Below, one piece after another: positions 1 through 48,822 of a stretch of 48,822 bases of DNA; within the stretch, counting starts at the first letter, position 1; each line of letters begins with the position of its first letter. Origin of the DNA: Synechococcus sp. (GTDB taxonomy: Bacteria > Cyanobacteriota > Cyanobacteriia > Thermostichales > PCC-7336). The notes below the pieces were generated by a model, which made no database searches, was not told the origin of the DNA, and was given only the letters and a program-made list of their open reading frames with translations. The position numbers were made by a program, and so were the translations under genes. Location of the stretch: NCBI GenBank assembly GCA_051439605.1, contig JBFRWN010000020.1, positions 1 through 48,822 on the forward strand, given 5' to 3'.

Positions 1-96
1 ATGGCCAAAGCTAAAGAAAAAGGATTGGTTCGCAGTGAAGGGAAGGAATACATCGTCAGTGAAGGAGACGTAATTCTGTTCCGCTTTAACGTTTAG
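1..96 (+). CDS. ychF: 3' end of redox-regulated ATPase YchF (truncated by window start)
   Basis: Frame 1 reads ..[30 protein letters not shown], the conserved YchF TGS C-terminus (R.EGK.Y.V.dGD...FRFNV). Confidence 0.93.
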
Positions 97-103
97 CGAT
101 CGC
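96..103. repeat. HIP1 octamer GCGATCGC (example; recurs throughout the window)
   Basis: Further copies at 6661, 11482, 33763, 39916 and many within ggpP and pit. Hallmark of many cyanobacterial genomes. Confidence 0.85.
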
Positions 104-158
104 CCAGCGTTCAGCGCTATTTCTATCTCAGCTGTCTACAAAGTCTTGTCAGATAGAA

Positions 159-832
159 ATGTCCCAGTCTCCAGAGCCATCATCGTCGCTATTAGAGCAT
201 TTCAGGAATCTAGAAGATCCACGAGCAGATTAGCTGGTCGACCACCAGCTCCTCGACATCATCAGCCTAACGATTTGTGCAGTCGTCTGTGAAGCCGACA
301 CCTAGGTCAATATCGAGAACTACGGGCGGTCCAAGCAAGAGTGGTTGAAAGGATTTTTGGGGGTAGCTAACAGAATTGCCTCCCACGACACCATTGATGC
401 TACAGGAGCCCAAAAGGAGATTGCGCGGCAGATTGTCGAGGAGGGCGGCGACTACATCCTCAGTCTCAAAGGGAATCAAGGCAATATTCACGAGGATGTT
501 CGGCAACTGTTCGACTGGGCGCGCAAAATTGGGTTTCGAGACATTCCTCACGAGTTTCACAGACCGTCAATGGAGGACATGGCCGCATTGAAATTCGTCG
601 CCACTGGCTTCTGGATGGGGTTGAGCACCTGGAAGGTTCTCAGCTCTGGGTGGGGCTCAAGCGAGTCGGGCTCGTAGAAGCGGAACGACGCTTGCCAGGG
701 CAAGAGCCCACCCTTGAGCGACATTACTATCTACTCAGTCTGGATGGGGGGTCGAACGCTTTGCTCGAGGTGTTCGCAGCTATTGGGGCATTGAAAACCA
801 GCTCCATAGGGTTTTGGATGCGGCTTTCAACC
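159..832 (+). pseudogene. ISAs1-family (H-repeat) transposase remnant
   Basis: ATG at 159 gives LLEHFRNLEDPR..HQLLDII.LTICAVVC, SHDT, IDA.G.QKEIA.QI...GGDYILSLKGNQ and, after frameshifts, RSYWGIENQLH.VLD. In-frame TAG stops at 231 and 303, an internal deletion and 3' truncation. Confidence 0.9.
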
Positions 833-887
833 CACATTCAGTAGACAAAAAGCCAATTTGTTGTCGAACTCAATGTTTACAAAGCGA

Positions 888-931
888 AAGGGGCAAGTGG
901 GGATAGTTCACAATCACCCAGCTTGCCCCTT
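888..931 (-). terminator. Hairpin downstream of hsp20, probable terminator
   Basis: AAGGGGCAAG (888-897) pairs with CTTGCCCCTT (922-931), extended by TGGG/CCCA, about 50 nt after the hsp20 stop. Confidence 0.5.
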
Positions 932-983
932 AATTCCCCTCCTGAATAGCCAGAATGGCACTCACCATCTTGCAATGGCTGTC

Positions 984-1457
984 TTACGACTCAACTACGT
1001 CAATCTTGACCTGCCTGCGAAGTTCGGCGTCCGACTTCGGCAACGTAAGATTCAGCATGCCTTTTTTGTATTCGGCTTTAACTTCTTCACACTTGATGTG
1101 AGCGGGTAGCGAAATCATCCGCTCGAACTTGCCATAGCGCAGCTCGGTATGAGTGCGGCCTTCCTCTTCGGTTTTGGTTTCCTGCTTCCGCTCGCCGCTG
1201 ATGGTGACGGAGTCTTCCGTAACCTCAAGATCGAGATCCTCAGCTTCTAAGCCAGGAACTTCCAGTGTCAGGCGAATGGCATCCTCTGTCTCTTCCATTT
1301 CGGCAGGGGGAACGAACCCAAACTCAGACAAGTCACGCTCGACAGCGGGCATGAATTGTTCGAACATATGGTTCATTTCTCGCCGCAGCGCGTCAATTCC
1401 TTTAGTGAATTCCCACCGATCGATTTCTCGGAAGGGGCTCCAACGTGTAATCGTCAT
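984..1457 (-). CDS. Small heat-shock protein, Hsp20/alpha-crystallin family
   Basis: MTITRWSPFREID N-terminus, PAEMEETEDAIRLTLEVPG, ISGER, ELRYGKFER.I.LP and AEYKKGML.LTLPK. GGAGG RBS precedes ATG at 1457. Confidence 0.93.
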   Translation of the reverse strand: MTITRWSPFREIDRWEFTKGIDALRREMNHMFEQFMPAVERDLSEFGFVPPAEMEETEDAIRLTLEVPGLEAEDLDLEVTEDSVTISGERKQETKTEEEGRTHTELRYGKFERMISLPAHIKCEEVKAEYKKGMLNLTLPKSDAELRRQVKIDVVES

Positions 1458-2222
1458 CTCTTTGCCTCCAAACAATCAAACTCAGCTGTCTCTCTTCCAC
1501 TCCCTGAGGAGACACCTCCAAAGTTTACCGAGCATCAACCGAGCAGATCTCTCCAAAATGTCTGCTTACCTTTCAAACTCAGAAACTCAGTCTTGCACAA
1601 CCCCTCATTTTTCAAAACGGGTACCAACCTAACAGCTTACATTCACCTCCTCTATTTATATTTTAGTTAGAAAAAGATAGTTGAATGTCGACAACGATTC
1701 AAAGTCAATCTATTGTTACAATTTCGGCAGCTCTTTTGATACGCCCTGTCAAACCATTCAAGCAACCCAAGATTTTCAACTTTTGTAATAGCCTTTTAAG
1801 CGATTCGTCCTGGAACGATCGATCCGTTCACTTGCGATGTTCTCAGACAGTCGCTATGAATGAGTTAACCACCAAAAGACCCGCCATCCCACGGAGTGTA
1901 TCCATTCCAGGGGGACGGCAGGTCCACCCAGTCTGTAATAATCTTTACCCCGTATTGGTGACGATCGCTGCAAGAAACACCTATCCCGATCGCAGAGCGA
2001 TTCAATCAAAGTGGCTCGCAATTAAAGGTATCAGTCAAACAATTCTATAAGCTTAAGTTCTATTCCACTATAGAGACAATATTTAGAGAATCATGTTATA
2101 CATTCAATTCTTGATCGTCTATTTTAGAGCCTAGCTGTGTATCATTTGAGATACATTTTAGCCAGCAGTGAATGCACTCAGTCATACTTTAAGTAAAGGG
2201 GGGTAAAAGAAGGGGGTTTGCA

Positions 2223-2315
2223 GTGGAAAACAGACGCGTCAATTATATAGAAATCGCACTTTTTGCCCTAGCGTTTGCAGTGCTCGCAGGTGCAATTGCT
2301 TTCACAGTTATGTGA
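2223..2315 (+). CDS. Putative 30-aa single-pass membrane microprotein
   Basis: GTG start after purine-rich GAAGGGGG; reads MENRRVNYIEIALFALAFAVLAGAIAFTVM*, a charged N-terminus plus a ~20-residue hydrophobic helix. Below the ORF-track cutoff. Confidence 0.45.
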   Translation: MENRRVNYIEIALFALAFAVLAGAIAFTVM

Positions 2316-2429
2316 TCCCTCTTGAACCACTCGATTGCTAGGAAAGAAAAGCCGGGGGCGAAGAAGGTAGGAACGTACTGACTGCGGTTCGTCCTCATTG
2401 GTCTGTTCGATAAATTGGGAGATATTAGC

Positions 2430-4004
2430 GTGGCTAAATCGATTGTGATGCGAGCCGATGCTCGTCGCGCCTTGGAGCGCGGGATTGATATCCTGACGGA
2501 TGCAGTGGCGGTAACGCTGGGTCCACGGGGGCGAAATGTTGTGCTGGAAAAGGAATATGGCGTACCGTACATTGTCAATGACGGCATCACGATTGCCAAA
2601 GAGATCGAGTTAGAAGACCACATCGAAAATACCGGTGCGGCGCTGATTCGAGAAGCCGCCGCTAAAACCAACGATGTGGGGGGAGACGGCACCACCACCG
2701 CTGCTGTTTTAGCCAGAGCATTAGTCAAGGAGGGATTGCGCTATGTCGCCGCTGGTGTCAATCCTATGGCGCTTAAACGCGGCATCCATCAGGCTGTGGA
2801 GTACGTCGTTGAAGAAATTGCAGCCCACTCGCAGCCAATCAAAGATTCTCAGGAAATCGCCCAGGTGGCGGCCATTGCGGCTGGAAACGAACCGGAGATT
2901 GGCCAGATCGTAGCAGAGGCCATGGACAAAGTTGGACACTCTGGAATCCTGTCGGTGGAGGAGGGGAAATCGATCGCGACGGAAGTCGAGCTTACAGAAG
3001 GAATGCGATTCGACCGAGGGTATGTCTCTCCGTATTTCATCACCGACCCCAACCGGCTTGAGACGGTGTTGGAAGATCCTTTAATTCTCTGTACCGACAA
3101 GAAAATTTCTGCCGTACCGGACTTGATTTCGCTGTTGGAACATGTCACAAAGACAGGTCAATCGTTGCTGATTGTGGCAGAGAATGTTGAAGGAGAAGCA
3201 TTGGCAACACTGGTTTTAAACCGCCTCAGGGGAGTGCTGAATGTCTGTGCTGTGAAAGCTCCGGGATTTGGCGATCGCCGAAAAGCAATGTTGCAAGACA
3301 TTGCCATCTTGACCCATTCAAAAGTCATTTCCGAAGAGGCCGGGCTAACGCTAGAGGGGGCGACTGAAGATGTCCTGGGCAGTGCTCGTCGCGTCACGGT
3401 GACGAAAGATAGTACAACCATCGTTTCCAGCGGAAACGAAGTTGCCGTCCAAGCACGATGTCAACAGATCGAACGACAAATCGCAGAAACGGACTCTGAC
3501 TTTGAGCGGGAAAAACTAGAACAACGCTTGGCAAGATTGGCAGGAGGAGTTGCCCTGATTAAGGTTGGAGCCGCAACGGAAACGGAAATGCAAGATCGCA
3601 AACTCAAATTGGAGGATGCCATCAATGCGGCCAAGGCTGCGGTGGAAGAGGGCATCGTGCCTGGAGGAGGAGCCACATTCGTACACATCACACCAATGCT
3701 GGAATCTTGGGCCCGAGAGCAGTTGTCGGGAGAAGAACTGCATGGAGCCGAGATCGTATCTCGTGCCTTGACTGCTCCCCTCAAATGCATCGCCGAGAAT
3801 TCTGGTCTCAATGGCTCTGTAGTCGTAGATCGAGTCAAAGCGCAGCCAGACTTTACCACTGGCTACGATGCTGAATCGGACCAGTACGTCGATCTCGTAA
3901 AGGCTGGCATTGTGGATACGACAAAAGTGATACGAGCGGGGTTGCAAAATGCGGCTTCGATCGCCGAAATGATTCTCACCACCGAGGCGATCGTCGCTGG
4001 GTAA
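2430..4004 (+). CDS. groEL: Chaperonin GroEL (stand-alone paralog, no C-terminal tail)
   Basis: [56 protein letters not shown] and [12 protein letters not shown]. Likely GTG start at 2430 (AKSI..). Ends at TEAIVAG*. Confidence 0.96.
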
Positions 4005-4448
4005 GGGTGCAAACTTGGTTTGAACCGGGAGTGGTTGATACCTTGGAAAGCCTTTGCTTCTCCAATCTTGATATCCTACGGAGAGCTCAATGCTTAGACT
4101 GGGCGTGGTTGATTCCCGCAGTGCTCTTTATACGTGCGGTAGATCCGCAGAGACGGGTTAATGGGGGCCTGTCAAAAACAACAGTGACGGATGCGTTTTG
4201 CCGTTGTAAAACCAATCCAGGCTGTGGAAGGGGGTAAATGTGTCATACTTGACGAACGATAATCGATTATTCGTCTATTATCATTCTCTAGTCTATGCGA
4301 GAAACCACTGCCTTGTAGGTACGACGTGAGTATATTCCCGTATGGACCTGTAAAACCTCCTTTGGAGACATCGACTCACCATCGCGTTGAACGACTGTTC
4401 TATCTTCTTTACTATCTGAAGACTTCGTCCTAATTATCGGTGTCATTT

Positions 4449-6137
4449 ATGAAAGTCCCCGTAATCGCAATTGGCCTTGATGCAGCAGAACCCACTCTAA
4501 TTGAGAAATGGATTTCTGAAGGTCACTTAAAAAATCTTGCGAAGCTTAAAGAGACTGGTTCGTACAGTCACCTCAGCAATCTTGAATACTACAGGGCAGA
4601 AACTCCTTGGTCCACTTTTTTAACGGGCTGCAATCCCGATAAAACGGGTTACTGGGGCCCCGTCAAATATAACAAGGATCGATATGTTTCAGAACAATAC
4701 GGGGCCTACAAATATGAAGAATATCCACCGTTCTATGCCCTTGGAAAGGACTATAAAGTAGCCATCTTTGATATGCCTCAAACGGCTATTTCTAAGGAGG
4801 CAAACGGTCCTCAAGTCTTGGGCTGGGGTTCTCATTCTCAACAAACTCCGAGCCAATCTTACCCCGCCGACTTGCTTGAGAATATCATTAAGGAATACGG
4901 TCCTCATCCCAACAAAGGTAACGATCACGCCAATGTTTACAACAAGAATGCGCTGAAAACCTACGCGGAAAAGATGAAAATAGGTATTCGTCGCAAGGCA
5001 GATGTCTGCAAAGACATTCTGAAGCAGGACGATTGGAATCTATTTCTGACTATTTTTGGCGAAGCCCATTCAGCAGGCCATTACCTCTGGCATTGTGAGG
5101 AGAAAACGCATCCGCTGTACGGCCTCAATGGCATTAGCGATGAAAACTTACTGCTGGATGTATTTGAAGCAATGGATGAGGCCATTGGTCAAATTTTATC
5201 TGCTGCCCCTGATAACGCCCACGTGATTGTGTTTTCAGCACATGGAATGCAATCTAACAATTTAGATGTTCCCAGTACGTTTTTCTTGCCAGAAGTGGTT
5301 TATCGATGGAATTTCCCTGGGAAGAAAGGATTTGTCTTCGATGAGCAACGAGAACAACCCGAGGCGGTGTCGACCAGTCTTGCCAAGAATAGTTGGCATC
5401 ATGTGGTCTGGTCCAATAAACAAGACTCGAATCCAATTCGTCGACTTTTACGAGCACCCTCTCTGTCGAAGTTTAACCGTGCCTGGAGTATCTTCAAGCT
5501 AAAATTCTTCAAAGGCGCTGTAGAAAAGTCTTTGAAAAACGATCTCATTTCCCCTTACGATGCCTTTGAAAGACGTGATGACTTTAATTGGCAACCCGTT
5601 ACCTGGTACACATCACTTTGGCCCAAGATGAGGGCTTTCGCTCTGCCAAGTTTTTCTGAAGGATATATCCGTATCAACCTGAAAGGTCGCGATCCTCAAG
5701 GGATTGTCGATCCTGCAGACTATGATTCCGTTTGTACCGAGCTCATTGAACATCTCCATTCGTTGAAGCAAGGCAGATCGGGAGAACCCATGGTCGATCG
5801 CGTCGTGCGCACTCGAAGCACGCCGGATGAAGATGCCACAAATCCAAAACTCCCCGATGCCGATTTAGTCGTTATGTGGAACGAAAAAGTGCTGACGGAC
5901 TTTGTGGACAGTCCTGAATTGGGACGGATTGGTCCTGTTCCTTATATGCGTTCGGGCAGCCACACTCCCAATGGCTTCTTGCTCATGAATAGCCCTTTAC
6001 TTGAAGCGGGTGAAACCATTCCGGAGGGCCAAGCACTCGATCTTGCCCCAACGATCCTCAGCTTGATGGGTGCGACTATTCCGGACTATATGCAAGGTAA
6101 GGCTCTTGTTCGCGAAAGGGTTCCCGTGGAATCCTGA
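4449..6137 (+). CDS. Alkaline phosphatase superfamily / type I phosphodiesterase-nucleotide pyrophosphatase family protein
   Basis: VIAIGLDAA metal-binding start, W.TF.TG.NP, HSAGHYLWH, VFSAHGM, IRINLKGRDPQGIV and DLAPTILSLMG...P.YMQGK. Alternative start at 4440. Confidence 0.8.
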   Translation: MKVPVIAIGLDAAEPTLIEKWISEGHLKNLAKLKETGSYSHLSNLEYYRAETPWSTFLTGCNPDKTGYWGPVKYNKDRYVSEQYGAYKYEEYPPFYALGKDYKVAIFDMPQTAISKEANGPQVLGWGSHSQQTPSQSYPADLLENIIKEYGPHPNKGNDHANVYNKNALKTYAEKMKIGIRRKADVCKDILKQDDWNLFLTIFGEAHSAGHYLWHCEEKTHPLYGLNGISDENLLLDVFEAMDEAIGQILSAAPDNAHVIVFSAHGMQSNNLDVPSTFFLPEVVYRWNFPGKKGFVFDEQREQPEAVSTSLAKNSWHHVVWSNKQDSNPIRRLLRAPSLSKFNRAWSIFKLKFFKGAVEKSLKNDLISPYDAFERRDDFNWQPVTWYTSLWPKMRAFALPSFSEGYIRINLKGRDPQGIVDPADYDSVCTELIEHLHSLKQGRSGEPMVDRVVRTRSTPDEDATNPKLPDADLVVMWNEKVLTDFVDSPELGRIGPVPYMRSGSHTPNGFLLMNSPLLEAGETIPEGQALDLAPTILSLMGATIPDYMQGKALVRERVPVES

Positions 6138-6165
6138 TCCGATTGCCCTAAGTCCAAGGCTATTG

Positions 6166-6282
6166 AGTGCGTCCTAGTTCTTCAGCGAGCGCAAACTGAA
6201 AGCAACAATGACTGTCTTGTTCGCTCTCAGAGAACTCTCGACAAGTCACCCAGCCTCTGGGTGTGCAAATCTAGGACGCACT
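6166..6282. repeat. 117-bp element bounded by 12-bp perfect inverted repeats (MITE-like)
   Basis: AGTGCGTCCTAG (6166-6177) and CTAGGACGCACT (6271-6282); internal hairpin CACCCAG-CCT-CTGGGTG (6247-6263); lies between convergent genes. Confidence 0.55.
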
Positions 6283-6359
6283 TCGCTAAATTCCTCATTT
6301 CATCGCTAGGTGACCGCTGCCCCGCCTGAGAGACCACGTTTTTTCCTCACTAGCACGAC

Positions 6360-6998
6360 TTAATACTTTATATCTGGAGCAGTACGAATCTCGTCAATCG
6401 TTAGCAACCAACGAAATGGTATGACCGCCTCCGCATATCGCTCTGCCCCCCCCTGCTGGCGATCGACCAAAGCCAAAATTCCCCCCACCTTGTAGCCAGC
6501 ATCTCCAATCCGTTCTGCTGCCTGTAGTGCTGAAGCTCCGGTAGTCACCACATCTTCCAAAATCCACACGCAGCTTTCAGGTTCTAGCGTAGGTCCCTCG
6601 ATATAAGCTTGGGTACCGTGCCCCTTGGCTTTCTTGCGCACGATGAGAGCGGGGAGATTGGCGATCGCCCCTCGATCGTTATAGGTAGACGCCAAACTGA
6701 CTGCCGACACAATGGGATCTGCCCCCAGAGTCAATCCCGCTACCGCATCTGTCTCCTCCGGTAGTTCCGCCAGCATCAGCTGCCCCACCAAAAATGCCCC
6801 CTGAGGGTGAAGCGTCACGGGTTTACAGTTGATGTAATAGCTGCTCTTTTGGCCGGAGGACAGGGTAAAGTCTCCCTCGCGATAGGCCAACTCCCGAATC
6901 AGATAGATCAGAGCTCGTCTCTGTTCAGCAGCAGAGAAGGACAGCGGGGATTGCGACAGCAGCAGCATGGTGAGAACGATCGGTCTAACAGCGGGCAA
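6360..6998 (-). CDS. pyrE: Orotate phosphoribosyltransferase
   Basis: GDFTLSSGQKSSYYINCK, AGLTLGADP, IVRKKAKGHGT and PRPP motif ILEDVVTTGASA. True start may be ~6971. Confidence 0.95.
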   Translation of the reverse strand: MPAVRPIVLTMLLLSQSPLSFSAAEQRRALIYLIRELAYREGDFTLSSGQKSSYYINCKPVTLHPQGAFLVGQLMLAELPEETDAVAGLTLGADPIVSAVSLASTYNDRGAIANLPALIVRKKAKGHGTQAYIEGPTLEPESCVWILEDVVTTGASALQAAERIGDAGYKVGGILALVDRQQGGAERYAEAVIPFRWLLTIDEIRTAPDIKY

Positions 6999-7058
6999 AG
7001 TTCAGAGTTAGCAAGAGGCACGAATCGATCGCGCATGGCTGGGGATTGAGCTTAACAG

Positions 7059-8228
7059 TCAAGTAGACGTCGCTTTGGCCGATCGCATGGCATCGACAAA
7101 TTGGACAAACAAATAATCGGCGTCGTGGGGGCCGGGACTGGCTTCGGGGTGATATTGCACCGAGAAGATGGGCAAGGACTTGTGGCGAATGCCAGCAATC
7201 GTGCGATCGTTCAAATTGAGATGGGTGACTTCAAACTCTGCATCCTCTGTTACAGAGTCAGCAGAGACAGCAAACCCATGGTTTTGACTGGTGATCTCCA
7301 CCTGCCGTTGCAACCCACAGGGTTGGTTAAGTCCGCGGTGGCCAAACTTCAACTTAAACGTATCGCTTCCCATCGCCAAGCTAATAATTTGATGCCCCAA
7401 ACAAATACCAAAGATCGGCTTATCAGCCTTCAGCAGGGCTTGGGTGGTTTTAATGCCCTGTAGCACTGCCGCCGGGTCCCCAGGACCATTGGATAGAAAG
7501 ATACCATTTGGGTTGTGGCTCAAAATCTCTTCTGGAGTGGCCGATGCGGGCATAACCACCACGCGGCAGCCGTAGGTGGAGAGGCGACGGAGGATATTGC
7601 GCTTGACACCAAAATCAAGCGCTACAACCGTCAATGGGTTGCTAGTTCCTGCCGGTGCGATCGGCTGACCGTAGGACCATTCCTCTTGGGTGGTTTCGTT
7701 CCATTCGTAAGGTTGGGAGGTGGTGACTTTCTCGGCCAAGTTCAAGCCCTTCATGGAAGGAGCGGCTTTCACCTGGGCCAACAGCTCTTCAGGGTCGAGC
7801 ACTGTTGTGGAGATGGCCCCATTCATAGCTCCTTCGGAGCGGAGCTTGCGGGTGAGGGCGCGAGTATCGATGCCGTAGATGCCGACGACATTGTTTTCTG
7901 TCAGATAATCTGGCAACGATTGGGTGCTGCGCCAGTTGCTGGGGATGCGGGAAATATTGCGGGCAATCGCCCCTCGGATTTGCGGACGGTCAGATTCGCT
8001 GTCAAGGCTGTTAACGCCAGTATTGCCTAGCTCGGGGTAAGTAAAAGTGACAATCTGGCCGCAATAGCTGGGGTCGGTCATCACTTCTTGGTACCCAGTC
8101 ATGCCGGTGTTAAACACCACTTCACCGATGGCAGTGCCTTCGGCTCCGAATGAATGGCCGGAATAAGTGCTGCCGTCTGCCAAGACCAGCAGAGCGGGCT
8201 TGCGGACCGCACGACGGTATTCGAGCAT
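7059..8228 (-). CDS. carA: Carbamoyl-phosphate synthase small (glutaminase) subunit
   Basis: [45 protein letters not shown] and [14 protein letters not shown]. Confidence 0.97.
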
Positions 8229-8342
8229 GGTAAGGGATGAAAGGGTAAGGGATGAATATGGGAAGGGGTTGAGTATGAAAAATTAGTGCAAAATCGCCAA
8301 CCAATCATATCGCCTTGGGGTCGCTCCGTCTCGGGGGCTTTA

Positions 8343-9302
8343 TTAATGGCTTGCCATCCGCATTTCCCCCTCCACCTGTAGCCGGGTAAAGGGACCCACT
8401 TCGCAAAATTGCTCCCCAAGACTGTCGGCGGCATCCGGAGAAATCCAACCCAATTGGCGCAGCAGATACAGGGCGATCGCGTATTTGGCTCGGCTGCTTC
8501 CATCTGCCACCTTAATGGCTAAGCCCATGCCCTGTCCTAAATGGGAGACACATTGCACCCCTTCCGCACCAGACTTGCTGGCAACTTTCCCCTCAGAAGC
8601 CTGCATCAGCTCGGTATCGAAATGCCCTTCCCCGGCTACCATTTCCGGAGAGTGAGTCATAGCCCGCGCCACCCGCTCTAGATCGAGTCGATCGCCCGCT
8701 CCCATTTGGGCATACATCCAGGCCATTTGCCCCAGTTCCAACTGATAGGTGGGGGCACCACAATCATCCCTCGCCAGCAGTAGTTCATCCGCAGGCATCT
8801 TAAGAAGGTCCGTCAAGTGCGATCGCACCAGCGCCTGTACGGGATGATTGCGGTTGAGGTAATCTTGAAGGCTCCATCCCTGCAGGCGACAGGCCATCAG
8901 AAAACCGGCATGTTTTCCGGAGCAATTGTGAAATAGGGGCCCCCGCGTCCCCGGCGGGCAAGGGCACATGAGGCAATCCGTCTCTAAATCTGCCCGCCAC
9001 AACATCGAAAATACCTGCCGCACGTGCCGCATCTCCCCCAAGTGAGATCCGCACATGATGGCAATGTCTTCATCCTGAAGTTCGAACCGTTCCGCAGCCC
9101 CAGAAGATAGTGCGGCTAACGTCTGAAATGGCTTGAGGGCGGAGCGAATAAAGGTTGTTGACGTGCTATCCCCCGCAGACAGGAGAATCCTTCCTCTAGC
9201 ATCCGAAACTACCGCTTGGGCTGTGTGCACGGATTCGGGAATCCCCTCCCTCAATAAATGTGCGGACATTACTGGGGTGGAATGACGACGTTCTAGGGGC
9301 AT
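8343..9302 (-). CDS. L-asparaginase II family protein
   Basis: RSALKPFQ, CGSH.GE, HNCSGKH, DDCGAP and SKSGAEGV motifs of Rhizobium-type asparaginase II. Confidence 0.88.
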   Translation of the reverse strand: MPLERRHSTPVMSAHLLREGIPESVHTAQAVVSDARGRILLSAGDSTSTTFIRSALKPFQTLAALSSGAAERFELQDEDIAIMCGSHLGEMRHVRQVFSMLWRADLETDCLMCPCPPGTRGPLFHNCSGKHAGFLMACRLQGWSLQDYLNRNHPVQALVRSHLTDLLKMPADELLLARDDCGAPTYQLELGQMAWMYAQMGAGDRLDLERVARAMTHSPEMVAGEGHFDTELMQASEGKVASKSGAEGVQCVSHLGQGMGLAIKVADGSSRAKYAIALYLLRQLGWISPDAADSLGEQFCEVGPFTRLQVEGEMRMASH

Positions 9303-9340
9303 TATCGGAGCGTAATGGGGTGTAACTTAGCGTAATCGAT

Positions 9341-10987
9341 TCAGGAATCTAACGCCCCTTCAACCACCTCGGCAGTGGCGAAATACCCCTTTTCCGCCAA
9401 CTGGTTCAAAATGGATTGCGCTTCGGAACGGGTGGAATAATGGCCAACAATATAGACTTCGCGTCCAGCCGACTGTGCCGGGATCGCCGAGGGAGCCACC
9501 GACCGAACGGCTTCAATCGTGTCGCCAGTTTTGGGGGCGATGGTCACCCGATAGCGAGTGGACTGGGAAGCAGCTGCCACGACATCATCTGTATTCAAGA
9601 TGGGAGCAGGGGCATTGCCCGACAATCCGCCCCCCATCGATTGAGGAGTCACAGCAGTGGTTGAGAAATTAGTAGGTGCGGCTTGAGGGGGTGAACCAGA
9701 GAAGGGCACTGAGTGGAAGCCGTCGTTAGTAGTGGTTGTCTCTGCGACACTTGACGCTGCCGAGCTAGTCCCTCCGAGAGATGATTGCGATGGGGCAGCA
9801 TCCGATTTTTGCTGGGAAACGTTCGAGGGTTGCGGAGCAATGGAAGTTAGGGCATTGGAAGAGGGGACTCCGAGAGAAGGACCGCCAGCAGTAGGGACAT
9901 TAGACTGGCTAGCAGTCGGAGGTTCGCTTAAGGCATAGGCGTCAATCAAACCGGGAACCGCCGCAGTATTGCCAGCAGGGAGATCCGTAGAGCTGAAGGC
10001 CACTTCCCCCTTGATTTTGCTAACGTCATTCAGCTGATTCCCTTGAGCCTGAATAACGTTGCCTTTGGTGGCGTTATGAATATTTAAACTACCATTCCCC
10101 TCAAATAAGTTTCCCCCCGGATCTCCTGCAATACCGAGGTTAGGTTGGGAGTTGGAAATCGCCACCACGCCGTCTTCTAGGTTTTCGGTAATCACGTTGT
10201 TGCGCAGAATGGGTTGAGCATCATCGGTGATAACTAGACCGCTACGGTTGCGAGAAATGCGGTTGTTAACGATCAGGGGCCGCGAATTTTTGCTGACAGC
10301 AATGCCGTAGCCCGTTTCTTGAATCAGATTGTCTGCAATGGTGGGGGTAGAGGTACCGAGTACCGAAATTCCGTTGGCCCCATTGCGGTAGAAGCGGTTA
10401 TCGATAATTTTGGGAGCAGATTGTCCGGCAACAAACACGCCGTCGTGGACGTTACCGGTGAAGGTGTTGTGCTCGATTGTGGGGGCAGCAGATTCCACCC
10501 ACACGGCATATCCGCGACGTCCCTCGTTGCGCACGGTTACGCCACGCACTTGTGAAGAGTCTTTCGCCAGGATGGCGATACTCTGGCGGGCCATTGTGGG
10601 GCTGATGAAGTTGCCCCCTCCCACAATGAGATATCCCTCGCCATAGCGACTTTCATCCCCGCGTAGGATCACCCCTGGGGAAATCGTCAGCGGAAACACT
10701 TCACCGGATGCAGCATTGTAAGTGCCGGGGGCCAATTGAACAACTGTCCCCGGTGTGGCCTGTTGCAGGGCAAGGGTAAGGGTTTTGAGGGGGGCTTCGG
10801 AACTGCCATCGCCGCGATCGCTACCGGTTGCTCCATTCACGTGGATAGTGCGCAATATCTGTTGGGGGCCTGAGGAATTGATGGGTACTTGGGCACGAAC
10901 CTCGGCCAGCATGCCTAAAGGTACAGACAGGCTAAGCCCAAAGGTGGCCACTATCAGCCCAAAACCAAGACCGCAACTGCGTTTCAT
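9341..10987 (-). CDS. Exported DUF1565 / parallel beta-helix protein with S/T/A/P-rich linker and C-terminal SPOR-like domain
   Basis: N-terminal signal-like segment; GSDRGDGS..AP.KT.T.AL and GE.FP; repeated P.I.NN.f..N...G beta-helix turns; low-complexity linker; C-terminal VGHYSTRSEAQ..L..KG. Start may be 11011. Confidence 0.8.
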   Translation of the reverse strand: MKRSCGLGFGLIVATFGLSLSVPLGMLAEVRAQVPINSSGPQQILRTIHVNGATGSDRGDGSSEAPLKTLTLALQQATPGTVVQLAPGTYNAASGEVFPLTISPGVILRGDESRYGEGYLIVGGGNFISPTMARQSIAILAKDSSQVRGVTVRNEGRRGYAVWVESAAPTIEHNTFTGNVHDGVFVAGQSAPKIIDNRFYRNGANGISVLGTSTPTIADNLIQETGYGIAVSKNSRPLIVNNRISRNRSGLVITDDAQPILRNNVITENLEDGVVAISNSQPNLGIAGDPGGNLFEGNGSLNIHNATKGNVIQAQGNQLNDVSKIKGEVAFSSTDLPAGNTAAVPGLIDAYALSEPPTASQSNVPTAGGPSLGVPSSNALTSIAPQPSNVSQQKSDAAPSQSSLGGTSSAASSVAETTTTNDGFHSVPFSGSPPQAAPTNFSTTAVTPQSMGGGLSGNAPAPILNTDDVVAAASQSTRYRVTIAPKTGDTIEAVRSVAPSAIPAQSAGREVYIVGHYSTRSEAQSILNQLAEKGYFATAEVVEGALDS

Positions 10988-11403
10988 TAGCACGTCTCCG
11001 TAATAACCCAACCCTTAACAACCCACTCCGTGCCAGTAACACCACCATCCGCTCTAAAGCCGGTCCTCTCTAAAGCGATAGCCCAAAGCCTAGAGAAAGC
11101 TTGCCAGTTCGCTGCCAGGTCGGACTGGCACGATCCCTACAAGCTGGGACTCTATCGGCAACGAAGGCGACTAATGGGAGCAATATTGAACACTATATGT
11201 AGTATGACTTTACTCAAGCGTTTACGCTCACATTTTCTACTGACGGCAAAATATTTCAACAATAGTAGCCGCAGACTCCACGATCTTTTCTTGGTGACAG
11301 TAGGCACTATATACAGTGCCGTACTCTGAACGTGCAGAATTCTTGATGGCAGAGATGTCCTGAGCCACTTGACGGTCGCGCCAGGAGCTAGGATAAATAC
11401 GCC

Positions 11404-12489
11404 TTGATTGAGACCCATTTCTTGCCAGCTTGCAGTTCTACCCCAGCCTCCTCCTCCACAGCCAACACCAACACGCCTGAGGCGATCGCCCGCATCCTAG
11501 ATGCGAATCTCGATCGCTCCCGCGAGGGATTGCGGGTGCTGGAGGATTGGTTTCGGTTCTCTACTGAGAGCGTCGAGGTTGCAGAAGATTTTAAGGATAT
11601 GCGCCAAAGACTGGCGGCTTGGCACAGCGATCGCTATCGCATCGCCCGCGACACCCCTAACGATCCTGGCACCCAGCTGCATCATGAAAAAGAGGCCCGT
11701 CGGGATAGCCTCAACACCTTGCTGAAGGCCAACTTTAGTCGCGTACAGGAGGCTCTACGGGTGTTGGAGGAATACGCCAAATTGGATAACCCCGACATGG
11801 CAACAGACTGCAAGCAAATGCGCTATCGCACCTACGTTTTGGAGAACGTGGCTATGGCAGACCAATTGCGCGATCGCCTTAAGCAAGCATCTTTGTACCT
11901 CATCACTTCCCAGACTCCTAACTGGTTGGAGGCGGTGGAAGCATCGCTGCAGGGGGGAGTTCGGCTGGTGCAGTATCGCAACAAGAATGGCGATTATCGC
12001 ACCATGCGGGCAGAGGCAGCTGCCCTGAAAGCTGTTTGCGATCGCTACGAAGCCCTCACGATTGTGAATGACCGCGTCGATATTGCCCTTGATATCGGCG
12101 CGGATGGCGTGCATTTAGGGCAAACGGATATGCCCGTGGAAACCGCCCGTCAAATGCTGGGTCCCCATCGACTCATTGGGCAATCCACCACCAATTGGGA
12201 AGAGATGCAGCAGGCGCTGCAGACCTCTGCTGATTACATTGGAGTGGGGCCAGTCTATGCGACGCCGACAAAGGCGGGTAAGGCTCCAGCTGGGTTGGAG
12301 TACGTCCGACTAGCGGTGAAAAACTCTACGGTACCTTGGTTTGCGATTGGGGGGATTAATGTCGAGACGTTGCCGGAGGTGGTAGCAGCGGGGGCAACCC
12401 AAGTATCGGTGGTGCGATCGCTGATGGTGGCGGAAAATCCAACTGAGGCGGCCCACCAAATGCTTGAGATCCTAGCCCAAAACAACTGA
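11404..12489 (+). CDS. thiE: Thiamine-phosphate synthase (cyanobacterial form with N-terminal helical domain)
   Basis: RILDANLDRSREGLRVLED N-domain, then LYLIT, VQYR.K, IVNDRVDIAL..GADGVHLGQ.D, GPVYATPTK and FAIGGI. Start position uncertain. Confidence 0.93.
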   Translation: MIETHFLPACSSTPASSSTANTNTPEAIARILDANLDRSREGLRVLEDWFRFSTESVEVAEDFKDMRQRLAAWHSDRYRIARDTPNDPGTQLHHEKEARRDSLNTLLKANFSRVQEALRVLEEYAKLDNPDMATDCKQMRYRTYVLENVAMADQLRDRLKQASLYLITSQTPNWLEAVEASLQGGVRLVQYRNKNGDYRTMRAEAAALKAVCDRYEALTIVNDRVDIALDIGADGVHLGQTDMPVETARQMLGPHRLIGQSTTNWEEMQQALQTSADYIGVGPVYATPTKAGKAPAGLEYVRLAVKNSTVPWFAIGGINVETLPEVVAAGATQVSVVRSLMVAENPTEAAHQMLEILAQNN

Positions 12490-12544
12490 AGGTTGACTGG
12501 ATTTTTTAAAGATTGAAGGGCTGTTTGTGGAGGTAGCAACGATC

Positions 12545-12745
12545 GTGAAATTATTTGTGAATGGTGAATCTCAAGAGGTACCCTCCGATCTGACGATGCG
12601 CCAACTGCTACAGCATCTGAAACTGGAACCCAGGATGGTTGCGGTGGAGTATAATGGCGAGATTTTGCACCGTCAGAATTGGGATAGTACGGTGATGGGA
12701 GAGGGCGATCGTTTGGAGATTGTCACGATGGTGGGTGGGGGTTAA
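12545..12745 (+). CDS. thiS: Sulfur carrier protein ThiS
   Basis: VNGE, VAVEYNGEI and LEIVTMVGGG C-terminus. GGAGG RBS before GTG at 12545. Confidence 0.93.
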   Translation: MKLFVNGESQEVPSDLTMRQLLQHLKLEPRMVAVEYNGEILHRQNWDSTVMGEGDRLEIVTMVGGG

Positions 12746-12810
12746 TACATAGATCAAATTCTTGCGAGTATTCTAGAAAACTAAATTGCCCCCTCCGGGA
12801 ATACAATTGT

Positions 12811-14403
12811 TCAGGATTGAATACTCTGTTCAATGTAGCCCGTCACCTGTGGATATGCTGGATCCTCTTCAGTAATCTCTCTTTCTTGAATGCTCTGTTC
12901 AATGCAGTCCATTGCCTGTAAATATGCTGGATCCTCTTCAGTGATTTCTCTTTCTTCCATAGCATTTTCAGTCACAGAAATAGCTTTTCTCGCGTTGTCG
13001 GCAATGACAGTATTTGCAAGGAGTTCGATCGATTCGTGGCGCTCGACATGATTTAACGCATCAACATACTTACGACTATGGGTATGTCGTACGGATTCTT
13101 GGCAATAATTTGATAGCTCTCGACTTTCTGTCATTACTTCAAATGCAAAGTTCTTTTCTTCATCACTGCCATAAACAACTCTGTAAAGAAGATTGACCAT
13201 TGAAGAGTCATGATAAGGAATGGAATATTTTTCTTCTATTTGGGGCCAGTATCTTAAGGCCTTAAGTCCCTCCAACGCTCCTGTATTCAACCCCTTGTAT
13301 TCACACCAGATTTCAAGTTCACCAATGTCGTTGGGGCAGCGCCCATATTCAAGCATTCCTTGCGCTAACGCTTGACCCGCCTGGAAATTTCTGGTTGGCA
13401 TTCCTCGCACGGGAAGCATCATACTTCCCCTAATGTCGGAGACGATCGCCGTTAGCTGAGAAAACGTATGATCGCGAACTCGTTCGCTAAAGCTCCCTTT
13501 ACTAAGGGTGGCTTCAATGTGTGGCAGCGCATATCCCAGCTCGGTCAACTCGATCGGTTGCTGACTGTATAATTTCTGGCGATCTTTTCGAGACATCGAC
13601 ACCGTTGCCGCTTGATCGAGACATTGGTGGAGTAAAAGCGTCAGCAATGTCGGTAACATCGCGGGATTGTTCTGGTGATATTCGTACCCAAACCCTGCAA
13701 AAATAGAGGACATATTTTTGGCCGCTTTAATATATTGGGCTTCTACATTATGGATTCCGGGTGAGACTTGAACATTGGGGGAGAGTTTATTGAGAATGTA
13801 TGCACCGAATAGAGCGGTCAGGGCATTCGGATGGCAAAAGTTAGCTGTAAAACTATCCAATGGATCGCGTAGGGATCCATGTCTGTGGAATCCGGAAAAG
13901 AACGCTAGATTGGTATTTTTCTCACAAAGGACATAGGATTCATTTTTGACTTCATCGTGGTTGAAGGAACCGGCCAAGCAAGCCAAAACTACATTTGGAC
14001 GGTATATTCTCTCTTTAATTGATTGAGCATCGATTAAATCCCGTTCAATATATTTACTGTTGGAGCTCAACAGAACTAAATCGCATTTAGAAATTAGATA
14101 TTCTAACGTATTGGGGATTGCAGTACCGTGTTCTTTGTGTTCAGACATGCGCTTCAATTTAGCCACATGCCTGGGGTCCATCCCTTGAATCTCTTCTGGT
14201 GAGAATGCACCTAGCAGCTCTCTGCCTGGACGTGCAGCAAGCAATAACGACCTCTCGCTCTTTTGCATGGCGGAGTTATAGGCCAGCGAAGCGGGATAGA
14301 GGCCAATGCTGTAAAAGCCTACTTTGGCTTTACACAGTTGACGGATCCGTTGTTTAATCAGTCTCCTGTCAAGAGAGTTACTAAAAAAGTCGTTATGCAT
14401 CAC
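12811..14403 (-). CDS. Hypothetical protein, divergent NAD(P)-dependent glycerol-3-phosphate dehydrogenase (GpsA)-like fold
   Basis: 530-aa ORF with ordered motifs resembling GpsA: DLVLLSSNS, FFSG, AAKNMSSIFAG, TRNFQAGQALAQG and LEG. Same strand as and downstream of ggpS-glpD. Confidence 0.55.
   Translation of the reverse strand: MMHNDFFSNSLDRRLIKQRIRQLCKAKVGFYSIGLYPASLAYNSAMQKSERSLLLAARPGRELLGAFSPEEIQGMDPRHVAKLKRMSEHKEHGTAIPNTLEYLISKCDLVLLSSNSKYIERDLIDAQSIKERIYRPNVVLACLAGSFNHDEVKNESYVLCEKNTNLAFFSGFHRHGSLRDPLDSFTANFCHPNALTALFGAYILNKLSPNVQVSPGIHNVEAQYIKAAKNMSSIFAGFGYEYHQNNPAMLPTLLTLLLHQCLDQAATVSMSRKDRQKLYSQQPIELTELGYALPHIEATLSKGSFSERVRDHTFSQLTAIVSDIRGSMMLPVRGMPTRNFQAGQALAQGMLEYGRCPNDIGELEIWCEYKGLNTGALEGLKALRYWPQIEEKYSIPYHDSSMVNLLYRVVYGSDEEKNFAFEVMTESRELSNYCQESVRHTHSRKYVDALNHVERHESIELLANTVIADNARKAISVTENAMEEREITEEDPAYLQAMDCIEQSIQEREITEEDPAYPQVTGYIEQSIQS
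12817..12954 (-). repeat. Imperfect in-frame 69-bp tandem duplication at the C-terminus of the GpsA-like ORF
   Basis: Units 12817-12885 and 12886-12954 encode EREITEEDPAYPQVTGYIEQSIQ and EREITEEDPAYLQAMDCIEQSIQ. Confidence 0.9.
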
Positions 14404-14591
14404 CAGTTATTATTTGGGGATTTTTTGCTTGTGGGAGAAGCAGGCTAAGAATATAAAGATGAAATCACTTAATTCAGTTTAAAATCTAAATTCCATCGGA
14501 GCTTTAATATACCTCAATAGCTTACTAAACAACGATGCAGGGCTACGTGACAGGGGTCAAGGGTTTGAGATTTAACGTTAACCTAAATGTA

Positions 14592-16295
14592 TTACCGTTC
14601 GACAGTTGACGGCAAAGGAAGGGGGATTTCCCCAACTTTGGCGTAATCGGGAATGCAGTTTTCAAGCATGTAGGTATGATGCTGGGTTGTTTGCTTTTGA
14701 CAGGTAGGCCAATCCCAATTGCAGTAGCGCATCAAGATATCGGCGATCGCCGCAACCGCTTCACCTCCGTAATCGTCCAGGACCGACAAAGCAGTCCGAC
14801 GGTTAACAATATCGGTCAGCGTACGGGCGTATTCAGAGCGCACGGCATAAACGGCTTGTGCTTTGATATCGGGCAAACCATTGACAATGGGGTCAAAAAG
14901 TTCAGGAGTTTCATCCCCCAATGCCAATACTGCTGAGGCCTTATTGCCATATAGCTCGAACAGATGGTTGATGGTCAGTGGAGACAGGCGATCGCCATAG
15001 GTCTTCAAGGTCTCTACGATGGCAGGATCGCTAGCTTCGATGGCACCGGGCAATTTCTGGTCTGCCGTTGTGCAAGGGGGAACCGGTTTACTCAGCTTGC
15101 TGTATACCCGATCGACAATTTCTTCGCTGCAGTTGCGGTAGGTAGTGAGTTTTCCGCCAATCAGAGAAATTAGGTTGGTGACGCCTCCCTCTTTTGCGTG
15201 GTCGAGAACGATGTGTTTGCGGGTGATGGCCCCTGCGGATTGACCTTCTCGGTAGGGGAGAGGACGCACCCCAGAATAGGTAAACCGCACCTGCTCTCGC
15301 TTGAGTTGAGCCGTAGGTAGAACGGTATTGGTGGCATCAAGAAGATAATCGATTTCGTCGTTGCTGGCTTTGACGCGATCCAGATCCCCGTCGTAGCGGA
15401 AATCTGTGGTGCCGATTAGAAAGCCCCCCAACCAAGGGATGATGAAATAGGGACGTCCATCTTGAACTGCTTCCACGTATAGGGCCGTACTGGGAGCTCC
15501 TGGAAACGGGTCCACAAACAGGTGACTGCCCTTAGTCCCGCCAATCAAGCGGCGATCGCTCAAGGGTTTCGGCCCACCCGCTTGAGTCCCAATATTTGAG
15601 ACCTCATCTAACCAAGGGCCGGCGGTGTTAACCACCACAGTCTTGGGACTCACGGAGAAACACAACTCCTGCCCCGTCAGTCCATCGCGACAGTGCAGCT
15701 GAGAAACATGCCCGTTCTGCTGTTGCACCTCTGTCACTTCGGTGTAGTTCAACACCGCTGCCCCAGCGGCTTCCGCCGACTGTACCACCTCCAAGCAAAG
15801 TCGTTCAGCATATTCCACTTGAGCGTCGTAATACTGGGCTGCCCCCTGCAATCCTTGAGGCGCCAGAGAGGGAAATAGGCGTTGGCATGCGGTGAGTCCC
15901 AATATGCGGTGATTGGGTACAGATTTGTCATAGCTGAGCAAGTCGTAAAGCCCCATCCCCACCTTAATCGCCCACCCACTGTGGGCGCTATTGCGGTACA
16001 GGGGCAACGTGAGCAGGAGGGGCTTTACTAGGTGTGGAGCATTGCGCAGCAGAATTTCCCGTTCCCTGAGGGATTCGCGCACCAGCGGAAATTCCAGGTA
16101 CTCCAAGTAGCGCAGCCCACCGTGAATGAGGCGAGTGGACCAACTGGTGGTACCGCCACCAAAGTCCCCTTTCTCGATCAGGAGGGTTTTCAATCCCCTC
16201 AGTGCGGCATCGCGCGCGACTCCAGCTCCATTGATGCCCCCTCCAATAACGATCAGGTCGTATTGGGTAGTTTGAATGGCGTGCAAATCGGGCAT
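14592..16295 (-). CDS. glpD: FAD-dependent glycerol-3-phosphate dehydrogenase
   Basis: YDLIVIGGGINGAGVARDAALRG, GTTSWSTRLIHGGLRYLE, KGSH, IGTTD, YSGVRPL and GGKLTTYR. Confidence 0.95.
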   Translation of the reverse strand: MPDLHAIQTTQYDLIVIGGGINGAGVARDAALRGLKTLLIEKGDFGGGTTSWSTRLIHGGLRYLEYLEFPLVRESLREREILLRNAPHLVKPLLLTLPLYRNSAHSGWAIKVGMGLYDLLSYDKSVPNHRILGLTACQRLFPSLAPQGLQGAAQYYDAQVEYAERLCLEVVQSAEAAGAAVLNYTEVTEVQQQNGHVSQLHCRDGLTGQELCFSVSPKTVVVNTAGPWLDEVSNIGTQAGGPKPLSDRRLIGGTKGSHLFVDPFPGAPSTALYVEAVQDGRPYFIIPWLGGFLIGTTDFRYDGDLDRVKASNDEIDYLLDATNTVLPTAQLKREQVRFTYSGVRPLPYREGQSAGAITRKHIVLDHAKEGGVTNLISLIGGKLTTYRNCSEEIVDRVYSKLSKPVPPCTTADQKLPGAIEASDPAIVETLKTYGDRLSPLTINHLFELYGNKASAVLALGDETPELFDPIVNGLPDIKAQAVYAVRSEYARTLTDIVNRRTALSVLDDYGGEAVAAIADILMRYCNWDWPTCQKQTTQHHTYMLENCIPDYAKVGEIPLPLPSTVER

Positions 16296-16417
16296 AGCTC
16301 TCTTTGAGTTCAACCAATCCGAACCAGCAGCTAGCTATATTCAGTAATACTCCCCCTTTGATTGAGAGGCTCGTCATTTCAGGATTCGGCAATTGCCATC
16401 AACCGACTTAGGGTAGG

Positions 16418-17932
16418 CTAAGCCACTGTGGTCAAGGGAGCCTCTACCTCTGGACGGTCGATCGCCATTGCCTCACGGAACAGATGGTAAGCCCACTGGT
16501 TCACGTCATAGCGACTCACGATATCGTACATGGCCTGCATACGTTTTTGTTGCTCTTCGACTGGCATATCCAGCGCCTCATCGAGGCATTTGTCCATAGA
16601 TGTGAAGGAGTGGGGATTGGCTAAGATTGCATCGGGCAATTCGACGGCAGACCCGGTAAATTCAGATAAAATCAGCGCTCCGTCAGTGCCTTGTTTCGCA
16701 GCGATATATTCTTTGGCCACCAGGTTGAGGCCATCCCGCAGTGGGGGAATACACGCCACGTCGGCAGCGCGATAGTAGGCCACCATCTCTTCGAAGGGGA
16801 AAGGCTGGGTAAAGAGACGAATGGGCACCCAATTCAGGGTGGCAAAGCGACCGTTGATCTGTCCGGCCAGCTGCTCGATTTCTTGGCGGTATTCTTCGTA
16901 AACTCGCATCCCTTCTGCTGCAGCCACGGACACATTGAGCAAAACGACTTTACCGTGCAGCTCGGGGCGGCGGTCCAGTAAGCGCTCGTAGGAGAGCAGA
17001 AGTTCGCGAGTGCCTTTGACGTAGTCTACGCGGCCTGCAGACAGAATTAATTTGCGATCTCCCACCTCCTCGCGGATGTTTTGGATGCGCTGATGGGTCT
17101 CTGGTTTGTTCAAAATTCCGTCGATCTGTTTCGGATTCGTACCAACGGGGAATGCATCGAGACGAATGGTGCGATCGCCATATTTCACCTTGGTTGACAT
17201 TTCCCGTTGAGCCAAAGCAGGACCCAGCTTGGTAAATACCTCATCCACTTCCCCCCGTTCGAGAACCTCTAAATGGCGGACGCTACCGGCGGCCGAGACA
17301 AAATTCTCAACATACCGGGGAATGTGAAACCCGATCAGATCGCAGCACAGCAAGCTATCCACAATTGCTTTGCGCCAAGGCAAAATTCCAAAGATGTCGG
17401 CCGAGGGGAACGGGGTGTGGTGGAAGAAGGCAATGCGGGCATTGGGCTTTTTCTGGCGAATGTAATGGGGAGTGAGCCAGAGATTGTAGTCATGCACCCA
17501 AATCAAGGCATCTTCAGCGGCCTCCTCACAGGCAGCATCCGCAAATAATTGGTTGATGCGTTTAAAGTTCTCCCAATTGGCCGAATCGTAGGTAAACTGA
17601 CTGGGGAAGGAATGAAGAATGGGCCAAAACGCTTCTTTTGAGGTGATGTGATAGAAGTCGCGAACTTCTTGAGAACTGAGGGGAATGCGACGAACTACAC
17701 AGTTCTCCCCTTCGCCCACCGACATGGTTTCCTGAAAATTTTCCCGCTGGCGGACGGTCACCTGCTTCCAGGCAATCCACGTGCCACGTTCGGCATTCAA
17801 GAAGAAACTTTTTAGAGTGGGAACAATACCATTGGGTTTTTTCTTTTCCTGATAGAAGACTTTTCCATCTTTGTGCACCTCATCGTAGGGCTCGCGATGG
17901 TACAGAATCACGAGAGAGGATTGATTGCTCAC
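16418..17932 (-). CDS. ggpS: Glucosylglycerol-phosphate synthase (GT20)
   Basis: SSLVILYHREPYDEV..GK N-terminus typical of cyanobacterial GgpS; WVHDYNL, FFHHTPFP, GRVDYVKG and LRDGLNLVAKEY; ggpS-glpD synteny. Confidence 0.95.
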   Translation of the reverse strand: MSNQSSLVILYHREPYDEVHKDGKVFYQEKKKPNGIVPTLKSFFLNAERGTWIAWKQVTVRQRENFQETMSVGEGENCVVRRIPLSSQEVRDFYHITSKEAFWPILHSFPSQFTYDSANWENFKRINQLFADAACEEAAEDALIWVHDYNLWLTPHYIRQKKPNARIAFFHHTPFPSADIFGILPWRKAIVDSLLCCDLIGFHIPRYVENFVSAAGSVRHLEVLERGEVDEVFTKLGPALAQREMSTKVKYGDRTIRLDAFPVGTNPKQIDGILNKPETHQRIQNIREEVGDRKLILSAGRVDYVKGTRELLLSYERLLDRRPELHGKVVLLNVSVAAAEGMRVYEEYRQEIEQLAGQINGRFATLNWVPIRLFTQPFPFEEMVAYYRAADVACIPPLRDGLNLVAKEYIAAKQGTDGALILSEFTGSAVELPDAILANPHSFTSMDKCLDEALDMPVEEQQKRMQAMYDIVSRYDVNQWAYHLFREAMAIDRPEVEAPLTTVA

Positions 17933-19021
17933 GTTGACACTCCGGAAATACTGACTAAGTAACTGATCGATATCTGAACGAAAACCTGGGACCTAAATTG
18001 TGAATCACTCGCAGCTTCCGTCTAAGGAAGCACGGTGGCAAATTGCCTGTCTCCTAAAACCGAGGTGCGGGACAAGCTCGATAGAAACTTTGGAAAAAAA
18101 GCGCTTTGCTTGTTCGCATAAACGATCGTTTGTAGCGGGTTTGCCCAAGGCTCTCTGTTTCGAATTGAATTGCCCTCGCGAAGCTACAAGACAGCAACCC
18201 TGGCTTTCCTTGGGGGATTCACGAACAGACGCTCCACAGCTAAATATAGGCCAACAACGGTTGCCTGCAATCCATCTATTGACTCGGCAATAATATGAAC
18301 CTGTCAGGGAACGATATAACCAGAGAACCGGATGGAGATTTTGTAGCATCCTCTCGCGCTTATTAGCGGCCTAATGCAGCAGTCGAACTATAGGAAATCA
18401 GTCCCTACGTATAGATCTAAAGAAAGCTCGTTTTCTAACAATCATCCCGGGGAGGCAAGTCGGTAATTTGACAGTTGGGTGGATTGAAGTCCAAACAAGT
18501 ACTTTAGATACGCTTCTGCTTCGACATGACGATGTGTCTAAACCTGAAGGCCTTGCACATCCTCTAAAACTGGGAGGGACAGATGATTTTCCCTTCGTAC
18601 CTTGACCAAAACCAGCAAAAGGTTAGGTAAGCACACTCTCAAGCATTAACGAAAAATGACTACATCTGTAAAATATGTAGTTTGGCAATCTTTCGTATCG
18701 TTTGTTTGAGCCAGCAATTGTGGTCATCTTAACACATGTATCACAATGGACACTGAACCTGCCGAGCTTCTAGAAGTAACAACCGAGGCTGTTATGCAGC
18801 AAAGAAATAAAGCTCAACATTTCTAGTCGTTTGGTAGCATGAAGTGCTGTCCAGATAGGCCGAGCTCTTTCCGTATATTTTTCACGTTTATCGCAAATTT
18901 TTATTGAGTTTCTCCTGGATTCAATGTCAACCCTGCACTAATACTAGCCATTGCTTGAGAGAGTATGAAATATATAGGTATAAGGTGATGGCTTTGATAC
19001 TTTTATAAGTTTTGGTGGGCC

Positions 19022-21760
19022 ATGGGTATTTCCGTTTTGAAACAGCAATCTGACAGAACTGGTATAGAAAACCCGTCTGACGTACATGCCGATCCATTGC
19101 TGAACTCAACGCTTGAGGGAACTGTGTCGGAGGAAAACACCGGTTCAAGCACCAATTCCCCAGGCGGCAAAAACCCAAACAGTCATTCTCTTAGCAACTC
19201 CTCAGATAAGACTGCACAGGTTGTAAAGCTCGATCGTGAGGCAACCCAAGAACTTGTGGATTGGGCGGGCGAGGTCGAACAATCTAGCGAAACGTTGTTT
19301 CGGCAAGCTCAAATGCTGGCAACGCGCTTAGGGGGGCACTGTCGTCCCGACGGTAGTGTTTCCTTTGGGTTTTGGGCGCCGGAACTGGCCCCGGGCACCA
19401 TTTTGCTGAAAGACGTTTACCTAGAAGTCTTGACCCCGTTAGAGGCGTCAGACTTTTCCAAGCAGCATCAAACCCTAAGTTTTCGACGGGATTGCATCCA
19501 GCTGGAACAACAGGGGGAATATGTCTGGGGGGTTGTGCAGGGGCTCGCCATTGGCGATCGTCACCAGCTTGGGTCTCTCTACTGGCTGCGTTATTTGAGC
19601 GAAAGTTTAGATCCCAACGAAGTGGGGCTCTCAGTGCGCACGGTGATTCACGATGTACTGGCAACATCGTTACCGTTTGGGGTCTTTGCCCCTGCGGAGG
19701 TATATGACTTCGAGCGCCTGCAATCCGAGCGGTCCGATCTGGACTATTTTGGGCCCGTCCAAAGGGGGCCTGGCGCAGCTGTACAAGTGCAACCTCCCAG
19801 CAATATCTTGCAAATACATATTGGGACTGCTTCAAAACAAGGTTCCATAGCAGGATTGACCCGCATCTATCGGACCATCGCTGACAAAGTTTCCGCTGGC
19901 CTTCCCCTGACGCCATCCGAACAAAACTACGTGGGCTACGAGGCCGTACAGCTATTGCCTGTGGAACCTACGGTTGAGTATCGAGAAGAGGGATATCAGT
20001 TTTGGCAGCCCCTGAACGACGATCCAACCCTCACAAAGGTAGATGTTGTTCTGCGCAAGCCCGATTCCCAAAACTGGGGCTACGACATCGTCCTGTCCGG
20101 GATGGCGGCTACCAACCCCGCCCTATTGGAAACGCAGCGACCGGATGAGTTAGTGGACTTGGTTGAAACGCTGCATACGTTTCCTAGCGGTCCCATCCAG
20201 CTGATTTATGACATTGTTTACGGCCATACAGATAACCAAGCGATGGAGCTGTTGAACGGGCGCTATTTCAAAGGTCCCAATATGTACGGTCAGGATGTCA
20301 ACCATCAAAATCCCACCGTCCGAGCAATCCTACTGGAAATGCAGCGCCGCAAGGTAAATACCGGCGCAGATGGGATCCGAGTGGATGGGGCTCAAGATTT
20401 TAAATTCTTCAATCCCTTATCCGGAAAGGTCGACTACGACGATGCTTACTTACAGGCAATGGCGGATCTGAAGCAAGAGATTGGCGGTCGCCGTCGCAAG
20501 TTATTCTGCATTTTTGAAGACGGTCGTCCCTGGCCGGAAGAAGGGTGGGAGCAGTCTTCAACCTATCTAGATATGATTCGGTTGATTCCCGATTGCTATC
20601 AATGGGGGCCGTTGATTTTTGCCCACAATACCCCGGCCCTGACGGGGTTTTGGCAATACAAGTGGAATCGGGTGGAGGAGGTGATCTACCAAGGTTCCAA
20701 CTGGATTACGGGCTGCGGCAACCACGACACCCTGCGTCGCGGTACCCAAATTGACCCGAAAGGGGCCATCAATTGGAACTTGGGGGACAGCCTGTTCGAG
20801 GTGCTCAAAACTGCCTACGACAATCCTGCAACGACGCTGCTGACCTACGGGTTTATGCCTGGCCTGCCGATGGATTTCCTCAACGCTACCTCCCGCAGTC
20901 CGTGGGGGTTCGTACGAAACACGGATGATTATTACGGCGTCAAGGTGGTGTCAGAGGAAGGAGGCTTTCTTGAATGGCAGGTGCCCCCTGAGATGTACGA
21001 TGCCGACGAACATTTTCAGCGGCTGAAGGCGTTTGGGTTTACGGACTATGACGAATTAAAAGCTTTTATTCGAGCCCTGAACGAGGCCATTAGCGTGATG
21101 GAGTTCGACTTGGAGGGAGTCGTCCGCATTTGCCAGGATTGCTTGGCTGGAAATGTAGATTTTTCCACCTGGGAAGACAGCGAGATTCAAAACTATGCCC
21201 CCAGTTGTGCGATCTATGCGCGTGCCCTCAGCCAGTTGAATAAACCAGAAAAATCTAAGGGCCTTGCCGATTTAAGTGTGGAGCGACTGCAATGCTTCGC
21301 ACGTGCCTTTATGGAGGATTGCTACGATATCTGCAATGTCTCTCTCCACGAGTCAGCTCTCGATCCCACCCAAACCGCCTACAACTTAGCGGTTCGCCAG
21401 TTTCGCCATCAACATCCCTGGATAAGCCGAAATCTGCAGACGAAGGGGGATGTATTTGAGTCTGTGGGGGGCGAACAAACGACGGTATTCTGTGGCTGGC
21501 GCACCGAACCTCAGCCCTCGATCGCCCCCGAACGTCCCCTCCAACAAGTGGCGATCGTGGCCCACATGGGGGGCGAACCGATGGAGATTTCCCTTAAGAG
21601 TCTGCTACCCATCGAGCTGGCAAAGTGGCGTGTGGCGATCGCCTCTCCAGGTCTGGAGTTAAGCGGGAATTGCGAGGCAATCGATCGATTTGAGCTGCAG
21701 GACTCTCAGGCGGTGCTGTTGGTGCCAGCGAAACAAGGGTTGGAGGAGAAAGCGACCTAA
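19022..21760 (+). CDS. gghA: Glucosylglycerol hydrolase (Slr1670-type, alpha-amylase-like)
   Basis: RLG.H, PFGVFAPAEVYD, QNWGYD, YDIVYGH.DNQ, GADGIRVDGAQDF, FEDGRPWP and GCGNHDTLRRG. Divergent from ggpS and followed by glpK, as in Synechocystis. Start uncertain. Confidence 0.85.
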   Translation: MGISVLKQQSDRTGIENPSDVHADPLLNSTLEGTVSEENTGSSTNSPGGKNPNSHSLSNSSDKTAQVVKLDREATQELVDWAGEVEQSSETLFRQAQMLATRLGGHCRPDGSVSFGFWAPELAPGTILLKDVYLEVLTPLEASDFSKQHQTLSFRRDCIQLEQQGEYVWGVVQGLAIGDRHQLGSLYWLRYLSESLDPNEVGLSVRTVIHDVLATSLPFGVFAPAEVYDFERLQSERSDLDYFGPVQRGPGAAVQVQPPSNILQIHIGTASKQGSIAGLTRIYRTIADKVSAGLPLTPSEQNYVGYEAVQLLPVEPTVEYREEGYQFWQPLNDDPTLTKVDVVLRKPDSQNWGYDIVLSGMAATNPALLETQRPDELVDLVETLHTFPSGPIQLIYDIVYGHTDNQAMELLNGRYFKGPNMYGQDVNHQNPTVRAILLEMQRRKVNTGADGIRVDGAQDFKFFNPLSGKVDYDDAYLQAMADLKQEIGGRRRKLFCIFEDGRPWPEEGWEQSSTYLDMIRLIPDCYQWGPLIFAHNTPALTGFWQYKWNRVEEVIYQGSNWITGCGNHDTLRRGTQIDPKGAINWNLGDSLFEVLKTAYDNPATTLLTYGFMPGLPMDFLNATSRSPWGFVRNTDDYYGVKVVSEEGGFLEWQVPPEMYDADEHFQRLKAFGFTDYDELKAFIRALNEAISVMEFDLEGVVRICQDCLAGNVDFSTWEDSEIQNYAPSCAIYARALSQLNKPEKSKGLADLSVERLQCFARAFMEDCYDICNVSLHESALDPTQTAYNLAVRQFRHQHPWISRNLQTKGDVFESVGGEQTTVFCGWRTEPQPSIAPERPLQQVAIVAHMGGEPMEISLKSLLPIELAKWRVAIASPGLELSGNCEAIDRFELQDSQAVLLVPAKQGLEEKAT

Positions 21761-21865
21761 ATAACGAAGGATAAAACTGCCAACAATCTTTAAAACAATC
21801 AAACATCCGTGATTTTCTGGCATTTCTCACGTATGTGTGGCTGTAGTGCTGGATGAGGTTTTGGC

Positions 21866-23368
21866 GTGAGTTATATCTTGGCCCTCGACTTAGGAACCAC
21901 TGGCAATCGCGCCATCTTATTCGATGCGAATGGCCAGGCGATCGCCCAAGCGTATCAAGAATTTACTCAGTACTATCCTCAACCTGGCTGGCTGGAACAC
22001 GATGCCAGCGAAATATGGCGGGACACCCAACTGGTGATTCGGGAGGTCTTCGCCAAGTCGGCGATTGCACCGACAGCAATTCAAGCGGTGGGGCTCACCG
22101 TTCAGCGAGAAACCTGCTTGCTATGGGATAAGACCACCGGTGAGCCTTTACATAAGGCAATTGTCTGGCAGGATCGGCGCACGGCAGCGATGTGCGATCG
22201 CCTGCGTGAGGAAGGCCACGCCAAAACCATTGCAGACCGAACGGGGTTGGTCCTCGATGCTTATTTTTCGGCCACCAAGTTGCGCTGGCTGCTGGATACA
22301 GTCAAGCACGATCGGCCGAATTTGGATCTGGATACCGTTCTGGCGGGCACCATCGACACCTGGATTTTGTGGAATTTAACAGGCGGAACCGTTCACGCGA
22401 CAGACCACAGCAATGCCAGCCGTACCATGCTGTTCAACCTCGACTCGGGGGATTGGGACGATACCCTCTTAGACCTGTTTGAGATTCCCCGCCACCTACT
22501 GCCGGAGATTAAACCCAGCTTGGGGGAATTTGGCCGGTTTGTCCCCTCGGTTTGCAATGCAGAACTGCCCATTACTGCCATTTTGGGAGATCAACAGGCG
22601 GCTCTATTCGCCCATGGCTGCGATCGCCCCGGGTTGATGAAATGCACCTACGGAACTGGGTGCTTTCTAGTGGCCCACACGGGGGAGGAGATTGCGCGAT
22701 CCCAGAATCAACTGTTAACCACGGTGGCCTGGACGGAAGGCTCGAATTCAAACCAGCTCCAGGCAGGGTATGCCCTTGAAGGCAGTATGTTTACAGGAGG
22801 TGCTTGCATTCAGTGGCTGCGCGATGGATTAAAGCTGATTCAATCGTCTGCGGAAACCGAGGCCATTTGTCGATCGGTGCCAGATAGCAATGGAGTGGTG
22901 TTTGTCCCGGCCCTGAGCGGTTTGGGGGCTCCCCACTGGGATATGACTGCCAGGGGGGCGTTTTTCGGCATTACCGGCGGCGTGCAGCAGCAGCATTTGG
23001 TGCGCGCGGTGTTGGAGGCGATCGCCTATCAGGTGTGCGAGATTGTGGAATGCATCAATAAAGATATGGGGACGCCCATTCGACGCTTGAAGGTGGACGG
23101 TGGTGCCTGCCAGAACAATTTTTTAATGCAGTTTCAGGCAGATGCCGCAGGGATAGAAGTGGAGCGTCCGGCGATTGCCGATGCAACGGCGCAAGGGGCT
23201 GCGTTTGCGGCCGGTTTGGCAGTGGGCTTTTATTCCAGCTATGCAGATATCGTCACGCAGCGTACCGTCGATCGGGTTTTTGTTCCGGGGGAAGGAGCAA
23301 CTCTAGCTCGGCAGAATTTTGCACTCTGGAAAGAGGCTGTGAAACGGGTTAAAAACTGGGCTATGTAA
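21866..23368 (+). CDS. glpK: Glycerol kinase
   Basis: YILALDLGTTG.R, QRET, AIVWQDRRT, YFSATK, GDQQAALF, K.TYGTGCF, YALEGS and GLGAPHWD. Confidence 0.97.
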   Translation: MSYILALDLGTTGNRAILFDANGQAIAQAYQEFTQYYPQPGWLEHDASEIWRDTQLVIREVFAKSAIAPTAIQAVGLTVQRETCLLWDKTTGEPLHKAIVWQDRRTAAMCDRLREEGHAKTIADRTGLVLDAYFSATKLRWLLDTVKHDRPNLDLDTVLAGTIDTWILWNLTGGTVHATDHSNASRTMLFNLDSGDWDDTLLDLFEIPRHLLPEIKPSLGEFGRFVPSVCNAELPITAILGDQQAALFAHGCDRPGLMKCTYGTGCFLVAHTGEEIARSQNQLLTTVAWTEGSNSNQLQAGYALEGSMFTGGACIQWLRDGLKLIQSSAETEAICRSVPDSNGVVFVPALSGLGAPHWDMTARGAFFGITGGVQQQHLVRAVLEAIAYQVCEIVECINKDMGTPIRRLKVDGGACQNNFLMQFQADAAGIEVERPAIADATAQGAAFAAGLAVGFYSSYADIVTQRTVDRVFVPGEGATLARQNFALWKEAVKRVKNWAM

Positions 23369-23620
23369 AGGCGACTTAGTAGATGCGTTTCAAAGCCAGC
23401 AGCGATAGGGTGGTACTCCGAGCAGCTATCAGTTCACTGAAACGCTTATTGAGTCAAGCTGGGAGAGTTTGACGAACAATCAATAGCGCGATCTTGGCTC
23501 GCACCGCGCCGAAAAAACAAGGTGGGGGATTTCCAAGGCTTCTCAGATGATGCAAAAAACATCTCCGGTGTTTTTTAAAGACCGCAACGTACTTCCAATG
23601 CCTAACTTGATAGCAGCTGC

Positions 23621-23770
23621 TTAGAGACTAAAAAAACCGACAAATAACAAGGGAACCAGTAGAATCATTACGCAAATCAATATCAATGTACTGGCATCAA
23701 TGCCGACCACTGCAGGTATAAGTGTCTTTTGGCGAGAGGATTCCTTTACTTCTTTATTAGTGGAATTCAT
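23621..23770 (-). CDS. Small membrane protein (~49 aa)
   Basis: MNSTNKEVKE..GIDASTLILICVMILLVPLLFVGFFSL*; a single C-terminal TM helix; purine-rich sequence upstream of ATG 23770. Confidence 0.55.
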   Translation of the reverse strand: MNSTNKEVKESSRQKTLIPAVVGIDASTLILICVMILLVPLLFVGFFSL

Positions 23771-24266
23771 GACTATTCTTTCCATTTTGGACAACTGTAT
23801 CAAGGCGAATCTTCGCGCCCCTCGCTGTTTATCTATTGCACGATGGAAACAAAGACTTGAGCAACATACTTTCGTGACTTGCTGAAAAAGAAATCTCCAA
23901 TCGCCGACTGTCTTGCACCGCTAATCTCAGGATAATTTACAGTGGGAGGATCGGACGGTTTGATAAAGGAAAATTAAACTAGACGTCTATGTTCAATTCC
24001 ACCCATTACTGAGAACCGAATCGGAAGGGGTGGCTCGCGCAATAGTTCGGTCGCTATTAGCTCTGTGTCGATTGGGTGGACTGTCGCGATTACAGGAGCG
24101 CCAGCGAACGCTGCCTCAGCCAAACCTTTAGTCAGTCGATTGTACTCGTGGATCTGTTCGAGAAATGCGAGCCTAGCTCCCATCCTGTTGTTATGGTTTC
24201 AATCAAACGCCATAGCACTAGGCTGTTTTAGCCGATCGAAATCTCTCATTAACTATAGAGAAATTC

Positions 24267-26030
24267 ATGACTCAACCGTGGTGGCAGGGGGCAACAATCT
24301 ATGAAATATATATCCGCAGCTTTTTTGACAGCAATGGGGATGGGGTAGGCGATTTATATGGCATTACCTCCAAGCTGCGATACATCCAGAAACTTGGGGT
24401 AGACGCCATTTGGATTACCCCGTTCTTTCGATCGCCCATGAAAGATTTCGGCTACGACGTCGAAGATTACGAGTCAGTGGCGGAGGAATTTGGCAGCATT
24501 GACGATTTTGACTATTTGGTGCGCAAGGCCCACGAACTCGGGCTAAAAGTCCTAATCGACCAGGTGTGGGGACATACATCCATGGCCCATCCGTGGTTTC
24601 GAAAAAGCCGACGTAGCGGTCTGAATCAAAAGGCCGACTGGTATGTTTGGCACGATGCCCGCAAAGATGGCAGCCCCCCTAATAACTGGTTCTCCTTCTT
24701 TGGAGGAGCCGCTTGGGAATGGGACGCCACCCGCGAACAATATTATTTACATCATTTTCTAGCTAGCCAGCCAGCCCTCAATCTGCACCATCCTGATGTG
24801 CTCGAAGAATTACTCGAAGTGGGGCGGTTCTGGCTCGATCGCGGCGTGGATGGATTTCGCCTCGATGCCGTCCCGTTTTACATGCACGATCCGACATTTA
24901 AGAACAATCCCCCTAGACCGCCAGGGGAACCCGCCCCCGATGGCTTTTCCCCCAATCTGCCATCGGTGCGTCAAGTGCAAAAACACAACATTGCCCACCC
25001 CGATTTGCTGGAGATCCTGACTGAAATTCGCAAGGTGACCGACGAATATGCCGATCGCGTTTTGCTAGGGGAGGTGGCGGGGGAGCATTCTGTGCAACTA
25101 GCGGCGAACTATACCGGCCCGAAGAAGTTGCATATGGCTTATAACTTTGGCCTGTTGAAAACCTGTTCGCAGCCAGCAGACATTGTCCGGCTGATTCGCT
25201 CGACGATCGCGGAGGCCCCCAAAGATGCCCTAGAAAACGGGCGCATTTGCTGGGCGATCGGCAACCACGATGTGGCGCGGGTGTTTACCCGCTGGGGTGG
25301 AGAACATATTTCTGATGGTCACCAACAGCAAGCCTTCAACAAGCTTGTTGCGGCCGTGCAGTTGAGCTTGCCTGGCAGCGCCTGCATTTATCAGGGAGAA
25401 GAATTGGGGTTAGCGCAGGTGGATTTGCCCTTCCGACAGCTCAAAGATCCCTACGATCGCTCTTTGTACCCCAACCATCAAGGGCGCGATGGCTGTCGTA
25501 CCCCCATGCCATGGAAACGAGAGAGTGCAAACTGCGGATTTACGTCACCCAACCATCAACCTTGGTTACCGATTTCGGAAGAACATTACGATTCGGCCAT
25601 TTCGACGCAGGATGGAGGAGGGAATGCGGGCTCGATTCTGAATGCCTACCGGCGTTTTTTGCACTGGCGTAAATCTCTGCCAGTAATGAAGTATGGTGGC
25701 ATACGATTGGTACCCATCAGCAATAAAGATGGTGCTGGAGATTCTGTATTAGTTTACTTGCGCTTTATCAAGAACGAAGGGATTCTTTTACTGTTTAATT
25801 TCAGCCATAATTCAACCTTTATTCGCATTGAATGCGATGCCTTGCCTCAGCAATTTAGAGCGAATAAATATCTCAAGGAGATTCGGACCTACGATTTCCA
25901 GTGGGATTTTCAAGGGGGTGGCGTTCGTTTAGATCCGTTTGGATTGGGGATTGTATCGCTTCCCAATTCAGACAAAATTAAAGCCCATGCCCAATGGCAG
26001 CCTTCTGGCTCCGAAGATGGTTCAAGCTGA
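24267..26030 (+). CDS. GH13 alpha-glucosidase (oligo-1,6-/alpha-glucosidase type)
   Basis: WW..ATIYEIY.RSF.DSNGDG.GDL.GI, SPMKDFGYDV, YYLH.F..QP.LN, catalytic GFRLDAV, LLGEV, GNHD, YQGEELG and GRDGCRTPMPW. Confidence 0.92.
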   Translation: MTQPWWQGATIYEIYIRSFFDSNGDGVGDLYGITSKLRYIQKLGVDAIWITPFFRSPMKDFGYDVEDYESVAEEFGSIDDFDYLVRKAHELGLKVLIDQVWGHTSMAHPWFRKSRRSGLNQKADWYVWHDARKDGSPPNNWFSFFGGAAWEWDATREQYYLHHFLASQPALNLHHPDVLEELLEVGRFWLDRGVDGFRLDAVPFYMHDPTFKNNPPRPPGEPAPDGFSPNLPSVRQVQKHNIAHPDLLEILTEIRKVTDEYADRVLLGEVAGEHSVQLAANYTGPKKLHMAYNFGLLKTCSQPADIVRLIRSTIAEAPKDALENGRICWAIGNHDVARVFTRWGGEHISDGHQQQAFNKLVAAVQLSLPGSACIYQGEELGLAQVDLPFRQLKDPYDRSLYPNHQGRDGCRTPMPWKRESANCGFTSPNHQPWLPISEEHYDSAISTQDGGGNAGSILNAYRRFLHWRKSLPVMKYGGIRLVPISNKDGAGDSVLVYLRFIKNEGILLLFNFSHNSTFIRIECDALPQQFRANKYLKEIRTYDFQWDFQGGGVRLDPFGLGIVSLPNSDKIKAHAQWQPSGSEDGSS

Positions 26031-26059
26031 CAAATTGTAGATAGCCAACCAGAATCTTC

Positions 26060-27349
26060 CTAAACATTCTTTGCCCGCTGCTGCGCAGCCGATCGAAACA
26101 TCGAAATATACTCCCGATGTCCACCGGCAAATACCATATCGAGCCTTAACGGTTCGGCATCATCTAACGGATCCCCCGGCCCCTCGATCGCTACAGGTCC
26201 CTCGGGACAGCTGCGATCGACCTTAACCGGCTTGCGGTTTTTCAATTCCCCACCGCTGCTGTCGATGTACGTCACCACATTGCCGGTGTCGAACTTGCGG
26301 CCAATCTCCTGAATCAGTTGCAGGAAATTGCGATCGCTCCCTCCCCGTCTCGCCACTTTCTGCCCTTGCTCCACCACCACAGAACTATTGATGGTATCTC
26401 CCACCCCCACCATCACCGGCATCATTGCAGGATCGAAGTTGTCCAACACTAATTCCAGCAACTCGCTCAAGTCGTGCGGGGCTTGGCGGGTACTAAACTG
26501 CTCTCCGAGCGGAAACTGTCCTTGGCGTTGATAATAGTAGCGGTTGAGCAGTGCCAGTACCCCTGCTTCTTTGACCGCACCCCGCAACATAAACTGAATA
26601 TCTGTGGTGCCCGAGTCGCGATCGCTAGCCCAGCGCACAAGCTCTTTACCTGCGCGATCGCGACCTAAATTCGGTGCCAAATGAAGGAAAAACGAGTCCT
26701 CCAACCCTCGTTCGCTGGCATCAACTAGCAGGTCCTCCATCAAATCCAGCATGCGTTTCTGCAATTCGATATAGAGGTCCACGCGATCGCCCAACGCCTG
26801 GTGCATGAGGTTCAGGTTGGCACTCGGAGACGCTATGTTGTCGAGAACCGAGACTTGAATGTAGCGGTTGGCCTCATCCTCGGAAAACACCTCGGGATGC
26901 GCCGCAGTAAATTGCTGCAAACACCCTCGAATGCGATCGGGGACCGCCGCCAAAAAGGACAGCTCTGTTTGGCTGACACCGGGATGGTCGATGTTGCCAA
27001 ACCGGTCTTGCCATTGCACCCCGCCAGCAGCCAAGCCAGGTAAATAGTAGCCCTTGGTCCTGACCAGCTCGCGATCTCCAAAAGACCGTTCCACAATGGC
27101 ATTCACCCCTCGCCGTCCTGTATGTTCTCCGTTGGTCAGGACGTAGAAGTTACCGTCAAAGTGCTGCGTATCGGCCACATACGCTGGATCGATCTGGCGG
27201 GTGAGAGGATCGTTGACCAGCTCCATACATACTCCATCTAGGTCCTGGATAATCAGTACATCTTGGGTACGACCCAGTAGATGAGCCAGGCTGGCGGTAT
27301 TGAGCGACAACGGTGGCTCGTTCAGAAGGGGATGCAGTGTTGCAGGCAT
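26060..27349 (-). CDS. ggpP: Glucosylglycerol-3-phosphate phosphatase (StpA/GgpP)
   Basis: IIQDLDGVCM.LV.DPLTR, VLTNGEH.G.RGVN, LPGLAAGGVQWQD, GTTD.QFM, GVGDT, RRGGSDR.FL and DSSGGE. Confidence 0.93.
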   Translation of the reverse strand: MPATLHPLLNEPPLSLNTASLAHLLGRTQDVLIIQDLDGVCMELVNDPLTRQIDPAYVADTQHFDGNFYVLTNGEHTGRRGVNAIVERSFGDRELVRTKGYYLPGLAAGGVQWQDRFGNIDHPGVSQTELSFLAAVPDRIRGCLQQFTAAHPEVFSEDEANRYIQVSVLDNIASPSANLNLMHQALGDRVDLYIELQKRMLDLMEDLLVDASERGLEDSFFLHLAPNLGRDRAGKELVRWASDRDSGTTDIQFMLRGAVKEAGVLALLNRYYYQRQGQFPLGEQFSTRQAPHDLSELLELVLDNFDPAMMPVMVGVGDTINSSVVVEQGQKVARRGGSDRNFLQLIQEIGRKFDTGNVVTYIDSSGGELKNRKPVKVDRSCPEGPVAIEGPGDPLDDAEPLRLDMVFAGGHREYISMFRSAAQQRAKNV

Positions 27350-27588
27350 AGAGTCAAAAGTATTGGCAGGAGCGATTGTTGAAATCACAAACATAGAGAA
27401 ACTACAACAACCTAACATTAGCGAAATGAGTTCCCAGAAAGGTGTCTCGTTCCCTGGTCATCCGACCGGTCACTGTTGAGAGTTGCGCAGATTCTTTCGC
27501 TGGGTCGATGAAGGCATTTGCTTGAGAACAACAGCCTGTTGTTTTCACGATAGCCTGACGGTGTTCCAGTTCCCCACGGTTGCGATCG

Positions 27589-28290
27589 ATGCTGCGCAGA
27601 CTTTTAACAGGCAACAGTACTCCTTGGCAGTTTCGGCTAATCACTGGCCCCTATTCCTTGCTGTTGGTTCTGCTGCTTGGCATTTTAATTTTGGCCGGCT
27701 TGTTTCCCAGACCGGTTGCCGATCCGCTGGTGTCTCTGACGATGACCTCTATTGTTGCGGTTACTCTGCAAACGCTGATGGTGCGACGTCAGCGCTACCT
27801 CTATCTTTCAATGGCTTTATTAGCCTTGGGACTCGACTTTCTCTACAGTTTGGCATCAAGACTCGATCTGCCGCTAGAAGAGACGTTTCACTTTCTAATT
27901 GGCTTTGTTTGGGTGTTATTCATCGGGCTCTCAATTGTCTTAGTTGCCCAAAGCATCTTTACCCGCAGCAACGTCACGCTGGATACCGTTATTGGAGGAA
28001 TCTGCATTTTTTTGATGTTGGGTTACCTTTGGTTCATTATTTTTGGGGTTCTCCACCTACTTAATCCCAATGCGGTTGCAGGGCCGGACGACACCATCGA
28101 TACTTTCGACCTGGTGTATTTCAGCTTTACAACCTTGACCACCGTTGGATATGGAGAATTTACCCCTGTTACACGAATGGCCAAGGTAGCTGCCAATGTA
28201 GAGTCGATCGTCGGAGTGCTCTATCCTGCCATTTTTATTGCCCGTCTGGTCAATACTTATCAGCAGCAAAACACCGAGGCAAACCGGTAG
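27589..28290 (+). CDS. Potassium channel family protein (Ion_trans_2 pore)
   Basis: Several TM helices; pore YFSFTTLTTVGYGEFTP; C-terminal AIFIARLV. Confidence 0.85.
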   Translation: MLRRLLTGNSTPWQFRLITGPYSLLLVLLLGILILAGLFPRPVADPLVSLTMTSIVAVTLQTLMVRRQRYLYLSMALLALGLDFLYSLASRLDLPLEETFHFLIGFVWVLFIGLSIVLVAQSIFTRSNVTLDTVIGGICIFLMLGYLWFIIFGVLHLLNPNAVAGPDDTIDTFDLVYFSFTTLTTVGYGEFTPVTRMAKVAANVESIVGVLYPAIFIARLVNTYQQQNTEANR

Positions 28291-28433
28291 TCACAATAGC
28301 GCCGCAAACAAGTATCTCGATCGGGACAAGCATCCGATCGGCACGTTATTTGACCGAGTATGGCTTTCCTAACGTCTCTAAAATACTGTCCGCAGCATAG
28401 ATAACTGATTGGGAGAATCTAAGGACGTTCACC

Positions 28434-29945
28434 TCATTCTGGAAGAGAAGCGGCAGGCACTTGAAAGGCAGCAAATAGAGTGTCTAGCTGGCTTCGAAGT
28501 TGCTGATTCAATTCTTTGTTTTCGTGGCTATTGGCTTTGGGCTGCCAACTCTGCGATCGCCGAGCTAGCGCTTGAGAGAGCTGCCATTTATGGCTAAAGG
28601 ATTCTCCCTCCAGAGCCGCGATCGCCTCCAGTTGCTCTGCACTGAACCCATCGCGATCGAGGGTTGCAATGGCTTCGGCATCAATGCGCATCGGATGCAA
28701 TTCTGCTGCAGACAGCACTAACCTTTCCCCATCGCGATCGAGCTGGACGCGCTCTCGCACCAGCGATCGAAATTGCACGGCACTCGATACCGACTCGTTC
28801 TCCAAGTCCTCGAGTGCTGCGATTGCAATTCCCCCTTCCGATAACCGTTCCAATGCTGGTGGAGAGAGGCGAAAGGACACCGGTTGGAAAACCTGCTGCC
28901 CGAAGACGTTCTGAACCACAAACAGCAATATAAACCCCATTACCGCTGACATGACGGGTGTCGTTACCCAACCCGAGGCTATCCCTGCCAGTACCCGCCA
29001 TTTAATCTGGCGAATTCCTTTTAACCCTTGCAAAAGCCCAATACCGATCACCGCCCCGATCACTGCCTGGGAACTGGAAACCGGGATCAGGGGAATCGGC
29101 GGTAACCCCATGCTGACAAAGGCATTAGATAACTCGGAAGAGGAAAAAATGAACAGCACCAGCGAGTGGGCCACCACCACCACCAGAGCACCGAGGGGGG
29201 AGAGGGTCATAACGCTGCCCCCCACTGTCATCATCACTCGCTTGGAATAGGTGATGACGCCAACGGCAATGGCGATCGCTCCCAACAAAAACAATTGTTC
29301 TACGCCAGTGATGGATAAACCTCCGGCAAGAGATACGTCCTCAAACGGGTTAGAGGACACGAATACTCCCATAACATTGCCGATGTTGTTGGCCCCCAGG
29401 GCATACGAGCCGAAGATGCCGGCAAAAATCAATCCTCCTCGGACGTTATAGTCTAGCTGCAGTAAATGGGGCTTAGTGGCCTTAACCAACATCACCAGCA
29501 GCTTGTAGAGAATCGCTGCAAAAATCGCCCCCAGAATCGGACAAAAGACCCAAGTGCCGACAATCTTGCTGAGGCTTTGCAAGTTGGTGATGGAACCGCT
29601 GAACCAATTCCATCCCACGATTCCTCCGACGACTGCTTGAGTGGTGGATACCGGCAAGCCTAATTTAGTCATCCACAACACTGTCGCGGCTGCAGACAAG
29701 GCCACAGTAAACGACCCCCCCAAGGCGTTGACGGCCCCAAGCGCTCCCAATCCCCCTGCGGCTCCGGCTCCACCAATCACAGCTCCTAAAATCACGAAGA
29801 TGCTACATAACACTGCCGCCGTGGAAAAGCGCACCATGCGAGTCCCAACTGCCGAGCCAAACACGTTCGATGCGTCGTTGGCCCCCAACGACCAGCCCAA
29901 AAACAGGCCGCTAGATAAAAAGATTAAAATTGTGATTAGATCCAT
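28434..29945 (-). CDS. Inorganic phosphate transporter, PiT family, with soluble C-terminal extension
   Basis: GANDASNVFG, GLPVSTTQAVVG, GANNIGNVMG and PVSSSQAVIG signature repeats. Confidence 0.92.
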   Translation of the reverse strand: MDLITILIFLSSGLFLGWSLGANDASNVFGSAVGTRMVRFSTAAVLCSIFVILGAVIGGAGAAGGLGALGAVNALGGSFTVALSAAATVLWMTKLGLPVSTTQAVVGGIVGWNWFSGSITNLQSLSKIVGTWVFCPILGAIFAAILYKLLVMLVKATKPHLLQLDYNVRGGLIFAGIFGSYALGANNIGNVMGVFVSSNPFEDVSLAGGLSITGVEQLFLLGAIAIAVGVITYSKRVMMTVGGSVMTLSPLGALVVVVAHSLVLFIFSSSELSNAFVSMGLPPIPLIPVSSSQAVIGAVIGIGLLQGLKGIRQIKWRVLAGIASGWVTTPVMSAVMGFILLFVVQNVFGQQVFQPVSFRLSPPALERLSEGGIAIAALEDLENESVSSAVQFRSLVRERVQLDRDGERLVLSAAELHPMRIDAEAIATLDRDGFSAEQLEAIAALEGESFSHKWQLSQALARRSQSWQPKANSHENKELNQQLRSQLDTLFAAFQVPAASLPE

Positions 29946-30003
29946 TGTTTGTACACTGTAGCGGGTTTTCGCAGTGCCTCTTTATGGCAATTGTGCTTTG
30001 CGA

Positions 30004-30672
30004 TTACAACGCCCGTTTGATGGCATAAATTGACAATTCGTCTCCCACATCCTCTGCTAAATCGGCCAGAGCATCTAAAACATCAATTGCATCTCGTAAC
30101 TGGATTTTTCGTTCTAGAGGTAAATCGGAGTTGAAAATATTTCGCTTTAGCCGAATTGCAATTTGGTCGGCCTCCGATTCGTACAATCGAACTTCGTAAA
30201 CATGGTCGTTCACGGTAGCCGGCTCTCTAAAAAATGCTCTGGCTGCAACAACTGCAGACTGAACGCTTTTGACAACTGTACTGACCATCTCGGAAAAATC
30301 TTTCTGCCAAGGTAGATTCTCCCGTTCGTGGGGTACCTCGAGGGTAAACTCTTGAAAACTAGCTCCCATTAAATCGAGCAGCGAAAACATATCGTTTAAC
30401 AAATTCAGCACATCCCCCCGAAAATCCGGGATCAACATTTCAGAGTATAGGGAAGTTGAAATCGATCGCCGTAACTCGTTACAACGCCGCTTAGCAGCCA
30501 CGATCTGCTCTAATTTTTCCTCACAGGCTTCAAGGTTATCTTCACTTTCACCCAGCAATAGCATCCCTTTCTCGTAGAAAATCGCCCCTCCCGCGATCTT
30601 GTCCATAAATTCGTTGATTTGACCTTCTAGGAACTTGGCTTTGCCAAATAGGGGAGGGGTTTCAGTGGACAT
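30004..30672 (-). CDS. DUF47 (PhoU-like) phosphate transport regulator
   Basis: Helical protein with P.FRGD.L.L, ESEAD and D.LAD.AEDVGD; canonical position upstream of PiT. Confidence 0.88.
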   Translation of the reverse strand: MSTETPPLFGKAKFLEGQINEFMDKIAGGAIFYEKGMLLLGESEDNLEACEEKLEQIVAAKRRCNELRRSISTSLYSEMLIPDFRGDVLNLLNDMFSLLDLMGASFQEFTLEVPHERENLPWQKDFSEMVSTVVKSVQSAVVAARAFFREPATVNDHVYEVRLYESEADQIAIRLKRNIFNSDLPLERKIQLRDAIDVLDALADLAEDVGDELSIYAIKRAL

Positions 30673-30738
30673 CTTTAGATCTCTTGTTTTTGGAGTGCGA
30701 TAGAAAAATTTTTGGGTATGCCGTTAGGTGTTGCACTC

Positions 30739-30775
30739 GCCCCCTAAATCCCCCAACATGGGGGATTTAGGGGGC
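30739..30775. repeat. Perfect 17-bp hairpin, cyanobacterial CCCCCTAAATCCCCC-type dispersed repeat
   Basis: GCCCCCTAAATCCCCCA-ACA-TGGGGGATTTAGGGGGC, between ppk2 and DUF47. Confidence 0.85.
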
Positions 30776-30815
30776 CAATGTTAGCATCTCAAAACAGTGC
30801 AGTGACACAACTGCA

Positions 30816-31619
30816 TCAAAATATCTCGGGAATAAATCGTCTTCCTTCTAATGCCGCCACATCATCGTATGCATCCTTGCTGTGGCGCTTGCCTAACTTC
30901 ACCTCTTCGCGAGGAATTTCTTCATATGGAATGAGGCTGAGCAAGTGAGAAATACAGTTGAGACGGGCCCGGCGTTTATCGTTTGAATTCACGATATGCC
31001 AGGGAGAATAATCGAGATCGCTAGCCAGCAACATTGCGTCTCTAGCCCTAGAATAGTCATACCATCGGTTGTAGGACTCCACGTCCATGGGACTCAGCTT
31101 CCAAATCTTGCGGGGGTCTTGAATGCGTCCTTTAAATCTCCGCTCCTGCTCCTCCATACTGACGTCAAACCAATATTTGATCAGTTGAATACCGGAGTCC
31201 ACCATCGCCCGTTCGAATATTGGCACCCCTTGCAAAAAGCGGACGTATTCGGTGTCGGAGCAAAACCCCATGACTCGCTCTACGCCAGCGCGGTTGTACC
31301 AACTGCGATCGAATAGCATGATTTCACCGGCAGCCGGGAAATGATTGATATACCGCTGCAGATACATTTGGGTTTTTTCGCGGTCTGAGGGGGCAGGCAA
31401 GGCTACTACTTGAAAAACCCGAGGGCTGACCCGTTCGCTAATTGCCTTAATGACCCCTCCTTTACCGGCCGCATCTCGTCCCTCAAACAATACGATGACT
31501 TTGTGGCCGGCTGCCTGCACCCAAAGCTGCAGCTTGACTAACTCCCCATGCAATCGCTCGAGCTCTTTTTCGTATTGCTTGCGCGAAAGTTTTTCGGATT
31601 TATCGCGTTTTTTTCCCAT
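30816..31619 (-). CDS. ppk2: Polyphosphate kinase 2
   Basis: FEGRDAAGKGG.I, FDRSWYNRAGVERVMGF, WKLSPMD and DKRRARLNCI.HLL. Confidence 0.96.
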   Translation of the reverse strand: MGKKRDKSEKLSRKQYEKELERLHGELVKLQLWVQAAGHKVIVLFEGRDAAGKGGVIKAISERVSPRVFQVVALPAPSDREKTQMYLQRYINHFPAAGEIMLFDRSWYNRAGVERVMGFCSDTEYVRFLQGVPIFERAMVDSGIQLIKYWFDVSMEEQERRFKGRIQDPRKIWKLSPMDVESYNRWYDYSRARDAMLLASDLDYSPWHIVNSNDKRRARLNCISHLLSLIPYEEIPREEVKLGKRHSKDAYDDVAALEGRRFIPEIF

Positions 31620-31945
31620 TGCTCATTTCTCGATTTTAGATCTCCAACAGCAAACTCTTTTAATAACGCAACACACACAAACTCAAGCATTTTCAGCTTT
31701 TCTGACTAAACTTATTGCTAAGTCAAGGACCACCCAATCGGCACGGCAAAGATTTATACGGAATTGCCATCGCAATTATGCCATTTAGAGTCATAAAGGC
31801 GTTTTGAGAGGTTAAGAAGATCTCTCAAGCAGGCTATAGAACGAATCCTTAAGATTGACGGTAAATATTGACTTAGCTTACCAACGAATTCTCAGTTACT
31901 TTTCCCAAAAAGACATCACTAGGAGCTTATATCATCTACGCATCA

Positions 31946-31975
31946 CATAACCTGTTCTTAACCAAGATCTTACAA
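31946..31975 (+). promoter_or_regulatory. Putative SphR/PhoB Pho box
   Basis: CATAACCT-gtt-CTTAACCA-aga-TCTTACAA: 8-bp repeats with 3-bp spacers resembling the cyanobacterial CTTAACCT consensus (third repeat weak), upstream of a phosphate operon. Confidence 0.55.
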
Positions 31976-32327
31976 AAATTGACTTGACACCTTAATAGGA
32001 TTGTCAGACAAGCTTGAAAAAAGAGATACATCTACTGTGATGATTGACATGGGAGTTACGATAAGTATTCTTCATTCAGAGCCGATTATCAATACTCCCT
32101 TTGGCTTCGCAGCAAACGTTCGGGCTGCCACTCTTAAGCACAAAATAAACAATCTAAGTTTTTAACTTTTGTCTCAACTTTTGTCTCAACAGAGCTGCAA
32201 CTCATCCTGCCCTTTTTGTCGGTGACACTTAAGGATTTCGTAAGAACGTCAATAGGAAATTGGCTGTACTTTTTTGTCGCTTCAAATCTCGCCCGAGTGA
32301 ATCGCTCTAGCTGCAGAGATCGATGAA

Positions 32328-33503
32328 TTATTCCGAGCTAGACAAGAGAGGGTTGTCCGAATGAACTTCGAATAATTGATAGGGTACAACCCGTACATTT
32401 AGATCGACAGGGATCTTCATCTTGTTAGACAGGGCCTGTTGAAGTGTTTCAACATTCTTCATCTCAACTAGGTTCTCAGGAGCAATGATATTGGCCTCAA
32501 CAGATAAGGTGTTATTGCTTAACTTAGAATTGATAAAAATATTCTCGATTTGCCCGGTCCAGTTGGGAAAGGACTCAAATGCAGTCTGGCGGATTTCGGA
32601 TTTGGCGTAATTTTCCTGGACCAATTCCTGCAGCGAGGCTTTGAGCGGGAGGGTGACAGCCAAAACGAAAACTAAAGCAACGGACATCCCCATTGCCGCA
32701 TGTCTCAAGGTGCTGTAAGACCCTAATAGGAAGACTGTCGCAGCACTGAAGGCGATCGCAACTAAGTTTGTAAAAAATAACAGGCTTGCCCCCACCGCCA
32801 AGCTATAGTCACCCACGGTTGCGATGTGAGCGGCGCTCAATCGCTCCCCCATACCCAATCCGATACCCACCACACACAAAGGGGGAACCAAGGCAACCGC
32901 GATGGCTACCCCAGCCGGGGCATCCGCAAGTTTAGGGCGAGTAAGTGAAAAGGCACCGGCGGCACCGGCAGCTAGTGCAACCACTAAATCTAGTAGGGTG
33001 GGGTTGCCCCGCGACAAAATCTCTGGTCCTGCAAAGCGCGAGCCAATTGCAATTGACAGGAAATAGGACACCATTACTGTCAAGACGATGCCGGTGGACA
33101 ACGTCCACAGTGAGCGCCTGATTAGCCTGACATCGGAATGGACCAGTCCGTAGGACAGGGTATCGATCGGGGTTTTGAGGGGCGCGATAATCATGGCCCC
33201 GATAATGGTGGCGGCGCTATTGGCAATCAAACCCGAAGTGGCAATTAAGGATGAAAGGATCAGTAAAAAGTAATAGCTAAAGGACGGAATAGAGCTCTTC
33301 AGCATGGACTCCATCAACTTTTCGTGGGGGAGTTGCTCGCGGACGGTGACCCGCCACTCTCCCACGAAGCTGTCTCGCAGCCATTGCAGCCAAGCCAGAA
33401 TCCGATCGATCATCGCACTTTTCCCGTAACCCGATCGCCTGTACCAGTGCCAAGCACTCGATCCCAGGAGATTTTGTGCAAGATTTTCCCAGGTCTGCAG
33501 CAA
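32328..33503 (-). CDS. DUF389 family membrane protein
   Basis: IAT.GL..NS.ATIIGAMIIAPL, EILSR..PTLLDL.VALAAG.AG and GVAIAVALVPPL.VVG. Start uncertain. Confidence 0.88.
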   Translation of the reverse strand: MLQTWENLAQNLLGSSAWHWYRRSGYGKSAMIDRILAWLQWLRDSFVGEWRVTVREQLPHEKLMESMLKSSIPSFSYYFLLILSSLIATSGLIANSAATIIGAMIIAPLKTPIDTLSYGLVHSDVRLIRRSLWTLSTGIVLTVMVSYFLSIAIGSRFAGPEILSRGNPTLLDLVVALAAGAAGAFSLTRPKLADAPAGVAIAVALVPPLCVVGIGLGMGERLSAAHIATVGDYSLAVGASLLFFTNLVAIAFSAATVFLLGSYSTLRHAAMGMSVALVFVLAVTLPLKASLQELVQENYAKSEIRQTAFESFPNWTGQIENIFINSKLSNNTLSVEANIIAPENLVEMKNVETLQQALSNKMKIPVDLNVRVVPYQLFEVHSDNPLLSSSE

Positions 33504-33723
33504 AAAACACTTTAAAACAATGCGAAAGTTGAATATTGTCGAACAGCTAAAGATTGGATCGTTCGTCTGACTTTCATGAAGGGAAAGATTGTTGCGCTAA
33601 GACTGAAACCTATCCAAACCACTGTCCAGAACGGTACTGAATCTGTCCTGAAAGAAACCTGAATATTGCCGTTGAAATCGCCCCAGACCTTTAGAGTGAC
33701 TGACAAAGGGCGATGGCGCAATC

Positions 33724-35844
33724 ATGGCATTAATAATACATAAACCTCTGCTGAACTGTTTGGCGATCGCAACCGTCAGCATCGCTAGCGAAATCTCGAT
33801 GACTTGCTTGACCAGCAGGGAATATGCCGCTAATGCACAAGCCGGCAGCGATCCGCTCGACGAACATTTCGATCCGAAAGGCAACCTTCCCTCAAGATTT
33901 ACCGTCGAAGCCCAACAGCAACAGCGGGAAAGCCTGCCTTTCGAAGACGAACGCGATTTGGAAGAAGCCCAACGGGGATTTATTGCCGCCCCCGACTACA
34001 CGCAAATTATGGCGGAAGCTGGCAATGTAGCTTGGGATATCGGTAGTTACGAATGGTTACTGGAGAGACGGGATTTCGACAGTATTCACCCGTCCTTGCA
34101 GCGCCAGGCCATCCTCAACATGAATTACGGCCTGTTCGAAGTTCTGCCCGATCGCATCTATCAAGTTCGCGGCTTCGACCTGGCCAACATCACCTTCATC
34201 AAGAGCGACACCGGCTGGATTGTCTTCGACCCCCTTACATCTAAAGAAACGGCACGAGCAGCCCTCGAACTGATTAACGAACAACTCGGCGAACGTCCCG
34301 TTGTAGCTGTTGCCTACTCCCACACCCATGCCGACCACTTTGGCGGCGTGCGTGGCGTGGTGGATGAGGCGGATGTTCGCAGCGGCGATGTGCCGATCGT
34401 TGCCCCAGAAGGCTTTATGGAGCACGCAGTTGCTGAGAATGTCTACGCTGGAAACGCCATGAACCGGCGCTTGTTCTTCCAGTACGGCGTTCTCCTCTCC
34501 CGTGGTCCCTTCGGCCATGTGGATCAATCCATTGGCAAAAATATATCTGCAGGAACTTCGGGGCTCATTCCTCCTACCATCTCCATCGAAGGTGACATTG
34601 AGGAACTCACTATTGACGGCGTTCGGATGATTTTCCAAAACACCCCCGGTACCGAAGCGCCGGCGGAAATGAACACCTATTTCCCCGACCTGAAGGCATT
34701 TTGGGCTGCCGAGAATATCACCGGCACCATCCACAATATCTATACGCTGCGCGGGGCCCCCGTGCGCGATGCGTTGGAGTGGTCGAGGCAAATCAATAAC
34801 GCCCTCTACCTGTTTGGGCAAGAGGCCGAGGTGATGTTTTCCTCCCACAGTTGGCCCCGCTGGGGTAACGATCGCATCCAAGAGGTGATGCGCACCCAAC
34901 GGGACACCTACGCCAACCTCAACAATGGCGTGATGCACTTGGCCAATCAAGGGGTGACCATCAACCAAGTTCACAACGTTTACGAAGTGCCCGAAAGCCT
35001 GCAACAGCAATGGGCGGCCCGCAGCTACCACGGTTCGGTACAGCACAACAGCCGAGCGGTCATCAACCGCTATTTGGGCTACTGGGATGGCAACCCCACA
35101 ACGCTGATTCCCCTATCTCCCGAGGATTCCGCCCCGCTTTATGTAGAGATGATGGGGGGTGCAGAGCCGATTATCGCGCGGGGGAGAGAACTCTACATCG
35201 AAGGGGATTACCTGAACGCCCAGGAGATTCTCAACAAGCTGGTCTACGCGGAACCCGAGAATCAGCAGGCGAAGGATCTGCTTGCCGATGTCTTCGAACA
35301 AATCGGCTACCAGCAAGAAAGCCCCAGCGTCCGCAACAGCTTTTTAGCTGCGGCTTACGAGCTGCGAAACGGCATCCCCAGCGGTACCACAACCGAAACT
35401 GCCGGGCCGGATGTCATCCGGGCAATGCCCACAGAGTTATGGCTGGACTTTTTGGGGATTCGCTTGGATAGCCAGCAAGCTGAAGGGGTAGAGTTCGCGA
35501 TTAATCTTGTTACCCCCGATAACGATGAACAGTTTGTGGTAGAGCTAAGCAACGCCACCCTCACTAACATCAAAGGATTTCAGGCGGACGATGCCGATCT
35601 AACTATCACTATCGATCGCGACAACCTCGTACAGACGATGATGGGGGCAGTGTCCTTTGACGAGCAGGTAGAGTCGGGGACTGCCCAATTAGAGGGGGAT
35701 GCGCAGGTGTACGAGCAGTTAAAGGATGTGCTGGTGCAGTTCGATCTGGGCTTCGAAATGATGCCCGGAACGGGTGACGCGGACCTGACCCCGGAAAAGA
35801 ATCCGTTTGAACAAGCAGAACTGGGGGACACGTCTGGCGGCTAA
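33724..35844 (+). CDS. Alkyl sulfatase (SdsA1/BDS1-type: MBL fold, dimerisation domain, SCP2-like domain)
   Basis: PSLQRQA.LN, IYQVRGFDLAN, YSHTHADHFGG (HxHxDH), TPGTEAPAEM, HNIYTLRGA.VRD, H.WP.WG and YLGYWDGNP. Confidence 0.93.
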   Translation: MALIIHKPLLNCLAIATVSIASEISMTCLTSREYAANAQAGSDPLDEHFDPKGNLPSRFTVEAQQQQRESLPFEDERDLEEAQRGFIAAPDYTQIMAEAGNVAWDIGSYEWLLERRDFDSIHPSLQRQAILNMNYGLFEVLPDRIYQVRGFDLANITFIKSDTGWIVFDPLTSKETARAALELINEQLGERPVVAVAYSHTHADHFGGVRGVVDEADVRSGDVPIVAPEGFMEHAVAENVYAGNAMNRRLFFQYGVLLSRGPFGHVDQSIGKNISAGTSGLIPPTISIEGDIEELTIDGVRMIFQNTPGTEAPAEMNTYFPDLKAFWAAENITGTIHNIYTLRGAPVRDALEWSRQINNALYLFGQEAEVMFSSHSWPRWGNDRIQEVMRTQRDTYANLNNGVMHLANQGVTINQVHNVYEVPESLQQQWAARSYHGSVQHNSRAVINRYLGYWDGNPTTLIPLSPEDSAPLYVEMMGGAEPIIARGRELYIEGDYLNAQEILNKLVYAEPENQQAKDLLADVFEQIGYQQESPSVRNSFLAAAYELRNGIPSGTTTETAGPDVIRAMPTELWLDFLGIRLDSQQAEGVEFAINLVTPDNDEQFVVELSNATLTNIKGFQADDADLTITIDRDNLVQTMMGAVSFDEQVESGTAQLEGDAQVYEQLKDVLVQFDLGFEMMPGTGDADLTPEKNPFEQAELGDTSGG

Positions 35845-36043
35845 TGATTGTTGGCGGGTCTAGACCTCCCAGAGGCCTAACAAGTCAAGACTCAATCCAG
35901 GTATCCCCGGAACGCCTTCAATGGAAGGGATTCGTACGATCTCGGGCTCTCCAACCTCCAATTTGTAAACTTCAACCAAGTGGCAAATTGGATTCGATCT
36001 GCTAACTTTTACTCAATTAGTCTGTTAAAAACGGTATGCAGTT

Positions 36044-36451
36044 ATGGAAACCGCCGAGAATATTACCCTGATAATTGCTATCTTTTTAGTCCTAGGGCAA
36101 ATTCTATCAATTAGAAATGCTGCAATTCATGGTGGTGGTATTTTCCCCGCGAGCGTTCCATCGCTCCTATTCTTTATTATTTCTATTGTGATAGTTCTGG
36201 CTTTGCAATTATCTCCATTTCATCTTATTTGGCTTTTAATTGTTTGCTTTATCGTGGGGATATTAGCTATAGTGTCTCCTCAGGTACAACAACTTAGCAT
36301 GGGATTTTTTGTCCTTCTTTCTATGACAGGCAGTAAATATAAAGACGATAAAGAGGAGGAGGAAAAGGAGGTTAAAAAGTCAGTAGAAACCGATCTGCCT
36401 GTCTTTACCAATCACAAGAAAGCAAAAGAGAAGAAGCGAGGCTTTGGTTAG
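36044..36451 (+). CDS. Hypothetical membrane protein with charged C-terminal tail
   Basis: 135 aa, 3-4 hydrophobic helices, K/E-rich tail ending KKRGFG; AT-rich. Confidence 0.65.
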   Translation: METAENITLIIAIFLVLGQILSIRNAAIHGGGIFPASVPSLLFFIISIVIVLALQLSPFHLIWLLIVCFIVGILAIVSPQVQQLSMGFFVLLSMTGSKYKDDKEEEEKEVKKSVETDLPVFTNHKKAKEKKRGFG

Positions 36452-36836
36452 TCAGAGATACCTTTATAAATCGTGTCTACTCAGCCGGAATAAATTTGCA
36501 ATCTTTCGTTAGTCCAGGATTTAAGTCTGAGTTGCCCTTATCCGATCTGCTTTTTCAGAGCAGCAGACGAACAGGCGATCCGTTTTGGCTTTTCCGAGAG
36601 CTTTTTATCCGCCGCTGGTCTCAAGTGTTATGCGACAAGTCTTCGGTGAGGGCTATCCGGAAAGCGATCAATCGGTGGATATTACTAAGAAACCGTAAAT
36701 CATTTATATAGCTGTAATTGGGATGATATTATTGATGTAGCGAGCAAAAAATTGTCCCTAAAGTAAATGATAGTAATTCAAGTCGAGCCAGATCGTATAA
36801 CTTGCTACTTTTTCTTGACAGTTAGGAGACGAATTT

Positions 36837-37214
36837 ATGGATCCTGTTTCGCTTATTCTTTCGGCATTGGTAGCTGGCGCAGCAAAATCTGCTGGTGATG
36901 TGGCTCAAGACACCTACAAAGGCTTGAAAGCATTAATTAAGCATAAGTTTGATGGCCAAGGTAAAGCAGATTCAGCGATAATTCTTGATAAGTACGAAGA
37001 GAAGCCCGAAAAAACAAAACTCCTTCTTGAAGATGAATTGACTGAGATAGGGGCTGATAGGGACGAAGAAATTATCAAACTGGCCCAAAAGCTAATGGAG
37101 CAATTAAATCCTAAAGAAGCAGCTGAGGGCAAGTTTAGCGTTCAAATATCTGGCGGTACAATTCAGGGTTTCACACAGCAAAATACTGGGACAATAAATC
37201 AGAACTTTGGATAA
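36837..37214 (+). CDS. Bell-like (HeLo/HeLL-analogous) small effector with C-terminal amyloid-type motif
   Basis: AGGAG RBS; hydrophobic N-terminal helix MDPVSLILSALVAGAA; D.Y..LK.LI..KF; helical core; C-terminal VQISGGTIQGFTQQNTGTINQNFG. Confidence 0.8.
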   Translation: MDPVSLILSALVAGAAKSAGDVAQDTYKGLKALIKHKFDGQGKADSAIILDKYEEKPEKTKLLLEDELTEIGADRDEEIIKLAQKLMEQLNPKEAAEGKFSVQISGGTIQGFTQQNTGTINQNFG

Positions 37215-37231
37215 TCAAGGGTTCTTAGAGA

Positions 37232-39331
37232 ATGGCTAATGATAAATCTTTCAATATTTCTGGAGGTAAAGTTCAGGGGTTTATCCAAGAAAATAGTGGG
37301 ACCGTCACTCAAAATTTTATTTATCAAGTATCTGATTTGATTGATGGGCAGGCATCCAATGCGGAACAGCCCTTAACTCGATTGGAATACCGCCAGAGAA
37401 CAGTTTTACTGAGTAAAGTCAAAGAATATTGGATCGAAGGGGTTTTAGAAAAGTCATTGCTTACCAACGAAATGGTTAAGCTCGATCTGGAAGAGCGATC
37501 GGATGCAATAGAGCGTCCATTTAGTGGCTTCGAGGAACTACCGGAAGAGTCCAGACAAATTTATCCTACAGGGACAGACGCAACTGAGATCTTCAATCAA
37601 ATCGGAGAGGGGCGAACTCTGTTGATTTTGGGAGACCCCGGGGCGGGAAAAACCCTAACCCTCCTCAAACTGGGACAGAATTTGATTGCTCGTGCCGAAG
37701 TAAATGCGAGTTCCCTAATCCCAGTCGTGTTTAACTTATCTTCTTGGGGGTGTAAACGGCAATCGATCGCAGATTGGCTCGTCCAAGAACTTTGGAATAA
37801 ATACCAAGTTCCTAAAGGAGTTAGTAAATGCTGGATTAAAAGTCAGCAACTGCTACTGCTACTGGATGGACTAGACGAGGTAAAAGCCGATCGGAGGGAA
37901 GCTTGTGTCAACGCGATTAACCAATTTATCCAAGAACACGGACAGACTGAGATGGTAGTCTGCAGTCGTATTGCAGATTATGAAATTCTTTCTACCCGTC
38001 TAGAATTGCGAGGCTCGATCTTTATTCGCCCTCTGACTTCTGAGCAAGTTAATCGATATTTGGATAGGGCTGGCGAACAACTTGAAGCCGTCAAAACTCT
38101 GTTGACCGAAGATACTGCTCTGGAAGAACTAACGAAATCTCCATTAACGCTTAGTATCATCACTTTGGCTTATCAAGGTAAGAGGGTGGAAGAACTATCT
38201 CAAACAGGCTCAGTAGAAGAACGCCGCAAGCAGCTGTTTGATGCTTACATTGAGCGGTTATTTGAGCGTAAAGGAGGTAGACAGCAATGTTCTGAAGATC
38301 GCATGAGGTATTGGCTAACTTGGCTAGCTCAGCAAATGTCTCAAACGTCTCAAACAGTTTTTTTGATTGAGCAAATCCAGCCTACTTGGTTGCCAGAAGA
38401 TTCTCGGCGGTCGATCTATTCAGTCGGAGTCAGCTTAACTGTGGGGCTGACTGCGGCTGTCTTTCATGCTGCACCACTATCCAGTGTATTCGAAGGGGGA
38501 AAGGGTCTAGCATATGGGCTGGTGGGAGGTGTAATAGCTGGGCTAATTTACGGCTTATTGGGGGGGATGATTAGTAGATGGCTTAGTGGGATCGTAGCTT
38601 GTTTAGCTATGGGTTTAACCCTTGGAATCCTTTTCGGAGTGCTGTTTTGGCTGGTTTTAGGTCTAAATTTTGGACTCACTTATGGAATCTTGTATGCTAT
38701 ATGTAGTGCGATCATTTATGATTTTTTTATCAACGATATTGAGCCGGTTGACACCCTCAAATGGTCTTGGATAAAAGCGCTTAAGAACTTGAGATTTGCG
38801 CTAATTTTTATAATAGTACTTTCGGTTACAAACGGGTTGATTTTTGGACTCATTTTTGGCTTGCTCCTTTGGTTGATTTTGGGCTGGGAAAAACAGACCG
38901 AAATAACTACAACAACCAGACCTAACCAAGGCATCTGGAAATCAGTACAAGATACAATTAAAGTAGCTGCAACTATTGGTCTGTTTTCCGGATTATGTTT
39001 AGGTTTGATTCAGGACAGGTATACTTTAATGCCTGAAGCTAACAGCTATGTATTTGGTCTGGCAAATGGAATTATATTTGGCTACGTTGCCGCCTTACTG
39101 TCTACTGGTGGGGCGGGATTTGTGTGTTTTAAACACTTAATCTTACGGTTTCTCCTTTGGCGCAGTGGGTGTATTCCGTGGAACTATGCTCGCTTTCTTG
39201 ACTACGCTGCTGAGCGTATTTTCTTACAAAAAGTGGGTGGTGGTTATATATTTGTCCATCGGATGTTGCTGGAACATTTTGCCCACTTGAAGCGAATTGG
39301 AATAGAGGCCGCTACGAACTTGAGAGGATGA
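37232..39331 (+). CDS. NACHT (STAND/NLR-like) NTPase with N-terminal amyloid-type motif and multi-pass membrane region
   Basis: N-terminal FNISGGKVQGFIQENSGTVTQNF; Walker A ILGDPGAGKT; Walker B LLLLLDGLDEV; VCSR; SPL; WL.WLA; Gly/Leu-rich TM helices; C-terminal GGGYIFVHRMLLEHFA. Confidence 0.9.
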   Translation: MANDKSFNISGGKVQGFIQENSGTVTQNFIYQVSDLIDGQASNAEQPLTRLEYRQRTVLLSKVKEYWIEGVLEKSLLTNEMVKLDLEERSDAIERPFSGFEELPEESRQIYPTGTDATEIFNQIGEGRTLLILGDPGAGKTLTLLKLGQNLIARAEVNASSLIPVVFNLSSWGCKRQSIADWLVQELWNKYQVPKGVSKCWIKSQQLLLLLDGLDEVKADRREACVNAINQFIQEHGQTEMVVCSRIADYEILSTRLELRGSIFIRPLTSEQVNRYLDRAGEQLEAVKTLLTEDTALEELTKSPLTLSIITLAYQGKRVEELSQTGSVEERRKQLFDAYIERLFERKGGRQQCSEDRMRYWLTWLAQQMSQTSQTVFLIEQIQPTWLPEDSRRSIYSVGVSLTVGLTAAVFHAAPLSSVFEGGKGLAYGLVGGVIAGLIYGLLGGMISRWLSGIVACLAMGLTLGILFGVLFWLVLGLNFGLTYGILYAICSAIIYDFFINDIEPVDTLKWSWIKALKNLRFALIFIIVLSVTNGLIFGLIFGLLLWLILGWEKQTEITTTTRPNQGIWKSVQDTIKVAATIGLFSGLCLGLIQDRYTLMPEANSYVFGLANGIIFGYVAALLSTGGAGFVCFKHLILRFLLWRSGCIPWNYARFLDYAAERIFLQKVGGGYIFVHRMLLEHFAHLKRIGIEAATNLRG

Positions 39332-40021
39332 AGATACTGAGGACAGATAATTTTTGATAGCCATGCAGCACGGATTCGATCGTGACTACCGATCGGCCAT
39401 GGGGGACGGCCATTGAAAGCGTTACCCAAAAGAAGCAGGTACTGACCCTTGAAGCTTTAACGAAGGAGCAAATTTCGATTAAGCGAACAGGGGTCTAACC
39501 ACTGAGTTAACTGTTAATGGAAGTTCGGGTGCACGGTCAAGATCGCTACACCGACCGAAGCCCCAATCCATTAAGCCACGCTTTCTAGCAACACTGCCAC
39601 GACACTCAACAGGATACACAGCAGTAGTCCCACATCAAATGCTTTGCCTGCAGGTGTGTCAGTTTCAAAAATGACTTCGTACAACGTTGCGCGCCACGAC
39701 CTTGCATCCATCAACTTGAAACCCTATGGGAACGGCAATCTAGCCCAAATAATTGACAGGTGTATCTAATGGTATTCCTCAATGACGCGCCCGCGACTGA
39801 GCAATGTATAGCTTTGGGTGCCCGAAGCTGTCAGCATAATGGCCTCAATCAGCGGATCGCTGACCTCGCTTTCCGACATCCATTCCACAATGAAATTAGC
39901 CCCCGACCTCCCGCTGCGATCGCTTCAGACAGTGGAAAACTTGGTGATTGCCAGTGTCGATAAATTGAGTGACTCTACTATTTAAGTTCTGGCAAACGGC
40001 TACAGCGATCGATCGAGACGA

Positions 40022-40651
40022 TTAGGCCAAGTAATTTTTCAATCCGCCGAGCATCATCTGCACCCCAATTGTTGCCAGCAACAAACCGCCAATGCGAGCC
40101 AATACTGCAACAGTGGTTGGCTTGGCTTGCCCAATCAGCTGGCCGAGCCAGGTGTAGGACATGTAGGCGGCGAGTGCCACCGCAGCGACACCAACGAGCG
40201 CCACAACAATGCCTTCGAGTGAATCTCCTTGGGCCGCAATCGCAATCGTTGTCGTGAGTGCACCGGGACCGGCGATTAGCGGGATCGTCAGCGGAATTAG
40301 CAGCGTGTCTTCCTCTTCGGGGCCTCTCTTGCGCACAGTCTCCCCCTGAGCCTTACTGGCGCCGCCACCGTAGAGCATCTCAAATCCCATTAGGGCGATG
40401 ACCAATCCACCCACTGTCCTGAAGGCATCGAGATCGATACCCAGGATATCGAGGAACTCCCGACCGATTAAGGCGGCCCCACCGAGGATGAGGGCAACAT
40501 TGAGGGCGACCCGAACTGCCGAGGCATTGCGATTGCGGGGTGGATCGGAAATGGCCTGATTGAAGAATAGGATCTTCACCGGATCGAAAGCCGACGTAAT
40601 CACCAGCATGGATATGGTTGACTGGATGTAGAATCCGGCATCAATAGTCAT
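40022..40651 (-). CDS. MarC family membrane protein
   Basis: DPV, LGI.LDAFR.VGG, IPLTIPLIAGPG and RIGGLLLATIGVQM. Confidence 0.9.
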   Translation of the reverse strand: MTIDAGFYIQSTISMLVITSAFDPVKILFFNQAISDPPRNRNASAVRVALNVALILGGAALIGREFLDILGIDLDAFRTVGGLVIALMGFEMLYGGGASKAQGETVRKRGPEEEDTLLIPLTIPLIAGPGALTTTIAIAAQGDSLEGIVVALVGVAAVALAAYMSYTWLGQLIGQAKPTTVAVLARIGGLLLATIGVQMMLGGLKNYLA

Positions 40652-40895
40652 GGATAACTCCCGTGCGATCGCGAGTTGAGGGGGTCATTTCAGTATTGCG
40701 ATCGTGAAGCAAATGAGAATTGACCGCAGTGTTGGGGATAGGACTGATAGTATCCGGGATGAGCTTAGTGTTATCCCTGCAAGCCCGCAAGAGCTGGAAC
40801 GCAACTGTGAATGGTTCGGGCTCCAGCTGCTGAGCATTGGGGGATTTTCCCCACCATCCAGAAAATCACTTTACAACCCAGGCAGGAAATAGATA

Positions 40896-41381
40896 ATGGC
40901 AAACCTAACGGTATGGAAATTCGACACTGCTGACGGGGCGAGTAACGTGCTCGCGACGCTGTCAGAGTTGCAGAAACAGCACTCGATCGAAATTCAAGAC
41001 GCAGCAATTGTGACTTGGCCGGAAGGGAACAAGAAACCCAAAACAGAACAGGCACTTCCCTTAGTCAGCTTAGGGGCATTAGATGGGGCTTTTTGGGGGA
41101 TGTTGTTCGGTCTCATCTTCTTTGTGCCCCTGATTGGAGCAGCAGTTGGTGCCCTTGCCGGTGCCCTATCCGGTCACTTTCAAGACTACGGCCTCAACGA
41201 TGATTTCATCAACGATATTCGCGAGAAGGTGACGGAAGGCACTTCAGCTTTGTTTTTGCTGACGGGAGAAGTGACCGTCGACAAGGTTCAAGCAGCCCTG
41301 GCAGGACTAACTGCAGAACTGATTCAATCCAATCTTTCAAACGAACAGGAAGATATGTTGCGCGAGCGCTTTAGTGCTTAG
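40896..41381 (+). CDS. DUF1269 family membrane protein
   Basis: L.V..F...GA, I.DAA.V.W, GAFWGMLFGL.FFVP.IGAAVG, DYG..DDFI and GTSALF. Confidence 0.88.
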   Translation: MANLTVWKFDTADGASNVLATLSELQKQHSIEIQDAAIVTWPEGNKKPKTEQALPLVSLGALDGAFWGMLFGLIFFVPLIGAAVGALAGALSGHFQDYGLNDDFINDIREKVTEGTSALFLLTGEVTVDKVQAALAGLTAELIQSNLSNEQEDMLRERFSA

Positions 41382-41458
41382 GCATAACGTTCGGCAGTTT
41401 ACAAAGGGCTTTACCCTGAGGTACGGCCTCCATCCCCCCACCCGATTTCAACTGTCAC

Positions 41459-42064
41459 TCATGCAGATTGCAATGGTGTTGTCTCGGATGGTGAATCGCT
41501 GACTATGCTTCTCCGAATTGCCGTTGACATCATTAAGACTGCCAATCCACCGATCATCAGCTTGATGCCAATCAACATGCCGAGCAGCCATTCAGAAATT
41601 TGGGGCCAACCACTCCAGATGAGCATGCCGACTACGATACCGGTGATGCCGCTAAACAACACCCAACCCCAACCTTCCGTCGGTCTCATATCAAAGGCGT
41701 GAATCGCATTGATAACACCATCAATGAGAATCAAAATGCCGACAATCAATGTGAGGGTGAGCATGCCCTCAAACGGCTGCTTTAGTAGTACTCCACCGGC
41801 AACTAAGTAGAGCAGACCCAGCAATACCTGCAGGACAAACCAACCTGCCCCAAGCTCGCGAGTCGAGAAGGCATAGATAACGTGTAAGATGCCATACAAA
41901 AAGAAGATAAATCCCACGAATAATGTGATGGCGATTGCGGCTGCAAAGGGTTCGAGGCAGGCCAGCACACCCGCAGCAATCATCAGGATGCCAAGGAGTA
42001 CTGCCCACGCCAAGCTCTTTCTCAGCTCTTGTCGCGTCTTTGGATCCGCAGTAATTCTGATCAC
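41459..42064 (-). CDS. HdeD / DUF308 family membrane protein
   Basis: Six TM helices with the duplicated DUF308 pattern, GWGW.LFSG and WP..S.W.LG.LIGI. Confidence 0.88.
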   Translation of the reverse strand: MIRITADPKTRQELRKSLAWAVLLGILMIAAGVLACLEPFAAAIAITLFVGFIFFLYGILHVIYAFSTRELGAGWFVLQVLLGLLYLVAGGVLLKQPFEGMLTLTLIVGILILIDGVINAIHAFDMRPTEGWGWVLFSGITGIVVGMLIWSGWPQISEWLLGMLIGIKLMIGGLAVLMMSTAIRRSIVSDSPSETTPLQSA

Positions 42065-42357
42065 GATCGATAAGCTCCTATTGTTTGAAACGGTATTGGA
42101 ACGTATCGGGCCATAGTGCCGGTAGCTTTATGAGCGTGCAAATCGCATCAAATAGATTGCCAATTTTTTTGTCAACAATCCTTCAAGGTTACGCCATGAA
42201 TCTCTATCACAACTGTATAGAGAAGTATAACAATTCTCCTGCTGGTGGAAGGAAAATCTAAAAGAATCTACATCAATTAATGCCCCCACAGAAAAAGGGA
42301 TAACAATACCTTAGTATTTACTTTGAAAAATGCATTCTAAGTTGCCTTATTTCGGTA

Positions 42358-43650
42358 TCAAAAAGTAGACAAAGGTGCGAAGATCGTCAGTCCGTTGGGG
42401 ATACAAACAAACTCGGCTGGATTCGCTTCAATCATTTCGCCATCCACAACCAATTTTTGCGGCGGATCGGTGAACACTTTGATTTTGTTGGTGCGCAAGC
42501 AAATCAGGTCCTCCCGCTCGAACTGCGTTTTGACCATGGCAGAGGTAAACAAACTAGCCATCGTATTGATAGTTTGCAACCCCCCCACTGCGGTTGCAAT
42601 TGTCACATCCAGCAACCCATCGTCAGGAATCACTTGTCCCAGCCCCTGAGCCATTACTGAGGTAGGAGGAGCGGCATTCGCAACGGTCAGGGCTCCGGTT
42701 TGAATCTCTATCTTGCGATCGCCGATTTCGACCTCGGCCTTGAATGGCTGTTGCTCGAACATTTGCAGGGCTCCAGACAGTATGTAGGCCAGCGGACCCA
42801 GGCGATTCTTCATTTCTCGGTCGGCCTTTTCCACCATGCCCGCTTCAAAGCCAATCCCCGTTAATAGGACCATGGGCAAATCGTTACAGCGGGCGGCATC
42901 CACTTGGCGGGTATTGCCACCTGCGATGGTTTCGCAGGCTAGCCGTAAGTCTGTCGGTATACCTAACGCCACCGAAAAAGCATTGGCGGTTCCTCTGGGA
43001 ATTACCCCTAGCGGGACTCCCGTCGAAATGGCTGCGCCGGCGATCGCCGACACCGTTCCGTCGCCACCGGAGGCAATGATGAAATCCGTATTGTCTTCGT
43101 CATTCCTGGCCAGAATTCGATCGATAACCTCTTTGGCTTGAACGGCGGGATCGATATCTGGTTGGGTAAAAATGGCGTTCAGATGGACGGCTGGTTCTAA
43201 AATTTGACGAATTAAGGCTAGGTCGCGATCGGGATCCCCCTGACCGGCAACGGGATTGAAGATTAGGTGGCCGACCCGGCTTTTCGCCACCGCACGTATG
43301 GCTAATTCAGCAGTAGCTAGGTTCGTCGCGAGGGGAACGTTGTGAATGTTGCACACCCGCAAGAGGCTGGAAATATCGGGTTCGTGAGGTTGCTTGCTCG
43401 ACGGATCGAAGAGAAAAACAACCCCTACTACGTCTCCCTCAACGATGCGAGCCGCAATCTGCAAATCGCCCCCTGCCAAACCTGACGCCAGACATTCCAC
43501 TGGGAGCCCCGTCCCTTCGGCAATTCTCCGTCCGGTGCCCTCGGTGGCGATTAGGTGATATCGCGATAGGATGGTGCGATATTGTTTTGCCAGCGCAACC
43601 ATCTCAGCTTTTTTGGTGTCGTGGGCGATCAGGGCAACGGTATTTGGCAT
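42358..43650 (-). CDS. Methylglyoxal synthase - YegS/BmrU lipid kinase fusion
   Basis: N-domain ALIAHD.KK, GGDLQI, PHEPDI, PLATN; C-domain IFNPVAG, SGGDGT, IPRGTANAF and VDGE. Confidence 0.88.
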   Translation of the reverse strand: MPNTVALIAHDTKKAEMVALAKQYRTILSRYHLIATEGTGRRIAEGTGLPVECLASGLAGGDLQIAARIVEGDVVGVVFLFDPSSKQPHEPDISSLLRVCNIHNVPLATNLATAELAIRAVAKSRVGHLIFNPVAGQGDPDRDLALIRQILEPAVHLNAIFTQPDIDPAVQAKEVIDRILARNDEDNTDFIIASGGDGTVSAIAGAAISTGVPLGVIPRGTANAFSVALGIPTDLRLACETIAGGNTRQVDAARCNDLPMVLLTGIGFEAGMVEKADREMKNRLGPLAYILSGALQMFEQQPFKAEVEIGDRKIEIQTGALTVANAAPPTSVMAQGLGQVIPDDGLLDVTIATAVGGLQTINTMASLFTSAMVKTQFEREDLICLRTNKIKVFTDPPQKLVVDGEMIEANPAEFVCIPNGLTIFAPLSTF

Positions 43651-43803
43651 GGTGGAATTAAAGCACAAATAGCGAGATTCAGTAACGGCCCTCTTCTCGC
43701 GATAAGATGCCCTCTAGCTAACGTTTGAGAGACAGAGAGTTCCAAGAAATCCGGCCCGGATGTCAGCATTCGGGCCGGGCAACAGTTCGTAACAAGGGAC
43801 GAT

Positions 43804-45591
43804 CTATCGGGCGCCAATCCTCACCACATCCCCGTCAAACGTCGGAACGGTCAACACAAACGGATCGGTTGGATAACACAGCGCCTGTTCTTCAAGGATG
43901 CCAATCGCGATTTCTTCCCCCATGCGCAGACTGTCGTAGTAGTCCGAGTAGTAATGCACGCCTGCCATGTTGCGACCAATGGAAATGTTGGCCGCGAGCT
44001 TGTTCAGCTCACCTTCTAGGGTGAGGAAGTCGCCGTCCGTGGAGGCTACCAGATTGGCACCCAGAGCATCCGGCTCGTACTGAACCGCAACGTCGTCGGG
44101 TTCGTACAGCGCAAACAAATCCCTAGGCTGGCCATCGATGACGCGACGAACAAACACTGCGTCGGTATCGAAAAACGCCTTCAGAATCGTTACGCAGGCA
44201 CCGGCTACGGTTGCATGTCCTGCTCCATAGGAGGGGTGCATGGGTGACCCTTCCTGAAACGCCATGGGCAGGAATGCCGTCGCCGTTGGGTTGAAGGCAC
44301 GGATAGCACCAACAGTTGGTGCAATAGCTGCCGCCAGTTGGGAAAAAGGCGTCCCGATCTGAGGAAAAGCGGTCTCGATCGCTGTCGCGAACTCGATTCG
44401 TGCGGCCAAGGCTTCAGGGCGAAGGCGAATGTGGGTGTTGAACTTCTGAAAACGCACCGCTTTCAACGCACGCGTGGCAACCTCGGTGACAAGGGTCAGA
44501 ATGTGAGGACCACCGTACAGGGCAAAACCGCCTGCCTCGCGCGGGTGATCTTCGAGCGGGTCCACAAGCGGGTTCAAGAGGTTTGCGCTCACATCCAGGC
44601 TGTTGAGGAAATAGTTGCCTTGGCCGGAGAGATTTGAAAATCCCGGATCGAACGGCGTCCTCATGGACAGCAGAATGAGACACGCGTTGAGATAGGCCTC
44701 GTACAATGCATCGTCGTGAACGTAAGTGGCCAAGTCTCTTGGAAAGGTAATAAAGCGGCGAGGCGCGATGGCAGCATCAGCAAACAGGGTTGAGTTATCG
44801 CGCAGATCTGCGCCATTTTGAGCTTGCAGCCAAGTCGTTGAGGTTGTTAAATAGTTCACCGGCGTTGCGACAGGAACCCGTTGATTGATTTGCAGCGCAC
44901 CGTACTGAATGTAACCATCTGCCACACTCCCTCCGTTTGGCTCGGGTTGGTCGTTGCCAATCAGCATGAACTGCGACAAGTAAGGTCCAACTTCTACTTT
45001 TGGCGAAGACCCCCGAAATAGCGTCTGTTCAGTTAGGATACCGCCCTCAGTCGTACGAGGCCGGCCTGGAAATCCTGCTGTAGTGTAGGGCAATGCGTTT
45101 AGATTAGCGATGGTAGCGCTAACTGCCGGATCGCCAGCACCGCTGCTGGTGAAGGCAGTGAGTGGCCGATCGCGAAGCAACGCCAACTCGTAAACTTCTG
45201 CCATTTCGTAAGCCAGCTCGTCGGAGCCAAGGGCCGGTGCAGGCGCCATCGTGACAGCTTGCGGATCTGGACCTTCCAGCTCGTAGACGAGACCCGCGGT
45301 AGGCGCCTCCCAGGGTCGTTCTTTGTCAGGTGATGAACGAACCTGGGCCGTGAACGCGTCGATGAATCCCTCGTCGATCGCCCGGCGAAACCCTTCAAAG
45401 TCCTCTTTGTTAACGATAAGACCGGTATCAGGGTTGTGGCGCAAGCCTTTGGTAAAGCTCATGGCGTAGTTGGCTGAGGCATAGCGTTGCTCGTCACCGT
45501 TACCCAGGTGTTGAGGATAGTCGCGTTCCTTGGCCAAGTCGGCCGAAGACACTCGTAAGCGATATGCTTCTTCTCGGCGGTTCACAGTCAT
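43804..45591 (-). CDS. Vanadium-dependent haloperoxidase (red-algal/cyanobacterial bromoperoxidase type)
   Basis: SFTKGL.H, E..E.Y..ALLRD, GPYLSQF, KAVRFQKF..H.RLRPEA, EGSPMHPSYGAGHA and ELNKLAANISIGRNMAGVHY.SD. Start at 45591 (ATG) or 45600. Confidence 0.93.
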   Translation of the reverse strand: MTVNRREEAYRLRVSSADLAKERDYPQHLGNGDEQRYASANYAMSFTKGLRHNPDTGLIVNKEDFEGFRRAIDEGFIDAFTAQVRSSPDKERPWEAPTAGLVYELEGPDPQAVTMAPAPALGSDELAYEMAEVYELALLRDRPLTAFTSSGAGDPAVSATIANLNALPYTTAGFPGRPRTTEGGILTEQTLFRGSSPKVEVGPYLSQFMLIGNDQPEPNGGSVADGYIQYGALQINQRVPVATPVNYLTTSTTWLQAQNGADLRDNSTLFADAAIAPRRFITFPRDLATYVHDDALYEAYLNACLILLSMRTPFDPGFSNLSGQGNYFLNSLDVSANLLNPLVDPLEDHPREAGGFALYGGPHILTLVTEVATRALKAVRFQKFNTHIRLRPEALAARIEFATAIETAFPQIGTPFSQLAAAIAPTVGAIRAFNPTATAFLPMAFQEGSPMHPSYGAGHATVAGACVTILKAFFDTDAVFVRRVIDGQPRDLFALYEPDDVAVQYEPDALGANLVASTDGDFLTLEGELNKLAANISIGRNMAGVHYYSDYYDSLRMGEEIAIGILEEQALCYPTDPFVLTVPTFDGDVVRIGAR

Positions 45592-45944
45592 GAATGTCAA
45601 TATCTCCGTAGGTTTTATTCGTACAAACAGTAATTGTTCTCGCTGAAATTAGATAAGCAAGAGAATCACCGGCTGACATTCGAAAAGATTTCCGACGGCT
45701 TTCTTTATTGGAGTACTATCAAACAGGTTTTTTTGATAGTCATTGGTGGAGCAATCTTTCCGTCTGCACTGGGTGGACAGGAGCTCAAATTTCAGGATCG
45801 GGAATCAATAAACTGGTGGCTGAAGCCTGCAAGCTCCAGTTTGTTGTGCTGCTAATCAATACCTCTATTCACTCGCGGCATATGCAGGGTCTTGAGATCG
45901 GCATCCAAAAATCCTCAGTTCAGACAATTAAGTACGCTCTATCT

Positions 45945-47378
45945 TCACGCCAGTACCCAGGTGTCCTTACTGCCTCCCCCTTGAGAAGAATTGACCACGA
46001 GCGAGCCCTTTTTGAGGGCAACTCTAGTCAGACCGCCCGGATGTACGTAAATGTTATCCCCTTGATTTAATACGAACGGCCGCAAGTCCACGTGCCGACC
46101 TTCAACGGTTCCGTCAATCAGGGTGGGGACCCTCGATAAGCTGAGAATGGGCTGTGCGATATAGTTTCTCGGATTTTCAGCAATGTTTTGGGCGCACTCG
46201 GCAAGTTCCGCTCCAGAAGCTGTATTGCCGATGGTCATGCCGAATCCTCCTGACCCGCTGGCGACTTTAATCACCAGCTGCTCGAGATGATTTAATACGT
46301 ATTCGCGATCGCTGTCCCGCCAGCATAAATAGGTGGGAACGTTCGGCAGAATGGCCTCCTCCCCTAGGTAGTAGCGAATCATTTCGGGCACGAACGCATA
46401 GACCACTTTGTCGTCGGCAACACCGGTGCCGGGGGCATTGACAATGGCAACCCTTCCCTGTCGGTACAATCCCATTAACCCCGGCACCCCAAACAAAGAG
46501 TCTGGAGATTGCACCTCTGGATCGACGTAATCGTCATCGATTCTGCGATAGATCGCATCCACCCGTTGCAACCCTTTCGTGGTTATCGTATGCAGGTAGT
46601 CATCGACGACGACTAAGTCGCGACCTTCCACCAGCTGAACCCCCATCTGTTGAGCTAGGTAGGCATGCTCGAAATAAGCGGATTCTTCAACTCCCGGTGT
46701 CAGGACCGCTACGGTGGGTTGAGGCAAAAAAGAGGGGAGCAAATTGAGCAGGGTATCGAGTAATTGGCTGGGATATTCATCAATGGGCCGCACCGACATG
46801 GTCTGGAAAATATCCGGGAATGTGGCCTTCATCACCCGCCGGTTTTCCAACACGTAGGCAATTCCCGACGGCACCCTGATGTTGTCTTCCAAGACGTACC
46901 AACGACCGTCGAGATCGCGCACCAAGTCGGTCCCCGAAATGTGGCACCAGATGTCGTTAGGCGGTTTGATGCCGTTGCAGGTTTTTAAATACCCGGGTGC
47001 AGTTTCAATCACTTCGGCGGGAACAACCCCGTCTCGAACAATCTGGCGATCGCCGTAAATATCCGACAAAAAACAGTTGAGGGCTGTGATTCTTTGTTTC
47101 AATCCTTTTTCAATCCAAGCCCACTCTTCTGCAGTAATAATCCGGGGTATGACATCAAAGGGGAATATTTTCTCTGACCCTTGGCGATCTCCGTAGACGT
47201 TGAACGTTATGCCGAGATTGTACAGGGCAATTTCTGCAGTTTTGCGATGCTTGTCTAACACATCGATTCCTTGCTCCTGCATCCATCGAATTAGCGGCTT
47301 GGCTTGTTCGCGAGGGATACCTTTTTGCACAAACAGTTCGTCGTAGAAGCTTTCCGGGTCGTAGTCGCTCAGACGCAT
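45945..47378 (-). CDS. Circularly permuted type 2 ATP-grasp protein
   Basis: GITF.VYG, PFD.IPRII, VLEDN.RVPSG..Y, SAYFEH.YLA..MG, IYRRIDD, NAPGTGVADDK, HVDLRPF and GGLTRVAL..GSLVVNSSQGGGSKDTWV. Confidence 0.93.
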   Translation of the reverse strand: MRLSDYDPESFYDELFVQKGIPREQAKPLIRWMQEQGIDVLDKHRKTAEIALYNLGITFNVYGDRQGSEKIFPFDVIPRIITAEEWAWIEKGLKQRITALNCFLSDIYGDRQIVRDGVVPAEVIETAPGYLKTCNGIKPPNDIWCHISGTDLVRDLDGRWYVLEDNIRVPSGIAYVLENRRVMKATFPDIFQTMSVRPIDEYPSQLLDTLLNLLPSFLPQPTVAVLTPGVEESAYFEHAYLAQQMGVQLVEGRDLVVVDDYLHTITTKGLQRVDAIYRRIDDDYVDPEVQSPDSLFGVPGLMGLYRQGRVAIVNAPGTGVADDKVVYAFVPEMIRYYLGEEAILPNVPTYLCWRDSDREYVLNHLEQLVIKVASGSGGFGMTIGNTASGAELAECAQNIAENPRNYIAQPILSLSRVPTLIDGTVEGRHVDLRPFVLNQGDNIYVHPGGLTRVALKKGSLVVNSSQGGGSKDTWVLA

Positions 47379-47506
47379 GGTTATCTCTCTTTGCGGTCCC
47401 TGCCGAGATCTCTAGACTTTCTAGTAAAGACCGAAACAGCCTATCGTTGATGTACAAGGGCAACATCAGCCCGTTCGGTCTCAATCTTCAGTAGAAGCCC
47501 TATATC

Positions 47507-48822
47507 TCATGGGGATTGTTGACTGGCCTGAATAGCTTCTTCGATCTCGGTTCCTGTCAGCGATCGCGTCAAAGAAAAATTAAAATCTGTCCCGCTGTTA
47601 GAGGGAATTAAAAATTCCGTTAGGTAGGGTTCGTATTCGCTGGATTCTGCAATGTGGGTGTGAAAGAAAACCGTCGCAATTGCTTTCAAACCCGAACGGG
47701 CTAAGTGCGGATCGGGGCCGACCAGCGCGCGAGGTAGGGTGTCAAATACATTCGACCCCTCGCTTTGCCCTCTGAGGAAGGAAAAGTGAGTCCCCCGTTT
47801 GACCAGTACCAAATACCGCCGATCGGTTTGCAACCACGTAAACGGTTCGATCTGCTCCCCCAATGCCGGGGCAAAAACATCGTCGGTGCTAGCGACGAAT
47901 GCGACCGGGATGTTAATTTGGCTCAGTCCTTCCGGACCAAATACTGCGCTGGTGACGGGATTGATGGCAAACAGAGCGGTCACGCGATCGTCCCGAGTGC
48001 GGTATTCGCCATCCGGAAGGCTCAATATCTGGCATTGCAGCAGCAACGATAAGTTGAACGGAAAGATGGATTGACTGAATTCGCTGCAAGCCCGACTCAA
48101 ATTGCGAAAGTCAATTTGGGCTCCCCCTAATGCCAATGCTGTGAAGCCCCCCAATGATTGACCGATAACCCCCACTTGGCTGGTCTGCACTCGATCGCTC
48201 CAGTCCGGGTCGTTGGCAATTTTCTGCTCTAAATAATCCAGCAAATAGGTGATGTCTCGCGGCCGCTCGATCGCCAGTTGGGTATGTAGGTCCTTGGCAA
48301 ACCCCGCGATGAATTCTTGCGAACCCCCTGCATCGCTGAAGGGATGCTCGAGAGCTGCGACGGCAAAACCGTGGGAGGCAAGATGTTCGGCCAAGTAGGC
48401 AAAGGTATGGCGCGTAGAAGCCATGCCGTGGGAAATTACTACCAGAGGGGCAGGCTCGTTCAGCTCCTGCGGCAGGTAAATATCCGCTGTAATTTCTACC
48501 TGCCGATCGCGCTCGGGATTGATGAAGCGAACCGTGGTTTTAGACCAATCTTGGGGGCCGGGCAGCCTCGGATTGGCCCGATCGGCCACAACGGTATCGA
48601 ACGACGTAAAACCTGCCGAAGCTTTTTGCTGGATGCGGTCGTAAATGTGCTGGCTGGCCAGCAGGATAGCGTTGAATTCTTCAACGACTTGGAAAATCTC
48701 AGACAGGTTAATGCGCAAGTCTTTCAAAGGATAATGGCGAATCCCGTTGAGAACCGTCAACCCTTCCGGGTCGTTGGACGCTAATACTAAAGCCGAACGG
48801 AGTGCCTTGAAGTTGGAATCCG
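47507..48822 (-). CDS. Alpha/beta hydrolase (cyanobacterial DUF1400-type), 5'-truncated by window end
   Basis: Frame is open to the window edge (..ALRSALVLAS.DPEGLTVL); VVISHG, HLASHGFAVAALEHP, RP.DI..LLD, nucleophile GQSLGG and GTHFS. Confidence 0.85.
   Translation of the reverse strand, partial: DSNFKALRSALVLASNDPEGLTVLNGIRHYPLKDLRINLSEIFQVVEEFNAILLASQHIYDRIQQKASAGFTSFDTVVADRANPRLPGPQDWSKTTVRFINPERDRQVEITADIYLPQELNEPAPLVVISHGMASTRHTFAYLAEHLASHGFAVAALEHPFSDAGGSQEFIAGFAKDLHTQLAIERPRDITYLLDYLEQKIANDPDWSDRVQTSQVGVIGQSLGGFTALALGGAQIDFRNLSRACSEFSQSIFPFNLSLLLQCQILSLPDGEYRTRDDRVTALFAINPVTSAVFGPEGLSQINIPVAFVASTDDVFAPALGEQIEPFTWLQTDRRYLVLVKRGTHFSFLRGQSEGSNVFDTLPRALVGPDPHLARSGLKAIATVFFHTHIAESSEYEPYLTEFLIPSNSGTDFNFSLTRSLTGTEIEEAIQASQQSP

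Follow-up and report, generated by a model that had tools for sequence, protein, structure and literature searches.

A candidate cyanobacterial cell-death gene pair of Bell/BASS-NLR type whose NACHT receptor carries an inserted membrane region

A 48,822-nucleotide stretch of cyanobacterial DNA, here called the window, carries two adjacent genes encoding a small effector and a NACHT receptor. Both lie in an islet of low G+C content, together with a small upstream membrane ORF:

36837..37214, plus strand: effector gene, coding for a 125-residue Bell/HetE-N-type protein (ORF call)
37215..37231, plus strand: intergenic spacer of 17 bp
37232..39331, plus strand: NACHT gene with an inserted membrane region, coding for a 699-residue protein (ORF and Pfam)
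36000..39400, no strand assigned: low-G+C islet with the pair and the upstream membrane ORF at 36044-36451 (G+C)

The effector stop codon ends at 37214 and the next ATG lies at 37232, in agreement with an earlier note on this DNA that had placed the two genes 17 bp apart on the same strand. An AGGAG sequence resembling a Shine-Dalgarno site is located 8 bases upstream of the effector gene, a terminator scan revealed no terminator-like site in the spacer, and the two genes are probably co-transcribed on one transcript. Promoter-like sites are no more numerous than in shuffled sequences, and terminator-like sites define no transcript limits. The islet has a G+C content of 0.39-0.47 versus 0.50-0.57 in the flanks on both sides, and a search of its edges found no tRNA, Rfam match or bounding repeat. 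The upstream membrane ORF was considered as a third component of the system and discarded, since conservation of this ORF ahead of the pair is lacking in three homologous loci (L001-L003). Related variants of the stretch are present in four DNA runs.

The effector consists of a helical globular domain followed by a short C-terminal motif:

36837..37124, plus strand: effector helical globular domain, residues 1-96 (AF2 model)
37137..37208, plus strand: effector copy of the motif, residues 101-124, SVQISGGTIQGFTQQNTGTINQNF (aligned by BLASTP with the N-terminus of the NACHT protein)

The protein begins with MDPVS, which places an acidic residue (D) at position 2, and its first helix, MDPVSLILSALVAGAAK, is hydrophobic. 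An AF2 model built from a 117-row alignment (mean pLDDT 81) contains six helices, at residues 3-16, 22-40, 44-55, 57-70, 77-90 and 92-96. The hydrophobic first helix is the most conserved part of the protein, with eight of positions 1-15 (M1, P3, S5, I7, A10, L11, G14 and A15) conserved at 90% or more over 117 homologues. Database searches identified 169 homologues at E <= 0.01, and a precomputed match to PF20701 (HetE-N) is found on 118 of the 120 homologues listed; the Atlas clusters nearest to the effector are also HetE-N, with a score of 0.95. An older HetE-N Pfam model matches 10 of 117 family members, with a best E of 3.8e-5, and gives no match at E <= 1 to the effector of the window itself, which counts against the reading favored below. 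The family extends to Streptomyces, where a relative has 30% identity (tblastn E 1e-9) and the gene after it encodes a large P-loop protein whose N-terminus likewise matches. Fold searches with the effector model revealed no HeLo, MLKL or Bab-like structure, which also counts against the favored reading. Foldseek against the PDB returned nothing at E <= 0.001; the best match in a VIA-wide fold search was an unrelated helical protein with a Z of 5.6, a value generic for helical bundles; and a DnaA N-terminal chain retrieved by a profile search of PDB sequences (E 0.0036) was taken as a chance match. Pfam matches to HeLo and HET-s were also absent at E <= 1. Large topological variation among helical domains of the HeLo/MLKL/Babybell type is described in the accessible text of the Ibarlosa 2024 preprint (bioRxiv 10.1101/2024.11.07.622273).

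In its accessible text, the Dyrka 2020 preprint (bioRxiv 10.1101/2020.01.06.895854) describes the Bell domain as α-helical and ~100 residues long, its first helix being hydrophobic and position 2 or 3 acidic. The MDPVS start, the HetE-N homologues and the AF2 helices uphold the proposal of a Bell-like effector with a hydrophobic N-terminal helix, and the sequence comparisons support a Bell/HetE-N-type helical domain with a 'MEPIS'-like hydrophobic first helix. A passage of Kaur 2021 on the GreA/B-C system, together with the N-terminal motif common to both, suggests that Bell and HetE-N are one domain.

The receptor is organized around a NACHT module that is interrupted by hydrophobic helices:

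37613..38068, plus strand: NACHT NTPase core, residues 128-279 (PF05729, E 1.8e-10)
38399..39163, plus strand: membrane region, residues 390-644, about 255 residues (hydropathy, GxxxG counts and AF2 helices)
39164..39286, plus strand: conserved element at the C-terminus, residues 645-685, PWNYARFLDYAAERIFLQKVGGGYIFVHRMLLEHFA (hardly varies among 107 relatives)

That the second gene encodes a NACHT protein, as had been claimed, is confirmed by the PF05729 match of 41.4 bits against a cut-off of 26.7. Walker A reads GDPGAGKT (134-141) and Walker B LLLLDGLDE (208-216), and an alignment of 107 relatives shows no variation at G134, G137, G139, K140, T141, D212, G213, D215 and E216. The AF2 model of the receptor (mean pLDDT 87, pTM 0.84) has NOD2, NLRC4 and NLRP3 as its best Foldseek matches (E 6e-8 to 1e-5). 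The membrane region is made of about 7-9 hydrophobic helices rich in GxxxG and GLxxG repeats, and AF2 predicts helices at high pLDDT throughout residues 390-644. It contains two conserved polar loops, IEPVDTLKWSW and RPNQGIWKS. No Pfam family covers this region, and an Atlas search with it reached unnamed cyanobacterial clusters at 0.82-0.84, below a meaningful level. After the hydrophobic helices follows the conserved YIFVHRMLLEHFA element. Residues 645-685, where AF2 places a β-hairpin (665-674) and a helix (677-685), are presumably the rest of the winged-helix part in the usual NACHT layout and include the conserved His676. The membrane region thus separates the last elements of the NACHT module from the rest of it, and the protein ends where the module ends. 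A Pfam scan found no receptor repeat family (TPR, WD, ANK or LRR) at E <= 1. The membrane insert and the absence of repeats, both overlooked in the earlier note, probably change what the receptor senses.

The N-terminus of the receptor carries the counterpart of the effector motif:

37247..37318, plus strand: receptor-side motif, residues 6-29, SFNISGGKVQGFIQENSGTVTQNF (BLASTP), inside the disordered N-terminus 1-43

A BLASTP comparison of the two whole proteins with composition-based statistics gave 15 identities in 24 residues between effector positions 101-124 and receptor positions 6-29 (E = 1e-8), and all other segments had E >= 0.77. The match claimed previously, 14 of 21 residues between the effector C-terminus and the NACHT N-terminus, is recovered within this alignment as the core stretches ISGGTIQGFTQQNTGTINQNF (37146-37208) and ISGGKVQGFIQENSGTVTQNF (37256-37318). 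The many synonymous codon differences described there are also real, since 8 of the 14 identical residues are encoded by different codons and 6 by the same codon; the two core stretches are identical at 46 of 63 nucleotides. A six-frame regex scan of the 4.9-Mb genome found the motif in these two places and nowhere else. The effector-side motif contains five Q, four G, four T, three N and three I, and none of its 24 residues is K, P, L, D, E or R; in the receptor-side motif there are one K and one E, while P and L are absent. This composition, enriched in Q/N/G/V/I and depleted in K/P/L, fits the β-arch type. In the effector, G107, G111, G118 and Q122 are conserved at 90% or more over 117 homologues. 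AF2 assigns pLDDT values below 50 to effector residues 113-125 and receptor residues 1-43, and both motif regions are predicted to be disordered beside confident globular parts. A complex prediction with three copies of receptor residues 1-40 with effector residues 91-125 gave a score of 0.04 (mark 0.32), a result that favors neither binding nor its absence.

A resemblance of the (V/I)QG triplet to a RHIM core, put forward in the earlier note, did not hold. Both copies read G-[TK]-[IV]-Q-G-F, that is G-x-phi-Q-G with Q and G adjacent, instead of the G-phi-Q-phi-G signature given for RHIM/PP/BASS3 in the Dyrka preprint's accessible text, and no RHIM or HET-s match was found in Pfam at E <= 1; kinship with RHIM, PP or BASS3 was rejected. 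The exact motif strings are absent from the running text of the PCFG paper and of the other literature searched.

Pairing of the motif was followed across 80 Bell-type loci, of which 17 were dropped (contig ends, fused forms or a missing downstream ORF), giving 64 usable pairs including the window. The effector C-terminus of the window scored 86 against its own partner, which ranked first among the 64 partner N-termini, versus a median of 21 against the other 63. Over all pairs, comparisons between different motif clusters had a median of 21 and a 99th percentile of 48, and the cognate score was at least 44 in 49 of the 64 pairs. Ten pairs of ISGG type (the window, L001-3, L009-11 and L038-40) carry the motif on both sides, with cognate scores of 65-86; in all seven of their partners that are complete in the loci, a P-loop, the hydrophobic region and the C-terminal element of the window's receptor are present. 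In two divergent pairs, L043 and L095, the motifs change in concert, from VQG to VKG, with one residue fewer on each side. Other Bell-like families use different motifs, each paired with its own downstream partner. Co-variation of the motifs, a check suggested in the earlier note, is therefore observed: motifs match within pairs and differ between families.

These data bear on two alternative explanations of the shared motif. One is that the likeness is a chance low-complexity match, or a functionless remnant of a local duplication. The motif is compositionally biased toward N, Q, G and T, as this explanation expects, but the E of 1e-8 was obtained with composition correction, codons differ at more than half of the identical residues, the motif is unique in the genome, and pairing is kept in the ten ISGG-type loci and through the concerted changes in L043 and L095; chance or duplication is scarcely credible. 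The second is that the motif is a plain docking tag, acting for example by β-strand pairing, which would recruit the effector stoichiometrically to a NACHT oligomer and activate it by induced proximity, without a self-propagating fold. The comparative data demand only matching motifs, as any homotypic interaction predicts, and the motifs are strongly conserved with side-specific variants maintained (T/QQ/T in the effector and N/QE/H in the receptor). However, the length of 21-24 residues, the richness in N/Q/G/T/I/V, the absence of P and L, the conserved glycines and the predicted disorder all fit the BASS features described by Dyrka. In the accessible text of that preprint, every BASS motif assayed, a set to which the present motif does not belong, formed fibrils and prions, and NLR-side motifs converted the Bell-side ones. 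A docking tag is regarded as rather unlikely.

The receptor belongs to a large cyanobacterial family built on the same NACHT-membrane chassis; of 8000 candidates scored, at least 2189 fall into it at E <= 0.001. Chassis relatives carry a variety of N-terminal domains, namely CHAT, TIR, trypsin-like, kinase, caspase, and receiver or cyclase. The N-terminus, and not the membrane part, is marked as the likely effector (output) position because enzymatic and other domains are fused there. Ten of the 15 nearest NACHT relatives have the receptor motif and the remaining five a CHAT-type N-terminus. A free-standing CHAT protease is likewise tied to the chassis through the same motif (P0241 and P0242), and the CHAT protease and chassis adjacent at L095 share it with 14 of 25 identities (E 2e-6), while in close relatives CHAT is fused directly; from this we infer that the motif pair stands in for a covalent effector link. 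Bell-type domains are in turn found in the effector position at the N-terminus of two WD40 proteins, in one of which an nSTAND1 part was matched. In this family, output can be supplied by the same short motif, by direct fusion or by other enzymes.

The placement of output domains is relevant to a third alternative, in which the NACHT protein does the killing, its glycine-zipper membrane region acting as a channel, and the small protein is a regulator or antidote held by the motif. Repeat patterns of the GxxxG type are known from channel-forming peptides, and the membrane region contains nine GxxxGxxxG matches in addition to its many GLxxG repeats. Against this stand the N-terminal fusions of the chassis, which mark that end as the output, the Bell-type domains in effector position on WD40 proteins, and the peak of effector conservation in the hydrophobic first helix. 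A channel of this kind is improbable.

The membrane region is the most divergent part of the receptor between orthologues. Relatives with the same motif are 66-76% identical in the NOD and 21-29% in the membrane cassette; CHAT-fused relatives are 51-53% identical in the NOD and 76-79% in the cassette. Membrane cassette and NACHT core thus appear to have discordant histories, and exchange of cassettes between receptors is supported because the pattern of identity is mosaic. A tentative extension of this view is that the membrane bundle is a swappable, fast-diverging intramembrane sensor cassette, a counterpart of the variable repeat sensors in classical NLRs, whose output would be to template an amyloid fold, right at the membrane, on a Bell protein that forms pores. 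If true, such receptors would monitor the membrane for intruders or for damage (phage entry or lysis proteins, for example), a mode of NLR surveillance that was not found described in the accessible text of the literature cited here.

The trigger may also be unrelated to phage, with the pair acting as a suicide switch for membrane damage or envelope stress, or as a social or developmental one, and this is compatible with either an amyloid or a docking mechanism. The sensor is a membrane bundle instead of a repeat-type protein binder. The genes around the pair are metabolic or housekeeping and form no defence island, which also counts against a cell-death module. Effector identity is 81-88% across several named cyanobacterial genera, a degree of conservation that is unusual for an immune gene and weighs against the main reading. 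Moreover, the Dyrka preprint ties Bell/NLR pairs to a multicellular life-style, and its accessible text contains no phage data for the pairs. Conversely, the membrane cassette is very divergent and mosaic among close relatives, as under diversifying pressure from a changing target, and protection against phage is reported for bacterial NACHT proteins (Kibby 2022, bioRxiv 10.1101/2022.07.19.500537) and for the Bab/BASS11 pair (Ibarlosa), both as far as the accessible texts go. A non-phage trigger is a possibility to be taken seriously, with the odds against it.

Taken together, the two genes probably form a module for regulated cell death of Bell/BASS-NLR type, a reading held with moderate confidence. 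The likeness to HET-S/NWD2 and Bell/BASS effector-receptor pairs drawn in the earlier note was supported on every comparative test run. PADLOC gave no match for the effector and, for the receptor, nothing beyond weak NACHT-type rows, which counts against this assignment. The anatomy, the conserved motif pairing, the Bell/HetE-N and NACHT homology and the modular reuse of motif and chassis are established; amyloid formation, toxicity and phage defence may be attributed to the pair by analogy with its better-studied counterparts. A possible course of events begins with the NACHT protein seated in the membrane through its helical bundle, which would separate the helical part of the nucleotide-binding module from its last winged-helix elements. 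The bundle would sense some change within or at the membrane and thereby release the NACHT module, which would then exchange nucleotide and oligomerize. Oligomerization would gather the disordered N-terminal motifs into an ordered β-stack that, judging by the family, would recruit and convert the matching C-terminal motif of the 125-residue protein. Once clustered, this protein may free its hydrophobic first helix from the bundle and damage the membrane, as in the Bab/HET-S model.

Amyloid signaling from a NOD to a membrane effector is, according to the accessible sources, known in fungi, proposed for filamentous bacteria and recently shown for one anti-phage pair of E. coli. The pair described here links a putative amyloid mechanism to a membrane-built receptor that has no repeat sensor. 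It offers a compact, well-conserved system for asking whether a 21-24-residue tag can substitute for a covalent link, whether a membrane cassette can serve as a variable sensor, and what the trigger is.

The closest known systems are the Bell/BASS-NLR pairs of filamentous bacteria, frequent in cyanobacteria according to the accessible text of the Dyrka preprint, and the present pair is assigned to this published class because its small protein appears to be a Bell/HetE-N-type domain with a 'MEPIS'-like first helix. Shared features are a protein of ~120-140 residues with a helical Bell domain and a C-terminal N/Q/G-rich motif of ~25 residues, and a collinear gene a few bases downstream whose product, a NACHT or NB-ARC protein, repeats that motif at its N-terminus. 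Unlike those pairs, the partner here has a membrane insert and no TPR or WD repeats, which counts against the assignment, and the effector has a single motif copy instead of two pseudo-repeats. In the accessible text, a strict NLR is defined as a NOD with repeats, and the screen itself took any neighboring NACHT/NB-ARC protein, so the missing repeats affect the label 'NLR' and not the class of the pair. The motif is distinct from the RHIM-like BASS3, and no BASS number is given to it.

The logic of the fungal HET-S/NWD2 and HELLP/PNT1 systems, in which the N-terminal motif of a NOD protein templates the C-terminal motif of a neighboring membrane-targeting helical effector, is also alike. The motifs show no sequence relation, Pfam HeLo and HET-s matches are absent and a relation in fold is not demonstrable; the fungal receptors, as described in the accessible sources, use WD or TPR repeats, which the cyanobacterial receptor lacks. 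A nearer bacterial parallel is the Bab/Agp pair of E. coli, in which the Bell-related Bab with BASS11 gives abortive infection (Ibarlosa 2024, accessible text). Both pairs combine a small helical effector, a 'MEPIS'-type first helix and a C-terminal amyloid motif, putative in the present case, with an adjacent sensor gene whose product carries that motif at its N-terminus, and the model proposed for Bab/Agp has helix 1 released first and the membrane damaged as a result. In contrast, the 'Babybell' domain of Bab is shorter (~80 residues), its motif is different, and Bab/Agp acts against phage T5, while the cyanobacterial pair is known here from sequence alone. Finally, among bacterial NACHT proteins, the accessible text of Kibby 2022 makes no amyloid or Bell link and contains no analysis of membrane-cassette variability; with its 7-9 hydrophobic helices at residues 390-644, the receptor fits class 4 of that work, in which 'TM regions' take the place of the sensor.

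The pair lies in an islet of 0.39–0.47 G+C, between flanks of 0.50–0.57, together with a small membrane ORF just upstream:

36044–36451, + strand: small membrane ORF, 135 aa
36837–37214, + strand: effector ORF, Bell/HetE-N-type, 125 aa
37232–39331, + strand: receptor ORF, NACHT-membrane protein, 699 aa

The effector ORF is preceded by AGGAG and separated from the receptor ORF by 17 bp. The earlier note proposed that the end of the effector and the start of the receptor share a 21-residue stretch under selection as peptide. Both stretches are as described, with 14/21 residues in common, and the synonymous differences are confirmed, since 8 of the 14 identical residues are encoded by different codons (nucleotide identity 46/63). 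BLASTP of the whole proteins with composition-based statistics widened the match to 15/24 residues (effector 101–124, receptor 6–29; E = 1e-8) and returned no further segment with E < 0.77. A six-frame pattern scan placed this N/Q/G/T-rich motif, here called ISGG, at these two places only in the 4.9-Mb genome; no DNA repeat was reported at the motif sites. Given the E-value, the codon differences and the restriction to two sites, the similarity is real, end-to-start in placement and old enough for identity at the DNA level to have been lost; chance resemblance is excluded for practical purposes.

Pairing was assessed in 80 related loci from named genomes, further reference genomes and metagenomes. 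Of these, 17 were left out because they ran into a contig end, had the Bell domain as part of a longer fusion protein or lacked an ORF of 100 aa or more in the 400 bp downstream; 63 loci plus the window remained. In ten pairs both partners bear an ISGG-type motif, and their cognate local alignments score 65–86; all seven locus-complete partners (window, L001–L003, L038–L040) have the P-loop, the hydrophobic region and the C-terminal element in common. The tails of other Bell-like families differ strongly (e.g., FQGEVKGAQIGDRNTQTNTF, NVKYAATSGSGNASISGI, VAGDVFGVAGTNTGTVNV, FTAEKQAIQQGD), each recurring at the start of the protein that its own downstream gene encodes. Homologous pairs thus keep matching motifs, the point on which the earlier proposal depended: the cognate score is at least 44 in 49/64 pairs, against a median of 21, a 99th percentile of 48 and a maximum of 66 in 2836 different-cluster comparisons. 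Strong conservation on both sides leaves position-by-position covariation with low power within the ISGG family; L043 and L095, which are divergent pairs, change in concert, from VQG to VKG and to a length one residue shorter on both sides. These comparative data fit amyloid templating and a non-amyloid docking tag alike, and the docking tag, although the main mechanistic rival, is judged rather improbable.

The non-matching pairs belong mostly to one Bell sub-family (L014, L015, L016, L051, L052, also L066 and L075), together with a few loci with unrelated neighbours. Members of this sub-family have a doubled tail, GGDIKGMVGDGT.KGIAGDISGGNISQNIN, followed 26 bp downstream by a conserved 131-aa coiled-coil-like protein (MSITVEVELKDFLIQINQKLDN...) and no NOD protein; tail and neighbour show no motif match (scores 22–31), and the receptor, if any, must be located elsewhere. 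On a 1313-bp metagenome contig (L042:676–1311), an ISGG-type Bell gene lies 33 bp upstream of an ORF that starts inside the membrane region (MLNDSQRWIYSIGVSL...) and runs past the contig end; its motif, NACHT core and helical part appear to be deleted. The partner of the VKG-variant Bell at L043:1199–2602 has only 467 aa, ends inside the membrane region and may be a decayed copy.

A near-length search found 169 effector homologues at E <= 0.01. The 120 listed measure 93–157 aa (mostly ~125 aa) at 50–88% identity, and all that carry an organism label come from cyanobacteria; 118/120 bear the precomputed Pfam label PF20701 (HetE-N, 'Het-E N-terminal domain'). An older HetE-N model performs less well: it detects 10 of the 117 aligned homologues (best E 3.8e-5) and gave no match to the window effector at E <= 1. 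In a protein-language-model atlas the effector falls beside HetE-N clusters, at a score of 0.95. AF2, run on the 117-row alignment, predicts a confident helical domain at residues 3–96 (mean pLDDT 81) and a tail with pLDDT < 50 at 113–125, and fold searches with this model gave no connection to HeLo, MLKL or any solved structure. Conservation centres on the first helix (M1, P3, S5, I7, A10, L11, G14 and A15, each at least 90%), with G107, G111, G118 and Q122 conserved in the tail. The N-terminus reads MDPVS in the window and MEPIS in many relatives. In the Dyrka 2020 preprint (bioRxiv 10.1101/2020.01.06.895854), the Bell signature is an acidic residue plus a hydrophobic helix, which the window effector matches; in the Ibarlosa 2024 preprint (bioRxiv 10.1101/2024.11.07.622273), 'MEPIS' is common to Bell, Hell, Bab and some anti-phage NLRs. 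The domain architecture described by Kaur et al. is that of Agp, Bab's partner. We infer that HetE-N and Bell are two names for one kind of domain.

The receptor has a Pfam NACHT domain at 128–279 (41.4 bits; cut-off 26.7) and no Pfam repeat family, with Walker A and B residues invariant in 107 relatives. Its AF2 model (pLDDT 87, pTM 0.84; first 43 residues disordered) matches NOD2, NLRC4 and NLRP3 in Foldseek, with E from 6e-8. Residues 390–644 form 7–9 strongly hydrophobic helices dense in GxxxG/GLxxG repeats, directly followed by PWNYARFLDYAAERIFLQKVGGGYIFVHRMLLEHFA, nearly invariant in the 107 relatives, which we take from the usual NACHT layout to be the rest of the winged-helix part with its conserved histidine. 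On that assignment the membrane bundle would be an insert inside the NACHT module rather than a C-terminal appendage, and its rearrangement could therefore act directly on the element locking the nucleotide-bound state. In four marine-sediment DNA runs, summed depth rises several-fold over 39146–39266 (for example 165 versus 10–20 in X3); this bin encodes the invariant C-terminal element, so that many other community NACHT genes probably map to it.

With receptor residues 380–699 as query, 2189 of 8000 scored candidates matched at E <= 0.001. Before the NACHT core, listed relatives of this chassis (NACHT plus inserted membrane region) carry the ISGG motif, other Q/G/N-rich stretches, or a domain (CHAT, TIR, trypsin-like peptidase, protein kinase, caspase, receiver, cyclase or HTH); the 15 nearest start with the motif (10) or a CHAT-type sequence (5). 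These N-terminal effector swaps make it very unlikely that the receptor's own membrane part is the killing part. A search of longer proteins found two CHAT proteins, of 233 and 237 aa, with the effector's motif at their end; one of them, P0241, also retains the last Bell helix. In L095, a 233-aa CHAT protein ending FHGDVKGFVQYNSGTVNQNIT precedes, by 19 bp, a 733-aa NACHT-membrane protein that begins FFGEVKGWVHENRGVVNQNI (14/25 identities, E 2e-6). One chassis thus occurs in three arrangements, Bell-tag with tag-receptor, CHAT-tag with tag-receptor, and CHAT fused to receptor. Of the comparative arguments that sensor and effector would be linked non-covalently by the two motifs, this is the strongest.

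Related proteins vary further. The last ~60 residues of P0241, a 233-aa metagenome CHAT protein, are a final Bell helix plus ISGG motif (...EDELTEIGADKDEEIIKLAQNLMEQLHPQEAAEGKFSVQISGG...), so that it looks like a CHAT–Bell effector recombinant. Bell-like domains are paired with an nSTAND1-WD40 protein in L005 and fused to the N-terminus of a WD40 protein in L084 and L029, the nSTAND1 part being matched in L029 only. P0122, P0133 and L095:1679–3877 have a zinc-ribbon-like C-terminal extension (CxxC...CxxC; PF13240 on P0133), and P0132 is extended by ~250 aa labelled PF11845. In the NACHT-membrane family, P0153, P0162 and P0165–P0169 start with other Q/G/A/D-rich stretches (...SQIAGQAGRDLTQ...), which may be further tag families with their own partners.

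Compared region by region with the window receptor, same-motif partners (L001–L003, L038–L040) are 66–76% identical in the NOD (residues 51–389), 70–82% in the C-terminal element and 21–29% in the membrane region, whereas CHAT-fused relatives (P0124, P0125, P0127, P0134) are 51–53% identical in the NOD and 76–79% in the membrane region. These opposite patterns suggest different histories for membrane cassette and NOD, which we interpret as an exchange of cassettes and take to indicate that the cassette may be the variable, specificity-bearing part.

Neighbouring genes code for alkyl sulfatase, MarC, DUF1269, DUF308, diacylglycerol-kinase-like and PPK2 proteins, a phosphate transporter and glucosylglycerol-phosphate phosphatase; defence island, tRNA, Rfam match and bounding repeat are all absent around the pair. 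The 36044–36451 ORF has three or four hydrophobic helices, a K/E-rich tail and sub-threshold Pfam matches only (FUSC-like, E 0.003), and has no conserved counterpart ahead of the pair in L001–L003. A 597-aa ORF at 43804–45600 (−) matches no Pfam family at E <= 1e-5. Bell-like gene and receptor of this type each occur once in the window's genome. Of 401 genomes sampled from the phylum, counting G000, 31 gave a Bell-like match, which exceeds 80% identity in only 3 others. This patchy pattern and the G+C dip suggest horizontal spread.

The reading we moderately favour applies the published Bell/BASS model to a membrane-resident receptor. Anatomy and comparative pattern are observed; in the inferred activation course, a membrane signal would be sensed, the NACHT module would open and then oligomerise, the receptor's N-terminal motifs would stack and template the effector tail, and effector helix 1 would be released to damage the membrane. 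A membrane insult other than phage is a possible but less probable trigger. This kind of system is already known, as is, in outline, the receptor class (Kibby et al., bioRxiv 10.1101/2022.07.19.500537). For cyanobacteria, Dyrka 2020 compared the C-termini of Bell proteins with whatever NACHT/NB-ARC proteins were encoded nearby, and reports that motif diversity goes beyond its ten families; the window pair's family is abundant and may well be listed in the supplementary tables of that preprint. 'Bell' and 'amyloid' do not occur in the Kibby preprint text, nor 'transmembrane' in that of Dyrka. None of the texts consulted describes the link of a BASS-type tag to a membrane-inserted NACHT chassis, the three-way Bell/CHAT/fused arrangement on it or the mosaic membrane cassette.
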